A stretch of DNA of 64,000 nucleotides from Candidatus Bathyarchaeota archaeon (GTDB lineage Archaea; Thermoproteota; Bathyarchaeia; Bathyarchaeales; Bathycorpusculaceae). The position numbers and the translations under genes were made by a program. Shown here one piece after another: positions 1 through 64,000 of this stretch. Numbering within the stretch: the stretch's first letter is position 1; every line of letters starts with the position of its first letter. The notes below the pieces were generated by a model. It saw only the letters and a list, made by a program, of their open reading frames with translations, searched no databases and was not told where the DNA came from. The stretch lies in assembly GCA_963806535.1 (NCBI GenBank), contig CAWDYC010000004.1, positions 192,001 through 256,000 on the forward strand, in the 5' to 3' direction.

Positions 1-150
1 GTTCCACCTCTATACATAAATGACGCTCCACCTGTTCCCAGAGAAGAAATTGTGGAAACCACACGAGTTGGCGTAGACTATGCAGGCGAATGGAAAAATA
101 AACCTTGGAGATTTTACATAAAAGGCAATCGATTTGTTTCAGTAAAGTAA
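1..150 (+). CDS. mpg: 3-methyladenine DNA glycosylase (AAG/MPG family), C-terminal part, truncated by window start
   Basis: Frame 1 reads ...[34 protein letters not shown], the typical RxG..AG.W...PWRF...gn.fVS tail of MPG glycosylases. Confidence 0.85.
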
Positions 151-154
151 ACCT

Positions 155-508
155 TCAAAATTGCTTTCCAAATCTTATTTTTTGATTTTTAGCTTTTTCA
201 CTCTTTTTCCAAGGTCTTTTGACGCCGTCATTATCCCAGTACGCACAGCACATCCGAACTGTGACGTACATTTTTATATTATTATTGTAACAAAACTTTT
301 TGTTTGTTGCATCAACTTTGGAGCCGCCTGGAAGAGTAATTAAATCAGCTTTTTTTGCTCGATCCATTTCTTCTTCGTTTTGTGGGTCAATGCCACCTTC
401 ATCGTTAAGTATTTTTGGATTTACAGGTTCTTCGTTGTTCGCTACAAATTTGCAGTTATAACAATTGGTTCCGATAACCTTCTCTTTACCAGAGTTTTTT
501 TTGCTCAT
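155..508 (-). CDS. Hypothetical Cys-rich, probably metal-binding protein
   Basis: ORF with NCYNCKF and KFC...RMCCAYW motifs; start taken at MSKK. Confidence 0.6.
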   Translation of the reverse strand: MSKKNSGKEKVIGTNCYNCKFVANNEEPVNPKILNDEGGIDPQNEEEMDRAKKADLITLPGGSKVDATNKKFCYNNNIKMYVTVRMCCAYWDNDGVKRPWKKSEKAKNQKIRFGKQF

Positions 509-623
509 AAAAATCGTCACTACTTTATGAATGAATTTTCACGTATAAGTTTTTTGATGGAAATAGGTTGCCTGTTTTAAAGTAGTCTGCTTGTTACTCG
601 GTGGGACATGTTTCTGTAAAAAG

Positions 624-1503
624 CTAACTCCTTGCAGTTAGTAATGGCAAGAGTTTCTCTACTGCAACAAACGCGATTGTAGCGTAGGCGATTCCACCTA
701 GAACATCCACGAAATAGTGTTCGCCGAGGTAGACTGCGCTAAACCATGTTCCAACCGGAATAATTGCTACTGGGAGAGACTTCCACTTCCATACTTTAAA
801 GGCAAAGAGAAAAACCAGCCAAGGCATAGCTGAATGCATGCTGGGAAAGGCTGCGAAGATATTTGGGCTTAGAAAATCAAACAAGGTTTTGTAAACAGGA
901 AGTCCTAAGATTGACATCTACTGATCCAGTCAAGACTCTGATTACTTGTGGTCCTGAATATGCAGGGTTAAAGACGGAGCTATACTTGAACCATGGGGGC
1001 GCAACAGGGTAAAAGAGAAAGGTCAGCAATGCAGCGTAGGTTAATACTCCGAAAGCAATGATGTATTTCCAGTAGTTTTTGGGGCTTTTCTTCCAAAGAA
1101 CAAAAGCAAAGATTGTCGGAACAAAGAAATATATTCCATAGAAGACTGCTCCAATGTAATCTAAAGCTGGAAACCTAAAATTTTGCTGAAGAATCAAGGT
1201 TGGAATCTGCCCAAACAATTGTATATCAAAATTGCGTGGTCCAGCATGAAGAATATCCATGTCGATGCTGCCAACGACGCTATACATAATTTCATAGGAA
1301 ATGAAGACTGTGACGAATGGAAGCCAATCCTTTAGGGCACGCCATGTTCGTTGATTATAAGACGCGTAAAACAGGATGCCTATAACAAGAAATTCGGGTC
1401 CTGGAATAATTTTGTATTCTATACAGAAAATAGTTATAGCAACTGCGTAGATTCCTGAAAAGAGAAGAGAGAAGAACCGTGAAGAATGATAGTCAAAGCT
1501 CAA
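624..1503 (-). CDS. PAP2-superfamily membrane phosphatase/phosphotransferase (AUR1/IPC-synthase-like), split by one frameshift
   Basis: Multi-TM protein with YPVAPPW, AAFPSMH and GEHYFVDVLGG motifs across ORFs 877..1503 and 624..917. Confidence 0.85.
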
Positions 1504-1771
1504 ATCATGCTTTAGTTTTTCAATTTTGAGCGTTCGGATGCTCTTCTTTTTTCTTCACCATTACTTTTTATCCTAACCGCTTTCAATTAGGTTATATAAT
1601 CCTTTTTAAATGCCTTTTCCCAATTCACCTCTGAATCATTGAAGCAATAAGGAGAATTATGTGAAAACACTTATTTCAACGCAAATCTAGAAAACTATGT
1701 TTTCAAAAAAGAAGTTTAGAAACCACAAGAAACTTTAAAGACCTTACAAAACCTATAACGCCTGTGGAACA

Positions 1772-2092
1772 ATGGAAAAAGTTTGGGATGAACTAAAAAA
1801 AATCGAAGCCCAAGCAGAGCAAATCCAGAATGATGCTCAAGATAGGGCAAAAAAAATGATTCTTCTCGCAAAGCAGGATGCTGAAAAACTAATCGAAAAC
1901 AGCAAAACTTACGCTGAAGCTGAGTCACAGAAACTTTACGCGAAAGCTATTGAGGAAGCAAATCAGGAACGCGATGAACATTTAAAAGCTAATGAAGAAG
2001 CCGCTGGGAACCTGAAATCAAAAGCTGAAAAACGCATGGATAAAGCGGTTTTAGTAGTTGTGAATGCCGTACTTGAGGACACTAAACCTTGA
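1772..2092 (+). CDS. atpH: A/V-type ATP synthase peripheral stalk subunit H (G-like)
   Basis: 106-aa charged coiled coil (LKKIEAQAEQI...AKQDAEKLI) heading the ATPase cluster. Confidence 0.75.
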   Translation: MEKVWDELKKIEAQAEQIQNDAQDRAKKMILLAKQDAEKLIENSKTYAEAESQKLYAKAIEEANQERDEHLKANEEAAGNLKSKAEKRMDKAVLVVVNAVLEDTKP

Positions 2093-3142
2093 CTCAGACA
2101 ACACAGTATGCTTCTGTTCTAGCTAAAATTGGTGCAGAAAGAAGCAAACTCATCAGTGAAGCCAAACTTAAAGCACTCGCAGAAAACAAAAACCTTACTG
2201 AATTTGCAGCTCAACTTCGAGATACAAGCTACCAAGAACAAATCTCCAAATTGTCCATTGCCGCTTACAAGCCGAAAGCTTGAAAGAGCATTTAACGAAA
2301 ACCTCATCGACACTTACATAAAAATAATAAAGTATTCCCCTAAAAAAGCAAGAAAATATCTAAGTCTGTATCTTCTAAGATTCGAAATTGAGAACATAAA
2401 AGCGCTTATGAAAGCAACCAGCGCCAAATTGACTCCTGAACAAAAATTGGCGAAAATTTATTTTTCTGTGGAAGATTACTTTAAAAGACGCACGCTTATG
2501 GAGGAAGCTGTTAAAGCTTCTACTCCAGCTCAAATAATTCATGCTTTAAAGGGCACAGAGTATTTTTTACCCTTGAGCATGGGGCTGAAAAACTATGAAG
2601 AAAACGCTTCAACAGCATCTTTTGATGTATTTATAGATAAGTTTTTTTACGAAAAACTTTACGATGGCTACAAGAGTCTTAGCAAAAAAGAGCAGCCTTA
2701 CGCAAATTTTTATGCAAGCATAGAAAACGACGGCTTCGCATTGGTAACGTTGCTGAGGGGAAAAGCATTAAACTACGAACCCAACTGGCTACGGCTGGTG
2801 ATTCCTCAAAACTACTTCAACCTCAATAAATCAACAATGGAGGCTTTAGTAACCGCAATTGATTTTGAAGCAGCACTTAAAATCGTTCTCGACAGTTACT
2901 ACGCAAAATTCTTTGTTAAAGCACAAACTCCAGAGGAAACAATAGCAACCGCTGAAAAAGCCTTCAAGAAAGCAGTGATTCAACATGCTAAATCAAGCGC
3001 AATCAGTGAAACTTTTAACATTGGTTCACCGCTTGCTTTCCTGACACAGAAAGAAGCAGAAGTTTATAACCTAACTGTTTTGAGTTTGGGTGTAGATTCA
3101 GCGATGAAGCCTGAAGAAATTCGGAACCAACTTCTAATATAG
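2089..3142 (+). CDS. atpC: A/V-type ATP synthase subunit C (frameshift near 2270)
   Basis: YASVLAKIGAERSKL N-terminus joined to ...YLLRFEIENIK...LAFLTQKEAEVYNL; cluster context. Confidence 0.85.
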
Positions 3143-3161
3143 AAGTTTTATTGTTTTTGTT

Positions 3162-5198
3162 CTATGAGCTCTTTGGTTTTTCTTTTCTCGTAAGGACAAG
3201 ATCAGTGTGGATGAATTTCTGTTTGAAAGGGCTGAACTCTGATCCTGTGCCTTGGTAGAACTTGCTAAACCACTCGTAGAAATGCAGTCTTAAGGTGTGG
3301 ATAAAGACAATTAATCCTTCGAGTGCCAACACGAAAATGTTTCCGAATACTATGACAACGCCGCTAAGGCAAAAGTTAAAACTGAAGTGGATCCAACTGG
3401 ATTAACTAGGTCTGCAACAGTGTAAGTTACTAGAAGCAATGCCCAATGAGCCATAAGCAATGCAAGGATACGGCTGTAAGATATTGTGTTACTGAGTAAG
3501 CGAGTTACTAAGTCTCCTCCTTCAAAGAGTCTCCCTGATAAGGTGTCTTGTTCTGCATGTTCACCGCCACGGTGTATCGCCGGTTTTGCAACCTTCAAAT
3601 ACATTGGTTTTCCCACCACTAGAACAATAAACGATAGTAAAGGCCAAAGGATGGGTCCGCTGAGCCATGCGCCAAAATTCAATTGGTAAGCGGCAATTAG
3701 GTAAACTCCGCCAATGTAGAAGGCAATTTTCGGGACAGATGTTAAGAGGGCGTCGGCATACTGGTGTTTTAAAGCAAAGTTACTCATTTCGAGAACTATG
3801 CCGCTAATTATCTGTATTATACCCACAAACAGGCTGAACAATAGGAAAGTGAACACATTTACAGTGGGGTTTTCGAGTGGGTTAATCCACAGTGGACCCC
3901 AAGGTAATGGTTGTCCAAAAGCTTCTCCGAATACTAAACCCGCAACGCATGCAGCAGCACCGCAGGCTGCCATGATGTAACAGACATTTTTCATGGCTCT
4001 GATTTCCCTTGATTAGTAACCCAATGATTAATCCACCAAACAAAAGGATTAATCCGTGTCCAAGGTCGCCGAACATTAACCCGAAAATAATCGGGAAAGT
4101 TATTGCCATTAGAGGCGTTGGGTCTACTTCATCGTAATGTGGTAAACCGTAAAGTTTAGTGAGTTCTTCAAAAGGTCTGACAAACCTGTTATTGCTAACC
4201 TTTGTAGGCGGATCTGCAGTTTCAGCCACTTCATTTTTCAAAACTAAAACTTTTCCTTCGAGCATTTCAGTAACTTTTTCGTTGAGTTCTTGGAATTTTT
4301 TCTGTGGCACAAATCCTTTAACAGTTGCAAGCCGACCTGACTGGAATATTTTTCTTTCAGCCTGCAGAAGAGCAAGAATGTTTTCTGAAGTTTCCTTCAA
4401 CGAAGCAAGATTATCCTTGTTTTCTTCACCTAGTTTATTTAGTGAATCACAAAGTGCTTTTTCTTTGTCTGTGTTTTCTTTTAGTTGCTTGTTAACTTCT
4501 TTTAGTGCTTCAGTTACATCATGTGGCAACTCTTTTGGAATGTGAAAGATTTCGGCATGATATGTTCTTAGGATTTTCTCGATTTCTGCTTGATGTTTAG
4601 CTGGGAGGGCTAAACACAACAAAGGTTACTTCTTTTGTTATAGAGCAACGATTAATAAAAATTGGGAATCCTGAGAGGGCTGTTTCTAAACCGGAGAAGT
4701 TTTTTGTCGGTACACTTGCTACTGCAACATAAATTAGTTTCAAATCTTCCATAGCAGCAAGGTCTACTTCCATGATACTGAGCCTTTCCAACATGTCTTT
4801 TGATGTGGTTGAGTTGTTCAGTTTTTTCTTGCATAGCAAGAAAGAGCTTCATTGAGACTGTCCGTTTCTTTTTTCAGAGTTGAAATTTTTTGGCTAGTGT
4901 CTTCCAATAGAGCCTGCCAATTCTCCGCTGTAACCTGAGTTTTTGTCGGTTGAGGCAATTTGAAAATGCTAAGGAGGCTTGATTTTTCTTTAATAAGCTG
5001 ATTAATCAATACGTTTACGTCTGCAAGAGACCCTTCGACCTTCTGAATGCTCTGGTTGTAATCAGTTAAACCTGCGTTGTCTTGAGCCGTTTGTTCAATA
5101 TGGAATTCTCCAAAGTTACTTAATGCTTCCAAAATCGGCTCTACGTCTTTTTTAACGCAGATTATTGATGTAGAGGTCATTCTTTCTGGTCGCAACAT
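3162..5198 (-). CDS. atpI: A/V-type ATP synthase subunit I (a), several frameshifts, inverted relative to the rest of the cluster
   Basis: MLRPERM start, DPPT...[55 protein letters not shown] motifs; stop at 3162. Confidence 0.93.
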
Positions 5199-5254
5199 TT
5201 TTAACAGAATGTTTGATTTACCACCAAACATTTAAAGTTATATTTGGCGATGGC

Positions 5255-5563
5255 ATGATTGGCTTCGTAATTGGGGACAGTGACATGATTACTGGCTTTA
5301 GACTTGTTGGTGTTGAAGGTATCGAAGCCTCCACTAGCGATGAGGCACAACAAGCCCTACACAAAGCGCTTGCACGAAGCGATATTGGCGTCATAATTAT
5401 TAGCGAAGCATTCTCAACTGACCCTTCTATGCGGGAAGAAGTTGACAAATTACGTCAGGAACGAGTAACCCCATTAATCGTGGAGATTCCAGGAAGTAAG
5501 GGTCCTACAAATAAAACCCAACTATCTGATATTGTCAGTAAAATATTAGGCATCAAAATGTAA
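5255..5563 (+). CDS. atpF: A/V-type ATP synthase subunit F
   Basis: VIGDSDMITGFRLVGV...PLIVEIP...ILGIKM signature. Confidence 0.93.
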   Translation: MIGFVIGDSDMITGFRLVGVEGIEASTSDEAQQALHKALARSDIGVIIISEAFSTDPSMREEVDKLRQERVTPLIVEIPGSKGPTNKTQLSDIVSKILGIKM

Positions 5564-5575
5564 TGGTGAATTAAT

Positions 5576-6196
5576 ATGAGCGTTAAAAATGGTATTTCAG
5601 CGATTGCAAAAGATGTTGTAGGCGATGTGCAAAAAGAAGCAGAAGCCATAATTTTAGCTGCGGAAAATGAAGCGAAAGCAACTTTGAAGGCAGCAAAAGA
5701 GCAAGCAGACCAAAACTTCAAAGCAATAATCACCCAAGCCAAATCAAAAGCAGAAGCTGAAAAACGGAAAATTGCTTCCGTAACTGAGGTGGAAATGAGA
5801 AATCGTTTGCTTCAGACAAAAGAAGATTTAGTTGATGCTGCTTTCGAGAAAGCTTTGGTTGAACTTAGGAATTTTGTAGAAACTGACGATTACCATGATT
5901 ATCTCCTAAAGATTATACAAAACGCTGCTGAAAGAATCGGCCAAAAAAATCTTGTCATACAGGTAAACGCTAAAGATAAAGAATGGTTAACGCAAGATGT
6001 GCTGAAACGTTTATCTAAGAAGTTGCATTGTGAATTGAGACTATCCGAAAAAACTGGTGATTATCTTGGGGGATGCATAATCCAAACCGAAGACGGAAAA
6101 ATAATCTTTGATGTCACGTTGGATAATCGGTTGCAAGAACTTAAACCAGTTTTACGTGTTGAACTAGCAAAAATCTTGTTTGGAGAGGCGGTATAA
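5576..6196 (+). CDS. atpE: A/V-type ATP synthase subunit E
   Basis: N-terminal coiled coil plus LGGCIIQTEDGKIIFDVTLDNRL C-terminal motif. Confidence 0.92.
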   Translation: MSVKNGISAIAKDVVGDVQKEAEAIILAAENEAKATLKAAKEQADQNFKAIITQAKSKAEAEKRKIASVTEVEMRNRLLQTKEDLVDAAFEKALVELRNFVETDDYHDYLLKIIQNAAERIGQKNLVIQVNAKDKEWLTQDVLKRLSKKLHCELRLSEKTGDYLGGCIIQTEDGKIIFDVTLDNRLQELKPVLRVELAKILFGEAV

Positions 6197-6199
6197 AAA

Positions 6200-7971
6200 A
6201 TGCTCGTTAAAGGAAGCGTAATCAGAGTTGCAGGACCAGTCGTCGAAGCTACAGGCATGGCGCAAGCAGTCATGCATGAAATGGTCGAAGTTGGTAACGA
6301 CCGTTTAATCGGCGAAATTATCCGTTTAGAGGGCGAACAAGCAACCATTCAAGTCTACCAAAACACCATCTGGACTCAAACTCAACGAACCCGTCTTGGG
6401 CACAGGAAGTCCCCTTTCAGTGGAATTAGCTCCAGGAATCGTTGGCAACGTTTTTGACGGCATCCAAAGACCCCTTGAAGAATTAAAAAACCTCACAGGC
6501 GCATTCATCAAGCAAGCAGCCGGAATGACATCCCTTTCAAGAACTAAAAAATGGACTTTTGTTCCAACAGCAAAAGTTGGAGCTAAACTTGTAGGCGGCG
6601 ATATACTTGGCACAGTTCAAGAAACCGCCCTTTTTGAGCACCGCATACTAGTCCCAGTTAACGTTCAAGGTAAACTGGTTAAGATTGCACCAAAAGGCGA
6701 CTACACAATTACTGAAACAATCGCCACCCTCGAATCAAACGGAGCCAAAGTTGACTTACCGATGCTTCAGAAATGGCCAGTCAGAGAACCACGCCCCCAC
6801 AATCGACGTTTGTTTGCTACTTCTCCCTTAATCACTGGACAACGTGTTATCGACACTTTCTTCCCCGTTGCCAAAGGTGGAAGTGCATCTATCCCTGGTC
6901 CCTTCGGCTCAGGAAAAACTGTAACTCAGCAGCAACTGGCTAAGTGGTCAGATGCCAACATTATCATTTATGTGGGCTGCGGAGAACGCGGTAACGAAAT
7001 GGTCGATGTTCTAGATAGCTTCCCCAAATTAATCGATCCAACATCTGGGTACCCACTCATGGAGCGAACAGTTCTTGTCGCTAACACAAGCAATATGCCG
7101 GTCTCGGCTCGAGAAGCCAGTATTTACACTGGCATTACCCTTGCAGAATACTTCCGCGATATGGGCTATGCAGTCGCATTGATGGCTGACTCCACAAGCA
7201 GATGGGCTGAAGCCCTCCGAGAAGTATCCGGGCGACTCGAAGAAATGCCTGCTGAAGAAGGCTTCCCAAGTTATCTTCCATCACGTCTCGCAGAATTCTA
7301 CGAACGAACAGGTGTCGTCGAAACTTTAGGTTCAGACAAACGCGTCGGTTCCATTTGTGCCATCGGCGCAGTTTCCCCTCCAGGTGGCGACTTTTCAGAA
7401 CCAGTTACCCAACACACAAAACGTTTCACGCGAGTTTTCTGGGCACTAGATGCTGAACTTGCAGCTGCAAGACACTATCCATCAATCAACTGGATGGCAA
7501 GCTACAGCGGCTACATCCAAGACCTCGCGGAGTGGTGGCATGAACAAGTCGATAAAAACTGGAACAGCTACCGAGAAGAAGCCATGCGCATACTACAGGC
7601 TGAAGATGACCTTAAAAACATCGTAAAACTCGTTGGACCCGAAGCTTTACCTGACAAACAACGCTTAATCTTGGAAACCGCCAGAATCATCCGGATCGCT
7701 TTCCTGCAGCAGAACGCTTTGGACGCCATTGACACTTACAGTTCTCCGCATGAAACAATTCAAGATGTTGAAAATAATCGTGGACTACCACCGATTAGCA
7801 GACAACGTGGTAAGTAAGGGTGCACCCATCTTTAAAGTTACAGAATTGCCAATCACTGAGGAAATTATGCGTATGAAAACTTCGATACCCAATGATAAAT
7901 GTGAGTTGTTAGACGATTTGGAAAAGCGAATGTACGAAAGTTTCGGAATGTTGGAGTCAACATTGAGGTAA
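6200..7971 (+). CDS. atpA: A/V-type ATP synthase subunit A (two frameshifts)
   Basis: Walker [42 protein letters not shown]. Confidence 0.97.
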
Positions 7972-7976
7972 TTTAT

Positions 7977-9352
7977 ATGGCAACAAAAACAGGATTCAAG
8001 ATTGGAATACAAAGGTGTTGCTTCAATTTCTGGTCCAATCATCGTCGTAGAAAACGTGCAAGGCGTGGGTTTCGATGAATTGGTCGCAGTTAAAACTCAA
8101 CGTGGCGAAACGACGGTTGGGTAAAGTTATCCAAATTACTCAGAAAGCCGTTACCGTGCAAGTTTTCGAAGGCACAACAGGCTTGTCTCCCTCAGAAACA
8201 CGCACACGTTTTCTTGGGCACTCATTAGAAGTCCCGGTATCCACAGAAATGCTTGGACGCGTCATGAACAGTTTCGGCGAACCTATAGATGGTCACCCAC
8301 GCTTCTTCACCGAAGAAAAACGCGATGTCAATGGTTTCCCACTAAATCCAGTAGCCCGAGAATACCCTAAGGAATTCATTCAAACAGGCATTTCCGCCAT
8401 CGATGGATTAACTAGTCTTGTCCGTGGACAGAAACTTCCCGTTTTCAGTGGACCAGGTCTTGCACATAATGAACTAGCTGCCCAAATTGTGAGGCAAGCT
8501 CAAATTCGAAGTGGAGGGGAAGAGTTCTCCATAGTCTTCATTGCTATGGGCTTAGAACATGATGATGCTGCCTTCTTCCGCAAAAGCTTCGAGGAAACAG
8601 GAGCCATAAAAAACGTTGCGATGTTCCTCAACTTGGCTGACGACCCGCCGGTTGAACGCATTATTACTCCAAGAGCTGGCTTGACTTTAGCCGAGTATCT
8701 AGCATATGAACAAGATACACATGTGTTGGTCATCTTAACCGACATGACTAATTATTGTGAGGCTCTTCGAGAAGTTAGTGCTTCAATGGAAGAAGTGCCA
8801 AGCAGGAAAGGTTACCCCGGTTACATGTACAGTGACTTAGCAAGCATATACGAGCGGGCAGGCAGAATCCATGGCAAAAAAGGCTCTATTACACAAATGC
8901 CAATTTTAACCATGCCAAACGACGACATTACCCACCCAATCCCCGACCTTACCGGTTACATTACAGAAGGACAAATCGTTTTGTCTCGCTCTTTAGAGAA
9001 ACAAGGCATCTATCCGCCAATCTACGTATCTACAAGTCTGTCTCGACTGATGAAAGACGGAATTGGCAAAGACAGCACTCGAGAAGACCACGCTAACGTT
9101 TCAAGCCAGCTTTATTCAGCTTACGCCCAATACAACTCGGTGAAATCGTTAGTAACCATCATTGGCGAGGAAGGCTTAGGTCAAAGAGACAAAGAATACT
9201 TGCGCTTCGGCGAAGCCTTCGAGAAAACCCTTATCCAACAAGGCAAAAATGAGAATCGCACAATCGAACAGACCCTTTCAATCGCTTGGGATGTGCTTTC
9301 ATTGCTGCCCGATGAAGAATTAACTAGCATAAAGCCCGAATACATCAAGTAA
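7977..9352 (+). CDS. atpB: A/V-type ATP synthase subunit B (5' frameshifts)
   Basis: [64 protein letters not shown]. Confidence 0.97.
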
Positions 9353-9391
9353 GTACTATCCAAAATTTGCTAGTGAGGTCAAGTAACAAAA

Positions 9392-10021
9392 TTGTCCTCT
9401 GAAAACGTTAGTCCCACAAGAATAAACCTGATTCAAACAAAAAAGACGTTAAGCCTCGCAGAGTCTGGACGTGAGGTCCTTGAACGTAAACGTGACATAT
9501 TGCTTCGTGAATTAAGAAACAGTATCTATGAAGCCGAAAGAGCCCGCGAGGAATTGTTGGCGGCTCTTAGTAAAGCTTACCAGAGTTTAAGAGACGCAAA
9601 CATGGCTAAAGGTTCAGAGACAGTTGTTAGCGTTGCTTTGGGCTCAAGCACTAAAGCCAATTACCTCATAGATTTCAAAAGCATCATGGGTGTAACCGTG
9701 CCATCTGTAGAATTTCAAGGTGAACTTGACGTGAAACCAGACTATGGCTTCGCCAACACCAGCGTAGAACTAGACAAAGCTTTCAAGCAATTCCGCAGCA
9801 TTCTAAATTTAATTGCTGATTTAGCTGGAGCTGAAGGAGCAGCATTTCAGATTGCCAATGACGTACGCAGAACCCAGCGTCGAGTCAATGCCTTAAACTA
9901 CGTCCTTATCCCCAGGTACCGCAACACTGCCAAATGGATTGAATTAGTTCTGGAAGAAAAAGACCGAGAAGAATTTGTTAGAACAAAAATAATCAAACGT
10001 GTAATTAAGGAGCGAAAATAA
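9392..10021 (+). CDS. atpD: A/V-type ATP synthase subunit D
   Basis: PTRINL...LERKRDIL and RTQRRVNAL..VLIP...LEEKDREEF motifs. Confidence 0.95.
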   Translation: MSSENVSPTRINLIQTKKTLSLAESGREVLERKRDILLRELRNSIYEAERAREELLAALSKAYQSLRDANMAKGSETVVSVALGSSTKANYLIDFKSIMGVTVPSVEFQGELDVKPDYGFANTSVELDKAFKQFRSILNLIADLAGAEGAAFQIANDVRRTQRRVNALNYVLIPRYRNTAKWIELVLEEKDREEFVRTKIIKRVIKERK

Positions 10022-10022
10022 A

Positions 10023-10466
10023 ATGAAGTTCAGTTCGCAAACCATAAAAAAAATCTTAGTTCCAACCGATGGATCAGACTATAGCATTCATGCCGCAGAA
10101 TACGCCATAAGCATCGCCAAAACCCACGATGCACAAATCATGGTCGTCTATGTGCTAGACGAAGTTGTTATCGACCGATTTGCAAAAGTAACAGAACGCG
10201 AAGATATCGAAATGGAACTTAAAACTGATGGTCAACGATACGTCAATTATATTCTGGGTTTAGCCGAGAAAGAAGGTGTTAAAGCGACTTCTTTGATTGC
10301 AAAGGGAAGACCTTTTGAACAGATTGTGCATCTGTCTAACGGCTTAGAAATGGATTTGATTGTGCTGGGAACTTATGGACGAAGAGGCGCCGAAAGAATC
10401 CTTATCGGTAGTGTAGCCGAACGAGTGATTGAATACGCTCGTTGCCCTGTCCTAGTTGTAAAATAG
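10023..10466 (+). CDS. Universal stress protein (UspA family)
   Basis: KKILVPTDGS, DLIVLGTYGR...GSVAERV...CPVLVVK. Confidence 0.93.
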   Translation: MKFSSQTIKKILVPTDGSDYSIHAAEYAISIAKTHDAQIMVVYVLDEVVIDRFAKVTEREDIEMELKTDGQRYVNYILGLAEKEGVKATSLIAKGRPFEQIVHLSNGLEMDLIVLGTYGRRGAERILIGSVAERVIEYARCPVLVVK

Positions 10467-10720
10467 TGTCGGAGCAACTAATCTTTGACCAATAAGGACA
10501 AGTTAGATGAAGACTTCAACAAGTTTAACCTAGATATTGAACGGGCAACAGCGAAAGAAATGAATAGACTCCGCGAAGAAATCAATACACTCAAAGGAAA
10601 AAGCCTACAAAATAGGTGAAGAGCTATCGAGCCCTTCCTACAATGAAGAGAAAAGAAGTTAATTAAGAAAAAAGTTAATAGCTAAGCTTGTTGTGTGCAA
10701 TGTTAATGGAGTAATGTTGC

Positions 10721-11061
<341 letters not shown>

Positions 11062-11314
11062 ACGTCATTCTTTGAGACAAGATTGGTTCTTTCGAAAGGA
11101 CCTTTTACCCTTTTTTAGTTTCTGTTAAAACCCATGGATAAAAGATTGTGCGCTTTGTAAAACTGAAACTATAATAGTTCTCGCTTTCAATATTTTTCAG
11201 GTTTTTCTGATTCGATATGTTGAAGCTCTCTTGTAATATTTTTTTCTCAACATTTTCTTTCATATCAATAAGCGTTAAATAATACTTCGAAATAAGACAG
11301 CGGAAGGCGACATT

Positions 11315-11623
11315 ATGGATAAATGGGCTGATTGCTTAGTTTCTGCAGTTAAAACTAATCCCGACCAATTACATATTGATTTTGTAGAATGCCATTCGGA
11401 TTTTGGCTGTGTAGTCTGCGAGAATCTCATTCTTTCCAGAGCTGAACTTATTGCAAATATAAAGAAGGGGTCAACCTGCACTACAGTTTTTAAGACTCCC
11501 ATGGGTAAATGGCGCAAAGGCCAAGATGTGCATCTGGTAATTGTAGATGATAAAGAGTTCCTCAGAACTGACTTAAAAAACACTGTGGCTTCCGACAACT
11601 TTGATGATGTTCCAGAGTTTTAA
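11315..11623 (+). CDS. DUF3892-like protein
   Basis: WAD.L.SAV N-terminus and FLRTD.......DN.D.VPEF C-terminus. Confidence 0.7.
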   Translation: MDKWADCLVSAVKTNPDQLHIDFVECHSDFGCVVCENLILSRAELIANIKKGSTCTTVFKTPMGKWRKGQDVHLVIVDDKEFLRTDLKNTVASDNFDDVPEF

Positions 11624-11694
11624 AGTGATTTAAAGAGCTGTGATTCAAGAATAGATTGAATACTCGCCCGTACAAAAATACTCTATTAATTTTT

Positions 11695-11919
11695 TCACAT
11701 TACTGAACCAACGAAGCTAAGAATTATTAGAAGCATGCCAATAATCATAAAAAGTATGCCGATGGTCTGATCACGTTTTGCATGTTGGTAAGACTGTTGA
11801 TTTGTTCTAATCTTTCCCTTCGACCTATTTTCCAAATAAGTATGAATTTGGCATGACAAACATAACGGTAAACCAATAATCACAAGAATTACACCCATCA
11901 AAAAAAGAATAATTTCCAT
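11695..11919 (-). CDS. Small two-TM membrane protein
   Basis: Two hydrophobic segments flanking a basic loop. Confidence 0.55.
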   Translation of the reverse strand: MEIILFLMGVILVIIGLPLCLSCQIHTYLENRSKGKIRTNQQSYQHAKRDQTIGILFMIIGMLLIILSFVGSVM

Positions 11920-12156
11920 ATTTAGTTATGAGAGACCCCCACTAAAAAAGTTGCCGAAACAATGATGGAAAACAACTTTCAAGTATTTGAATAATTTGCA
12001 GTTGTTTTCCAATAGGCACTTCAGCAAGCTCTGAATCAAAAAACAATAATATTTAGATAGCAAATGGCTTGTTAGCACTTGTTACACACGCTAGGCAACC
12101 ACATATGCTTAAAAGGGTACCTACGAGATAAATTATTTGAGGTCTTTTTGTTGCCC

Positions 12157-13023
12157 ATGAATAGACGTGAATTCATTAAGATTGGCGCGGCAGCCGCTAT
12201 TGGTGTCGGAGTTGCAAGCGCAATTGAAATTCCAATTTTAGAGAATTCAATTAATAATGATAACAATAAGGTTAAACAACTGCAAAGCCAGATAACTCAA
12301 GGTCAGGGAGTCTTTTTAACTTTAAACGCTGTTGAACAGAAAAAAGTTGAAGCATTGGCTGAAGCAATAATTCCAACGGATAGCAATGGTCCCGGTGCAA
12401 AAGAAGCAGGAGTAATCTATTTTATCGATCATATGTTAGCGGGAAATTATGGTAAGGGCGGTAATATGTTTCTGCAGGGTCCATTCGTAATTCCTCAATC
12501 TGGATCGGTTACAGTTATGGGTGCGATTTATCCAACTGAAACAAAAAGTGCCATTACTTATTCAGGCGGCACGCTAAAGCCTGGACTGCAGGCAGGTACG
12601 GCGTACCAATATGCATTTAATCCACGAGAATTCTGGCGTCGAGGACTAGTTTTTCTTGAGAATTACTGTAAGGCCGCAAAAGGTGGAACTTTTGAAACTC
12701 TTTCTTCTGCTATTCAAATAACGGTGCTTCAAGAGTTATTCGATAATAGCTCAAGTAATACTGCGTTGCAATCGGCTTTTCAGGGTCCAAATGCAGCAGA
12801 ATTCTTTAATGATGTACATGACCTAGTCACTGCAGGCTTCTGGGCTGATCCAATTTACGGTGGAAACCAAGGTATGGTGGGTTGGAAACTGGTAGGTTTT
12901 AATGCTAATTATTGGGGAGATGACATAGGTTTGGGTGCAAGAAAGTTGATGGTTGCAAGCACACCTACCCCATTACCGCCCAAGAGTTTGGGTGAACTTC
13001 AAAAAGAAGGCGGAGGACTATAA
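12157..13023 (+). CDS. Gluconate 2-dehydrogenase subunit-3 (gamma) family protein with Tat signal
   Basis: MNRREFIK twin-arginine motif; IIPTD..GPGAKEAGVIYFID; GFWADPIYGGN.GMVGWKLVGF. Confidence 0.9.
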   Translation: MNRREFIKIGAAAAIGVGVASAIEIPILENSINNDNNKVKQLQSQITQGQGVFLTLNAVEQKKVEALAEAIIPTDSNGPGAKEAGVIYFIDHMLAGNYGKGGNMFLQGPFVIPQSGSVTVMGAIYPTETKSAITYSGGTLKPGLQAGTAYQYAFNPREFWRRGLVFLENYCKAAKGGTFETLSSAIQITVLQELFDNSSSNTALQSAFQGPNAAEFFNDVHDLVTAGFWADPIYGGNQGMVGWKLVGFNANYWGDDIGLGARKLMVASTPTPLPPKSLGELQKEGGGL

Positions 13024-13024
13024 A

Positions 13025-14857
13025 ATGTCAAATGTAGTTACGCATCCACAAACTGATGTCGTGGTTTGCGGATTAGGTCATATGGGTGGTCCAATAGCTG
13101 CAGAGGTTACTGCAGCAGGATACCAAGTTGTTGGAATAGAAAAAGGGCCTTTCTGGGATTTCACCACTGACTGGAGACAAGACAACAAAGACGATGAATG
13201 GGCAATAGCAGTAGAACGTAAGTTTGATCATCCACTTTACATTTCCACTTTTTCACTTCGAAATAATATCAACCAGTTCGCATTGCCAATAAGACGATAC
13301 ACTAAAAATGTACAGTACCATGCGTTAGGTCATGCAGTAGGCGGTGTCGGCACACATTATGGCGGTGGTTTAGGAAGATTTTCACCATGGTCATATCAAC
13401 CAGTTACGATGACGAAGGCGAAATATGGGGATGCTGGGTATGCCACAATTTTAAGTAATGTGAAAGGCGGTACTCCGGACTTAGAAGACTGGCCAGTTAC
13501 GTATGATGAAATGGTTCCCTATTATAATTCTTGGGAGAAAGCCATCGGTGTGGTAGGCAACCAGCAGACTGGTCAAGATCCATTTATACCGAATGCTAGA
13601 TTCCCTATGCCACCTCATCCGACTACACCGTATGCCACAATTTTCAAAAATGCCGTACAAAGCTTAGGATATACTCCTTTTGACACCGTTAGCGGTTTGA
13701 TTAGTGGCGGATACACAAATCAATATGGCATATCAAGGACCGGCTGTGTTTACTGTGGTTGGTGCGCTGCAAAATGCAACTATCCTTGTGAAGTGGGAGC
13801 AAAAAGTAGCTCTCATGTTACAACAATTCCGGCTGCGGTCAAAACTGGCAAATTTGATATGCGCCTAGAATCATACATTTATCGCATTGATACTGATAGC
13901 ACTGGAAAAGCCACTGGAGTTAGATATTATGATGCTTTGGGTCAAGTGCATGTGCAGCCTGCAAAAGTAGTGTTCAACGGATTATGGGGATTTAACATCA
14001 TAAGATCCATGCTTCTATCCGGGATAGGCGTACCATATGACGCAGTGAAACACACGGGGTCTTTAGGAAGAGGGTTAGCAAACGGCTACACTCCTAGTAC
14101 GTCAAGTGCGAGCGTCAAACTAAACGTAGGAGCAAACGCCTATGTAAGTGGAAACGGAGCTGGCGGCGGATACAACATAATGGACCTCAACGAAGTTAAC
14201 CCGAAATTTAGCCACGCAGATGACTTGACTTTTATGGGCGGAGTCAACTTAGGGTTTGGAACTTATTTGGGAAGCGGTCCAAGCACATTTTCCGGTCATT
14301 TGCCTAGTAGAACTAGCTTTGGAAGCGCATGGAAAGCAACCCTCAAAGACGAAAAGTTGATTAAAAACGTTACAGCAACTCTTTCTGGTACAGGACCGAA
14401 TTTACCGCTTCTTGAGAACTACGTGGATTTAGATCCACATTATAATGACATATATGGTGATCCTGCTGCCCGAATCACCTTGGACTGGGATGCAAACACC
14501 TATCGAGTATCAAATTACTTGGTAACCAAAACGAAACTTATCACCGATATTCTCGGCAAGATGGGTGATCCATCAACAGTAAAGGTAAATGCAGTTCCAG
14601 AACTTTCGCAACACGTAGACTGGTGGGGACACCACCAGAGAGGAGGCGCTAGAACAGGCGCAAACCCAGCAACTTCAGTATTCAATAAGTGGATGCAATG
14701 CTGGACCAGCGAAAATTTGTTTGCTGCAGGCGAAATCTGTGACACTTTCGGAGATAACTTAACTGCAGGAACTCATGTTGCAGGAGCTATGGCTTACTTG
14801 GCGGCAGACGGCATAAAGAAATACTTAGCAAGTCCGGGACCACTAATTACTCCATAA
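13025..14857 (+). CDS. GMC-family FAD oxidoreductase (gluconate 2-dehydrogenase alpha-like) with Fe-S motif
   Basis: DVVVCGLGHMGG FAD motif, DWPVTYDEM.PYY, CVYCGWC...C..PC cysteine cluster, DLDPHY.D.YG.P.ARIT, HQRGGARTG. Confidence 0.9.
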   Translation: MSNVVTHPQTDVVVCGLGHMGGPIAAEVTAAGYQVVGIEKGPFWDFTTDWRQDNKDDEWAIAVERKFDHPLYISTFSLRNNINQFALPIRRYTKNVQYHALGHAVGGVGTHYGGGLGRFSPWSYQPVTMTKAKYGDAGYATILSNVKGGTPDLEDWPVTYDEMVPYYNSWEKAIGVVGNQQTGQDPFIPNARFPMPPHPTTPYATIFKNAVQSLGYTPFDTVSGLISGGYTNQYGISRTGCVYCGWCAAKCNYPCEVGAKSSSHVTTIPAAVKTGKFDMRLESYIYRIDTDSTGKATGVRYYDALGQVHVQPAKVVFNGLWGFNIIRSMLLSGIGVPYDAVKHTGSLGRGLANGYTPSTSSASVKLNVGANAYVSGNGAGGGYNIMDLNEVNPKFSHADDLTFMGGVNLGFGTYLGSGPSTFSGHLPSRTSFGSAWKATLKDEKLIKNVTATLSGTGPNLPLLENYVDLDPHYNDIYGDPAARITLDWDANTYRVSNYLVTKTKLITDILGKMGDPSTVKVNAVPELSQHVDWWGHHQRGGARTGANPATSVFNKWMQCWTSENLFAAGEICDTFGDNLTAGTHVAGAMAYLAADGIKKYLASPGPLITP

Positions 14858-14886
14858 ATTTTCTCTTCTATTTTGAGCGCTATTCT

Positions 14887-15468
14887 ATGAGTATAACAAG
14901 CGATGATTTTTGGAAACAATTTAGTAACTTTGTAAGTGTAATTCCAAAACAATATCTAGATACATTATTGATTCTACATCAGAAATTTGAAGGTAAAGAC
15001 ATCAAGTGGGTAGTAAGCGGCGAGTTGGCTGAACTCCTAAGAATAGTTAAAGTTGAACCTGACTGTATAGAAATTGTAACGTCCAAAGCTGATGCTCAAA
15101 AGATTTTTGAATTAGTCCAAGAATTTAAGCCTAGACAAATCGCTTTTCAAACATTATGTCTCTCAAGAAATGCTGAAGTTGATAGAAAAGAGTACCCTGT
15201 TTCTGTAAGAAGCTTCTATTTCGATTTTAACATAACAACTGTTAAAGTTAAGGTTGAAGGGGACTTGCAGTTTAAAGTTGGCGACTGGGAGTGGGGCGAC
15301 GTTTTAGAATTTACTCCCGAATATGTTTACGTCGTAGGCAAAAAAATAGCAGTAACACCTCTCCTAATTGCATCTGATTTATACCAGAGTCTTGGATGGT
15401 TAGATAGGGTCAAAAAAATAAATGATGTCACCCAAAAATTGCATGCCCTAAAAAGACCGGCTAAATAA
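14887..15468 (+). CDS. Hypothetical protein, possibly degenerate nucleotidyltransferase fold
   Basis: WVVSG.LA.....V.P.DCIEIVT pattern resembles the W...G...G..V.P.DID motif of minimal NTases. Confidence 0.45.
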   Translation: MSITSDDFWKQFSNFVSVIPKQYLDTLLILHQKFEGKDIKWVVSGELAELLRIVKVEPDCIEIVTSKADAQKIFELVQEFKPRQIAFQTLCLSRNAEVDRKEYPVSVRSFYFDFNITTVKVKVEGDLQFKVGDWEWGDVLEFTPEYVYVVGKKIAVTPLLIASDLYQSLGWLDRVKKINDVTQKLHALKRPAK

Positions 15469-16328
15469 AAATGAGCTTGTCAATAATTAGGGCAACCATT
15501 AAGCAGCCCAAGTAGGGCATTGAAGCAACAAACACTTTGAACCCATGAGCTTCGGAAGCGCCAAGTATTAATCCTCGGTTTTGAAAAAGAAACGCTAGCT
15601 CCTGCCGCAAAAGCCACAACCAGATAAACGGTCCCCGTTAAATGTGACAGCGGTAATAGAAATGAGAAAGCAACAGTAAAAACATTCAACAAGAAAACTA
15701 CCTTAGAAGCTTTGCTTATGCCTTCTGTAACAGGTAACATTGGAATTCCAGCATTCTTGTATTCCTTTACCTTTTTGATGGCGAGTCCCCAAAGATGCCC
15801 AGGTGTCCAAAGAAAATCCAGCATTGCAACAAGCAAAGGCATTAAACTTAGTGTGTTTACGGCAGCTGTCCAACCCGAAAGTCCGGCAAAACAACCCGCA
15901 AAACCACCTATGACAACGTTCCAAGGGCTGATGCGTTTTAGCCAAACAGTATAAATGACTAAGTAAAAAACTGTTCCAAGACCAATCATCAAGACAGTCA
16001 GCGTGTTAAAGAATAAGTATGAGAAAACCACGCTTGATGCTATCATTAGTATGCCAAAAGCCATTCCCGTTTTGGGCGAAACGTTTCCTGATGGGATTGC
16101 TCTTTTTGAGGTGCGTGCCATTAGCTTGTCGATGTCTTGGTCGTAGACGCTATTTAGGACGCCGCAACCGCCTGCTGCCAAGTAACCCACGATGCTGAAT
16201 ATTGCCAACTTGAGCAAGTTAACTGTTGGGAAGGCTGCGAGAACAAAGCAGGTGATGCCTACAAGTAAATTTAAGAGGGTAACTTTTGGCTTTGTAAGTT
16301 CAAGATAATTGCTTATTTTTTGTTTCAA
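15461..16328 (-). CDS. ctaB: Protoheme IX farnesyltransferase (heme o synthase), C-terminal frameshift
   Basis: YLELTKPKV, DQDIDKLMARTSKRAIPSG, YTVWLKR, WTPGHLWGLA, EYKNAGIPMLPV. Confidence 0.93.
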
Positions 16329-16363
16329 GAACCCACAAACCTCTTGCACTTTAAACGAAATAC

Positions 16364-16642
16364 TTATCCTCCCATAGCCATTGAAAATGCCGCTGAAATT
16401 CCAAGTAAAGCAATACCTACAATTGCTGCCAAAGGCAAAACAGCAAGTCTCCATGACTCAAAACGCAAATGCTGATAGTATAATGCAATAAAAATTGCTT
16501 TGGCAGAAGAAATTAAAAGTATTGTTAAAGCAAGCAACGAGGCTGCCCCCGGCAATGAACGGGTTACAACTTCCATAATAGTTGCTACTACAAGTCCAAG
16601 CCAAATTCCAACATACAGTTTTATTCCAGGCATATTTTTCAC
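16364..16642 (-). CDS. Heme-copper oxidase subunit IV
   Basis: Three TM helices with KA..IALYYQHLRFE motif, inside the cox operon. Confidence 0.8.
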   Translation of the reverse strand: MKNMPGIKLYVGIWLGLVVATIMEVVTRSLPGAASLLALTILLISSAKAIFIALYYQHLRFESWRLAVLPLAAIVGIALLGISAAFSMAMGG

Positions 16643-17415
16643 CTAAATTAAATAGAATAGTGGAAAAAGAAACATCCAGACAACATCTACAAAATGCCAG
16701 TATAAGCCGACATTCTCGACTCCGGAGTGCTTCGAACTTGTGAATCCTCCACTGAAAGCTCTAATCATAAGGTATGCAACGGCAATCATACCAGCTGCCA
16801 AATGAACAGCATGAACCCCAGTTAGCACATAATATGTTGAGCCAGGTAAGCCGCTGTTTATCGTAAAGCCATTGCGGATAAGTTGAGGCCATTCAATTCC
16901 AAGTTTAATTGCTAGGAATGCTGCACCTAAAGCAAATGCGCTCGCTAACCCAATTTTTAAGCCAGTAGTATTACCCGTTTTTATGGAGTAAAGTGCTAAC
17001 ACCATTGATAAACTGCTTGTAAGTAGAATTATTGTGTTAACCATCCCTAGAATCACGTCATGTGTTTGAGCGGCAATGGGCCATGAGTTGCTGCCTAGTC
17101 GGACATAAACATAAGCTGCGATTAATGATCCGAAAACCAAAATTTCAGAAGTGAGGAAAACCCAAACGCCAATTTTCTCCCCGCCAGAATGTTCAAGCGG
17201 CCAGGTTTCTCCCAATGATCTCTTTTGTCTTGCTGAATTTTTCTTCAGATCCATCTTTGAAAACTTTCAGAAGAGCTACGGCTACTATTATGAGACCTGC
17301 TACGAATAATGGAATGTAAATTACCAGTCCTAAGAAGCAGAATCGCGATTCCTACTGAGATTATAATCGGCATAAAACTGGATTTGCCTTTAGACCCCTC
17401 ATATTCTTCCGTCAT
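16643..17415 (-). CDS. coxC: Heme-copper oxidase subunit III (frameshifted; possibly fused to subunit I)
   Basis: GVWVFLTSE, NTIILLTSS, YYVLTGVHAVH, GLYWHFVDVVW. Confidence 0.92.
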
Positions 17416-19009
17416 TTTTGGATCTCCTTCTGAAATCTTTGTATTGTCTATTGTACCAGGAAGTTTTTCCGGATCTTCAGTTGACGCTTCCTGATCTGTT
17501 GCTAAGTAGTTGCCTGTCCACTCCATTTCTTTTGCGTTCCATGGATTTGCATTTGCTTCGGATGGTGCCTTCCTGAGGCTAAAAACAAGGTTTAATATGG
17601 CAAGTAAGAATGCAGGTCCAAATATGTACGCGCCAATGGTTGCAGTTAAATTGAGAGATGCCAACCCAGAGGTAATGGTGAAAGTGTCTACTCTTCTGGG
17701 CATATCAATCATAAAGAAGTAGGGGAAATAGAGAATGTTGAAGCCTATGAAAGAGGCTGCAAAAGTGATTATGCCGATTGTTTCGTTGTACATTCGTTTA
17801 GTTATTTTTGGCCACCAATAATAGAGTCCCGCAATAAGCGCAAACAATGTGGTTCCAGCCATAACATAGTGGAAGTGACCTACAACCCAGTAGGTTCCAC
17901 GGAAAGCATAATCTAAAACTGGAAAAGCTTGCAAGAACACCTGTGATTCCGCCAAGAGTTACTGTGAATATGGCTGCTAAACAAAATAGAAAAGGGGTTG
18001 TAATTTTTATTCGGCTTTTATAAAGCGTTAGAACTAAGCCGATTACTACTCCTTCAAACGGAATTGAAATAGCTAGTGTCGTTATTGAGAATGATTGAAG
18101 CAAAGTATAGTTTACGCCAGTCGTAAACATATGGTGCATCCAAACGTCCACACTCAGAAATGTTACTGCTCCAAGCTCAAAAAGAAAAGCTGTTCTTGCG
18201 AACAATCCCCTTTTTGCCGCGGTCATAAAAACTTCAGCAATTATGCCAATTGCGGGTAAAACAACTATGTAAACTTCTGGATGACCGAAGAACCAGAAAA
18301 GAAGATCCCATAAAATGCTTCCACCTACTGTTGAACTAAAGAAGACAGTACCCAAGATCCTGTCGGAGGTCAAAAGTAATGCTCCGGCTGCTAACGTGGG
18401 AAACGCAAAAAGCATCAACGCCATCGTCATCAGTATTGACCAAGTGAAAATCGGAAGCCGTTTCCATGTTACTCCTTTTGCTCTGTTTCTCACGATTGTT
18501 GTGATGAAGTTGATCGAGGACATAGTGACTGAAACAGCTAAAAGGGCTAACGCCAATATGGCAAGTGTTGTTCCGGATTGAGGACTGAATTGTATAGTGT
18601 TTAAAGGTGCATAAAGTGTCCAGCCTGTGTCCGCTCCTCCTCCAGGAAGAAATACTGAACCAACAAGGAGAATGCCGCTGAAAAGATATGTGAAGTAGCT
18701 CATGGCATTCAAACGTGGAAAAGCAAGGTCTTTTGAGCCGATTTGGAGCGGCACGATGTAGTTTGCTAATCCAACGCCGAGAGGAGAAAGAACCCAAAGA
18801 ATCATTAAAAGACCATGTAACGTGACAGTTTCAGAGTATTGAAAGGGACCAAGGAAATTGTTGTTGGGCACAGCAAGCTGTGTTCTCATCATTTCTCCAA
18901 ACGAGCCTGCTACCACTAGGAAACCCACTGCCGTTACAATGTAGAGAATGCCTACTTGCTTGTGGTTGGTGGTGCTTAGCCATTCTTTAAGTGAAAATTT
19001 TAGTTCCAT
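17416..19009 (-). CDS. coxA: Heme-copper oxygen reductase subunit I, A-family (one frameshift near 17940; 3' end approximate)
   Basis: TLHG, DLAFPRLN, FWFFGHPEVY, WMHHMF and VVGHFHYV supply all six His ligands and the cross-link Tyr. Confidence 0.95.
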
Positions 19010-19012
19010 TTT

Positions 19013-19689
19013 TTTAGCCTCCTGCTGCGAGTTATTGGCTGTTTGGTTGCTGAGCCATTGGTTAAAAGCAGATGAACTCAGCACTGTCATAGTTGCACCC
19101 ATGTAGGTGTGTCCAGCGACCGCAGAGTTCTTTGCAAACGATTTGGTAATCAAGTGTGCTGTTTCCGTTCACCGATGGTGTCGTAACCCAAATCACATTG
19201 TATCTGCCAGGTATGGCGTCAATGCTTACCCTGTACTGCACCAAGTAAAAGTTATGCATGACATCAGTGCTGGTAACATTAAACATTACGGTCGTGTTTG
19301 CATGGAAGATAAAGTTGCTTTGTTGAATTAGCCCCATTAGGATATTCGAACCTGAAATCCCACTGATAAGCTGTGACTCCTATAACTAAGCTTTGAGAAA
19401 CAGACGGTTCAAATCTAACGTTTGGGCAAATTCTCTCCTGCATTACAGTTAGACTGAACAAGATAATAATTGAGATAGTCGCGAAAATGATTGCATCTCT
19501 TGCCCGGCTTTTGGACAACCCTCTTTCGGGAATAAATCTTGGCTGTCCTTTCTTCTCGCGATATTTTATTGTAAAAACAACCATTGTAACAATAACAACC
19601 GCCAATGCTACTATCGCTATGGCTGCGGCTAGATTGAAGAAGTTGTTCCAATCTATTGCCGAGGATGGCATTGGTTGTGACATGGGCAT
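19013..19689 (-). CDS. coxB: Heme-copper oxidase subunit II with CuA site (frameshifted)
   Basis: Two TM helices, TAYQWDFRFEY, STDVMHNF, DAIPG, CKELCG.GHTYM read across frames. Confidence 0.92.
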
Positions 19690-20003
19690 AACCTTTTCGA
19701 TTTATGTTAAAAAATCAGAAGAGAAAAGAAAAAGGGCATTTTCTGATTGATGCACTTATCCTTCTTGCTTCATTCTGAATTTTTTCCTAAAGTGATTAAA
19801 TAATACTCGGACGCTTGACTGTTTAAAGTTGTGTGGGTTGCCATTATACAGTCACAAGTTAGCGATTGGCAAAAACGCATAAAATTAGTTGTTCTAAAAT
19901 ATTATCGCAGTAAGAGTATTGCCTCAAATCAGTAACGATGGATTGATTAAGCACCTCGAGGTGAAAAGCTTAATCTATCCTCGAACGAAAGGGCGAACAG
20001 CTA

Positions 20004-21572
20004 ATGGCCAGTATAGAACTCGTCATATCAGCATTTTTGCTTATGACTTTCATAGCTGCGCTTATCTCAATTCGAGTCAAGATACCTTACACTTTAGTTT
20101 TAGTTTTTATCGGTGTCTTGATTAGTATAATTGTAGCTTTTCTTTCTGTTCAGGGAGGCCCGCTTCAGAATCCAATGCAAAGTGTCTCTTTGGAAATTCA
20201 ATCTATTTACAATCAGTTAATCCAAGGAGGTGGCGGCGGTCTCTTCGTAGGTTTAATTGTTCCTCCCTTAATTTTTGAAGCGATGATTCACATCCGAGGA
20301 GGCGACTTGAAGGCGGTAATTAAGCCTTCTTTGGCGCTAGCAACAGTTGGCGTTTTGGTCGCAACTGTAGTTGGAGGCTTGATTTTATGGAAATTTGTTG
20401 GGCTTACACCTTATGTTTCATTCCTATTTGCGGCGTTAATTGCCCCAACAGATGTAGTGACTGTTCTAGAGGTTTTTCGACGCGTGAAAGTACCATCCAA
20501 ACTGTCAACACTTTTGGACACTGAGGCAGCCTTCAACGATGCCACAGCCATTATAATTTTTACCATAATACTCTCGTCTATAGGAATGCAGCAAATAACA
20601 TTGGTTGGTTCATTCTTGAGTTTTGGGTTTACGTTAGGGGCAGGAGTCTTGATTGGCTTGGGTGTTGCTTTTGCTGGTGAAGTCCTATCAAGCTTAATTG
20701 AGGACAGAGTCGCTGAAACCATACTAACAATCGTAGTCGTTTACGGCTCATATGCGCTTGCTGCTGGCATTGGTGCATCTGGACTTATCGCGGTAGCTGT
20801 TGCAGGATTATACTTTGGCAACAATACAATTCGAACTGCAATGGAGCCGGCGACGAGAGAGGCAGTTACAATCTTTTGGCAAATAGCTGCTTTTCTGGGT
20901 AACTCGGTTGCTTTTCTACTCATAGGATTCCAAGCAAACATTATAACTAATTTTCCACAGTCACTTATAATCATAATCGCTGCCTTCGTTGCCGTAACTG
21001 CAGCCAGAGCCGCAACAGTATATCCCACATTTGCTGTCTTCAGAAAAATAGGCGGAAAAATGTCCAGGGTTTGGGCTAATATTGCTATGCTTGGTGGAGT
21101 AAGAGGTGCGCTTTCAATAGCGCTTGCAGCCACAATTACTACTTCAGCAGTAATTTCTCAAACCGACTTACACACAATAAACACTATGGTCTTTGGCGTA
21201 GCTTTCATCTCAATTATGATTCAAGTGCCTCTTTTACTCCGATACGTAAGACGTAAAATGCCTGATACTGATGCTTTTAAAGAAACGGAACTTGATGAGC
21301 AATTTGCCCAAATATCTAAGACTATGGAAGAAGTGCATCGGTTAAAGTCCGAAGGCAAAATCTCTGATAAAGAGTTTAATGAAAGATTAGAAGAAAGTAG
21401 AATGGAAATAGACAAGCTGATGACTAAATCTCATGCTACCCTTGAGACGCGGAAGATTATTCAAGCAAGAGCATCTATTCTCTTTCCTTCTATTCAAAAG
21501 AGGTTCAAACGCAGACAAGAATTAGAAGAAACAAACAAAGAATCAGATCCTGAGAAAAAGGCAGATTCTTAA
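20004..21572 (+). CDS. CPA1-family Na+/H+ antiporter (NhaP-like)
   Basis: PPLIFEA, APTDVVTV, EAAFNDA, GGVRGALS motifs. Confidence 0.92.
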   Translation: MASIELVISAFLLMTFIAALISIRVKIPYTLVLVFIGVLISIIVAFLSVQGGPLQNPMQSVSLEIQSIYNQLIQGGGGGLFVGLIVPPLIFEAMIHIRGGDLKAVIKPSLALATVGVLVATVVGGLILWKFVGLTPYVSFLFAALIAPTDVVTVLEVFRRVKVPSKLSTLLDTEAAFNDATAIIIFTIILSSIGMQQITLVGSFLSFGFTLGAGVLIGLGVAFAGEVLSSLIEDRVAETILTIVVVYGSYALAAGIGASGLIAVAVAGLYFGNNTIRTAMEPATREAVTIFWQIAAFLGNSVAFLLIGFQANIITNFPQSLIIIIAAFVAVTAARAATVYPTFAVFRKIGGKMSRVWANIAMLGGVRGALSIALAATITTSAVISQTDLHTINTMVFGVAFISIMIQVPLLLRYVRRKMPDTDAFKETELDEQFAQISKTMEEVHRLKSEGKISDKEFNERLEESRMEIDKLMTKSHATLETRKIIQARASILFPSIQKRFKRRQELEETNKESDPEKKADS

Positions 21573-21621
21573 GATTTATGGTGAATTTTTTAAAGAAAAG
21601 AACCGAATTATAATTTTGGAG

Positions 21622-22158
21622 TTAAGGAGTTACTATGAAGTTGCCCCACATCCCCAAAGTTACATGTGCATCCAGTTGGCAAATATAGTAGTATGTTCCC
21701 GCTTTGTTCGCCAAAAAAGTCGTTGACCCTTTTTCTCCTGCAAGAACTGGGTTGCCTACTGAAGCAACCTGGGCTTTGCTGAAGGCTAGATTGGTATTTC
21801 CAGAGGTTTTCTGAGTAACTAAAGCCCAATTATGCGGCATGGTTCCTGAATTAGTAAAATCAACCGTGACAGTTGTTCCCGCTTTAACGGTGAATGTTGG
21901 TCCAGGCGAAGTTATGTAACCAGAAGTATTTCCAAATCCATAATTCGATGAACTTAGTTCACCCGCAAAAACGGTTATAGTTACGCTTCCTGCCGAGGGT
22001 GACCCTGAAGATGATGGCGATTCGATTGGCGACGGGGCGCCAGAGTTGCCGATTTGGGTAAGTTGGTATGTGAAAGCACTTGAGATGATAATGATAGCTA
22101 TGATAGCTGCTGCTGCAATGTACCAAGCGGTATTGCTGATTTTTTGAGGTTGACTCAA
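21622..22158 (-). CDS. Membrane-anchored type-1 blue copper protein (sulfocyanin/rusticyanin-like cupredoxin)
   Basis: N-terminal TM, Ser/Pro linker, MPHNW and GTYYYICQLDAHVTLGMWG (H-C-H-M ligands). Confidence 0.88.
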   Translation of the reverse strand: MSQPQKISNTAWYIAAAAIIAIIIISSAFTYQLTQIGNSGAPSPIESPSSSGSPSAGSVTITVFAGELSSSNYGFGNTSGYITSPGPTFTVKAGTTVTVDFTNSGTMPHNWALVTQKTSGNTNLAFSKAQVASVGNPVLAGEKGSTTFLANKAGTYYYICQLDAHVTLGMWGNFIVTP

Positions 22159-22301
22159 ACTATATGTTTCTCCCTAAAAATAAGTCGCTAAAATACTAAA
22201 TTCAAAATAAGAGAAAGCGAGTTTTAACTCTTTTGGTTGCCTAAAACAACCGCATGCTTTAAGTCAGAATATTTATTAGAAAATCACTAATTAAGTAATT
22301 A

Positions 22302-22766
22302 TTGGTTGAAATCTTGTTTTTGTTTAATTTAATTGCTTTGCATGCTGGAACACCAGTGGTTGTTTCCCAAACAACATTAACCGCAATGTTTGTCGTTTTA
22401 GCGATTATTTTGATTGGGATAGGCTTTGGTCGTGTGTCAAAAAATAGAGAAAGTCTTCTTTTGCATAGATGGAGCATGTCAGTTGCTGTTGCGTTGTCCT
22501 TTATGGCAATTCTTTTAGTTATGCTACCAACTGCCTTTAACTTTTATATAGACCCTGACCTGCAGTTTTTCTCGTCCCTTTCTCTCTTCACTTTTATTCA
22601 CTTGGTGATAGGGGTATTCGCTATATCCTTGGGCTTGATTTACGCCTTTGGTGATTTGCCGCAAAAGCTCAGGCGGTGGATGCGTTGGACAGCCATTTTT
22701 TGGGTAGTAAGCCTTGCTTTAGGAACAATAGTGTTTTTAGAAATGTTAGGGTTATTGCCGTTTTAA
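22302..22766 (+). CDS. DUF420-like four-TM membrane protein
   Basis: HR..M motif after TM1 and a His in TM3; adjacent to the cox cluster. Confidence 0.6.
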   Translation: MVEILFLFNLIALHAGTPVVVSQTTLTAMFVVLAIILIGIGFGRVSKNRESLLLHRWSMSVAVALSFMAILLVMLPTAFNFYIDPDLQFFSSLSLFTFIHLVIGVFAISLGLIYAFGDLPQKLRRWMRWTAIFWVVSLALGTIVFLEMLGLLPF

Positions 22767-22780
22767 CTATTATTTTCATC

Positions 22781-24342
22781 TTATTTCTTATGAAATTTTG
22801 GAATCTCTTTAGAAATTAACAACTCATCGATCCGCAGCATAAGTGAGGAAACCTCATAAGCTCTCCTAATTACTGAACGTTTAACTTTAAGAGGTTCCTG
22901 GCAGACCATTTCGCCGCAACTTTGTTCATTTACGCCATAGTTGATATTCCGTCAGCATGAAGATGTTTCAATTCAATTAGAGTGTCAATTGCGTTTAAGC
23001 CATAGTTTTCCGCTAAACATCTTGGAATTTCCATTAATGCTTCACCAAATGCTTCAATCACAATTTGTTCCCTGCCTGCAAAAGCTTTGGCGTACTGTTT
23101 CAATTCTTCTGCAATATGGGTTTCAGCTGCTCCACCACCCGGCAAAACCCTGCTGTCGTCACCCAAGATTTTCAGGACTGTTAGGCTATTGCGGATTGCA
23201 GTTTCCAGTTCATCAATGGTTTGCGATGTACTTCCTCTAAGCATGAAAGTTGCTCCTGTACACCCTTGGAACGTCACTGTTTTTTCAAGCTCTATTTTGC
23301 CCGTATATAGTTCATCGGCAATGCCTAAGATCTTCTTCAGTAATGTCATTGAGTTTCGCCACAATTTTAGCACCAGTAGCCTTAGCGACAGCCTGCGTAT
23401 CTTTTTTGTCAACTTTTTCGAGAGCAAAAATTCCATTAAAAAGCAATTTATCTTTCAAGCTCTCATCAATTGGTTGCTCACAGAGCAAAACATTTGCTTT
23501 TAGCTTAATCATCTTTTCTAAAGCTTCTGATCTTAGCCTATCTTCAGTTTCTTTGTACTTTCTCATTTGATCTGCAGTTTGAATGTTCAATTTGATTTGT
23601 GGTGGTCCATCATTTTTCATTTTAACATCTAATCGGTTTATGCCTGGTCTTTCGCTGGTAATTGCAATGCGAAGATTTTTCAGTTTATCAGGCATATTCG
23701 GATGGGCTTTTTCTTTTTTGATAACTACACCTTTGATGAGGTTTGATTCTTGGATACTGCCGCCTGGCTTCTTCAAAAACCCAATATTATCTTTGTCAAA
23801 TCTGCCATCGACTGAAGCCAAGGAATATGCTTCCATTATCATTGAGCGCATCTGAGGCGTCAATAGGCCTCGTTTGCAATCTACAGTGTCTAAAACTTCG
23901 GCTGTTTATGCCTGTTTTGAACAATTGCTTGTTTTTCCATTATTTCTAATGCCTTATTTGATGCTAAAAAATAACCGTGAATGACTGTGTTAGCGTGAAT
24001 TTTCATGGAGAAAAGCTCATCTGCTTTCTTTAGCAGAGCTGACAAGAGCACGACAAAAGTTGCTACTCCATCGCCTGCTTCTTGACGCTGCATTTTAGCT
24101 GACTCTGCAATTATTACGGCTGGAGGATATTGAATTGCAAGCTCATCCAAAATAGCAATAGCGTCCTTAGTGACTTTCACAACCTGTTCGGGTCCACGGT
24201 TGTAGCTGACTAGTTTGTATGCTCCCTTCGGACCCAAAGTGCTTCTGATTTTGTCAGCTGCAAAAATGGCTAAGCGCAAGTTTTCGCGCCAAACATCTTT
24301 TCCAGTTGTCCGCTTATAGTTTGGGGAAATTACTTTTTCCAT
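22781..24342 (-). CDS. Divergent group II chaperonin (TCP-1/thermosome-like), frameshifted
   Basis: STLGPKG, GDGVATF, IKGVVIKK, AKATGAKIV, LPGGGAAE, IPRCLAENYG, LMLRIDE; stop at 22781. Confidence 0.85.
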
Positions 24343-24430
24343 TATGTTCACAAGTCTGCGCATACTTGCTTAGCTCTTGGCACTCTTAAAACTAAGTGGT
24401 TGTAGCAACACAGCAACAATTTTTAAAGAA

Positions 24431-25071
24431 CTAGTTAGAAATTCCTCTTCTTGTCAACAACTCAAAAGAAAAAGCCCAATTTCTGCAAAAAGATTCGGAA
24501 ATAATTTGACTTTTTTGTTTTTTCGGATAAAGGCTTGAATTTTCTATTTGGATGTTTCTTTTTTTGCAGTAGTCTTTGAAGTCGTCGATTCCGAGGAAAT
24601 GAAGGTTTGGCGTGTCATACCATTCGTAGGGTAGCGCTTTTGTTACTGGGACTCTTCCTTTGAAGAATATTTGGAAGTCTGGCTGAGGCTTGCACGAAAT
24701 TTGGAAAGCTAACAATTACCTTTTTTCCGACGCGAAGTGCTTCTTTTAGGGCGAAGTCTGGCTTTTTCACTTGCTGAAGTGTCTGGTTTAGTATAACATA
24801 GTCAAAAGAGTTGTCAGCGTATTCTGATAAGTCCTGTATCTATGTCTTGTTGGAAAACGCTTAATCCTTGAGCAACACAGTGTTGGATGGCGGTTTCGCT
24901 AAGTTCTATTCCTTGTGCATGCACTTGCTTTTCATTTATGAGTAGCGATATGAGTTCGCCGTCGCCGCATCCAAGGTCCAACACTGACGATTCTTTGGTG
25001 ATCCAGTTGAGGATGATTTTGTGCTCTGCTTTTAATGTGCCTGCTTCATTGTACATCACCGTTATGTCCAT
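24431..25071 (-). CDS. metW: Methionine biosynthesis protein MetW (frameshifted)
   Basis: VLDLGCGDG, GR.PVTKALPYEWYDTPNLHF; downstream of metX. Confidence 0.9.
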
Positions 25072-26194
25072 TTGAAGCTGAATTTAGGAAGTGTTTGATT
25101 AGGCTGGGTTTCTTGCTCTGTTTCCAGAAGGAACGCGTCATGTCCATAAGTTGAGTTTATTTCGCAGTAAGTAGTGTCAACACCTGCTAGTTTGCAGGCT
25201 TTTACGATTTCTTGAGATTGATAAGCTGGGTATAGCCAGTCAGATTTGAAGGATAAGACGAGCACTTTTGCTTTTAATCCTTTGAAGATGTTGGCAAGTT
25301 TTTGTTTCCGTTGAGGATGTTGAAATAGTCTATGGCTTTTGTTATGTAGAGATATGAGTTGGCGTCGAATCGTTTCACGAAAGTGTCGCCCGATAACGCA
25401 AGTAGCCTTCAACCTCAAACTCCACACCAAACTTGAAGGGCTCCTTGTCTTCACGAACGCGTCTGCCAAACTTTTCAGTCATTGAAACGTCACTCATGTA
25501 TGTTATGTGTCCAATCATTCTTGCCACGGCTAAGCCTTTCGCTGGAACTGCTAAGCCATAGTAGTGCCCATTTTTCCAGTCAGGGTCAGCCATGATTGCT
25601 TGTCGACCAACCTCGTTGAAGGCTATCTGCTGAGGTGTATGCTTCATTGTTGTGGCGATTGGTATGGCCGATCGAATTCGTTCTGGGTAAGAGACCATCC
25701 ACTGAAGAACTTGCATGCCGCCCATTGATCCACCGATAACGGCTAAGCAGCTTTTCTATGCCTAAATGGTCAATTAGGCGAGCTTGAGCCTGTACCATGT
25801 CGCCAATCGTTACTATTGGAAAGTCGGTGCCGTAAGGTTTGCCTGTTTTAGGGTTAGTGGAAGATGGACCTGTTGAGCCCTTGCAACCTCCTATTACGTT
25901 GGAGCATATCACAAAGTACTTGTTTGTGTCTAAACCTTTGCCAGGACCAATCAAGCTTCCCCACCAGCCATCCGCTCCAGCAGCATGGGCATCTCCACTT
26001 AGTGCATGGAGAACAAGAATGACATTTGATTTTTGATCGTTTAGCTTGCCGTAAGTTTCGTATGCGAGCGTTATTGGACCAAGTTTTTCGCCTGATTCAA
26101 GTCCCAGTTCCTCTGGTGGGTTAGCGAATGTAAAGTGCTTTGTTTCAGAGACTTGAACGTTTTGATTAGTTATTGCTAATTTTGTTTCCTCCAA
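25062..26194 (-). CDS. metX: Homoserine O-acetyltransferase (frameshifted)
   Basis: [42 protein letters not shown]. Confidence 0.95.
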
Positions 26195-26205
26195 AAAATG
26201 AAGAT

Positions 26206-27585
<1,380 letters not shown>

Positions 27586-27612
27586 TTACACAACACATTC
27601 AATTACTAAACC

Positions 27613-28167
27613 ATGTTCCCAACATTAGACGACATTGCCAAACGCAGACGCCAACTAGGACTAAAACAATCAGAACTAGCCAAAATGGCAGGCGTCAGCC
27701 AATCGCTCATCGCCAAACTAGAAGCAGGAACCATCGACTCCTCATACACAAAAGTAAAAACAATCTTCGATGTCTTAGAACGCCTCGAATTCAAAACAAA
27801 AGCTCAAGCCGACAAAGTACTCCACAAAAACGTAGTAACAGTGCAGAAAAACGAGCCAATCTCAAAAGTCGTAAAGATAATGCAGGAATATGGCTATTCA
27901 CAGATTCCAGTTTTTGACGGAAAACATTCAGTCGGCAGCGTATCAGAAAAAGCAATTCTTCGTCAAATAATGGCTGGCAAAGATTTAGCAGAGATATCTA
28001 CATTGCCAACTGAAGAAATAATGGAAGAAGCTTTTCCCCAAATAAACGAAGATGCTCCATTGGCGTTGATATCCAGCCTGCTGCAGACTTATTCTGGTGT
28101 TTTAGTAGTCAAAAAAGGCGTAGTAATTGGGATCATTACTAAGGCAGATTTGCTGAGAATGATTTAA
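27613..28167 (+). CDS. XRE HTH + CBS-pair transcriptional regulator
   Basis: LKQSELAKMAGVSQSLIAKLE followed by YSQIPV...GIITKADLL CBS pair. Confidence 0.9.
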   Translation: MFPTLDDIAKRRRQLGLKQSELAKMAGVSQSLIAKLEAGTIDSSYTKVKTIFDVLERLEFKTKAQADKVLHKNVVTVQKNEPISKVVKIMQEYGYSQIPVFDGKHSVGSVSEKAILRQIMAGKDLAEISTLPTEEIMEEAFPQINEDAPLALISSLLQTYSGVLVVKKGVVIGIITKADLLRMI

Positions 28168-28234
28168 TATTTTCAATTCGAAGCTTCAACATCCAATTTA
28201 TTAGGTATAATGCTGTTATATTCTGCGAATTAAA

Positions 28235-28582
28235 ATGAGTGCTCGATGTGAAAGTATAGGAAAATTCGTGCTTCCTATCTACCGGTCTTTCGTTGCTAGA
28301 GAACTTATCAGCACTTATCATTTAACCCAGGTTGAAGCAGCAAAGAAACTTAAAACCACTCAGGCTGCAGTAAGCCAATATATGAATTCGAAACGTGCCA
28401 TCAAGGGCATAGAGCAATTCAATGAGGTATTGCCTAGAATCCTGGATGAAGCCAAAAAAACCGCTAAACAGCTTGCAAACCAACAAACAACCTGGGATGA
28501 AGTGACACTTGATTTCTGCAAGCTCTGCTCCACATTTTATGTGACCGAAGAGGACAAAACTGGCGACAACTATACAATATAA
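28235..28582 (+). CDS. Archaeal HTH transcriptional regulator with N-terminal CE and C-terminal CxxC
   Basis: RCE..GKFVLP, LTQVEAAKKLKTTQAAVSQY, FCKLC. Confidence 0.8.
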   Translation: MSARCESIGKFVLPIYRSFVARELISTYHLTQVEAAKKLKTTQAAVSQYMNSKRAIKGIEQFNEVLPRILDEAKKTAKQLANQQTTWDEVTLDFCKLCSTFYVTEEDKTGDNYTI

Positions 28583-29102
28583 AATTCTGCTTGATGATTG
28601 CTCGGTATTTTATTTTTCGGTTGACCCCCCCGGTACATGGAACTATGTTGACATATGTTGAAAGCTTGTGAGTTGTACATATGAAAAATCAATTATCGAT
28701 TGATTTTAGTTGATAGGCGTATAGCATATCGGCAGAGCGGCAAAAATGAAGAGTCTAAAGAAATGGCAGCTAAACTCCGGATCATGAAACCATTTGACCT
28801 ATTTTGAAAAACATTGATACAAAAACTAACAAACGGTATCACTCATTAAAGAGAAAGCAGAGATTAAACGAAAAAAACATAAAATCCTATCGAGCCGACA
28901 TTGGCTAATCGTCAATTATTTCAACCATCTGCTGGCCACAACACCAAAGCACATTTTCCACGGTACGTTTAACATCGCCCGCACAGCTAATCTCATAGTC
29001 CAGTCGCCTTTTGATACCGTAAACTATGCATTCAAACACTGGCTTAAGTGTGATTTTCGCTTTTTCCATCTTATTGTCTCGGAACGTAGGAGGTGAATGT
29101 TT

Positions 29103-29255
29103 TTGTCTAAGAACGCGCGCCCCAATTTGGAGCCAAAAATGACTTCTGACGGCAAATTCATCTGCAATGCTGACAACAAAACCTTTGACGATAGAGCAGA
29201 TTGCGATAAGCATTGCTCAGAGGCTCACTTAAAAAACACCAGCAAAAACTGGTAA
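29103..29255 (+). CDS. Small C2H2-zinc-finger-like protein (not in ORF track)
   Basis: GGAGGTGA RBS at 29089-29096; MSKNARPNLEPKMTSDGKFICNADNKTFDDRADCDKHCSEAHLKNTSKNW*. Confidence 0.6.
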   Translation: MSKNARPNLEPKMTSDGKFICNADNKTFDDRADCDKHCSEAHLKNTSKNW

Positions 29256-29410
29256 CTTAAAAATAAAACAGAAACTAAAGATTTCATCTCTATTTTTTTA
29301 CCCTTCGATTTGAACGAAAAAACGCAAAAAACAGCTGAGAATAATGAAAAATTGCGTCTTCACAAAAGATATGCATACAACGGTTGATGATAGGATGTTT
29401 AATTGAATGA

Positions 29411-29427
29411 AAAGAAATGTTTATATC
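29411..29427 (+). promoter_or_regulatory. Putative BRE/TATA promoter of the 16S rRNA transcript
   Basis: AAAGAAATGTTTATATC about 300 nt upstream of the 16S start. Confidence 0.35.
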
Positions 29428-29596
29428 AGTTGATCTAGCTTCTGTTAGAATTCAGCTATAATTGCTAGCCCCGCAATTTTCACATGGCGGCGGCTCAACC
29501 CGTACCGAAACGGCGTTTGCCTTGCAGGGATGATGGGGTTGGCCTCCAATTGCGGGGACACGAATGTGGACCTGACTAATTGCTCAGTTAGGTCTG

Positions 29597-29613
29597 AATT
29601 GGGCTTTGACGTA
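29597..29613 (+). repeat. 5' arm of the 16S processing stem
   Basis: AATTGGGCTTTGACGTA is the exact reverse complement of 31289-31305. Confidence 0.85.
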
Positions 29614-29731
29614 TTGAGTGGAATGTTTTTCCCTCCAAATCCAGTTAGGCACAAATCATGCGAATAGTGCAGAACGTACCACACAAAAAACAAGATAGAA
29701 AGATCCGCAGAAATCAATATGGAGTGTCACA

Positions 29732-31226
<1,495 letters not shown>

Positions 31227-31288
31227 AAGTAAAAAGCATGAAGAGTGCTTAACTGGAGGAGCAAGGAGAACATACGAACCCACAGAGG

Positions 31289-31305
31289 TACGTCAAAGCC
31301 CAATT
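31289..31305 (+). repeat. 3' arm of the 16S processing stem
   Basis: TACGTCAAAGCCCAATT pairs with 29597-29613. Confidence 0.85.
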
Positions 31306-31370
31306 AAGCATTAGCAATATAGCCCAAGGGTTAATCTTTTCTTCTTTCTATTTAAAATAACACAAATTGA

Positions 31371-31869
31371 TTATTCTGTTAGTGTTTTGGTGTAGTCCCA
31401 GATTTTGTCGCTTACATAATGCTGTGTTTTGACTATGGGTCCTTTTTTGGTTTGCCTTGCTGTTGCTGAGTCCATGAGGCTTTCGCCCAACGCCAACGCT
31501 TTGCCAAACTTCATATCCACTACCAAAACAAGTTCGCCTTTGCCAAATTCTCCTTCAATGCGTACTATGCCTGGAGCCATAACAGTTGCGCCCTTGCAAA
31601 CATAGGGGACAGCGCCCATGTCAACCACTATTTTTGGCGCTTTAGACGTGAACTCTGTGAAGTGCAGGGTGGGCAGAATTTTGTCGCCGACTTTGTAGAG
31701 AAGCGGTTTTCCACCGATGAGGTAAACTTCGCCTACATCTGATTCTACAACTTCCACGGTTGCTTTACCGAAAAGCGTTTCCATGTCAAGTTTTAGCATT
31801 TTTGAGGCTTCTTCTAAAATTTGTTTTGCTTCTTTTGTTTTTAAGGGATATCGCTTGTTTTGTTGGCAT
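31371..31869 (-). CDS. PUA-domain RNA-binding protein (DUF1947/MCT-1-like)
   Basis: VVDMGAVPYVCKGATVMAPGI...HYVSDKIW. Confidence 0.9.
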
Positions 31870-31904
31870 ATTCTATCTCACCTCTATGTTTATAGACGTG
31901 AAAT

Positions 31905-32515
31905 TTAACTTTGCTCTCCATTTAGCTGTTTGTTGAATTGCTCTCTTTTGAAGACTTTATCTAAAAGCTTGCCTACATCTACCTTAAACATTATAACCGT
32001 GATGACAACTGTCAAGGCTATGGAGATAGCAATCATTTCCAAAGGACTCAGCAATCTTGAAAAATTAGCTTCAACCCAAGCCGCCCAGAAACGCTCCTGC
32101 AATTGTAATCGTAATTTTACCTAGAAAATATGATGAGAAAAACTTTGCTGGACTATATTTCATCAGGCCCAAGAGGTATAACGACGGGTTCATCAGGAAT
32201 AGGCGTGGCAGCAGCTAAATAAAGCAGCAGAAAAGCCCAACGTCTAATCTTTCCTGCTTCAACATCAAGTCGTGCATGGTTTTTTTCGCTGAGGTGTCCA
32301 CTTACAAAGAAAGTTATCATGTAGTGGATGCCTTTGGCTAAGGCTGCGGCAAGGGCGATAAGAAAAGCTATTGTGAGTAGTGCGGTTGCGTCTGCGTTTA
32401 CCATGCCGATGGCTGCGGTGGATGCGATTAGGAGGTTTGAGGGACCAAAGAAGGGTATCAGGTTTAATCCAAAAGCAACCAGAAAAGTAATAATGAATTC
32501 GATGGTAAATAGCAT
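31905..32515 (-). CDS. Membrane protein, DedA/VTT-like, frameshifted
   Basis: NLIPFFGPS and AATPIPDEPVVIPLG motifs, multiple TM segments. Confidence 0.65.
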
Positions 32516-32825
32516 GTACCCTTACCCGTTTTCTCCAGAAAATAATCGATAACCCCACTTATAAGTACAAACAGCCCAAAACCCACGAGTTTCTGACCTG
32601 AGCGCTGTAGCCTATTTAGGTCATGTAGTGAACAATGAGGCAGGCTGTAAGAAATAAAAAAGCGACCGAACCGTTCCTAACATAACTGCCCAAAACTAAT
32701 TTATGGGCAAACCGCTTGCAGCAAGAGAGTTAACTTAACCTAACCAAGGCTAATAGATTCCCAGATAGGTTTAAATGTGGAGAGTTCGGAGTATAGAAGA
32801 GATAAAGATACATGAGGATTCCAAT

Positions 32826-33053
32826 ATGAGCGAAATGACAACCGAAATCCTTGAACAAAACCTCAGCAAAGTCGTACTTGTACGGCTTAAAGGAGGAAAA
32901 AGCCTTCGGGGAAGACTGAAGGGTTTCGACCAACACTTAAACTTGGTTTTAGAAGAAACAGAAGACACAACAATGGTTGAAAACCAAAAGAAACTGGGAC
33001 TAATCATCGTTCGAGGAGACAACGTAGTCCTTATATCGCCTCCGCCTAGGTGA
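32826..33053 (+). CDS. Sm-like archaeal protein (SmAP1/Lsm)
   Basis: GRLKGFDQHLNLVL and IVRGDNVV Sm1/Sm2 motifs; directly upstream of rpl37e. Confidence 0.95.
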   Translation: MSEMTTEILEQNLSKVVLVRLKGGKSLRGRLKGFDQHLNLVLEETEDTTMVENQKKLGLIIVRGDNVVLISPPPR

Positions 33054-33058
33054 GTGCC

Positions 33059-33247
33059 ATGGGAAAAGGTACTCCATCAATGGGCAAGCGCCAAGGCAAA
33101 ACTGTCCATATTAAATGCAGGCGCTGCGGAAGACGAGCATACCATGTACGCCACAAGCGTTGTGGAGCATGCGGTTATGGCGAAACCACAACCATGCGAC
33201 ATTATACTTGGATGCGTAAGACTCTTCAAAGAGTACGCGTCGTCTAA
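33059..33247 (+). CDS. rpl37e: 50S ribosomal protein L37e
   Basis: MGKGTPSMGKR...HIKCRRCGRRAYH....CGACGY. Confidence 0.97.
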   Translation: MGKGTPSMGKRQGKTVHIKCRRCGRRAYHVRHKRCGACGYGETTTMRHYTWMRKTLQRVRVV

Positions 33248-33376
33248 AAACCATTTTTAACAAACACAATATCTAAACAATAATTTTCATCTTTTAACAT
33301 AGAAACTAGTAATCTTGAACCTATTTTTTAAGCTATAATAATTAATTATTTAAAAGAAAAAGAAGAATTGATTTTT

Positions 33377-34004
33377 CTATTGGCTTGGCGTATTGTAATA
33401 GCCCTTGTCAATCTTTACAAAGATTAACGGACCTTTACTTTGAGCCATCTCACGAGCCTTCCGCAACGCCTCATTGACCACAATGAAAACTCTTTCTCTG
33501 TCGCTAAGGTCTTGAACGCGTTTTTCTCCAAGCTCCATCTTTAAGAGATTTTCAGACAGAATTTCTGTGCCGCAAATTTCGCCGTTCTTAACCAGCGTCG
33601 TAATTACGATTTCCTGAAGCTCTTGTTTATGCTCTAATTCGCTTCCATATTGGTTCAGCGTTGCTGATGGTTTTTGAAATTTTATTCCATCTGCTAGCGT
33701 TTTGGTCACCTATAAGCAGCTTAACTCGTTCTTTCCATTTCTTAAACCAGATGCCAATCCAAATGGTCAAAAATGCTTCTAATTCCAATGAATCTTCTTT
33801 GAAAAGATTTTCAAGTTTTTCAACAAGTTCGCATTGGTTTGCTTCTTTTCCCATTAAATTCCAGTGGAATTTAAGGTAATTAGTGAAATCTTGACAGGCA
33901 ACCTGCAAAACTTTGCGGTCTGACCCCATAATATCAAGGGCAGGATCCGCTTCTTTCAATTTCTCCCCTATCATTAATTCTACAAAGTTCATACTGATTC
34001 CCAC
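33377..34004 (-). CDS. Conserved-looking hypothetical protein (frameshifted)
   Basis: Overlapping ORFs 33627..34004 and 33377..33709 appear to form one helical protein. Confidence 0.55.
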
Positions 34005-34127
34005 TCCGAAGCCTTCTCCAATATTGATTAAAGATCAAGCTTTTAATTAAACTTTGTTTCTAAGGAAACATATAACTCCCTAAGAAGTTTCCAGCAATAT
34101 TTCGAATCCTGATACATACAAAAAAGC

Positions 34128-34784
34128 TTATTTGATGTATTCTGGAAGTTCAGTAACATCTTTCAAAATTAAATCTGGGCATTCTTTCACAAGTTCTTTG
34201 CATTTATACAAGCCCAGACAAAACCGCAACGGTTGCTGCTCCAGCAGCTTTTCCAGCCCGCACATCATTAACGGAGTCACCTGCAATGATGCAACTGCAC
34301 ATCTCAACATCTAAAGCTTCAACACATTTTATTAACGCTTCAGGAGAAGGCTTTGGCTTAGAAGTATCCATCGCTGTTACAACATGAGTGAAATATTTTG
34401 ATATGCCAAAGCACTCTAGCTCTTTTATGATGGCTTCTGATGGAGCATGCCGCATGGTTATCAGGGCAAGTTTAGCTTTCTGCGATAGCGTTTCAAGTGT
34501 TTTTGAGACGTTAGGTATAAGTTTGGTTTTTTCTTGGCTGATTGAATAAAATGTTTGATAGTATATTTTTAGAAATTTTTTGGAGTCGCCGTTAATGATG
34601 TCGTTATTGTTAGTCCTTGCTCAAGTCTTTTGGGAATTTCCAAGGCAACTTTATTTTCTGGGGGTTTTTGCCCGACGGTTTGAAATGCTATTTTGGCGGC
34701 TTCTATGTAGGCTGCTTTGGAGTCAACTATTGTGCCGTCTAAATCCAAGAAAATGCCTTTTACTTTTAATCCGTTTACGTTCAT
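34128..34784 (-). CDS. HAD-superfamily hydrolase (phosphoglycolate-phosphatase-like), frameshifted
   Basis: DLDGTIVDS, KPKPSPE, GDSVNDVRAG motifs. Confidence 0.9.
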
Positions 34785-34949
34785 GAGATGTCTCTTGCCC
34801 TTGAGAGGTTATGTCTTGTTTCTTAAATGTTTCTTAAAGATTTGACGAATTAGCTTTAATGTAAATTTTCTATATAGATTATGAAGAGAATCTCTATAGG
34901 CGCCCATGGACAATTTCTATTTTGAATATGTGGAAGAGGTGAAAAAAGA

Positions 34950-35123
34950 ATGCTCTCACGAGATTGTGACGGCTGCTCCAAACTTAAAGAATGCAGTAAA
35001 CGCTACCAAAAAGCTATGAAAGGCGACAAAGTTTACTGCCCTGACGGAACTGCTCATCTGATTGACAGTTACAGCATAAATCCAAGCCCTGAAGTAATAT
35101 GTTTCTTTGAAGCGTTTCAATAA
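34950..35123 (+). CDS. Small Cys-rich protein, 57 aa (not in ORF track)
   Basis: GAGGTGA RBS; MLSRDCDGCSKLKECSKRYQKAMKGDKVYCPDGTAHLIDSYSINPSPEVICFFEAFQ*. Confidence 0.6.
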   Translation: MLSRDCDGCSKLKECSKRYQKAMKGDKVYCPDGTAHLIDSYSINPSPEVICFFEAFQ

Positions 35124-35256
35124 TTTAAAATGCTTAACTGAACTTCTTAGACATGGAAACTGCCAATAAAATAAATCGCATTTTTTCTATTTTAACCTCA
35201 TAAAACAGAGTTAATTATTTTATCGAAGATTCAGGTCTCCGAGGATAAAGAAAAAA

Positions 35257-36342
35257 CTAAGTGAGAACTGAATCAACGTTTAAGTTAAGCACAACTTCGG
35301 AAATGTCACTTGCGTATTCAGCTGTTCGCCTTACACTTTCAATCACTAGCCTCAAGTTAACAACCTCTTCTATTTTGACATTTTGCAAGCAAATGACTGT
35401 TTCTTTCTCCAATTTATGAACTTGGCTAAGCTTTTCAATGACGCTTTCTGCCAAATTAAAATCATGTCTAAATAATGCATCCATTGAGCTCTCAAACATT
35501 GAATTAGCCAATCCACTTAACTGTTCTAATTTCTGCAAAACGTCTTCACTTACTTGCTCTTTTAGTAGCAGAGTGTTTTCAGCGATTTTGGTTGCATGGT
35601 CTGCAGTTCTTTCAACCGCTTTCCCAATAAGCCTATATCCTAAACAGTCTTTTTGGCTGTTTAATCCGATTTCTTTTACAATTCTTGGATTTGAAACTGC
35701 CAACTTCAAGAGCCGTACAATGTACAGACCAAATCGGTTAACTTCACGGTCTGTTTCAATGACTGATTTTGCAGTGGAATAATCCAGTTTCTTTAGCGCA
35801 GTTATGGCTTCTTTATGCATGGATGAAGCGATTATAGACATTCGGCTTAGAGCATTTTGAACTGTGAGTTCAGGATAATTAAGTAAAACCTGCAGGGTCA
35901 AATCGGTGGGGGTGTCAATTACAATTTCTGTTCCAACTAAATAGTGCCTGGCGAAGTTTTTGAGGTGATTTCGAAGTTTTGAAGAGAGCACTTTTTGTCC
36001 TTGTGCTCTAATATGCAAAATGTTGTATCCGTCTAAATAGGCGGAGATTGCAGTTCTCATGACGGCGTCCGGGTTGTCATTTATTGATGCTTTGATGTAG
36101 GCTTCGTCTTGTTTTTCTTTTTTTGGAAAACTTGAAGGTGCTATTGAGAGTGAGCCATCGTCTTCTTCGCGGACTAGCATTGAGCTTCCTCTTTTGAGCT
36201 CGTTTCGGATTGCCCAATCTTTAGGCAGTGATAGTATGAATGTTGATCCGCCTGTTACCTGAAGTTTGCGTTGTTCCTCGTTTACTTTTTCGGCTTCCTT
36301 GGTCACATTTGTCTCCAAGTTAGTTTTTCTATGTGTTCTCAT
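35257..36342 (-). CDS. AbrB-PhoU phosphate uptake regulator
   Basis: RKLQVTGGSTFILSLPKDW AbrB domain followed by two PhoU repeats (ERTADHA, RRTAEYA). Confidence 0.92.
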   Translation of the reverse strand: MRTHRKTNLETNVTKEAEKVNEEQRKLQVTGGSTFILSLPKDWAIRNELKRGSSMLVREEDDGSLSIAPSSFPKKEKQDEAYIKASINDNPDAVMRTAISAYLDGYNILHIRAQGQKVLSSKLRNHLKNFARHYLVGTEIVIDTPTDLTLQVLLNYPELTVQNALSRMSIIASSMHKEAITALKKLDYSTAKSVIETDREVNRFGLYIVRLLKLAVSNPRIVKEIGLNSQKDCLGYRLIGKAVERTADHATKIAENTLLLKEQVSEDVLQKLEQLSGLANSMFESSMDALFRHDFNLAESVIEKLSQVHKLEKETVICLQNVKIEEVVNLRLVIESVRRTAEYASDISEVVLNLNVDSVLT

Positions 36343-36729
36343 TATATTAGTTATATCTATATAGACTATAAATTTTATTGAGATTTTCTATATAAAAAAC
36401 ATGGGAAAATGATAAAAACTCAAAACTAAGTGAAAATATGAAAACTAAATATTTGAAGAGGCACATTTGTTCTTTTTAAAATTCCTGATGTCCTTATCAA
36501 CAAATTAACTATGCATTTTTCCCTTATTCCTAAATTTTTTGCTTTAGTATTTGTTCCTTTTGGGCACTTTAATGCTTGAAAATATATTTTTTCGTCGCCT
36601 CTAATCTTTTGCGCACCACGCAATGTGAGACTATACATGTATTTTCCATTTTATATATAGTATATAGTGTTTATAGAGAGTACCCTCATATAACAAAACA
36701 CTAAATAGCCTTTGTTGGAAGGAAAAAAA

Positions 36730-38043
36730 ATGAAAAGTACATATATAATTATTGCAGCAATCGTCGTAATCGTTATCATCATTGGCGGCGTCTTTGCTTA
36801 TCAGTCGTTATCATCTTCTCCAACTCCATCTCCCACTCCTACTCCAACAACTTCAACTCCAACAGCAACTCCTACATCTTCACCTACTTCGTCCCCAACC
36901 TCTTCTCCAACATCACATCCAACTTCAACCCCAACAGCTACTCCAACTGCAACGCCCTCCCCAACTCCAACGCCAACATTATCGCCAGCAACCCTTAACG
37001 GCGCAGGAGGCACACTTGTCGCCCCACTAATGTCGGTTTGGCAACCAGCCTATCAACAAGTCATGCACCAAATAACAGTTAACTACAACCCAGTCGGAAG
37101 CGGAGCCGGAATTACTCAATTCACCCAACAAGTAGTCGATTTCGGTGAATCCGATGCACCAATGACTGCAGCACAATATACAGGTCTTCCATCAGGGACA
37201 ACCGCTCTAACTATACCAATATCTGCCAGCGCAGTCGTACCAGCGTATAACTTAAAACTTGTTAACGGTTCAGCTTGTCAGAATGGCCTCAATTTCACAG
37301 GAACAGTTTTAGCAAACATTTTCTTAGGAACTATAACTACATGGAACGACCCAGCTATCCAAGCACTACAAAGCCCATCAGTAGCCGCTCAACTGCCAAG
37401 TACAGCAATAACCACTGTTCACCGATCTGACGGAAGCGGAACCATGTTTGCCTTCGTTGATTTCTTAGGCAAATCAAGTAGCACATGGCTATCACAGGTT
37501 GGAGCACCAAGTACAGCTCCAAGTTGGCCATCAGCTCCAGCCCAAATAGCAGCTCCCAAAAATGCAGGTGTAGCAGCTGCCATATCCCAAAAGGATGGCG
37601 CAATTGGTCCACTTGAAATTGCCTACATACTTGAAAACACAGGTCAAACCTCGGTATTTTATGGCACAGTTCAAAATTCGGCAGGCACATTTATCTTAGC
37701 TAATGTTACAAACATTGCAGCTGCGCTTCAAGCAGGAGCTTCTTCTGGTCTTCCAGCTGGAAATGCTTCATGGACAAGTGTCTCTATAGTCGACAATATA
37801 TATGGCAATACAACAGCTTCTACCGTCTATCCAATAGTAACGATGACTTATGCTTTGGTGTATCAAGCACAAACTAGTTTAACTCAAGGTGCAGCTCTCG
37901 TCAACTTCATGTCATGGATCGTAAACTCAGGCCAAAACTTAGGAACAGGATTAGGCTACGTCCCATTGCCAGCTAACATAGTCGCTGTTGACAACGCAAC
38001 ACTCAAATTAGTCACATACAACGGAACGCCAATACTACAATAG
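36730..38043 (+). CDS. pstS: Phosphate ABC transporter substrate-binding protein with TM anchor and Pro/Thr/Ser linker
   Basis: LNGAGGT, GSGAGI, VDFGESDAP, HRSDGSGT, GYVPLP. Confidence 0.95.
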   Translation: MKSTYIIIAAIVVIVIIIGGVFAYQSLSSSPTPSPTPTPTTSTPTATPTSSPTSSPTSSPTSHPTSTPTATPTATPSPTPTPTLSPATLNGAGGTLVAPLMSVWQPAYQQVMHQITVNYNPVGSGAGITQFTQQVVDFGESDAPMTAAQYTGLPSGTTALTIPISASAVVPAYNLKLVNGSACQNGLNFTGTVLANIFLGTITTWNDPAIQALQSPSVAAQLPSTAITTVHRSDGSGTMFAFVDFLGKSSSTWLSQVGAPSTAPSWPSAPAQIAAPKNAGVAAAISQKDGAIGPLEIAYILENTGQTSVFYGTVQNSAGTFILANVTNIAAALQAGASSGLPAGNASWTSVSIVDNIYGNTTASTVYPIVTMTYALVYQAQTSLTQGAALVNFMSWIVNSGQNLGTGLGYVPLPANIVAVDNATLKLVTYNGTPILQ

Positions 38044-38106
38044 GACTTAATAGGGTATTATTCCCTTATTTTTTTGTATTAATCAAAATATTGAGGCACT
38101 ATAAAG

Positions 38107-39037
38107 TTGCGATTCAGACTGCCAAGAGGAGACACAATACTAAAGATCGTTCTTGTTGCAGCCGCTCTATTCATTATAGGTACTTGTTATAGGTCTTGCA
38201 GTTGAACTTTATCTTGGCTCTGCTCAATCGATTGGTAGATTTGGATTTAGTTTTTTGTCTGGATCAAAATGGCAACCCACTCAGAATATTCTTAGCGCTT
38301 TGCCTTTTATTTATGGAACATTGTTAACATCGGCAATTGCTATTGTCATAGGATTCCCGATTAGTCTGGGAGTAGCAGTCTTTATCTCTGAGAAACTTAA
38401 AAGTCATCAGACTTTTGGTTATACATTAGGCACAGTTGTTGACCTTTTAGCTGCAGTGCCAAGTGTTATTTACGGTTTATGGGGAGTGTTTGTTCTAATC
38501 CCTCTTTTGCGTGATTACGTGGAAACGCCTCTGCATAAATCTCTTGGGTTTATTCCCTTATTTTCTGGGAGTCCTTTTGGATACGATTTTTTTACTGCTG
38601 GCGTTCTTTTGGCTATAATGATTATTCCAACAATGTCAGCAGTTACAAGAGATGTGTTGAGTGTGGTCCCGAATAGTCAGCGAGAAGCAATGTACTCGCT
38701 TGGCGCTACGGATTGGGAAGTTACTCAAAAAAGCGTCTTGCCCTACGCTCGGTCAGGAATATTTGGCGCCTTTGTTTTGGGGCTAGGACGTGCTTTCGGT
38801 GAAACAATGGCAGTAACCATGGTAATTGGCAACATTCCCAATATTAGCACCAATTTGTTTTCGGCAGGTGCCACTTTGTCTTCGCTAATAGCAAACTCAT
38901 TCGGCGAATCTTCAGGACTTTATCAATCAGCCGTAATCGAAATAGGATTAATCCTGTTTTTTGTTGCTTTGTTAGTTAACTTTCTTGCCCGATTTATGCT
39001 TTGGAGGATGACTCGTGGAACACGAGTTAAGAATTGA
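38107..39037 (+). CDS. pstC: Phosphate ABC transporter permease PstC (5' frameshift)
   Basis: LAAVPSVIYGLWG, REAMYSLGAT.WE, GRAFGETMAV. Confidence 0.93.
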
Positions 39038-39049
39038 GGGAATGAAGCA

Positions 39050-39925
39050 ATGAAAGAATTTACTATGCCTGCGGGCATTTCAATCTGGCGAAAAATACTT
39101 AACAAGTTAATGACAATATTAGTAATAGCGGCTGTAGTTCTAGCCGTAATTCCTCTTTTACTAATACTTGGCGACGTTTTCATACGAGGGGCACCAGCCA
39201 TAAGCATCGGCTTTCTAACCAAATTACCTACAGCGCCAAATGTTACAGGCGGAGGAATAGCTAATGCAATAGTTGGATCTTTTACCATGGTAGGAATTGC
39301 CTCCCTTATCGCTGTTCCAATCGGCATTGGAGCAGGCATTTATTTTTCAGAATGGTCTTCGTCTAAGCTTTCCACAATTTCAGGCTTTATGAATGATGTA
39401 CTTACAGGTTTTCCATCAATTGTTTTGGGACTATTTGTTTTCGTAGTAATAGTTTTAAGCACGAAGCAGTTTTCTGCTTTTGCCGCTGGTGTAGCCCTTA
39501 GTTTTGTGATGCTCCCAATCATCGCAAGAACGACAAGTGAATCTCTAAAGCTTGTTCCTAATACCTTAAGAGAAGCATCGATGGCTCTAGGAATTCCCCG
39601 ATGGAAAACAGTGATTAGAATAGTTATCGGTACAGGGAAAAATGGTCTATTAACAGGTATTTTGTTGGCTGTGGCAAGAGCAATGGGAGAAACAGCTCCC
39701 ATACTACTTACGGCATCTACAAGCATTTACTTTGCAAAAAGCATTTTTCAGCCAACAGCTTCATTAACAGTCCTAATCTATAATTACGCTACTTCTGCTT
39801 CTAGAATTTGGCAAACTCAGGCATGGGGAGCGGCTTTAGTCCTTATTCTTTTTATGCTTGGGTTGAATCTTCTGGTGAAGTTTACCGTGGGTAGAAATCT
39901 AACAGGATCAAGGTTGGAGACGTAG
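39050..39925 (+). CDS. pstA: Phosphate ABC transporter permease PstA
   Basis: GGIANAIVGS, PSIVLGLF, REASMALG, ARAMGETAP. Confidence 0.95.
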   Translation: MKEFTMPAGISIWRKILNKLMTILVIAAVVLAVIPLLLILGDVFIRGAPAISIGFLTKLPTAPNVTGGGIANAIVGSFTMVGIASLIAVPIGIGAGIYFSEWSSSKLSTISGFMNDVLTGFPSIVLGLFVFVVIVLSTKQFSAFAAGVALSFVMLPIIARTTSESLKLVPNTLREASMALGIPRWKTVIRIVIGTGKNGLLTGILLAVARAMGETAPILLTASTSIYFAKSIFQPTASLTVLIYNYATSASRIWQTQAWGAALVLILFMLGLNLLVKFTVGRNLTGSRLET

Positions 39926-39984
39926 AGGAATGATAAGAAACTCAAAAGAATTAATACAAAAACATGTTAGGGTGAGCAATAATA

Positions 39985-40770
39985 ATGAGTGACAACAAAA
40001 ACTCGGATTTATCAGGGGTTAAGTTAGCAACAAAAGATTTGAAAGCCAAATTTGGAAAACTACAGGTTCTAAAGGGTATCAACCTAACCTTCCCTGAAAA
40101 TAAAGTAACAGCCATTATGGGACCTTCGGGATGTGGAAAAACCACTTTGATAAGATGCCTCAACCGAATTCATGAATTAACTCCAGGCGCAAAAGTTGAA
40201 GGAGAAGTAATTTTGGACGGAGTAAACATATACTCTTCACAAGTTGATCCTGTCGCAATCCGCAGAAGAATAGGCATGGTCTTCCAGAAAGCGAATCCTT
40301 TCCCCACGATGTCAATCTTTGACAACGCGGTAGCGGGCTTGAAACTTGCAGGTGTGAGAAATAAGGAACTTCTAGATCGCATGGCAGAAAAGAGTCTTCG
40401 AATGGCTTTCCTGTGGGATGAAGTAAAAGATGATCTGAAAAAATCAGGCACAAACTTGTCCGGGGGACAACAACAGAGACTTTGCATTGCACGTGCTCTT
40501 GCTGTTGAACCAGAAATTATCTTAATGGATGAACCTTGCTCAGCTCTTGACCCTATTGCTACAGCCAAAATCGAAGAGTCTATTGCAGCGCTTAAGAAGG
40601 ATTTCACAATTGTCATTGTCACTCATAATTTGCAGCAGGCTGCGCGTGTTTCTGACTACACAGCTTTCATGTATTTAGGTCAACTCATCGAGTTCGGGCC
40701 AACAAAAGAGATTTTTGAGCGTCCTAATAACCCGTTAACAGAGAAATATATAACTGGAGAATTCGGATAA
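39985..40770 (+). CDS. pstB: Phosphate ABC transporter ATPase
   Basis: [40 protein letters not shown]. Confidence 0.97.
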
Positions 40771-40777
40771 TAGATGG

Positions 40778-41428
40778 ATGGCTATGAGCAGAATAATTGA
40801 CCCTGGGTTAGAAGAACAATCAGTACTAATCACTAGAATGGGCGAATTAACCTATGAAACGTTAGCTCTGTCTATTCAAGGATACCTTAAAGGAAAAAGC
40901 GTTCAAGAAGAAGTTCGGGAAATGTCAGATATGCTGATTGCAATGGCTGATAAGATTGAAGACAAAAGCTTTGAATTAATCGCTCGGTTTCAACCAGTCG
41001 CTACTGATCTTAGAACAATAAAATCGTACATGAAAATTAGCAATGACTTTGCAAGGTTCGGTAGGTACGCACTTGACATATCATTCATAAATGACAAACT
41101 TCGAGGCTTAAACGAATGCGAAAACTGGTGCAAAGATGAAGTTTCAGAAATGAGCGAAAAAGTCCTCCAAACCGTCAGAATAAGCATTGACTCGCTTAGA
41201 AAACATGATTTAATACTGGCTAAATCTATCTCCCAAACCGAACGTGAGGTTGACAAGATGTATTTTGATTTTCTTCAACAGCTTATCACGTCAGAAGAAG
41301 ATAACAATAAATGCGTAATTTCCAGTGTATTGATGACTAGATATTTAGAGCGCATAGCGGATCACGCAACTTACATTTGCGAATCGATCGTGTACATTGT
41401 AACTGGTGAAAAAATAAGCCTTGGATAA
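40778..41428 (+). CDS. phoU: Phosphate transport regulator PhoU
   Basis: RFQPVATDLR and RYLERIADHA..I.E...YIVTG. Confidence 0.92.
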   Translation: MAMSRIIDPGLEEQSVLITRMGELTYETLALSIQGYLKGKSVQEEVREMSDMLIAMADKIEDKSFELIARFQPVATDLRTIKSYMKISNDFARFGRYALDISFINDKLRGLNECENWCKDEVSEMSEKVLQTVRISIDSLRKHDLILAKSISQTEREVDKMYFDFLQQLITSEEDNNKCVISSVLMTRYLERIADHATYICESIVYIVTGEKISLG

Positions 41429-41492
41429 TATGACCCAAGGGTTGAATTGTTACCCGTCTTAGGTTTTTGTGCTAATGGTTTTCAACATGGGT

Positions 41493-41690
41493 GAACATGG
41501 TTTCATGATCGGGGTCTAGTCGCTCTTATTTTTGAAATATGAAGATCTTCCATGTGAATATATAGAGTATATTCAGATTTGGCCCATGAACGAGGGTCTA
41601 TTTGCCCTTATTTTTGAAAAGTGGAAACCTTTGACCCCCCTTTAAATAGAGCATATAAATGCTAACATAGCTCCATGAACCGGGGAGGGG
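41493..41690 (+). repeat. Three degenerate copies of a CATGA(A/T)C..GGG motif
   Basis: Core CATGA at 41504, 41585 and 41674; copies 1 and 2 are both followed by CTTATTTTTGAAA. Confidence 0.55.
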
Positions 41691-41790
41691 CTAAGTCCTC
41701 TTTGTTCGGGGAAGTCAAATCTTTCTCCTTGTTTTTATACCCTGAATGGAGTAATGTTCAAAAGCAACTCTTCAACCTGAGATTAAGGTA

Positions 41791-42429
41791 ATGATACCTA
41801 TTCTGAATGTTAATTGGCAAAGCCTTCCAGCCGACTATTCCCTCAGCGAACGCGACGCTGACGTGTTGGCGCTAATCGAAAACGAAGACTTAGCCATATT
41901 CACATTCGACGGGTTAAAACGAAGAACCGGACTGCATTCCGAAACGCTCTCCCGCATCCTCAGCCGACTTGAGCAAGAGGGCATAGTGAAAAAAGAAGCT
42001 GAAGGATACCGCGTAACCCCAAAAATAACTGAATTAAAACTTCACCAACCACGCAAAGAAGAACAGTCAACACCGCTAATCCAAACTTTCCTACCATCAG
42101 ACCTAATGACCCAGCAACTTATTCTGTCGCTTAAAGGCAAATGGTTCGGTGTACTTCGCTGGCTGGGCATTTCAGAAAACAACCAAGGCATCACGTTGAA
42201 GTGGATTACCGAAGATGGCGGCATCCAAATAGCTGCAAACATTCAAGGAACAGCCCTAAACATAGAAGCTAAATTCTTAACAAACAACAACTTGAATTTG
42301 GCGTTGAAAGCTTCATATCAGCTTATGGCAAATATCGGCAAGCTCTGTCAAAGCTCACATGCAGCCAAGCATGCTTTAGCTCAGAACGTGGCTTACTATG
42401 GCAACTCACCTTTTATGATGCCTGCCTAA
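41791..42429 (+). CDS. Winged-helix DNA-binding protein
   Basis: FTFDGLKRRTGLHSETLSRILSRLEQEGIV..GYRVT. Confidence 0.75.
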   Translation: MIPILNVNWQSLPADYSLSERDADVLALIENEDLAIFTFDGLKRRTGLHSETLSRILSRLEQEGIVKKEAEGYRVTPKITELKLHQPRKEEQSTPLIQTFLPSDLMTQQLILSLKGKWFGVLRWLGISENNQGITLKWITEDGGIQIAANIQGTALNIEAKFLTNNNLNLALKASYQLMANIGKLCQSSHAAKHALAQNVAYYGNSPFMMPA

Positions 42430-42490
42430 CTTTTTGTGACTAACTTTTGATGTTCCTTAGTCAACAAATACCATTTTGCCATAATATCTT

Positions 42491-43438
42491 ATGGTGAAAA
42501 ACAAAATGACTCAACTAGTTAACCCGTTAGAGGTTCTCAAATCACTCTCAGAAGCAACAAGCATGCTCATCAAGAAAGTCTCAGAGTCTGTAGTTAGCGT
42601 AAAAGCGCAAATGTCACGCGGCACAGGCGTTGTCTTAACACAAGACGGCTACATCATCACCTGCAACCATGTCCTCCAAGGATGCAACGCAATCAAAATC
42701 GGACAAGGAGAAAAAACATTCAACGCAAAAATCGTTGGAACCGACCCATACAACGACTTAGCCTTGATAAAAGCAGAGAAAGGAGAATTTACACCCATAC
42801 AATTGGCCGATTCAGAAAAACTAAGCGTAGGCCAATATGTTTTGGCTCTCGCTAACCCGTTTAACAGAAATCAGCCAACCGCAACCAGCGGCATGGTAAC
42901 CAGCGTAAACAGCACAATCAGAGGCTGGCGAGGAAGCACACAAATGGAAAACGTCATCGCCACCGACGCACAGCTTAACCCAGGCTTCAGCGGCGGACCA
43001 CTTGTAGATGCAGACGGCAAAATAATCGGCATAAACACAGCTTATGTTTGGCAAAGAGGCATAGCCATTCCAATAAACAAAGTAAAAGCAGTCGCTGACA
43101 GATTAATGACTGGAAAAGTAGCTCAAAAAGGCTACCTCGGCATAATCGCAAACACTGTTGCAATTCCAGAAGAAATCGCTGAACAAGCAGGTTTAGAACA
43201 AGAAAGCGGAGTAATGATATTCTCTGTTGAACCAGGCTCTCCAGCGCGCAAAGCAGGCTTAGCAATGGGCGATGTGCTCGTAAAATTCAATGATAAACCA
43301 GTAACTGACTTCTACGATCTACCAAGATTGCTCGCTGAAGACGTTATCGACAAAGAAACCAAGCTAACCATCATCCGACGAGAAAACCTCATTGAAGTAA
43401 CAATTGTTCCAACAGTTCACGGAGGCGAAGAAGACTGA
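42491..43438 (+). CDS. HtrA/DegP-like trypsin serine protease with PDZ domain
   Basis: ITCNHV, DLALIK, TDAQLNPGFSGGPL triad; SPARKAGL..GD PDZ; no N-terminal TM. Confidence 0.93.
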   Translation: MVKNKMTQLVNPLEVLKSLSEATSMLIKKVSESVVSVKAQMSRGTGVVLTQDGYIITCNHVLQGCNAIKIGQGEKTFNAKIVGTDPYNDLALIKAEKGEFTPIQLADSEKLSVGQYVLALANPFNRNQPTATSGMVTSVNSTIRGWRGSTQMENVIATDAQLNPGFSGGPLVDADGKIIGINTAYVWQRGIAIPINKVKAVADRLMTGKVAQKGYLGIIANTVAIPEEIAEQAGLEQESGVMIFSVEPGSPARKAGLAMGDVLVKFNDKPVTDFYDLPRLLAEDVIDKETKLTIIRRENLIEVTIVPTVHGGEED

Positions 43439-43664
43439 TAAATCGTATGCCCTTAGAAATTGAACCGCCATCTCCAATGCCAAACCCGCCACTAAGACGC
43501 TCATCCTCATCCTATGCCACAACTAACCAATGCAAGCGCTGTTGCTTCAACGGCCCCTTTTCCATCTGTTTTTGATTAAGAAAGGAAAAGAGCTTTTTCT
43601 TTTTTTGTTTTTTATGAATTATTTTATAAGCAGATTCTAACTATCCACTAATCAAGGTGTTCGT

Positions 43665-44058
43665 ATGCATGCTGGGTTAGCCTTTGTTGTAGGAATTTTA
43701 GTGACCATTGCGGCGTTCCTCTTTTTCGCTGCAATTTCAGGAACAACTTATTATGGCTTAGCAATTTCGGTCGAATTAACCCTTGGAGTGACTCTCATTA
43801 TTGTCGCTTTGATTGTTGCAGCAATATTTTATGTTGGTGTCAAAGCTCAGTTTAGATAGAGTTAAAACAGGGAAAGAAGCCTTAGTCGGGTCCAAAGGTA
43901 TCGCAACGAGCGACTTGAAACCTGAAGGCGAAATACGGGTAATGGGTGAATTCTGGAAAGCTACGGCCAAAGATACCCCAATAGCAGTTGGTCAAGTCGT
44001 GGAAGTTGTCGGTATGGAAGGAATGTTACTTGTCGTAAAACCAGCCTTTACGTCTTGA
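43665..44058 (+). CDS. Short NfeD-family membrane protein (frameshifted); its 3' end is the integration site
   Basis: TM helices plus TGKEALVG.KG....L.PEGE.RV.GEFWKA...VEVVG.EG..LVV OB-fold; original tail VVKPAEQKA* is at 49157-49187. Confidence 0.88.
44030..44046 (+). repeat. attL, 17-bp direct repeat TTGTCGTAAAACCAGCC
   Basis: Identical to 49156-49172; flanking bases differ on both sides. Confidence 0.95.
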
Positions 44059-44078
44059 TAGATTTCTTGTGTTGTCAT
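44030..44078 (-). CDS. Integrase N-terminal fragment int(N): MTTQEIYQDVKAGFTT
   Basis: ATG at 44078 overlaps the RHH stop (ATGA) and runs through attL in the same register as the integrase frame at attR. Confidence 0.8.
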
Positions 44079-44209
44079 TGTTTTTTATCTTCTTTGAAGT
44101 GTTGTTCTAATGCTTGGTTGATGATGTTTGATATGTCGCCTCTTTTGCGGTTTTTTTCTCTTAATTTGTTTTCGTTTTCGGGGGTTATATTAAAAATTAT
44201 TTTTACCAT
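44075..44209 (-). CDS. Ribbon-helix-helix (CopG-like) protein, 44 aa (not in ORF track)
   Basis: MVKIIFNITPENENKLREKNRKRGDISNIINQALEQHFKEDKKQ*; beta-alpha-alpha pattern with S.II..AL. Confidence 0.75.
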   Translation of the reverse strand: MVKIIFNITPENENKLREKNRKRGDISNIINQALEQHFKEDKKQ

Positions 44210-44351
44210 TTTGTTTATTCCTTCATTTATTAGAGTTGTAATTGGATAGCTGAATATATAGATATCTTTGTTTTCTTATTATCTAAGATTGGTTTTTCCT
44301 TTGTTGTTTAATTTCTTATTTGTTGATGGTTTTTTATTTTTCAAGTTTTGT

Positions 44352-44456
44352 TAAGTCCCCTTTCTAAGATAGAAGGGGATTTAGGGGCAAGTGTGATAGC
44401 ATACTATAACCTATCTTTTATCAAGAGGTTGGGAAGGAGAGGGATGCTCTCTCCTT
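44352..44456. other. Two hairpins in the element's non-coding region; candidate replication origin
   Basis: Stems 44352-44366/44370-44383 and 44434-44443/44447-44456. Confidence 0.4.
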
Positions 44457-44650
44457 AGTTGTTTTACGTGTGAGTGTCTCTCTCGTTTTTGATGGTTCTG
44501 GGTTTGAGTTAGTTAAATTAGAATATTTTTAGTTTGTTTGTTGGTTTTATTGTATTTTTGTTAGTTTGTAAGTGTGTTTGTTTGTATCTTAATAGTTACG
44601 ATATGTTTAAATTATCATTTGATAAGTTATTAGTCAAGGGGTGATTTAGT

Positions 44651-44746
44651 TTGAAGTGTGAAAGGTGTGGTGTTGAGTTAATCGGGGAAGGTATTGTTTT
44701 CTGTTCTGGTTGTGCAGAAAAAATTTACAGTTCTTTGTCCAGTTAA
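44651..44746 (+). CDS. Tiny zinc-ribbon protein, 31 aa (not in ORF track)
   Basis: GGGGTGA RBS; MKCERCGVELIGEGIVFCSGCAEKIYSSLSS*. Confidence 0.6.
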   Translation: MKCERCGVELIGEGIVFCSGCAEKIYSSLSS

Positions 44747-44750
44747 CTTT

Positions 44751-45434
44751 TTAATTTTCTTTTTTTGTTTCTTTGTTTTTTAGTAGCTCTTCAGTGAATT
44801 CTTTTATTAATTCTTTCATTGATCTATCCCAGTTTATGGTTATTTCTTCATTGAGTTTTTCCCAATTTATAGCTGTTTTAGCGTTCAGTTTTGCTTGGTC
44901 TATTATACATTGGTTAATATCTACTTCTTTTATGATTTTGGTTGTTGCTTCTATTAGTATTTGAGTAAACCATTCGTAATTTAGCCATAGATGCAATTTT
45001 GTAAGGGTTTCTATTTCTTTAAGAGGTATATCTTTATGATTTTGAATTGTTTTTAAAAGTCTTATGAAATTGGTTTGATTCCATTTGTTGATTAGGTCTA
45101 AGATAATTAATGGATTGTTTTTTGTTTCCTTTAGTATTGCGTCTATTTTGTTTGAAAATTTTTTCATAATTTCCATTGTTTTTGTGGCTTCTATAATATC
45201 AGATTGGGCTTTGTAGAGGACTGGAATTGGATATTTTTCGCTTTCGATGTCTCTTTTTCTGTCAATTAGACCGTCTTTGGTTAGCTGTTTTAGGTGTTTG
45301 TGTAGTGTTCTTGGGCTTAGTTTGGTAGTTTTTTTTAGGTTGTTGGTTCGGTGCCATTGTCCGTCGGATAGTGCTTTCCAGATTTTTGTTTGTGTTTCGT
45401 AAAATGCTTTTGTGTTTTTGTTTGATTGTATCAT
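44751..45434 (-). CDS. Winged-helix regulator of the element
   Basis: IWKALSDG.WH....LKKTTKLSPRTLHKHLKQLTKDGLI....YP.PVLY. Confidence 0.75.
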   Translation of the reverse strand: MIQSNKNTKAFYETQTKIWKALSDGQWHRTNNLKKTTKLSPRTLHKHLKQLTKDGLIDRKRDIESEKYPIPVLYKAQSDIIEATKTMEIMKKFSNKIDAILKETKNNPLIILDLINKWNQTNFIRLLKTIQNHKDIPLKEIETLTKLHLWLNYEWFTQILIEATTKIIKEVDINQCIIDQAKLNAKTAINWEKLNEEITINWDRSMKELIKEFTEELLKNKETKKEN

Positions 45435-45532
45435 TGTTTTTTACCTTTTTGATGGATGGGTTTACACCTTTTATGAGTTTATGTAGTGTATACTTATTAA
45501 TATTTTCTCGGTTGTTTTTTCGAGGATTAAAT

Positions 45533-45769
45533 ATGGTTAAACTTACTATTGATGTTAAAAAGTTGCTTTTTTTAAAAGTGTTGGTTTTAGTTGTTTCGTC
45601 GGTTTGTTTGTTGGCGATTTCATTGGTTTTTAGTTATGATTATTTTTTTGGATTTGATATTTTGGGTTTTAATCTTAGTTTAGGTTTTTCTGGTTTGCTT
45701 TTCTGTATAGGGATTTTTGAGTTGGCGTGGGCTTTAGCTTTAGTTAGTAGATTTCGGGGGAGAGTTTAA
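45533..45769 (+). CDS. Small two-TM membrane protein of the element
   Basis: GAGG RBS, MVKLTIDVKK start, two hydrophobic helices, basic C-terminus. Confidence 0.65.
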   Translation: MVKLTIDVKKLLFLKVLVLVVSSVCLLAISLVFSYDYFFGFDILGFNLSLGFSGLLFCIGIFELAWALALVSRFRGRV

Positions 45770-45770
45770 A

Positions 45771-46430
45771 ATGGTTTCAAAATATATTGCCCTTCCTTTT
45801 ACAATTATTATTTTGCTTAGTATATTTTCGCTTTTAGGGTTAGGTTCTGGTTCATTAACTCAAAGTATGTCTGGTTCTGGTGGATATGGTTCGGGTCAGG
45901 ATGCAAAAAATCCTGGTAATTATACTGGTTGGGTAGATATTTCAGGGCGGTTAATTTTAAATTCTAACGCTGAAGTGGTTGTAAATGATTCTGGTGGTTA
46001 TTTAACATCTGTAACAATCGGCTTCAATTATGGCGGTGGTTTCAATTACTATTGGAACAATGGTACTGGCAAATATTTGTTGACTGAAGTCGGAGCAATC
46101 ACTCAGGGTAATGGTCAAGAGTCAACTGGTGCACTTCAATGGAATTTGAGCACCAGTTTAGGGTTGCTTGTGATTGTGGTTTTGATTATGGGTGTTGGTG
46201 TTGTTGTTGGCTTTCATGTTTTTGGATCAGGTGAAAATGACGTTTCTGTTGGTATGGTGCTGAAAAATACGGGTTTTCTTATGCTTTGGGCGGTTTTTAG
46301 TTCTTTATCGCTTCATTTACTGACACTAATTCCAGATGGGCTTGGTGATATTTTATATTTTGTTTTAACTGGAATGCTAACCATTGGATTAATCGACAGT
46401 ATTGGGCATCCGTCTGGGGGTTATGATTGA
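45771..46430 (+). CDS. Membrane protein with signal/anchor helix, Gly/Asn-rich ectodomain and three C-terminal TMs (candidate virion protein)
   Basis: Hydropathy pattern; several N-x-S/T sequons (NYT, NDS, NGT, NLS). Confidence 0.7.
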   Translation: MVSKYIALPFTIIILLSIFSLLGLGSGSLTQSMSGSGGYGSGQDAKNPGNYTGWVDISGRLILNSNAEVVVNDSGGYLTSVTIGFNYGGGFNYYWNNGTGKYLLTEVGAITQGNGQESTGALQWNLSTSLGLLVIVVLIMGVGVVVGFHVFGSGENDVSVGMVLKNTGFLMLWAVFSSLSLHLLTLIPDGLGDILYFVLTGMLTIGLIDSIGHPSGGYD

Positions 46431-46672
46431 TGGGTGCTTCTGTTGTTGTTGGTTCTGTAATTGTGAATAAGGTTGAAAAAGATCGTTTGGCTGTTTGTCC
46501 TTATGCTGAACAGATTGCAGTTCGTTTTGGTGTTCCCCTTTGCCTTTGTTCTTTAGGGTTTGGGGCTTGTCCGTCTCATGGTAGGCGGGCGAAATTTAAG
46601 TTTCATTTTACTGGTTTTGAAGTTGTTTGGGTTTGTGATAGGCTGGATGGGTTTCCAGATTTGGAGCGATGA
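46427..46672 (+). CDS. Small Cys-rich hypothetical protein
   Basis: VCPYA...CLCSL...CP...WVC; overlaps the upstream stop and precedes rep. Confidence 0.55.
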   Translation: MMGASVVVGSVIVNKVEKDRLAVCPYAEQIAVRFGVPLCLCSLGFGACPSHGRRAKFKFHFTGFEVVWVCDRLDGFPDLER

Positions 46673-46678
46673 TTTTGT

Positions 46679-47869
46679 TTGGGTAAGCGTGAAGAGGATG
46701 AGCTATGGTCTGGTTATGTTTCTTCTTTAGATAAGTCTGAGAGAGTTAAGGCTCGTCAGTGTAAGCATGATTTTGACGTCAAGATGTTTGGTGAGCCTGT
46801 TCATAGATTGACGGGTCAGAAACCTAAAGAGGTTAAGTTTGTTGAAGTTGTTGATGATTCTTCTGAGTCTGAGCCTGATGGTTATGCTCCCATTATTATG
46901 GGTTACCAACGTGTTGGTCATGGTAAAAAGACTAACGATAAGTGTGGTCAATTTATGGGTAATAAGGTTTGTTTGCGTACTGAGTTGCATCATAATAGTT
47001 TGGATGGTTCTATTCATGAGGGTGATGTTTTTGTTCGTAAGAAACATCATCATTGTTTTAATTGGCGTTGTCCAATTTGTTATAAATATTCTTCTGCGGT
47101 TCGTGAAGCTGGCCGTATAAAGCAACGTATTAATGAAGCTTCTAAGCGGTTTGGTGCGAAGCCTGAGCATGGGATTGTTAGTTTTTCAGAGGAAGATAGG
47201 GTTTTGTCTGTGGAAAAGTTGCTTGCTAAAGCTGTTAAGGGTCTTTATGCTCGGGGAATAACAGGTGGTTCTCTTATCCTACATTTGGAGCGTTATCGTT
47301 CTTCTGACTTTGTTCGGGGGGGCATTCGGCATATGAGTGAATGGTATTTTTCGCCTCACGTACATTTTTTGGGTTTTTTTAAAAATGAGTATGGTCGTTG
47401 TCGGAATTGTAAGTGCTATGATGAGTGGGGTTCTAAGAGTACGAAGGGGCATACTCGTCATACTAATCATGGGGGTTCTGCTTGTTTAGGCTGTTCTGGT
47501 TTTGAAGGTTTGACCAGAAGGTTGTATGAGAAGGATGGTTTAATCGTTAAGGTTATGGGTGAGCGAAAGAGTATTTTTGGGACTGCATACTATGAACTTA
47601 ATCATGCTTCGGTTAAGGTTGATAAGAAGCGTTTTCAGATTGTTCATTGGTTTGGTAATTGTAGTAAGCGTAAATTGAAGGTTGTTTTTGAAAAGAATAA
47701 GCAGGTTTGTCCTTGCTGTTTGCATGAGTTGGTTGATGCTCGTTATTTTGGTTCTATGGAGTTTGTAACTTCTTTGGATTCACCTTTTTATGAGCGTGAT
47801 ATGTGGCTTCCAATGAATGAGTATGGTCGTGATGTTTGGGTTGAGAAGGCTACGTGTGGTTCGGGTTAG
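46679..47869 (+). CDS. HUH-superfamily rolling-circle replication initiator with Zn-binding motifs
   Basis: HHCFNWRCPIC, motif 1 EHGIVS, motif 2 YFSPHVHFLG (HUH), motif 3 TAYYELNH, C-terminal CPCC. Confidence 0.82.
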   Translation: MGKREEDELWSGYVSSLDKSERVKARQCKHDFDVKMFGEPVHRLTGQKPKEVKFVEVVDDSSESEPDGYAPIIMGYQRVGHGKKTNDKCGQFMGNKVCLRTELHHNSLDGSIHEGDVFVRKKHHHCFNWRCPICYKYSSAVREAGRIKQRINEASKRFGAKPEHGIVSFSEEDRVLSVEKLLAKAVKGLYARGITGGSLILHLERYRSSDFVRGGIRHMSEWYFSPHVHFLGFFKNEYGRCRNCKCYDEWGSKSTKGHTRHTNHGGSACLGCSGFEGLTRRLYEKDGLIVKVMGERKSIFGTAYYELNHASVKVDKKRFQIVHWFGNCSKRKLKVVFEKNKQVCPCCLHELVDARYFGSMEFVTSLDSPFYERDMWLPMNEYGRDVWVEKATCGSG

Positions 47870-47881
47870 TGGTAACTCTGA

Positions 47882-48163
47882 ATGCTAATGGAGTGTTATT
47901 TGATTATGAAGTATGAAACTTTGAGGAGAATTGAAAAAAATGGTGTTTATATTGCTGAATTTGACCCCAAGGTTCATTGTAAATATAACCCGAATGTTTT
48001 ATGCATTAGATTATATCTTGGTAAGTTTGAGTGTTCTGGTTTTGTTGATAATAAGAAACAGTTTAAGGAAAAACATGAAATGGAAATTGTTTTTTGGCAT
48101 TTGTTTTGTGGTGGTGTTGATGGGTTTTTTGGTTCATTGGTGTTCATATTTATTTGTGTTTAA
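47882..48163 (+). CDS. Hypothetical protein of the element
   Basis: ORF directly after rep; the C-terminal part overlaps a second hydrophobic reading frame. Confidence 0.45.
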   Translation: MLMECYLIMKYETLRRIEKNGVYIAEFDPKVHCKYNPNVLCIRLYLGKFECSGFVDNKKQFKEKHEMEIVFWHLFCGGVDGFFGSLVFIFICV

Positions 48164-48181
48164 ATTGTTTTTATGTTTTGC

Positions 48182-49172
48182 TTATTTTCTTATTCTGAAG
48201 TATTGGTATCCGTCTGCTTCTGTTATTTTCTGGTAGCCTGCGTCTGATAGTTCTATGATGCGTTTTCCTGTGTTTGGTTCTCCTAATTTTACTGCTTCGG
48301 TTTTGTATTCTTCTGGTTCGTCTAAGTTTATGCTTCTTATGTAGCCCAATGTTGTTTCAAGTTGTTTGTGTCTCATAAATCTCATGGTGGCTATTGGGTC
48401 GTGTTTGCCTTCGTGTTTGTAGAATTGTTCTCCTGCGTAGTTTCTTAGGTTTTTTAGGTTTATTAGGTCTAATTCGGGTTTGCATAGTTTTTTTGCTATT
48501 TTTCGTCTGGCTTGTCGCCATGCTTCGCCTTGTGCTTTTGCTTCTGGAAATGGTTGTTCTTTGTTTGTTGTTTTTGATAGGTAAATTCTGAGCATTTCTG
48601 CGGTTTCTGATTTTAGTTTATAGCTTCCGTTGTTGTGTCCTTTTGTGCCTGTTACGGTTAGTTTTCCTTCTTCTTTGTCTATCATTGTTCCTTTTATTCT
48701 GTGTAGTTCTTCGGGTTCTATTGCGGTTTGTGATAGGGTTGTGAATATTGCGGTGTATTTGGTTGATGCCGTGTTTATGATTAGATTCACGTTTTCTTTT
48801 GATGGGATTAGTGGTATTGGGGCTTCGTATTCCATTTTTGGCTTGTCGAATGGGATTTGGTTTTGTTCGCAAAATACGCTGTAATGTTCTAAGATTCTCT
48901 TTTTATAGCCGTTGCTTAGTGTTTTGTTTTTCATGTCGGGTCTTGAGCCTTTTAGCTGTGTTAGAATGTAGAGAAGTGTTTTTGTGCTGTCGAATAGATT
49001 GCAGTTGTCTGCTAATACTGCGAAACTGCTTTGATATTTTGAGATGGTTTGTTGGCTTCTGCCTTTTAGTTTGACTGCTTCGATTGTGTTTTCGATTGCT
49101 GTTTTGGTTCTTTCGTCTAATGGTTTTCTGGCTACTTGTGCGAAATAATGGCGGGTTGTCGTAAAACCAGCC
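48182..49172 (-). CDS. Tyrosine recombinase/integrase, large C-terminal fragment int(C)
   Basis: GTKG, KNLRNY, MRHKQLETTLGY catalytic motifs; frame is open for 79 codons upstream of Met 48934, up to attR, with no ATG/GTG/TTG. Confidence 0.9.
49156..49172 (+). repeat. attR, 17-bp direct repeat TTGTCGTAAAACCAGCC
   Basis: Identical to 44030-44046. Confidence 0.95.
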
Positions 49173-49222
49173 GAGCAAAAAGCTTAATTCTCCAAACTAC
49201 CGAATACCAATAGAAGGTGTAA

Positions 49223-50092
49223 ATGTTGTCAGAAGTTTTAGCTCCAGTAGTAGGATTCATAGGAATCGTAATTGCTCTTTTTCTGTTAAGCGGTATACGC
49301 GTGCTCAGAGAATGGGAGCGAATGCCCGTTTTAAGACTTGGACGCTATGTCGGTTTAAAAGGTCCTGGAATAATCTATCTTGTTCCATTAATTGACAGAG
49401 CACCACTAAAAATCTCAACGAGATTAGACACTATCCAATTCCGCACAGAATCAACCTTAACCAAAGACAACGTTCCGGTAAATGTTGATTCAGTATTATA
49501 CATGAAACCTGTGGATTTGGAAAAGGCTGTGTTGGCCGTTGAAAATTACTATCAAGCGACTCAATTAGCTTCACAAACGACCTTGCGGGAAGTCATCGGC
49601 AAAGTAAGTCTCAACGAGTTGCTAGCTGAACGGGAAAAAGTTGGAGCGCGCCTGCGAGAAATCATCGATGAAAAAACTGAGTCATGGGGAATCAAAGTTA
49701 CATCCGTTGAAGTCCGAGACGTTATCATCCCTGCCAACCTTCAAGACGCTATGAGCCGCCAAGCACAAGCTGAACGAGAACGAATTGCAAGAGTAACCTT
49801 AGCCACAGCTGAGTTCGAAGCATCGGCAAAAATGATTGAGGCAGCAAAAATGTATGAGGCAAGTCCAGAAGGCTTGAGACTTAGATGGATGAACATACTC
49901 TATGAGTTGGGTCAGCAATCTCAAACAAATACGATAATGTTGGTGCCTGCATCTATGCCCGAGGCAGGTTGGCCGCCAATCGGCACTTACGGCTTCAAAG
50001 ACCTAACCACGGCACAACAAGCTCAAGCGGCAAAGAAGAAGCCATTGGTGAATCAAGAGTCGCCCCCACAAACATCTGAACAACCAGAGTAA
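49223..50092 (+). CDS. Stomatin/SPFH (band 7, slipin) protein
   Basis: RLGRY...GPG, LTKDNVPVNVD, QTTLREVIG, WGIKVTSVEVRDV, AMSRQAQAERER. Confidence 0.95.
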   Translation: MLSEVLAPVVGFIGIVIALFLLSGIRVLREWERMPVLRLGRYVGLKGPGIIYLVPLIDRAPLKISTRLDTIQFRTESTLTKDNVPVNVDSVLYMKPVDLEKAVLAVENYYQATQLASQTTLREVIGKVSLNELLAEREKVGARLREIIDEKTESWGIKVTSVEVRDVIIPANLQDAMSRQAQAERERIARVTLATAEFEASAKMIEAAKMYEASPEGLRLRWMNILYELGQQSQTNTIMLVPASMPEAGWPPIGTYGFKDLTTAQQAQAAKKKPLVNQESPPQTSEQPE

Positions 50093-50125
50093 TACTTTTT
50101 TTCTTTTCTTTTTTTGTTTGCAAGT

Positions 50126-51160
50126 TCATAGGCACTGGACTGTTTTTACTGCTTTCACCGTGTGCTCTAGTAACAATGCGGCTGCTTCTTGACTTGGCCA
50201 ACCGCCTAAACCGCAGTCAGGACCCGTAAACGTCATCCGTTCGCCATACTTTTCCTTTGGCAAATCTGTATCTTTTCCTTATAACTTCCTCAGTTTCAAC
50301 CAATTGCTCTGCTGAAGGTTTAGCTATGCCTTTCTCGTAGAGCTCGGCTAAAATAGCGTCAATGTCTGTTCTGGAAATACCTACTCTGATTTGCTTATCC
50401 GCCTGCTCCAGCATACTTTTGGGAACTGCGTCAATGTTGCCTGGTGAAGCCGCATATTCAAACGATAAGACATCAAGGTTTTTGACGCATAGTAAATCGT
50501 GGACTCCAGCAGTTGAATGCAAGTGGATTTGTCGTGTGGCTCCTTGGAAATCAAAGGCTTTCTCAAGCACCCTGCAAATCACGTCGGATGTGGCTTGGAT
50601 GTTGTTTAAGCCGAAGCTTGGCTCATCAATCGATACAACCTTTGTCTCAACATACTTGTTGTTGAAGATACTATTTTTTGCAAATCGTCTAATTGTCTCT
50701 GCCAACGCATCCAATACATCTTCATAAGGAGTTTTTCCGATTTCAAGCAAATATTGCTCAAGCGGACCAAAAATTGACACCCGCAACTGGATTTTTTTGC
50801 CAAACTCCTCACTCAATGCTTTGGCCTGTTGATTGATTAAATACACTTCAGGCAGTATGGCGTTTTTTTCTTCCACAAGAAATGAACCCGCTATCCATTG
50901 CAACATGAATTACATCGCCGATTTGTTTCATGCCGTCGTAATGCTGGGGAAAATTAACTACATCTAAGCCTGAGGCAATTTTTTTCTTAAAAGAATCAAG
51001 CACAACTTTGACGAAGTTATTGTTTAGAAAATCATCTTTTGTTATATCTTTGCCTTGAATGATGTTTTCTCTTGCAAGCTGATACGCTTTGCTAAAGCTT
51101 TCTCTATTCACTCCCATGCGGCAACGGGAAACTGCCTATGTCATCAACTAAAGTATCCAT
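50126..51160 (-). CDS. Single-barrel methionine synthase-like protein (MetE C-terminal/core family), frameshifted
   Basis: DDIGSFP, SIDEPS, IHLHS and GPDCGLGGW Zn-site motifs. Confidence 0.8.
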
Positions 51161-51229
51161 AAACAACTATTGGCGACAGAAATTCTATTAAACCTAACCC
51201 TACCTTTACACCGCTGAAAGGTATGAGTC

Positions 51230-51662
51230 ATGTCTGAATGCATATTCTGCCAAATAATTCAAAAACAAGTCTCGGCAAGCATAATCTATGAAGATGAGCA
51301 AGTGGCTGCTTTTTTAAGTAATCGCCCAGTGAATGTGGGGCACACGCTTGTTGTTCCCAAAAAACATTATGAAAACATTTTTGACATTCCTGAGAAAGAA
51401 ACTGCTTATCTTTTCACGATTGCAAAACGGATAGCTCAAGCTGTAAAAGATGCAACAGGAGCCGAGGGCATAAGAATTGTGCAGAACAACGGTGAAGCAG
51501 CTGGACAAGTAATTTTTCATTTGCACGTTCACATTATTCCGCTGAAACCTGCACAACCAATTCAGCCATGATGGTGCTTATCGTGATCCAACTCAGCCTC
51601 GCGATTCGGAAGCATTGGAGAAAGATGCTGAAAAAATAAGACGGAATCTGCCTCTTTCTTAA
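51230..51662 (+). CDS. HIT-family nucleotide hydrolase (3' frameshift)
   Basis: CIFCQI, GHTLVVPKKH, AGQVIFHLHVHIIP. Confidence 0.95.
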
Positions 51663-51838
51663 AGTCATTTTCATTTGTAAAATCCCTTTCTTTTTAGATG
51701 GAAAAATTAACCATAATTCTAAATGTAGTTTTCTAACTGCAGCAAACTTACCAGCCAGATTAACTAAACCTTGCTTTTTCAGGAACAGCTATAAAAGAGG
51801 GAAAAACAATCATTGCGTACATCACAAGCGGAATAAAC

Positions 51839-52189
51839 ATGACGGAACAACCTAACAACGAACCAAACAGCAATAACCAACCTACCTCCCAAATCGAGAA
51901 ACTTTTAATCGACGACCCCTCAAACTTCCAGTTCCATGCTGCATACCTTGTTTACTCAGAAACTTTTGACGGTGGAAATGAGGATGCGAAAAAAGAACTT
52001 AATCAGAATATTGAAGATTTAAAAGAAAACAAAATTGATGCTCAAACATTTTACGTTAACATTTCACGCTTCCGCAAACTGGATCAGCCGATGGGTAGAC
52101 CAGGAAAATTCACCGTGGCGACTCAGAGAAAGAAAGATTGGCGCATGAAAACCCAGCGATCTGAGCGTATCAAACGACACAAAAAATAA
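51839..52189 (+). CDS. Hypothetical protein with basic C-terminus
   Basis: Clean 116-aa ORF followed by a T-rich tract. Confidence 0.6.
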   Translation: MTEQPNNEPNSNNQPTSQIEKLLIDDPSNFQFHAAYLVYSETFDGGNEDAKKELNQNIEDLKENKIDAQTFYVNISRFRKLDQPMGRPGKFTVATQRKKDWRMKTQRSERIKRHKK

Positions 52190-52411
52190 GTTAAATATTT
52201 TATTTTTTGTATTCTAATTGAGCCGTTTTTAAAATACATGTTTTTTTATTTTGCCTACATTAATAAGACCGCATTTCAGAAAAAAACAACTTCTCGTTTG
52301 TTAGAGTTACGTACAGAATGTTTAAACATGTTTAAACAATTCATAGGGAAGTTTTATCTATAAAACATACATTTCAACAGGGTTATACCCTGAAAACTGG
52401 AGCAAAATTCG

Positions 52412-53189
52412 ATGCCGCAATTAAAAGCCTTTAATGTCGCAATTATAGCTTTATGCGCTGCGCTTTACGCAGTTGTAGGTTACCTAACAAGTTTCAATTT
52501 AAGTTTCGGCGGAGTCGCTTTTTGGCCCGCAGCCTTTGTTCCAGCCATTTTCGCTGTTTTGTTTGGACCTTGGGAAGGCGGCATTGGAGCTGCCATTGGA
52601 ATATTTATTCGAGACAATTTTGTTCACGGGACAAGCGTTGCTAAGCTTAACGGCGGGTGTCACTGCAAATTTTGCGGCGTTTTTCATAATAGGGTATTTT
52701 GCACACACGACGCTTAATCGAAAGAAAACTTTGATTAGTTTAATCATTGGCGCAGGGGTTATTCTTGCAGGTCTTTTGTTACCAACTATTTTGCTTCCAA
52801 CTGAATCCGTGGGTTATACTGGTTTGTCAATGGAAACTATGATTATTCTTTTCAGTGTCCTTATGACTATCTCGCTTGTTCTGTTTGCCGCCATTGCAAA
52901 ATACTGGAATGAATTCAGAAATTTTGGAGTAGGCGCAATAATTGGACAAGCCGTTGGCGCCACAATAGTGGCAGTTGGAGTTTGGGGGTATAGCCAACTT
53001 TTCTACGCTCCCAACGGTTATTTCAAATCACCAATATCTGCGTCCTTCGTGCCAATTCTATTTGTTTGGACATTTGTAACTGAAATACCATTTGTACTCC
53101 TCGTATCGCCTCCCGTTGTAAAAGCCTGTCGAGAAGCTTTCCCATTTCTTAAACTAAGCAACCGAACTGGAAATAAGGCGAAGCAATGA
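52412..53189 (+). CDS. ECF-transporter S-component-like membrane protein, frameshifted
   Basis: ALCAALYAV, FWPA.FVPA.FA.LFGPW.GGIGAAIG.FI.D pattern. Confidence 0.7.
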
Positions 53190-54144
53190 CAAAGACCAAA
53201 ACTGCAAAAGCTTTTGCTCCCGCGGCGATCTCCAGTTTCTTTGAAATTCACGACACCGAAAAAAATAAGCCGATTACTGATTTAGAAAAAGTAGGTTCCA
53301 GAGGGGGCGGCTTTGGGCTACAGAAAGGAGTTTCTACGTGCGTTACGGTTGACGAAGCAAAAACTTCCGACATAACTGTCTTCATTAATGGTAAACGTGC
53401 ACCTGAAGCGAAAACAACCAAGCTGAGTAATTGAAACATTACTTAAGAACCTACAAAAATCGTATGCTGTTATCGTTAACCACAAAATTGAAGTTCCAAT
53501 AGGAACAGGTTTTGGAACAAGCGCAGGAGGAGCATTAACAGCAGGATTAGCTCTCAAAGAAGCATTAGATTTACCTTTAACTTACAACCAAATTGGCAAA
53601 ATAGCGCACGTATGCAGAGATTGAATGTCAAACAGGCTTAGGTACAGTAAGTTCATTAACATCCACTGGTGGCTGCGTTCTTGTCGTTGAACCAGGAGCA
53701 CCTGGAATCTGTCAAATCGACCGCATACCAATAACTCATGACTTCGTTGTAGTGGCTGGTTTTACTCAATCAAACATCCCAAACAAAACAGTTTTAGCAG
53801 ATCCTGAAAAAAGACGACTAATTAACTCCTACGGCAAGAAAACATTGGAGGCAATTCTCGCTAAGCCAAGTCTTGAGAATTTTCTAGAATGCTGCAGTGA
53901 ATTTTCTGAAAAGGCGGGTTTCGCAACACAGAAAACTCGCCAACTAGTCAAATTAGCTAAGAAAGCCGGCGCGGTCGGTGCAGCCCAAAATATGATTGGC
54001 GAAGCAGTCCACGCTCTTGTGCTCAAAGAAAACGCTAATCAGGTGGCAGAAGCTTTTAAGCAAGTTTTGCCCTCTGGAAAAGTGTTTGAGAGCAAAATTG
54101 ATTTCCAAGGCGCTAGGCTGATAGGAAATGAAAAAATACAATAA
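53186..54144 (+). CDS. Pantoate kinase (GHMP family), frameshifted
   Basis: AFAP..ISSFF, GSRGGG, PIGTGFGTSAGGA, TGLGTV, AQNMIGE; adjacent to coaD. Confidence 0.85.
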
Positions 54145-54613
54145 AGTTGCAGTTGGAGGAACCTTTGATGAGCTCCACAGAGGGCATGAAGCTCTAATAA
54201 GTAAGGCTTTTGAAGTTGGCGAAAAAGTTGTTATCGGCTTATCTTCTGACGAATTTGTTTCAAAAATGAGTAAAGCTCACAAAACTGCAAGTTATGCCGA
54301 GAGACTGAATGAACTGCAGGCTTATTTAGAAAAGGCCGGGTTAGCAAACAGGGCAGAAATCGTTCCATTAAACGACCCTTATGGTCTCACAATATCAGGC
54401 AAGGGCTTAGACGCATTGGTTGTTAGTAAAGAAACAGAAGTTATTGCTGAAAAAATCAATGAGATTCGCAATAAAGCAGGGCTTAGCCCGTTAAAAATTG
54501 TTACCGTAAATATGGTTCAAGCAGAAAACTGTATTCCAATCTCTACAACAAGGATTAGAAAAGGAGAAATTGACCGAAATGGTCACATGATGAAAATCAG
54601 TCAAAACCAATGA
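54128..54613 (+). CDS. coaD: Phosphopantetheine adenylyltransferase (archaeal type)
   Basis: VGGTFDELHRGH, DPYG, VVSKET, ISTTRIRKGEID. Confidence 0.92.
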   Translation: MKKYNKVAVGGTFDELHRGHEALISKAFEVGEKVVIGLSSDEFVSKMSKAHKTASYAERLNELQAYLEKAGLANRAEIVPLNDPYGLTISGKGLDALVVSKETEVIAEKINEIRNKAGLSPLKIVTVNMVQAENCIPISTTRIRKGEIDRNGHMMKISQNQ

Positions 54614-54622
54614 TTTTTGCTC

Positions 54623-55554
54623 TTACAATATTTCTCCAACAACATTGATGGGTTTACTAATTAACGATGTTACTTCTTCAAGTTTCTCTTTATCTATTGT
54701 GGCAAGAACGACTGTGGCGGGGCCAGCCGATTTGTTCAAATCTAACCCTTTAACCTCAATCAGCTTTACTTGTCTCCCAACGCCGAATGCCATCATTCTA
54801 GCTTCATCCGCAATGCCAAAAGTGCCTACAGCGAGCAATATCATGTACGTATTTTTTTTGTGAAAGCTGAATTACATTTTTTAAGTCAGCAATTTCTCCT
54901 TTTTTCTCAGCCAAAATAACTTCATCGCCAACTTTAGGTTTGCCAATAGCAATTATTAGGTCGCCAGGGCATGTTTTTCCAAGTCTTAACTCGTCTTCAT
55001 TTGCAAAACCAACGACAGTTAACCCAGCACCAGTCTGGACCGTTTCAAAGTTGTCTTCTGTATTTTCCATGATTACTTGATTTGGGTCAAGACCGATGCT
55101 TCTGGCTTCACGTTTAATGCCCTCTATTATCTGGTTGCCTGTTGGTTCCTTCTCTACGCCTAAGGTGACTGATAAGAGAAGAGGAAAAGCACCTGTCGCA
55201 GTAACATCCATCAAGGCAACTCTTGCCAGAAACTTTCCCAGTACCTGACCATCAACTTTTACTTTATCCATTATTTTTGGACCAACAGCTCCTGATGAAG
55301 TTGAACCTGCTACTATGGCGTGACCTGTTGGAACTTTGAGGATTGAGACATCGCCTCTTCTTGTGTACGTTATTTGGGCAGGTTTTACTTGGAAAACAAT
55401 GGGGCGTAGCATTGTGCCCAACGTTGTCTACAAGGTGTAAATAGATAGTTAATGCTTGGCGCATGACTTCTGATCGAGTAAGGTTGTGTTTTTTTGCTAG
55501 TTTATCGATGTCTGAAGCAATTTTGTCGGGCAAGCGGACGTTTATGATCTCCAT
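54623..55554 (-). CDS. RHH domain probably fused to an alpha-ribazole-kinase-like (PurM/AIRS fold) domain, frameshifted
   Basis: INVRLP...LTRSEVMRQAL followed by GPK..D.VKV..ARVALM, EPTG..IIEGI, TEDNF..VQTG, DL.KSAGPAT. Confidence 0.7.
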
Positions 55555-55738
55555 AGTTAACCAACCGTATTACAATTGTTGTACGTGAAATCTCTTATCC
55601 TTTGTCCCCACACCAAACATATTACGCTGGAATATATTGGCATAATTAGCGCTTAAAAAAGGCTATCTGTTGGTATTTTCAAGCGGTTTAGCGCAAGTGT
55701 TATATGTACTTATACTGTAAAAAGTGTGAGGAATAGCC

Positions 55739-56705
55739 ATGAATAAAAAAATCCTAGCATTAACCCTCGTATTATTATTAACCACCATTTATATTTCATC
55801 GGTGTCAATTTCACCAACTAAAGCCCAGAATACAACCTCTGGGTGGATTACAAGTTATGATATTTACGATTACAATTCCAATCAGCATCTTGCCTAGTTA
55901 TAGTGCATCAACGGGCAATCAATCATTTGACCCAATAGTCACCTGGGGCAGAAGTTAAAGTAACATTCACTATCAATGTTTTCACTGCTGGATCAGGCGA
56001 CCTGAAGCTTTCAACCAGTTTACAAAATCCACCTCAAGGACAATATTGGACACTTAGCAGCCAAAGCACCTATTCGTTAGGCAGCGATTTCAATCCAAAT
56101 TCACAGCAAGCATCATTCAATTGGGTTGTCGGAACCTTTACAATGACTGTTGCTGGTATCGTTCCATCTAAGCTCCTCACAGAGTACCGGAGCTCCTGTA
56201 AACTTAGTAACCCTGTACGGTCCAACCAGTGGCATACCTCTTGATCAAATCACCGTATCATCAGTCAGCGCAGCGATGACTCAGTTCAATACACTGTACA
56301 CGCAAAAAGCAGCGCATCTAAGAACACTTGAATCAGGTGGAGTTGCACAGGGATATGTCGATCTCTACAAAAATGTTCTTAATGAGTCAACAGTCGAAGC
56401 AAATGCAGGCCAAGTTACAAGCGCCATAGCCCTTCTTAAACCAACTGAACATTTCAGATGAACCAGCATCTTCAACAACTCAAGCACTCTTCATACCAAT
56501 AGTCGGTGTCTTAGCTGCTGTAGCAGTCATATTTGCAGTTTTGTTCCTCAGAGTACGCGGAAAAGTTGGATACTTCCAGCTTGTCGTTGAAGACCAAATC
56601 AAAGACTTAGAAGGTTTAACGATGAGGATTTCAAAAATCGACAGAGCAAGTTCATCTAACTTAGAATCAATCAAAGACAGACTCAAAAGATTAGTTGGGA
56701 TGTGA
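55739..56705 (+). CDS. Secreted/single-pass membrane protein with cytoplasmic coiled-coil tail, frameshifted
   Basis: Signal peptide MNKKILALTLVLLLT, Ser/Thr-rich ectodomain, TM IPIVGVLAAVAVIFAVLFL, tail VEDQIKDLEGLTMR...LKRLVGM*. Confidence 0.75.
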
Positions 56706-56711
56706 TAGCAC

Positions 56712-59405
56712 ACGAAAATCTACCAGAACAGCGTTCAACTGATAGGACTTGGTTCAGCAGGAACTAACATAGTCGAAGCTTTCCTAACGAACAAAAAAAC
56801 AATGGAGTTGCTGGGAAACGATATTACTCGTCTTTCCCTTTTAGCAATCGACATTGCTGACCCAGAAATCAGAAGCCTTCTAGAAGCTGACGAAAAAATC
56901 ACCAAATCAATGATAAGAGCCGGTATTCCCCGAGAACGCTTGCGCGTAGTTGCTCAATCTGTAAAGTTTCCAACTGCCGAGGCAATGTTTGATTTCATCA
57001 ACCAAAAATACAATGAGTACTTGGTTGGCGAAGGCGCTAAACTTGAAGATTTCAAACCATGGCTTCAATCAACAATGGCTATTCCACCAATGGCTGGCGG
57101 CGCAGGCAGAAGAAGAGCATTAGCCAAAGCTATTTACGCCCTAAACTATTATCAACTAGGAATAATCAAAAACTGCATAAACGTTTTCAAGGAACAAGCT
57201 CTCTCATCAATTATTACTCCAACCATTGTTCTGGTCTACGGTTTAGGCGGAGGAACAGGAAGCGGCATCTTCTTTGACTTCGTCAGGCACCTGCGAAAAG
57301 TCATGGGATCAGGCATACCAATAATAGCGTTCGTTATCACTCCCTGCGGCGGAGACGACCCTCCAGCAAAAGGCTGCTCATCATTCACTGCAATAAACGA
57401 GCTCTCTTTGCTATTGAATAAAGATTACAACCAGTATGTCATCAATGAATTCGGCGAATTGTACCGAAACCCTCTAAACGCTCTTGTCTACTTGCCATTA
57501 CTTCCAGCGTTCTCAAAAGTAGGCAACATAGTTACAGCCCGCAAAGAAATGGATGACATGGTTGTAGACATGCTTTATGTTCTGATGGATTTTGACTTAG
57601 CAGACTTAATGGGTGGAATAGGCACCGAAGTTGGACTCACCAATAACTCGGCACACACTTTAGGCATGATGAAAGTTATTTATCCAGTCGACGATTACAT
57701 TGCAGCATACAAAGTCAACTTTGAAAGCCTTGAACTATTACAAGAGCACCGAAGAGAAAAACTTGAGTTACTAGATGCAATGGACTGTTTAGTCAAAAAC
57801 AACTTTGACACAGCAAAAGAATTCTTCAAGAATTACCTGATAAAAACAGGCACATATAATGATGAGCAGTTTGAAGAAAAACTCAAGGCATTAATCACAA
57901 GTAATCCACGAATGGAAGATGACTTAGCCTTACATGTAAAAGGCATCGAGATACAAGTCAGAAATTGGATGCGTGAATTAACAAGGTTCCTTTCTACAAT
58001 CAAATTCATGGGAAAACCTGGACCAATTGAAGAAGCTATAGTCAATCTTACACTCAAAAAAGAAGGCACCAAAAAAATTGACAGCCTTGAAGCTCTACTT
58101 GGCAACCTAACAAAGACCTATCTAGAATTCTCAGAGCGGAAAGCAGACATTATCGAACGGTTGACGCAATTAATTCCAAGTTCACAAGTCTTTACAGTAC
58201 GGCAAAAAAGAATCCTAGATGATTTCGTTAACATTGCAGAGATTGCTGAGAAATCCCTTAACACCCTGAGGTTCTACGACGAAACCAGATACTTAACCGA
58301 TGCATTGATCAGATTCTATGAGGTAATGCCAGAATGCACCTGTGAACAGAACGACTTAAAAGACATACAATCTGAACTTGCAACAATTTACCTCTTGGTT
58401 CAATTGATGCTTAGATCACCTCAAGACGAATCAAAAATGGTTGAGGAACACCTTGCTTACGTAAACGGAATCGTGCTTAGACGCCAGGATAAACGGGGCG
58501 ATGTCGACAATGAAGTCGTAAGGATACAAGAATCAAGAAAACGAAAAGAATTTGATAAATCTAAAATGGAAAGACAGCTCCGTAAAACTTTCAGTTCAAA
58601 GAAATACGCTAGAGAACAACTATTGAGTTTAGATAGAGACTTAAAGAGAATGGAAACTGAAGAAGCCATGGCTCTTGAGAATCTAAGCAAAGCTGATGAA
58701 TCAATCCAATTATACGTGAATTTGGCTAAGAAGATAGAATTAATATCTGAATACCGTAAGCGTCTAAACAAAATTGTTGATATGCAACATGATTACGAGG
58801 GAAGACTTGCTAAAATCGTCGAGCCGAAGAAGTACTTTGAAAAATCAGCAGAACTCACAGAACTTGAGCAAAGAAAGATCTTATTCAAGATATTAACTGA
58901 GCAAGAAGAAACGCTGACAAACGACGTAATATTCAAAGATATACTAGACATGGACCACTTCAAAGACTACATGAAAAGCGTCATTAGAGCATTCAAAACA
59001 CCAAGCGTCATGGGCTTCAAACCAATCTACAAAACCGACTACATCTGGGTCACAATCCAGTCCCCTCCAAACATGTGGACCGAAGACATGTCTCAAGAAG
59101 TCTACACTGCACTTGCAGGATACGTCACCAGCGAAGTATCAAGAACAATCACTGTTCGAGTAACCGAATCACGAGATCCATGGACAACACGCGTACTAGT
59201 AGTCGGTGGCAGAGCAAAACCCTCAGACATGGAAGCATTCGACGAAATGTCACTGCTCTACAGCAAATCAAGCGATTTCGAAAGACACCTCTCAAGATCA
59301 TACCTGCTTGAACACGGCGTTGCAGCAACACAAATCATTAAAGAATTAAGCGGAAACGGCAATGGCGCCGAAACTGCAAACAACAGTAAAAACAATAAAA
59401 AGTAA
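56712..59405 (+). CDS. Tubulin/FtsZ-superfamily GTPase with large coiled-coil insertion (about 900 aa; exact start uncertain)
   Basis: In-frame upstream of Met 56802: VQLIGLGSAGTNIV; then AGGAGRRR, LGGGTGSG signature, FVITP and DFDLADL (T7-like). Confidence 0.85.
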   Translation, partial: TKIYQNSVQLIGLGSAGTNIVEAFLTNKKTMELLGNDITRLSLLAIDIADPEIRSLLEADEKITKSMIRAGIPRERLRVVAQSVKFPTAEAMFDFINQKYNEYLVGEGAKLEDFKPWLQSTMAIPPMAGGAGRRRALAKAIYALNYYQLGIIKNCINVFKEQALSSIITPTIVLVYGLGGGTGSGIFFDFVRHLRKVMGSGIPIIAFVITPCGGDDPPAKGCSSFTAINELSLLLNKDYNQYVINEFGELYRNPLNALVYLPLLPAFSKVGNIVTARKEMDDMVVDMLYVLMDFDLADLMGGIGTEVGLTNNSAHTLGMMKVIYPVDDYIAAYKVNFESLELLQEHRREKLELLDAMDCLVKNNFDTAKEFFKNYLIKTGTYNDEQFEEKLKALITSNPRMEDDLALHVKGIEIQVRNWMRELTRFLSTIKFMGKPGPIEEAIVNLTLKKEGTKKIDSLEALLGNLTKTYLEFSERKADIIERLTQLIPSSQVFTVRQKRILDDFVNIAEIAEKSLNTLRFYDETRYLTDALIRFYEVMPECTCEQNDLKDIQSELATIYLLVQLMLRSPQDESKMVEEHLAYVNGIVLRRQDKRGDVDNEVVRIQESRKRKEFDKSKMERQLRKTFSSKKYAREQLLSLDRDLKRMETEEAMALENLSKADESIQLYVNLAKKIELISEYRKRLNKIVDMQHDYEGRLAKIVEPKKYFEKSAELTELEQRKILFKILTEQEETLTNDVIFKDILDMDHFKDYMKSVIRAFKTPSVMGFKPIYKTDYIWVTIQSPPNMWTEDMSQEVYTALAGYVTSEVSRTITVRVTESRDPWTTRVLVVGGRAKPSDMEAFDEMSLLYSKSSDFERHLSRSYLLEHGVAATQIIKELSGNGNGAETANNSKNNKK

Positions 59406-59426
59406 GAAGGAGCTTTAACTCCTTTT

Positions 59427-60668
59427 TTATTCCAATAAACTTTTTGTGATTAATTTCCAGTCTTCTTCAGTTATTGAACCTTTTTTGACGGCTTTATTCT
59501 TCATTTTTTCAACTCTTTTCTCTAATGCAGCGAACCTTGTTGCTGTCTCGAAACCGCCAACAAATAATGCGATGTCTATGCGGTCATTGGTTTCTTCTAC
59601 GTACACTGGATCGGCTATGTATATTGATTCAAGGTCTGCTTTATTCTCGAACCAGTTGGCTATTGCTAGCTCAATTTTTCCTCTCGTAAGAGTATCTTTT
59701 AGGTTAAACGGCAGGCGGATCAGAACATAAAGTAAAGTGGACGTTGATAGGTCAAAAGTGAAAAGAGGTCTGAGCAAAGTGGTGTCTAACATATTTTCTA
59801 ATGAACCGTAAATTTTCAAGCTTAAGCCAGAAGCTAAGAGAACAGTGAACATTTTGGAACCGAAAGATTTTGACATTTCGCACAGTTCAGCCACAAAAGT
59901 TTCTTTTGCCAACATTAAATCAAGAAGGTAATTGGTTACGCTGTTTCCATTAATGGCGTAACCGTTTCTGTCGACACCTATGTAACTTTCAAGATTATCC
60001 CTATCAACAAGCAAAAGAGCAGTATCCTGTTTCGAAGCCAAAATACCCAGAGAGGCAAAAGTGTTAAATTGGCCATCTAGAGGCTGTGCTTTCGAAGGCA
60101 AAAGCGGTAAAGCTATTGAGTTTATATTCCATTCTTTGAATTGAGCATTTAAACTTGGCAATAAAGCGCTGCCAATGCCATTCCAAGTGGATGAAACAAT
60201 GATGGCGCCTTGAAGCTTCTCTATAGGCTTGCTCTTTATTCTTGCAAAAAAGTTTTCATTATCAACAACATATGGTAGAATGTCATACCAGAAATGAGTA
60301 TCAATATCCTCATCTAAGCAGACAATGTTGTTCTTGTCTAGTCGACCTTGACTCCATTTGATTACATCTTTGGTTGATTTTTCCACGAAAATAGGTAAAA
60401 CCCCCTGATCTCTTTTAGCCTCAAATGAGCCTTTTAAGACAATGTTTATTGGGTATTCACCAATGCACACTATGGCTTTTGTGGGTAAAAGACGTTTTAA
60501 GCTGTCAGTGTATTTTTCTATGTTCACAACGCTATCGGTTAACGGTACTTTATTTTCAGTTTCAACAGGCGCTACTTCTTTTATACTTTCAACTGCCGAT
60601 GTCACTTCTTCAGGGTTTGGCCGGGTCAATGGATCCGCGAGTTTATCTTGGTCTTTCACCCATTTCAA
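59427..60668 (-). CDS. Degenerate tubulin/FtsZ/CetZ-like protein; probably extends to about 61149 via frameshifted low-complexity N-terminus
   Basis: IVCIGEYP, IVSSTWNGIGSALLP in place of GGGTGSG, LPLLP, LLLVDRD, FtsZ-like C-domain PLFTFDLSTS..LYVLI...IDIALFVGG. Confidence 0.65.
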   Translation of the reverse strand: MKWVKDQDKLADPLTRPNPEEVTSAVESIKEVAPVETENKVPLTDSVVNIEKYTDSLKRLLPTKAIVCIGEYPINIVLKGSFEAKRDQGVLPIFVEKSTKDVIKWSQGRLDKNNIVCLDEDIDTHFWYDILPYVVDNENFFARIKSKPIEKLQGAIIVSSTWNGIGSALLPSLNAQFKEWNINSIALPLLPSKAQPLDGQFNTFASLGILASKQDTALLLVDRDNLESYIGVDRNGYAINGNSVTNYLLDLMLAKETFVAELCEMSKSFGSKMFTVLLASGLSLKIYGSLENMLDTTLLRPLFTFDLSTSTLLYVLIRLPFNLKDTLTRGKIELAIANWFENKADLESIYIADPVYVEETNDRIDIALFVGGFETATRFAALEKRVEKMKNKAVKKGSITEEDWKLITKSLLE

Positions 60669-60717
60669 TTCAACAATTGCTTCTTTCTGTTTTGCATCAA
60701 TCGGAGCAACAATGTTA

Positions 60718-61149
60718 TCAATTTGAGATGTTTCCTGCTGTTTCTTTTTCCGTTGATTGAGGTTTGCTGTCGCTTTCTATCAAGGTTAGTTGAGTTTCGG
60801 TGGGCCTTGGCGCTATCTCATTGTTGGGCTCAATCTGTACATTGTTTTCTTTGCCAGAAGTTTGTTCATGAGTAATAACTTGCTCAGGAGGTATTTCAGC
60901 TTGTTGTTGATTGGCTTGGGTGTCTGCCGGTAATATTTCATTTTGGGTTTCCGCGCTCGGTAACTTTGTTTCATCTTCAACTGGTAGTTGCTTCATTGCT
61001 TTCAACTGGTAGAATGTTATTATCAATTCCAGTTGATTCTGTCTTTTCATCCTTTAGAACTGGGCTCTTCCACATTGTCGGTTTGATTTTGTTCGGACAG
61101 TCTCTTTTCATTTTCTCGTTCTTTTAAGTAGTCATTTTTATTGTACCAT
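60718..61149 (-). CDS. Acidic Gln/Glu/Pro-rich low-complexity fragment(s), likely the N-terminus of the degenerate tubulin-like gene
   Basis: ORF 60718..61050 has the same composition as the start of 59427..60668; ATG at 61149. Confidence 0.45.
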
Positions 61150-61279
61150 AGTCGCAGTTTTCTTTTTGGCAAAGTTATCACTTTCAGGGGTTTTTTCTCG
61201 ATAAGCTTAAGAAGAGTATGGTAAATTAAGGCTTTAGGTAATTCACCCTTTAAAGCGGGAGAGAGAGGATCAAGAAAAC

Positions 61280-63724
61280 GTGAAATGGTTTAAACTTCGT
61301 AAAAAAGTGCAAAAAGAAAACGAGGAAACAGAAGAGCCAAAGAAACCTTCACGTTTGACGGGATGGTATGGTCGCACTAAGCAGAAGAGGCTGGAAAAGA
61401 AAAAGAAAGAACAGGAAAAGAAAGAGTCATCAACCCTCAAGATTTTCACTGTTATCTTAACGCTTATTGCTATGGCGCTAGCAATGTCTATTTTGCCCTT
61501 ATTTCCTTCACCCTTGCCTATTTTACTTGCTGTTCTCGTCGCGTTTGTAACTTTTAGGGATCCAAGGTTAGGAATGCCTATTGGCGGCGCTGTTATTGGA
61601 TTTGGATTAATCTTTCATTTAGCTGATTTGTATTTTCTTTCGTTCTTGGGAGCGGAAAATGTTCGCATAGCCGTAGTTGTTGTCTTTATGGCTCTGTTTA
61701 TCTCCCTGCCAATCGTATTTAAAACCTACAAAAGTGCTCTTGCTATTGACTTTGGCATATTAGCGGTCGTAAGTCTCTTCTCTTCGCAAACATATTTTTT
61801 GGCTATTCCTTTAATTTTGGCTTCCGCAGTTTTCTTTAAAAAACAGGTAGCTCTAACAATAGTCTATTATGTTTTGATTTCAGTGCCTCTCCAAATACTT
61901 CAGTATTTCACGTATACTGTGCAGCCAATTTCCAACTCTTGGCCAGAGTGGTGGCTTCAACCAGGTTCAAGTCCACCTGTTTTTGTTCCTTTAAACTCCA
62001 TTCTTGCAGACCTTAGTGCATCTATGAGCCAGTTTCGATTATACGATGCGTCAAAAGCTGTGTATACAATTACGGGCCAGCTGACTTGGATTCCAAACTT
62101 TAACGGGATAACTCTAACAGACGCATTAAATCAATATCGTGATTCTGTTCCTGGAATGTTGATGTTTGTAGTTATTGTGGCAGGGCTTTCTCTGGCGCTC
62201 ATTTTCTTTGCAAGATTGTTGATTTCACAAGGAAGCGGATCACTTGCTGACAGGCTTATTCCATGTTTCGTGGCTACGTGTGCAGCTGCCTTTTTCTTTA
62301 TTTTCCTAAATGCTCTTCAAACTGGTTTAGCTTACACGGCAGATGTCGGTCCAGGAACGATGGTTTTCGGCATTTTGGCTACACTCGCGTTTACTTTTCC
62401 AGCCGTCTTTATGAGTAATACTCCTAAAGAGACAACTACAACCTCAGACATGACTGACAGAGCTCAAGCACTTATGGGTAGACTGCAAGTTTTTGAAAAT
62501 CAATTGAACAATGTTAAAGAGAATATTCCTGTTAATGTGACATCTCCTGAAGGAAAATTGCAGATTATCCGAGATTCACTTGATGATACCCTAAAGAAAT
62601 TGTCAGCTCACTACTATGACCCAGCTGATTTAAACCAGAAATTCCAAGAGCTCAAAAATTTAGGTTTAGACATTGATGATTTGGAATTAGAACTTAACAC
62701 AATCCTTTCACAATACCAGATTTTCGTTACTTGCCAATTAGCTAATTGGGTAGGCAAACTCAAAGAAACCGGCTTAAACGTAACACCATTAGCCAATGCT
62801 GAATTCCAAAAAGAAATGACGTTAGATGCACGAATCGAAGCCATCAAAAAAATCTTAAATGACGGAAGAACTCTTGCAAAAAATGTTGCAGAAGTTGCTG
62901 AACCCATTTATTCAATAATTAGACCATTATACGATCCCAGTCTTCCAGAAAAAAGTGGAACAATAGAATTTGCAATGCAAAAGTTAGATCAAAAGGAACC
63001 ACCATGGATTGCGATTGAAGCATTAAACAATGGGTTGAATAATTGGAAGAAGCAGTATGGCGCAGAAATCTCAAAATCCATATACTATCTCAAAAACTCT
63101 TTAACACCCATAATTAATTTGCCTGCTCAAAGCGAAAGTTTAGCTCCAGTTATCGGTAACAAGATGCCAACAATACTTGGCCACGCAAAGAAAGCCGCCG
63201 CAATCAAAGAAGCTGCTGACAAGAAAGCGCTAGACGTTTTGAACCTAATAACCGTGCATGAACTGCTTGATGCCTTCATCGATATCTCCAAAGACGTATT
63301 CTCTATCCTCAACGAAGCACTGAAAGATCAGGAGAAATCCATCGAGGAAATGCTGCCTACAAGCGATTATTTGTGGGAGAAAAACGTGACCTTGAAAGAC
63401 AGGATGGCGGAGGCAGTGGCTTTGCTATCTAATCCAAAAGTCAAAATGAATGAGGTTATGGAGAATCTGCCCAAGTTCGAGAGCTACCTTGACGAATGCA
63501 TACAAACTTTGACGCTTTATAATGAACGCAAAGAGTTCTTGCTGAACTATCCTATGGCAAAATTAACTATTGAAGACCTACTAAAACAGAAAAATACCTT
63601 AGTCATCCAAGACCTTCCATTCCCAACGAAATACTCAGCAGAATACCTTAGACTCTTCTATCTGCAAAATTATAACGAGTTTAACTTTGATAAAATGAAC
63701 ACAGTTCTTTCAAGAAAAACATAA
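61280..63724 (+). CDS. Large polytopic membrane protein with long cytoplasmic helical/coiled-coil C-terminal half
   Basis: About 10 hydrophobic segments in the first 380 aa, then about 430 aa of heptad-rich helical sequence. Confidence 0.8.
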   Translation: MKWFKLRKKVQKENEETEEPKKPSRLTGWYGRTKQKRLEKKKKEQEKKESSTLKIFTVILTLIAMALAMSILPLFPSPLPILLAVLVAFVTFRDPRLGMPIGGAVIGFGLIFHLADLYFLSFLGAENVRIAVVVVFMALFISLPIVFKTYKSALAIDFGILAVVSLFSSQTYFLAIPLILASAVFFKKQVALTIVYYVLISVPLQILQYFTYTVQPISNSWPEWWLQPGSSPPVFVPLNSILADLSASMSQFRLYDASKAVYTITGQLTWIPNFNGITLTDALNQYRDSVPGMLMFVVIVAGLSLALIFFARLLISQGSGSLADRLIPCFVATCAAAFFFIFLNALQTGLAYTADVGPGTMVFGILATLAFTFPAVFMSNTPKETTTTSDMTDRAQALMGRLQVFENQLNNVKENIPVNVTSPEGKLQIIRDSLDDTLKKLSAHYYDPADLNQKFQELKNLGLDIDDLELELNTILSQYQIFVTCQLANWVGKLKETGLNVTPLANAEFQKEMTLDARIEAIKKILNDGRTLAKNVAEVAEPIYSIIRPLYDPSLPEKSGTIEFAMQKLDQKEPPWIAIEALNNGLNNWKKQYGAEISKSIYYLKNSLTPIINLPAQSESLAPVIGNKMPTILGHAKKAAAIKEAADKKALDVLNLITVHELLDAFIDISKDVFSILNEALKDQEKSIEEMLPTSDYLWEKNVTLKDRMAEAVALLSNPKVKMNEVMENLPKFESYLDECIQTLTLYNERKEFLLNYPMAKLTIEDLLKQKNTLVIQDLPFPTKYSAEYLRLFYLQNYNEFNFDKMNTVLSRKT

Positions 63725-63819
63725 GTCGTCAAATAATTGTGGTTGCAGTAACGTTATCAACCACTTTTTATATTACAATCTGCTCATTGTTTATTCAGGT
63801 AAATTTTGAGGAATTAAAA

Positions 63820-64000
63820 ATGGCTTATTTTGCTAACAGAGTTGACGCTGGAAAACGTTTAGCTTCCGAATTAAAAAATCTAATGGGAAAAAACGCAATT
63901 GTTTTGGCTATTCCCCGAGGCGGAGTAGTTGTCGGATATGAGATTGCTAAAGCGCTTAATCTGCCTCTGGATGTTATTATTCCACGTAAAATTGGTGCAC
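63820..64000 (+). CDS. Phosphoribosyltransferase-family protein, truncated by window end
   Basis: FANRVDAGKRLA...VLAIPRGGVVVG.EIA..L..PLDVIIPRKIGA. Confidence 0.88.
   Translation, partial: MAYFANRVDAGKRLASELKNLMGKNAIVLAIPRGGVVVGYEIAKALNLPLDVIIPRKIGA

Follow-up and report, generated by a model that had tools for sequence, protein, structure and literature searches.

The integrase gene in the window (the whole 64,000-nucleotide stretch of DNA analysed here) carries its attachment site attP within its own open reading frame, and integration splits the gene into two parts, int(N) and int(C). The interval 44030-49172 is likely to be a 5126-bp integrated mobile element, located at the 3' end of an archaeal nfeD gene. 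The features of the locus are listed below.

43665..44058, + strand: host nfeD in separate frames, membrane part 43665-43859 and NfeD C-terminal domain 43813-44058
44030..44046: attL core, left copy of the 17-bp repeat; + strand LVVKPA (nfeD end), - strand K-AGFTT (int)
44046..44078, - strand: int(N), ATG and 10 codons (MTTQEIYQDVK) into attL in the int(C) register; the frame stops 12 codons past the repeat, antisense to nfeD
44075..44209, - strand: 44-aa RHH-like ORF, its TGA overlapping the int(N) ATG; fold label weak
44751..45434, - strand: 227-aa protein, N-terminal winged helix-turn-helix (HxlR/MarR-like, borderline scores); one homologue, in L034
45533..45769, + strand: 78-aa hydrophobic ORF, two membrane helices by eye; no family match
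45771..46430, + strand: 219-aa ORF, by eye with hydrophobic N-terminus, Gly-rich middle and hydrophobic C-terminal part; no family match
46427..46672, + strand: 81-aa Cys-rich ORF, weak zinc-ribbon match; homologue in L062
46679..47869, + strand: 396-aa probable HUH-type rolling-circle replication initiator, several Cys pairs
47882..48163, + strand: 93-aa ORF; no family match
48182..49171, - strand: int(C), tyrosine recombinase, 329 codons and stop; no ATG, GTG or TTG before codon 80 (ATG 48934)
49156..49172: attR core, right copy of the 17-bp repeat; 5' end of int(C)
49223..50092, + strand: host stomatin (SPFH/Band 7), directly downstream of nfeD in relatives, parted from nfeD here by the element

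The integrase gene is split at its own att site

On the minus strand, the int(C) frame is open from 49171 to its stop at 48182 and begins AGFTTTRHYF..., leaving 79 codons from the right repeat without a start codon. Upstream, a stop closes the frame after just 4 codons of host flank, and none of ATG, GTG or TTG occurs in the 83 codons before Met80. At the left repeat, the minus strand reads from the ATG at 44078 through MTTQEIYQDVK-AGFTT and then SNIPSIPTTSTT to a stop. Position 44045 corresponds to 49171, which places both repeat copies in the same integrase register, and the 11 codons of int(N) plus the 329 of int(C) make a 340-aa integrase on the excised circle as reconstructed from the sequence, with att occupying codons 11-17. 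The initial annotation had claimed the start-less 79 codons, the ATG in the same register, the 17-bp repeat, the 5126-bp circle and the 340-aa product; all of these hold at sequence level, while the circle itself is not directly shown.

The int(N) ATG (44078-44076) overlaps the TGA (44077-44075) of the 44-aa ORF, as ATGA. This overlap had been described as one with an RHH gene, forming an intact RHH-int operon on the circle; the overlap holds, the RHH label is only weak (Atlas RHH_1 cluster at rank 27, score 0.88; no Pfam match), and the arrangement of this ORF with int is inferred. An RHH-int operon as a family feature was rejected, since a homologue of the ORF is found in only one (L057) of 34 relatives with int(N), there 71% identical and with the same overlap arrangement.

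In the AlphaFold model of the integrase (pLDDT 88), residues 20-103 form a confident helical domain of the core-binding type, residues 1-14, the att-encoded part, are disordered, and an extra beta-rich part is present at the C-terminus (residues about 289-328). Integration removes only 11 codons, so that any loss of function would come from the absent start codon and not from a large deletion. The annotation had spoken of a suicidal-integrase switch: the split holds, and the inactivity of Int(C), that is, suicide in the functional sense, is inferred, only the missing start codon being shown.

The repeat marks the boundary of an integrated element

The direct repeat, TTGTCGTAAAACCAGCC, is exact, with copies offset by 5126 bp. 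Shuffling the window gave two matches to it in none of 100 shuffles, and the two copies are the only exact ones in the 2.95-Mb genome. It had been proposed that relatives lacking the element should have nfeD, ending in VVKPAEQKA, contiguous with stomatin. This empty site was found at ten related loci, where nfeD ends in ...VVKP[A/T]EQKA and a stop, or more broadly in ...KP[A/T]E(Q/H/E)K..., with stomatin directly after. In six of them (L005, L006, L007, L009, L010 and L013) the window's two flanking sequences join without a gap in the alignment, overlapping by exactly 17 bp. The empty sites themselves contain one copy of the repeat (with 0-2 mismatches in L009 and L012), and the repeat is the exact boundary, as set by the relatives, between host-like and element-like sequence. 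By the insertion the NfeD C-terminus is altered from ...KPAEQKA to ...KPAFTS. The break between the two nfeD frames is due to one extra base near 43855.

The strand bias also distinguishes the element. Whichever way the genes point, GC skew stays at +0.27 to +0.47 throughout 44000-49000, whereas neighbouring host windows have -0.16 to +0.08; AT skew is -0.18 to -0.54 in that interval and never below -0.11 in those host windows. We count this strong skew as evidence for a foreign origin. The element is single-copy in its source genome (91.75% complete), which shows neither a second copy nor a related integrase above 28% identity. No close relative of the element was found: the best match to the 329-aa frame is P0003, with 59% identity over 95%, and among 100 other species genomes of the genus the best integrase match has 48% identity. 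One metagenome contig encodes a 231-aa protein (P0004) with 77% identity over 70% of the frame. No other element lies at the nfeD site among the loci examined. In the phage collection, tblastn gave no match, the plasmid search gave a Runella recombinase (31% identity) as its sole match, and IMG/VR contains pattern matches, none of them confirmed. As for the circular form, terminal overlaps of 15-300 bp were seen in 0 of 80 metagenome contigs, no contig was recognised as carrying a contiguous int(N)-att-int(C) gene, and excision junctions are not directly shown. No significant inverted repeats were reported around attL. By eye, CGTAAA (44034-44039) and TTTACG (44047-44052) flank ACCAGCC; within 70 bp, an inverted repeat of 6 bp does not exceed chance.

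A Bathyarchaeia-associated PF00589 family of integrases

All 28 family members match PF00589 (best E 6.1e-12), while the window protein alone (P0001) scores 22.3 bits against Pfam, below the gathering cut-off of 27.1. None of the 28 matches PF16795 at E<=1, with SSV1 Int as positive control at 1.5e-61; a six-frame search of the genome with PF16795 gave no match at the element locus, and hhalign against SSV1 Int gave a probability of 1.5%. The best solved relatives in a profile search are XerA recombinases, PDB 4a8e (E 1.6e-7) and 5hxy (E 1.4e-5), whereas the single-sequence search of PDB sequences with P0001 returned nothing at E<=10. Over residues about 18-293 the model has the two-domain tyrosine recombinase fold, with Z 15-18 to XerA (17.9), Tn1549 Int (17.2), IntI (16.7), lambda Int (16.5) and Cre. 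SSV1 Int structures are absent among the listed structural matches, an absence which does not exclude them. The family is thus a Bathyarchaeia-associated PF00589 family, not of the SSV1/pTN3 type. The annotation had suggested an independent evolution in Bathyarchaeia; a separate origin is plausible and remains a possibility rather than a proven event, there being no rooted phylogeny with the published data set.

In the alignment of 27 homologues, K177, R243, R267, H268 and Y277 are invariant, their roles in the catalytic R-K-H-R-H/W-Y set being assigned by eye from known motifs; by eye, there is no conserved Arg at the position of the canonical first catalytic Arg. Homologues beginning at Met 48934, which would have spoken against the split, were looked for among these 27, and all are conserved upstream of that position: 26 align over residues about 17-79, and the lone exception (P0008) begins near residue 28. 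Database entries of 250-253 aa (P0002, and P0007 from L033) are gene calls on integrated copies.

Split layout and targets in related elements

Homologous elements were examined for the same split by counting ATG-started frames of at least 8 codons; the set comprised 38 non-redundant loci whose repeat is 14 bp or longer. Of these, 33 (L033 and L034 among them) have such a frame entering the far repeat in register with int(C), whereas the two control registers yield 1 and 3 of the 38. The relatives' repeats are 14-36 bp long and match tRNA genes. The 5' half of an antiparallel tRNA gene is the target of most family members, the distant relatives included, and a tree of 96 rows shows one well-supported split between tRNA-targeting members and a group at protein-coding genes (cdc48, dph2, stomatin, endoV and nfeD), which includes the present element. 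The claim that the target here is nfeD and not a tRNA gene holds as well. At 10 loci of cdc48 relatives, an ATG supplied by the host flank lies in frame, a few codons ahead of the repeat (MVQE[L/F]HA...). As to the target in L033, the right flank resembles by eye the C-terminal half of a TFE-type zinc-ribbon protein, with no Pfam match, and in its left flank a stop lies 25 codons upstream.

Comparison with known integrases

The SSV1 integrase (ORF D-335) and the suicidal integrases of pTN3 and pT26-2 share with the present one the attP within the int frame, the int(N)/int(C) partition and the orientation antiparallel to the target gene. These suicidal or SSV-type integrases comprise the SSV, pTN3-like and pT26-2-like groups, all three with a PF16795 catalytic domain (PMC8371274), and SSV1 Int matches PF07935 as well, unlike the family here, which lacks PF16795. 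The att site lies at codons 11-17 here but at about codons 64-78 in SSV1, and known suicidal integrases are reported to have repeats of 40-50 bp (PMC8371274), longer than the 17 bp of this element. The target is the 3' end of a protein-coding gene instead of a tRNA gene, the hosts are Bathyarchaeia instead of hyperthermophilic Sulfolobales or Thermococcales, and the element is a 5-kb Rep-encoding replicon, unlike those of the SSV1/pTN3 type. A review of 2021 assigned all self-disrupting archaeal integrases to PF16795 and traced them to a single event (PMC8371274), and in a large survey of suicidal integrases all att sites were in tRNA genes (PMC7253208).

Integrated elements of thaumarchaea also have short att sites, with a median of 17 bp (Krupovic et al. 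2019, PMC6563490), and a diphthamide-synthesis gene is among their targets, likewise in relatives here (dph2), but they differ in hosts and integrase family. One of them, NitEve-E3, is said to bear an SSV1-like integrase split on integration (PMC6563490); the sections of that paper bearing on it do not link the split layout to protein-coding targets, its per-element target table not being covered. XerA (4a8e, 5hxy) has the same two-domain architecture, but it resolves dif sites on the chromosome and its gene is intact, whereas the present enzyme is on a mobile element, its gene spans its own recombination site, and it has the extra beta-rich C-terminal part. In pNOB8-type (type II) integrases att is outside the ORF and the gene stays intact after integration, which is not so here. 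Our literature search found no earlier report of integrases split in this way from Bathyarchaeia, nor of such a split at protein-coding targets (per-element supplementary target tables of PMC6563490 and PMC7253208 not covered).

Proposed mechanism and alternative explanations

Taken together, the exact repeats, the empty site of the relatives, an int(C) without a start codon, an int(N) in its register and the family conservation point to site-specific integration that splits int. In the proposed mechanism, the free circle would carry the 44-aa ORF and the complete integrase as one operon, and would probably be replicated by the HUH-like Rep of the element. Entry would proceed by site-specific tyrosine recombination between attP, at the 5' end of int, and attB, the last codons of nfeD. 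Integration would part the other 329 codons from the promoter, the start codon and the first 11 codons; no full-length integrase could then be made from the integrated copy, and excision would need integrase in trans or an unconventional expression. For the host, the last four NfeD residues would change from EQKA to FTS and 5.1 kb would come between nfeD and stomatin. We consider this explanation likely as a whole, with no direct evidence of circle or excision.

A conventional integrase of the lambda or pNOB8 type, whose true start is Met 48934 or some non-canonical codon close to attR, would place att in the 5' untranslated region and make the ATG at 44078 coincidental. The 250-aa and 253-aa gene calls (P0002, P0007) and the loss of just 11 codons speak for it, but the conserved residues 17-79, which form the helical core-binding domain and align with XerA, lambda Int and Tn1549 Int, the in-register frames in most relatives and the lack of start codons before Met80 make it very improbable. 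It is also conceivable that the integrated copy still makes working integrase from attR, by a non-canonical start or a host transcript, the split being regulation and not suicide. The lost N-terminus is indeed short, poorly conserved and predicted to be disordered, and a host-started integrase is possible at the cdc48 relatives; however, the host flank here offers only 4 codons without ATG, GTG or TTG, and host read-through cannot transcribe int because the gene runs antiparallel to both nfeD and stomatin. We regard this reading as unlikely.

That the repeat is a transposase-like target-site duplication or a chance repeat instead of a recombination core is practically ruled out. It is short and has no significant inverted repeat around it, yet no shuffle reproduces it, it lies exactly at the host/element boundary with one copy in the empty sites, the relatives' repeats match tRNA genes, and the tyrosine recombinase is the only recombinase of the element. 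A dead relic is the rival that stays possible: the element would have integrated as proposed and be now trapped and decaying, its split a scar and not a working switch. The missing second copy and related integrase in the source genome, the lack of any observed circular form and the 48% best match in the genus agree with this. Against it, the repeats are identical, every ORF of the element is uninterrupted, including the 396-aa Rep and int(C), the strand bias is not eroded, and published suicidal-integrase elements are also helper-dependent yet persist (PMC7253208, PMC8371274).

Implications of the split layout

The self-split layout has so far been described only for a different, tRNA-targeting integrase family. 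A bolder reading than the site-specific entry proposed above is that self-splitting integrases had a second origin, within a PF00589 family of Xer-like enzymes, together with a target shift and a possible N-terminus swap at cdc48; taking all its parts jointly, we find it slightly more likely to fail than to hold. In this reading, the family would be widespread on 3-8-kb Rep-encoding elements of Bathyarchaeia, and one lineage would have left tRNA 5' halves for protein-coding genes (cdc48, dph2, stomatin, nfeD, endoV and others), its att identity block still beginning with a short GGCNNGT-like core, as judged by eye. Where the target is co-directional, as at cdc48, int(C) may even obtain its start codon and its transcription from the host gene; if true, the suicide becomes an exchange of the N-terminus that is linked to expression of that gene. 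Were the same layout present in a second family that looks unrelated, it would be a recurrent solution rather than a one-off. The family is characterised by mesophilic sediment archaea as hosts, very short int(N) parts and a lineage at protein-coding genes, and would offer, if the reading is true, a natural series for how integrases switch target. In addition, the split layout explains truncated, start-shifted integrase gene calls in Bathyarchaeia genomes, and the family marks small integrative replicons missed by virus and plasmid searches.

The probable replication protein of the element

The 396-aa protein is likely to be a rolling-circle Rep of the HUH type, as judged from invariant residues (H227, H229 and Y305, across 34 sequences) and weak fold matches over residues about 146-336 (Z 4.2-5.2, SIRV1 ORF119, Vientovirus Rep, RepB, AAV and MVM Rep being among the top ones). 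The Foldseek search was empty at E<=0.001 and Pfam gave no match; the Atlas gave a lead to Rep_1. A homologue of this Rep adjoins int in 44 of 109 loci.

Split integrase gene and host site

The element is an insert of 5126 bp between the host genes nfeD on the left and stomatin on the right, and an integrase gene is divided between its two ends. The relevant features are as follows.

44030-44046 (attL) and 49156-49172 (attR): exact direct repeat of 17 bp, TTGTCGTAAAACCAGCC, 5126 bp from start to start
49171 to stop 48182, minus strand: int(C), the start-less integrase part at attR, 329 open codons, begins AGFTTTRHYFAQVARKPLDERTK
ATG at 44078, minus strand: int(N), the ATG-started integrase part of 11 codons at attL
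44075-44209: ORF of 44 aa, the TGA of which overlaps the ATG of int(N), as ATGA

In 100 shuffles of the window that preserve dinucleotides, two matches of the repeat never occur, and the exact 17-bp sequence has just these two copies in the 2.95-Mb genome, where the element is single-copy. The earliest ATG, GTG or TTG in the int(C) frame is the ATG at 48934, at codon 80, and beyond attR the frame runs through 4 host codons and then meets a stop. At attL the minus strand reads MTTQEIYQDVK from the ATG at 44078, then AGFTT, next SNIPSIPTTSTT and a stop. Position 44045 matches 49171, so that int(N) and int(C) are in one register, and recombination across the repeat would therefore yield a frame of 340 aa; the attP junction on the excised circle is predicted to read MTTQEIYQDVKAGFTTTRHYF. 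The initial annotation had proposed an integrase gene split by its own att site, with nfeD as target instead of a tRNA gene. The in-register split held (the repeat, the start-less frame, the in-register ATG at 44078 and the ATGA overlap), and on the whole the observation is real and its interpretation is supported. Both the integrated structure and the start-less split gene are shown here.

Elsewhere in the genome the att core has a single near-copy, with 2 mismatches, on contig 11 (120833-120849; 1501-1517 in locus L157). It lies within the 3' part of a 160-aa minus-strand ORF, an unrelated gene, and is unoccupied.

The left flank ends in the NfeD C-terminal domain (PF01957, 6.5e-18), and an SPFH/Band 7 stomatin gene (6.4e-34) begins 50 bp past the right repeat. 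Stomatin was searched in 41 genomes, namely the window's own and 40 related ones, and each flank of the window, taken together with its adjacent repeat, was aligned on its own to 29 loci of other genomes. In L005, L006, L007, L009, L010 and L013 the left and right alignments form one continuous stretch and share exactly the 17 bases. In ten loci of related genomes (L005-L014), nfeD ends with ...VVKP[A/T]E(Q/H/E)K(A/L) and stomatin follows directly, as had been expected of relatives without the element, for which a contiguous nfeD(VVKPAEQKA)-stomatin was predicted. These ten loci are empty sites, and the two flanks are one host operon interrupted by the element. The insertion swaps the last four NfeD residues, EQKA, for FTS, and parts nfeD from stomatin.

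The window's nfeD has one extra base at 43850-43860 against four congeners (...CAGTTTAGATAGAGTT... versus ...CAGTTTAGAC-GAGTA... in L006). The extra base makes a TAG, and the frame of the membrane part (43665-43859) differs from that of the C-terminal domain (43813-44058). Either a real pseudogene or an assembly error could account for it; the frame change is found in the one genome with an interrupted nfeD-stomatin operon.

Integrase protein

The window integrase (P0001) is a weak match to PF00589, with 22.3 bits and under the cut-off. Its relatives amount to 105 proteins, with 28 of 29 genome loci titled Bathyarchaeota or Bathyarchaeia, and metagenome contigs gave 249 further relatives, 80 of which were kept.

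An alternative to the split gene is that the integrase naturally starts at Met 48934, in which case homologues should start there as well. This is rejected, because the residues preceding Met80 are conserved in the alignment of 28 family proteins (A1), are folded in the AlphaFold model as part of a helical N-terminal domain, and are covered by structural neighbours. The model (pLDDT 88) has helices at 20-103 in this domain, then a catalytic domain and, at the C-terminus, a small beta part, with the att-encoded residues 1-14 disordered. The neighbours, XerA, Tn1549 Int, IntI, lambda Int and Cre, match with Z of 14-18 over residues from about 18 to 293. The database entries of 250 and 253 aa are gene calls on integrated copies.

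K177, R243, R267, H268 and Y277 are invariant in A1, and the canonical first catalytic Arg is not evident there by eye. At P0001 residues 148-156 or so, E, S, A, Q or G stands three residues before a conserved E-L, the position at which tyrosine recombinases usually have that Arg (the motif assignment is made by eye).

Split layout across the family

Among 109 related loci, the survey could include 62, those in which the contig holds the 5' end of the integrase and extends 2.5 kb or more past the integrase match on the downstream side. Each was searched for an exact direct repeat shared by the integrase 5' end and the sequence following the gene. Overall, 38 non-redundant loci have such a repeat with a length of 14 bp or more, and the elements so bounded measure 2.9-7.9 kb. 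An ATG-started frame of at least 8 codons enters the far repeat in the int(C) register in 33 of the 38, while the other two registers, taken as control, have such frames in 1 and 3 of the 38, respectively. For example, int(N) is MENPKQETHGIATNPMATDTQKQEKILRIT at the 16-bp repeat of L033 and METQKIETHGITEQTMEKEEENKEAFQRIT at the 14-bp repeat of L034, and a motif like LLSP, LLRL or QRIT closes many int(N) frames just before the repeat. The conserved layout shows that the integrase split is a family trait. Five loci (L038, L046, L060, L095 and L096) have no in-register int(N) frame; their repeats may have arisen by chance, or the far end may have degraded.

Targets of the related elements

ARAGORN places a tRNA gene over the projected integrase 5' end in 34 loci, antiparallel in all of them, and all 34 have at most 45% identity to the window protein. 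Further loci have tRNA-antisense peptides, such as WWGRWDLNPGSPTPQAGILN. In five of five inspected loci (L036, L100, L106, L115 and L123) the repeat covers the 5' half of the tRNA, from the anticodon arm to the 5' end, which leaves a complete tRNA copy beside int(C). In the tRNA-targeting relatives this complete copy adjoins int(C), and the DNA that precedes the tRNA belongs to the element. In L041, L043 and L049-L054, among others, a tRNA intron splits the repeat at the int(C) side; the far-side repeat is contiguous.

The closer integrase relatives are found at protein-coding genes, as listed below.

Protein-coding targets of the closer integrase relatives
L034, L075, L076, L081: 3' end of cdc48; 723-aa ORF directly upstream, confirmed by Pfam for L075
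L086, L087: 3' end of a diphthamide-synthesis gene, by Pfam for L086
L078: 3' end of stomatin, with nfeD intact
L064, 3970-4410: inside endonuclease V, antisense; on the int(C) side just positions 69-198 of the 198-position profile remain
L080, 661-1257: histone-deacetylase-type gene, antisense
L088: next to a TFS-like zinc ribbon, weak match

The elements of L064 and L080 lie inside host genes, antisense and not at 3' ends, with a partial host protein on the int(C) side. At the cdc48-type sites (L034:5058-5102, L075:7923-7967, L076, L081 and six more contigs) integrase and host gene run in the same direction. There the cdc48 3' end gives an in-frame ATG (MVQE[L/F]HA...) that precedes the repeat by a few codons, so that the integrated int(C) has a host-derived start, unlike the window copy. 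L034 has the element's own int(N) at the far repeat, 11358-11448.

A quick IQ-TREE tree with 96 rows was built from the window and 109 loci; the att-encoded residues were trimmed, and 14 rows were left out because they were truncated, duplicates or of insufficient length. One branch, with SH-aLRT of 96, divides the tree into 34 and 62 rows. The group of 34 has 23 protein-gene targets, 11 unknown and no tRNA, and the group of 62 has 52 tRNA targets, 10 unknown and no protein gene. As to the labels, 10 of the 23 protein labels (L065-L068, L070, L072-L074, L084 and L085) rest solely on a host-derived upstream peptide or sequence shared with readable loci, some tRNA labels are based on the peptide pattern, and kin in the tree are not independent. 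The root is unknown, and the direction of the target switch is not shown.

In 27 of 34 cases the repeat, with up to two host-side bases, begins with GGC-N-N-(G/A)-(T/C), for tRNA and protein-gene targets alike; the window repeat (49156-49172, read on the minus strand) has GGCTGGT. The count was made by eye, without control and on related sequences. It suggests, only as a lead, that the core which the integrases recognise was retained through changes of target. The window repeat GGCTGGTTTTAC is similar to AGGCTGGTATACT of L053, L054 and L111.

Element content and proposed mechanism

Between the repeats there are ORFs of 44 aa, 227 aa (winged-helix), three small hydrophobic or Cys-rich ones, 219 aa, 396 aa and 93 aa, together with int(C). 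Across 44000-49000 the GC skew is +0.27 to +0.47 and the AT skew -0.18 to -0.54, on both gene orientations, while in the adjoining host windows on both sides the skew goes back towards zero (GC skew -0.16 to +0.08). The plus strand of the element is G- and T-rich and this bias stops at the att sites, hence the element is delimited independently of the repeats.

Homologues of the 396-aa protein adjoin the integrase in 44 of the 109 related loci, and an alignment of 34 homologues has H227, H229, Y305 and several Cys pairs invariant. The protein has no Pfam match, and its model (pLDDT 80) has no Foldseek match. When the model is compared with all PDB representatives, HUH Rep nuclease domains are over-represented among the top matches, over residues 146-336 or thereabouts, with Z of 5.2 for SIRV1 ORF119, 5.1 for Vientovirus Rep, 4.5 for RepB, and about 4.2-4.4 for MVM NS1, AAV5 Rep and nanovirus Rep. 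The Atlas also leads from this protein to Rep_1 clusters. The 396-aa protein is likely a rolling-circle initiator; its nicking and joining activity is inferred, without biochemical evidence. Such an initiator implies a circular replicative form and would suit the strand bias, which may reflect asymmetric (rolling-circle) replication.

In the proposed mechanism, the element would replicate as a 5126-bp circle, on which the small ORF and the 340-aa integrase would form one transcription unit. The 17-bp core lies in codons 11-17 of the integrase gene, and the integrase would recombine it with its identical counterpart at the nfeD end. After integration the promoter, small ORF and int(N) would face outward across attL, int(C) would remain without a start, and excision would then require integrase supplied in trans. 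Circle and excision are inferred from the sequence and have no direct or biochemical evidence. No helper integrase was found in the genome assembly (91.75% complete), so the integrated copy may be trapped at present.

Many metagenome contigs (L062-L141) start just 40-350 bp upstream of the integrase att region, for example L065-L074, L077, L079, L084, L085, L106, L108 and L126. Assembly breaks from coexisting occupied, empty or circular forms could produce such starts, a possibility for which there is no control.

Relation to SSV-type suicidal integrases

According to PMC8371274, suicidal integrases were known from archaea only, and those of the SSV, pTN3-like and pT26-2-like types all have PF16795, probably from one event. 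The window element splits like an SSV-type integrase yet fails that family's sequence criterion. None of the 28 family members matches PF16795 at E<=1, and all 28 match PF00589, whereas the SSV1 integrase from a phage collection matches PF16795 (1.5e-61) and PF07935 (2.6e-34). The family profile compared with SSV1 Int gives a probability of 1.5%. Against PDB sequences it finds XerA (1.6e-7 and 1.4e-5) and IntI4 (2.8e-3), with SSV1 Int absent at E<=10. An origin independent of the SSV type is the simplest reading, to which we lean only slightly in the absence of a rooted phylogeny.

As for targets, tRNA genes are the att sites of all integrases in PMC7253208. Protein-coding targets of archaeal elements are already known: of the 68 thaumarchaeal elements described by Krupovic et al. 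2019 (PMC6563490), 14 occupy protein genes, in their 3'-distal parts, and the att sites have a median length of 17 bp. One thaumarchaeal element of that study has a split SSV1-like integrase. In the literature searched, which did not cover supplementary per-element target tables, we found neither a split integrase at a protein-coding target nor this Bathyarchaeia family. The window element has a self-splitting integrase that belongs to a different family and uses a protein-coding target; it is one case of a broader Bathyarchaeia family of elements.

Searched in six frames for PF16795, the own genome gave a match on contig 3, not at the window element. This is a genuine remnant of a PF16795 (SSV-type) integrase at 193047-193298 (L158:1432-2315, minus strand), with 32.5 bits and over the cut-off. 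ARAGORN finds no tRNA there. The remnant consists of ORFs of 140 and 172 aa, and the first starts with a tRNA-antisense-like peptide, AEPELNRRPLACKA.

Follow-up and report, generated by a model that had tools for sequence, protein, structure and literature searches.

A 5.1-kb integrated rolling-circle element with a split integrase gene in a Bathyarchaeota genome, probably of the plasmid-like cryptic kind

Boundaries and genes of the element

The window analysed is a 64,000-nucleotide stretch of contig CAWDYC010000004.1 from a Candidatus Bathyarchaeota archaeon. Positions 44047-49172 hold the integrated copy of a circular DNA of 5,126 bp. It is delimited by a 17-bp direct repeat (TTGTCGTAAAACCAGCC), the longest one flanking the rep and integrase genes, with copies identical at 17 of 17 positions. 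The left copy (attL, 44030..44046) lies within the final codons of the host nfeD gene (43813-44058; Pfam NfeD, E 6.5e-18). The right copy (attR, 49156..49172) falls in codons of the integrase; next come the original nfeD 3' end and a host SPFH/stomatin gene (49223-50092; Pfam Band_7, E 6.4e-34). At all 11 congener loci examined, drawn from 36 other genomes matching the left flank, the site was empty, with one att-like copy bridging the left and right flanks and no insert, which argues for a recent insertion. A preliminary description of this DNA had given the extent as 44047-48180; its left end is correct to the exact first base, but the right end lies at 49172. Neither the integrase gene nor the att repeats figured in it.

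The tyrosine integrase gene (48182-49172, minus strand) carries att inside its own 5' end. In the integrated copy, int(C) (48182..49155, minus strand) has no start: its open frame extends to 49183, and no ATG, GTG or TTG occurs before residue 84. In-silico circularisation yielded an integrase ORF of 340 aa with its start upstream of att. This start is the ATG at 44078-44076 of the int(N) stub (44047..44078, minus strand), whose first 11 codons run into att only when the DNA is circular. attP occupies codons 12-17 of the integrase, and as it lies within the 5' end, insertion into the nfeD 3' end split the gene ("suicidal", SSV-type topology), severing it from its start and promoter. The protein matches Pfam Phage_integrase (E 7.7e-5 and 1.3e-4), NCBIfam XerA (E 4.5e-13, below that model's cut-off) and a PHROG integrase (E 2.2e-5).

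The integrase ATG overlaps the stop codon of an RHH-like gene (ATGA; 44075-44209, minus strand, 44 aa), which is translationally coupled to int in the circular form. This protein, assigned to RHH by its sequence pattern only, had no Pfam match and a single weak PHROG match of unknown function (E 0.001), and a homologue occupies the same position in the related element L042 (68% identical). Beyond it lies a non-coding region of 441 bp (44210-44650) with a hairpin cluster (44352..44456, plus strand; hairpins at 44352-44383 and 44434-44456). Folded as single-stranded DNA, the region gave z-scores of -3.9 over 151 nt (with none of 200 shuffled sequences equally stable) and -4.8 over 451 nt. As its DNA is not conserved in related elements, we only infer an origin role, and the cluster is a candidate replication origin, double-strand and/or single-strand. 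It is followed by a putative 31-codon gene with a TTG start for a CxxC...CxxC zinc ribbon (44651-44746, plus strand); L042 and L054 encode longer Zn-ribbon proteins downstream of their Rep. A predicted winged-helix DNA-binding protein (wHTH; 44751-45434, minus strand, 227 aa) is encoded divergently from the rep operon. It matches the Pfam families HxlR, HTH_24, MarR and ArsR (E 2e-4 to 1e-3) and a Csa3-type HTH of PADLOC (E 1e-5). Six other delimited elements encode proteins of 188-223 aa in this divergent slot, among them a homologue in L052 (36% identical).

The rep operon is encoded on the plus strand. Its first gene, TM1 (45533-45769, 78 aa, two hydrophobic segments), had no Pfam, NCBIfam or PADLOC match and is the least certain gene of the element; hydrophobic ORFs arise by chance in T-rich DNA. 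TM2 (45771-46430), upstream of rep, encodes a membrane protein of 219 aa with an N-terminal helix, an ectodomain rich in beta structure and in Gly/Asn/Ser, and three C-terminal transmembrane helices. The ectodomain contains four N-x-S/T sequons (N50, N72, N97 and N125), and the AlphaFold2 model is poor (pLDDT 42). The TM2 stop overlaps the start of a gene for a Cys-rich protein (46427..46672, 81 aa) directly 5' of rep, with a weak match to Zn_Ribbon_Prim (E 0.023); Cys-rich ORFs of 91-121 aa also precede Rep in L050 and L051. Rep (46679-47869, 396 aa) is followed by the final gene of the operon, for a 93-aa protein with a hydrophobic C-terminus (47882..48163). This protein had no family match in Pfam, PHROG, NCBIfam or PADLOC, and its first ~10 codons are common to the post-Rep ORF of L054. 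TM1 and TM2 sit within the operon with stops and starts abutting or overlapping.

All nine ORFs are intact. Each feature listed in the preliminary description was found in the sequence, so that the observation itself is real: the RHH-like (by pattern), wHTH and Zn-ribbon ORFs (the last of uncertain gene status), and two membrane ORFs co-oriented with rep, one with a glycosylatable ectodomain. The same description had noted the absence of a capsid or packaging ATPase. In agreement, the element gave no structural PHROG match, and a Walker A motif is missing from all six of its frames. Comparison with proteins of HRPV-1, M13, phiX174 and SNJ1 by tblastn gave no similarity (all E>0.1).

The Rep protein and the strand bias

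Rep is an initiator of the HUH superfamily with three Cys clusters. Its motifs, as previously listed, are a zinc motif (HHHC...CPIC, residues 122-134), SPHVH (225-229) and YYELNH (304-309), and seven residues (C126, C131, C134, H227, H229, Y305 and H309) are invariant across 37 aligned homologues. The Rep itself had no Pfam match; three of the 37 family members weakly match Rep_1 (best E 1.7e-4) and one touches Zn_Tnp_IS91 (E 0.61). We compared a profile of the 37 sequences with one of 23 SNJ1 RepA sequences (hhalign), which gave a probability of 97.8% and E 1e-12 over 164 columns. All four motifs were colinear in this alignment: zinc C-x3-4-C-P-x-C, (E/H)H-x-V-x-S-x-P, HUH P-H-x-H-x-(L/I)-G and tyrosine Y-x-L-(N/S)-H. 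By profile comparison, Rep is therefore homologous to RepA of the haloarchaeal virus SNJ1, which bears out the kinship proposed before. However, identity is only ~20% over the 164 columns, tblastn finds no similarity, and the present family adds two Cys clusters, one of them within the HUH domain as an insertion (C241/C244/C272) and the other at the C-terminus (C344/C347).

The AlphaFold2 model of Rep (pLDDT 78, pTM 0.74) had HUH nucleases as nine of its 11 best matches among 48,161 chains, at Z 3.6-4.8, which is weak by the search tool's own standard (Z<8). Foldseek against the PDB returned no match. A search of BFVD gave 15 matches at E<=1e-3, with a microvirus replication initiator in 18th place (E 1.7e-3). 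None of the 73 Rep homologues carries a functional name, and relatives form 1,814 clusters at 50% identity (E<=1e-3). IMG/VR, to which the preliminary description had pointed, held no Rep relative among 2.9 million contigs, and neither did 50,697 phage records. The element most likely replicates by rolling circle.

The plus strand consists of 20.2% A, 11.7% C, 24.1% G and 44.1% T (68% G+T), compared to 29.9/20.4/20.4/29.4% A/C/G/T in the genome. The extreme skew reported earlier thus holds, far beyond chance: among 5,856 2-kb genome windows, none deviates more than that of the element (deviation 0.195, SD 0.034). Plus-strand G+T at codon position 3 was 0.66-0.91 across the nine genes, whichever strand encodes them, compared to 0.23-0.53 in five host genes. 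Its presence at third positions of genes on either strand marks the bias as mutational, and across the family it is linked to the Rep strand, which is G+T-rich to a varying degree (GT3 of Rep 0.36-0.89, of Int 0.09-0.42). The skew of the present element equals the strongest in the family, and several relatives have lost it. TM1 and TM2 (GT3 0.70-0.73) are as skewed as the core genes, indicating long-term residents rather than a recent pickup.

Such a T/G-rich plus strand is consistent with a replicon that is single-stranded for part of the time. The skew exceeds that of M13 and phiX174 (~55% G+T), and that of HRPV-1 (48.5%) and SNJ1 (49%). Even ssDNA phages whose packaged genome is the plus strand are less skewed, so that a plasmid model would need a long-lived single-stranded intermediate to account for it. 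The heavy strand of vertebrate mitochondrial DNA is likewise G+T-rich, which is ascribed to deamination while it is displaced and single-stranded during asymmetric replication; the likeness concerns the skew mechanism only, and the replicons are unrelated.

A family of mini-elements with variable cargo

Of 401 genomes of the class, 31 carry Rep, the present one included, and all 31 belong to one order. Elements were delimited by direct repeats of 16-36 bp adjoining the 5' end of int, which worked for 14 of the 19 loci processed. Thirteen of the 14 measure 4,053-6,820 bp and the remaining one 10,512 bp. All 14 combine Rep with an integrase on the opposite strand, as do all 18 loci carrying both genes, and in 10 of the 14 the integrase reads through att. 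tRNA genes are among the fixed sites at which this att architecture is found again. Pfam PF16795 was matched by none of 10 integrases of the family, which match PF00589 or XerA-like models instead. The integrase of L051 is 65% identical to that of the present element. Modules are mosaic, being shared with L042 for RHH (79%), L051 for Int (73%) and L054 for Rep (87%). Many members elsewhere are interrupted by stops or fragmented. The host genome (2.9 Mb) holds one intact and one decayed copy, the latter a second, split Rep at C6, and four small Rep-bearing MAG contigs showed no terminal overlap of a circular form.

The variable slot of the relatives is mostly filled by defence genes, including pVip/radical SAM (viperin-like), TIR, HEPN, AbiJ, GmrSD, FRG, DpnII REase and CcdA; reading the ORFs of L054 suggested a DNA methylase-like pair. 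Homologues of TM1 and TM2 were absent from all 20 related Rep loci and also from L054, whose Rep is 86% identical, and TM2 was absent from all 400 other genomes of the order. The only TM2 homologue among 5.8 billion proteins was a metagenomic protein, P0075 (219 aa, 36% identity), on a contig of 5,311 bp, close in length to the element. The two proteins are alike in their membrane parts and divergent in the ectodomain. In the ESM Atlas, the nearest clusters of TM2 were mostly viral hypothetical proteins (0.86-0.87, under the tool's line of 0.9). Seven of the 14 delimited elements encode no membrane protein of at least 100 aa with at least two predicted transmembrane segments, and L039, L041 and L052 have no multi-TM protein at all; the other half hold some such protein, unrelated to TM1 and TM2. 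The element is one member of an extensive, undescribed family of mini-elements whose cargo varies, which weakens the case for the present copy as a virus.

Nature of the element

The integrase and att sites lead us to consider the locus a circular episome of 5,126 bp in integrated form, one of the plasmid-like, integrative rolling-circle elements of the kind called "cryptic integrated element" (probability roughly 0.7). The interpretation given in the preliminary description is partly supported: it holds for an integrated rolling-circle element of roughly 5 kb with an SNJ1 RepA-like Rep, whereas a small enveloped virus or satellite finds no support, because the membrane ORFs on which it rests are missing from related elements, an outcome that the preliminary description had itself named as refuting it. 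A provirus of a minimal virus, a satellite or a vesicle-borne element, leaving the cell wrapped in or extruded through its membrane, would use TM2 as surface protein, TM1 and the 93-aa protein as membrane or coat components, and the single-stranded plus strand as packaged genome. Filamentous phages serve as helpers for their satellites and SSV for the integrative plasmid pSSVi, and by analogy a helper virus may supply missing functions. We regard such a particle as unlikely. TM1 and TM2 form one transcription unit with rep and are equally skewed, but they are missing from the related loci, where defence rather than structural genes are carried. The signal-like helix, sequon-rich ectodomain and C-terminal anchor of TM2, together with the conserved anchor and diverged ectodomain of P0075, suit a surface or virion protein; yet no capsid, spike, Zot/pI-type or VP8-type ATPase accompanies it, and nothing resembles HRPV-1 or M13 proteins. 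The skew above that of ssDNA phages, the largely viral ESM Atlas neighbours and the multi-TM proteins in half of the relatives stand against the absence of Rep relatives from IMG/VR and the phage records, the other half of the relatives, and the lack of any spacer-like match to the element in the host genome.

An inert relic, fixed as an island when its integrase was destroyed on integration and with genes decaying or co-opted, appears rather improbable to us. It would agree with the missing integrase start codon, the fragmented relatives, the split second Rep and the skew lost in several relatives, but the present copy has intact ORFs, identical att copies, a skew unsurpassed in the family and a recently occupied site. 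Split-integrase elements can, moreover, be excised with the integrase of a related element, as stated in the part of PMC8371274 devoted to them. We give very little credence to an IS91-like rolling-circle transposon moved by an HUH transposase. SNJ1 RepA is said to have been found akin to IS91 transposases by Wang et al. in 2018, and one Rep family member touches Zn_Tnp_IS91. However, the insertion has a directly repeated host sequence at its ends, overlapping the integrase gene, and this architecture, repeated in 14 elements at fixed sites, indicates site-specific recombination and not transposition, and one intact plus one decayed copy in 2.9 Mb adds to this. The genome also had no Y2_Tnp match, a weak point as control genomes were equally silent.

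In the plasmid-like element that we favour, Rep would nick the G+T-rich plus strand of the circle within the hairpin-rich region (44210-44650), where the origin would lie. Once displaced, this strand would persist as single-stranded DNA until copied by host enzymes, and deamination would strip it of C over time. Full-length integrase would be produced from circles only, so that an integrated copy would exit only with integrase supplied by another copy, free or related. Control of the int and rep operons may fall to the RHH and wHTH proteins. As lineage-specific cargo, TM1 and TM2 would fill a slot that in this family usually holds defence genes; our guess, more probably wrong than right, gives them a role in exclusion or defence at the host membrane and not in particle assembly.

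Known systems share parts of this layout. SNJ1, a sphaerolipovirus, is a capsid-forming dsDNA virus of 16.5 kb without skew, unlike the 5.1-kb element without capsid genes. HRPV-1 (Pleolipoviridae) and M13 (Inoviridae) resemble it in genome size (5-7 kb) and in their HUH Rep, small hydrophobic proteins and C-terminally anchored signal-peptide protein, and the packaged M13 strand is T-rich, but the element has no VP4-like spike, VP8 or pI ATPase. In the passages on the cryptic integrated elements of Thaumarchaeota in Krupovic et al. (2019; PMC6563490), these elements are small, bear integrases, lack hallmarks of viruses or conjugation, have att sites of median 17 bp and insert 3'-distally in protein-coding genes, where the stop codon is replaced; one, NitAQ6f-E2, has an SNJ1-type rolling-circle Rep. 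Our element agrees in size, integrase, short att, site at a gene 3' end and Rep, although the host class differs and a Rep-Int pair here defines the family. Split integrases, extreme strand bias and defence cargo, present in our family, are not mentioned in those passages (PMC6563490).

SSV-type integrases, as outlined in the corresponding part of PMC8371274, occur in fuselloviruses and in pTN3- and pT26-2-type plasmids. There, attP inside the gene gives int(N) and int(C) on integration, as in our element, and excision of such suicidal integrases requires an intact copy in trans. The same part attributes suicidal integration to hyperthermophiles, names PF16795 as the mark of the known suicidal integrases and puts att at 40-50 bp (PMC8371274); the present family has att of 16-36 bp and no PF16795 match in 10 integrases. 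In addition, int(N) measures only ~11 codons here, and replication is by an HUH Rep instead of a primase-helicase. In size and lifestyle, the element resembles pSSVi, described there as a 5.7-kb integrative satellite plasmid (PMC8371274).

Boundaries, target site and self-splitting integrase

The element is flanked by a 17-bp direct repeat, TTGTCGTAAAACCAGCC, at positions 44030-44046 and 49156-49172. The left copy lies within the final codons of a gene for an NfeD-domain protein (Pfam NfeD, E = 6.5e-18); after the right copy come the original nfeD end and then an SPFH/stomatin gene (Pfam, E = 6.4e-34). The left flank had a match in 36 of 60 other genomes of the genus, and the best 11 loci were examined. 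All 11 showed an empty site, with left and right flanks contiguous, one att-like copy and no insert. Taken together, the att repeats and the empty sites delimit an element of 5,126 bp (44047-49172) that was inserted recently. The preliminary description had placed it at 44047-48180; the left part of that interval holds and every gene and motif listed for it is present at the locus, but it stops short of the right end and thereby omits a tyrosine recombinase on the minus strand.

The insertion replaced the last four codons of nfeD (43813-44058), so that the final residues of the protein are altered, and it separates nfeD from the stomatin gene (49223-50092), which is pushed 5.1 kb away; the two genes are neighbours in 11/11 relatives examined. 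If the nfeD-stomatin pair is co-transcribed, the element may disturb expression of the stomatin gene.

The recombinase was recognized by Pfam PF00589 (E = 7.7e-5), the PHROG integrase family (2.2e-5) and NCBIfam XerA (4.5e-13), all below the curated cut-offs. Its frame is open over 48182-49183 and runs through attR, with no ATG, GTG or TTG before residue 84. In the circular form, the frame runs on beyond attR into the element’s left end, where an ATG at 44078-44076, 11 codons upstream of att, would yield a protein of 340 aa; this ATG overlaps the stop (ATGA) of a 44-aa RHH-like ORF (44075-44209, minus strand). As the frame and the circularised ORF show, att occupies integrase codons and the gene is therefore split on integration, a trait of the SSV type. 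The topology is that of the SSV-type “suicidal” integrases, with attP inside the integrase ORF; according to the sections on these enzymes in a 2021 review (PMC8371274), integration cuts the gene and excision needs an intact copy in trans.

In the same sections (PMC8371274), the domain Phage_integr_3 (PF16795) is given as the mark of SSV, pTN3-like and pT26-2-like suicidal integrases. PF16795 was found in 0/10 integrases of the family described below at E<=1; PF00589 was matched by 10/10 integrases scanned (E = 5e-22 to 1e-2). Judging by its sequence, the family integrase works like a suicidal integrase, and the PF16795 scan does not support membership of the SSV/pTN3/pT26-2 clade. Among 14 delimited relatives, 10 have a circular-form integrase that begins upstream of att, and the other 4 have one that begins 33-59 nt downstream of it. 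Integration that splits the integrase’s own gene without PF16795 suggests that this mode may be broader than those sections of the review (PMC8371274) convey, or that it arose more than once.

A Rep of the SNJ1 RepA kind on a strand-biased element

Database searches with Rep (46679-47869, plus strand; 396 aa) gave no match in NCBIfam or PADLOC and none in Pfam (0 families at E<=1); two hits in PHROGs were at chance level (E = 0.04 and 0.13). We found no match by tblastn against phage and plasmid collections, and the Rep profile reached only chance level against PDB sequences (E>=0.32). A scan of IMG/VR, which the preliminary description had suggested, came back empty-handed, with 26 pattern hits to the Rep profile and 0 confirmed. 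A 90%-clustered collection held 73 homologues, not one of which has a name that indicates function; source organisms are given for a few of them and comprise Bathyarchaeia/Bathyarchaeota MAGs and one subsurface metagenome. The Rep homologues P0001 and P0002 match at 78-86%. The profile search extended the family to 1,814 clusters of 50% identity at E<=1e-3, of which 402 remained at E<=1e-30.

Alignment of 37 family Reps revealed an invariant N-terminal Cys/His cluster (C89, C98, H104, C126, C131, C134), an invariant H202, the HUH pair H227/H229 together with a second Cys cluster (C241, C244, C272), and a last group formed by R296, T302, Y305, L307, H309 and the C-terminal pair C344/C347. For comparison, we collected 32 homologues of SNJ1 RepA and aligned 22 of them with SNJ1 RepA itself (23 sequences). 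Both histidines of the motif H227-V-H229 are invariant (37/37) and align to PHxH of SNJ1 RepA, and the putative catalytic Y305, invariant in T-A-x-Y-x-L-x-H, corresponds to Y305/H309, likewise invariant among the aligned SNJ1 RepA sequences. An hhalign comparison of the two profiles gave a probability of 97.8% (E = 1e-12, 164 columns), with the zinc motif, EH-x-V-x-S-x-P, the HUH motif and the tyrosine motif colinear; against the single SNJ1 sequence, the Rep profile scored 38.6% (E = 3.2e-4). Pfam Rep_1 was weakly matched by 3 of the 37 members (best E = 1.7e-4).

The AlphaFold2 model of Rep was good (pLDDT 78, pTM 0.74). Foldseek against the PDB returned nothing at E<=1e-3. With VIA-align, HUH nucleases filled 9 of the top 11 places (SIRV1 ORF119, Vientovirus Rep, MVM NS1, pMV158 RepB, AAV5 Rep, nanovirus Rep and bocavirus NS1), yet with Z scores of 3.6-4.8, under the tool’s trust level. 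BFVD yielded 15 hits at E<=1e-3, most of them without a name; a microvirus replication initiator (rank 18) and a parvovirus NS protein are among the few named proteins in the top 50. From the invariant motifs and the profile alignment we conclude that Rep is homologous to SNJ1 RepA and probably acts as a rolling-circle initiator of the HUH superfamily, a kinship that the preliminary description had anticipated.

SNJ1-type RepA proteins are reportedly akin to IS91 transposases. Among the 37 Reps, Zn_Tnp_IS91 (PF14319) appeared once, at E = 0.61, and Y2_Tnp (PF04986) was absent among the 25 Pfam families listed for them; a Y2_Tnp scan of the genome was silent, as were its controls. We rejected IS91-type transposition of the element, against which stand the site-specific att and integrase in 14 elements and the low copy number in the genome, where one copy is intact and another decayed.

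Within the window, 44001-49250 is the only strongly G+T-biased part (GC skew +0.29 to +0.40, AT skew -0.22 to -0.51). The element contains 20.2% A, 11.7% C, 24.1% G and 44.1% T, compared with 29.9/20.4/20.4/29.4% for the genome, and it is the most deviant locus among 5,856 2-kb windows of the 2.95-Mb genome (0.195 from 0.5, SD 0.034), which bears out the extreme plus-strand skew reported for it. The plus-strand G+T content at third codon positions (GT3) is 0.66-0.91 in all nine element genes, whichever strand is coding, and 0.23-0.53 in five flanking host genes; third positions of rep are 4% C and 59% T, and those of the minus-strand genes 2-7% G. Because the third-position bias affects genes of both strands, its origin must be sought in mutation and not in protein composition. 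Plus-strand G+T amounts to 68% in the element, versus 55.1% in M13, 54.5% in phiX174, 48.5% in HRPV-1 and 49.2% in SNJ1. Across 21 related loci, GT3 is 0.36-0.89 for rep and 0.09-0.42 for the integrase gene, which lies opposite to the Rep strand in 18/18 loci with both genes. The bias is therefore characteristic of the family, follows the Rep strand and fades in some copies. It exceeds that of classical ssDNA phages, and its gradation within the family from extreme to absent offers a natural series for the study of single-strand DNA damage and its decay after integration.

The simplest cause of the skew would be deamination in the plus strand during the single-stranded phase that follows its displacement. 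The mitochondrial heavy strand offers an analogy: its skew is ascribed to deamination of a displaced single strand. Stable hairpins (z = -3.9 and -4.8) lie in the non-coding stretch 44210-44650, which we regard as a candidate replication origin; blastn among four related elements detected no conservation outside genes. Origin nicking by Rep and a single-stranded intermediate are predicted; the cluster of hairpins at 44352-44456 and the mutational skew of one strand point to them indirectly.

The 98-bp divergent region (45435-45532) between the wHTH gene (44751-45434, minus strand) and the TM1-rep operon contains A/T-rich, TATA-like stretches and probably serves as the element’s regulatory hub. 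Second in strand skew within the genome is the island C3:481501-485500 (deviation 0.183; locus L068), which was considered as a further Rep element and rejected: it has no Rep and carries type I restriction (HsdR-like) frames in three pieces beside a methylase-like ORF.

A family of small Rep-integrase replicons

The Rep profile matched 31 of 401 genomes sampled from the class, the source genome included, all in one order and three families (24/103, 5/18 and 1/11 without the source genome); many of these Rep copies are fragmented or contain stops. Among 20 related loci with flanks, all contain Rep and all but one an integrase (19); L035, which lacks it, stops at a contig edge. Direct repeats of 16-36 bp adjoin the integrase 5' end and recur beyond Rep in 14 of the 19 loci processed, delimiting elements of 4,053-6,820 bp and one of 10,512 bp. 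RHH and wHTH genes were each found in 1 of the 20 loci. TM1 (45533-45769), TM2 (45771-46430), the 81-aa ORF (46427-46672), the 93-aa ORF (47882-48163) and the small Zn-ribbon ORF (44651-44746), all on the plus strand, occurred in 0/20; the viral reading in the preliminary description had counted on membrane ORFs in related elements and loses that footing here.

The element is a mosaic of modules shared with different relatives: for RHH this is locus L042 (79%), for the integrase L051 (73%) and for Rep L054 (87%). The last of these, a metagenome contig and the only locus from the metagenome scan (Rep identity there 86%), has its element integrated at another site, where a permease gene ends; the cargo there differs, comprising methylase-like genes, a 544-aa protein and another membrane protein. 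Among 20 larger non-core proteins from related elements, 12 had a Pfam match and 8 had none; the matches include HEPN, radical SAM with DUF3463, DUF4365-TPR, CAP12/Pycsar-type TIR, GmrSD, FRG, AbiJ, a DpnII/MboI endonuclease and a CcdA-like antitoxin. PADLOC classed the radical-SAM protein with the prokaryotic viperins (E = 1.4e-22) and assigned the TIR protein to PDC-S35. A multi-TM protein (at least 100 aa and at least 2 TM) was counted in 7 of the 14 delimited elements and absent from 7, by a crude hydropathy count that T-rich DNA inflates. Since Rep and integrase are conserved and the cargo differs, we describe the family as small Rep-integrase replicons with a variable cargo slot. As tiny carriers of defence genes (viperin-like, TIR, HEPN, AbiJ, restriction enzymes), they suggest a route for immunity genes among these archaea.

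Several family elements are inserted in tRNA-like sequences, and six have one common att. These six, in six genomes (L038, L039, L040, L041, L043, L050), share the core …GATGATGT[CA]GCCGTCCCAG; the integrase reads through att in 2 of them and begins just downstream in 4, so that one target is used by both split and unsplit designs. The relative at L042 (6068-11109; 5,024 bp, 18-bp repeat) lies inside a SAM-methyltransferase-like host gene rather than at its end and apparently truncates it, and its Rep has a hydrophobic N-terminal extension of about 100 aa. The source genome holds a second, decayed Rep at C6:90770-91619 (L002, L003, L053; 44-48% identity, two frames), with an integrase ~3 kb off and no clear att repeat found; there, the integrase gene is still strongly skewed (GT3 0.12) and the Rep remnant is not (0.49). 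Four small Rep-bearing MAG contigs showed no terminal overlap, and all resemble fragments of integrated copies.

We found no description of the family in the main text of openly accessible literature on Bathyarchaeia with rolling-circle and integrase, viruses or provirus, and integrated elements or tyrosine recombinase, and a survey of Bathyarchaeia viruses contains neither “rolling” nor “HUH” in its text (PMC10848311). The analysis gives function and context to a large unnamed protein family, as probable rolling-circle initiators of small integrative elements whose hosts are widespread, mostly uncultured sediment archaea. Rep, origin, integrase and att form a candidate toolkit, as a shuttle or integration vector, for archaea without a genetic system.

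Plasmid-like or viral nature of the element

TM2 has one homologue, P0075, of equal length and 36% identity on a 5,311-bp contig, with the membrane helices conserved and the ectodomain diverged; TM2 is, on sequence grounds, a real gene. It was absent from 400 other genomes of the order. The AlphaFold2 model from the 2-sequence alignment (pLDDT 42) was too poor for a fold search, and ESM Atlas values (0.86-0.87) were below the useful threshold. For TM1, position is the one line of support. Both genes lie inside the rep operon and are skewed like it. TM1, TM2 and the 81-aa and 93-aa proteins had no hits in Pfam, NCBIfam or PADLOC, and PHROGs gave some of them weak matches of unknown function.

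We are confident that the element represents a rolling-circle episome in integrated form, with an integrase that splits its own gene (probability about 0.9). It combines an integrase and a replication gene between att sites, without capsid, packaging or conjugation genes, and thus is a cryptic integrated element sensu Krupovic et al. 2019. Its closest described counterparts are the SNJ1 RepA family for Rep and the SSV/pSSVi type for the mode of integration and, as far as PMC6563490 outlines them, the thaumarchaeal cryptic integrated elements. The preliminary description had left provirus, plasmid and satellite side by side: the integrated rolling-circle element is upheld, a plasmid-like cryptic integrated element is probably the better description of it, and a virus is disfavoured.

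A virus we hold to be unlikely. No element protein had a structural PHROG hit and no Walker A/P-loop protein was found in six frames, in line with the earlier remark that capsid and packaging ATPase are not recognisable. Pleolipoviridae share a core of VP3-like membrane protein, VP4-like spike and VP8-like NTPase that the element does not have, and tblastn with the nine element proteins returned matches to HRPV-1 at E>5 only. Inoviridae have a pI/Zot-type morphogenesis ATPase and a major coat protein; the element has no P-loop ORF and no similarity to M13, and its nine proteins showed no resemblance to M13, phiX174 or SNJ1 by tblastn. The element could still be a satellite that lacks the genes for the pI/Zot ATPase and the coat protein. 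No spacer-like match of the element of at least 22 nt was found elsewhere in the host genome. More speculatively, the element could be a minimal ssDNA virus or satellite of archaea that has no protein capsid and whose plus strand would exit in or through a TM2-decorated membrane; the skew would then be the scar of a packaged-ssDNA life, and the Rep-integrase family the plasmid-like pool from which it arose, or the reverse. We give this little credence, and the same holds for an inert relic. The plasmid-like element remains our preferred reading.

Neither Rfam nor the tRNA scan of the window found anything in the element, and the rest of the window yielded no tRNA (ARAGORN) and no further Rfam family at threshold beyond one. 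This is a complete archaeal 16S rRNA gene at 29732-31226 on the plus strand (RF01959, 1,488 bits), which appears to stand apart from any 23S gene.
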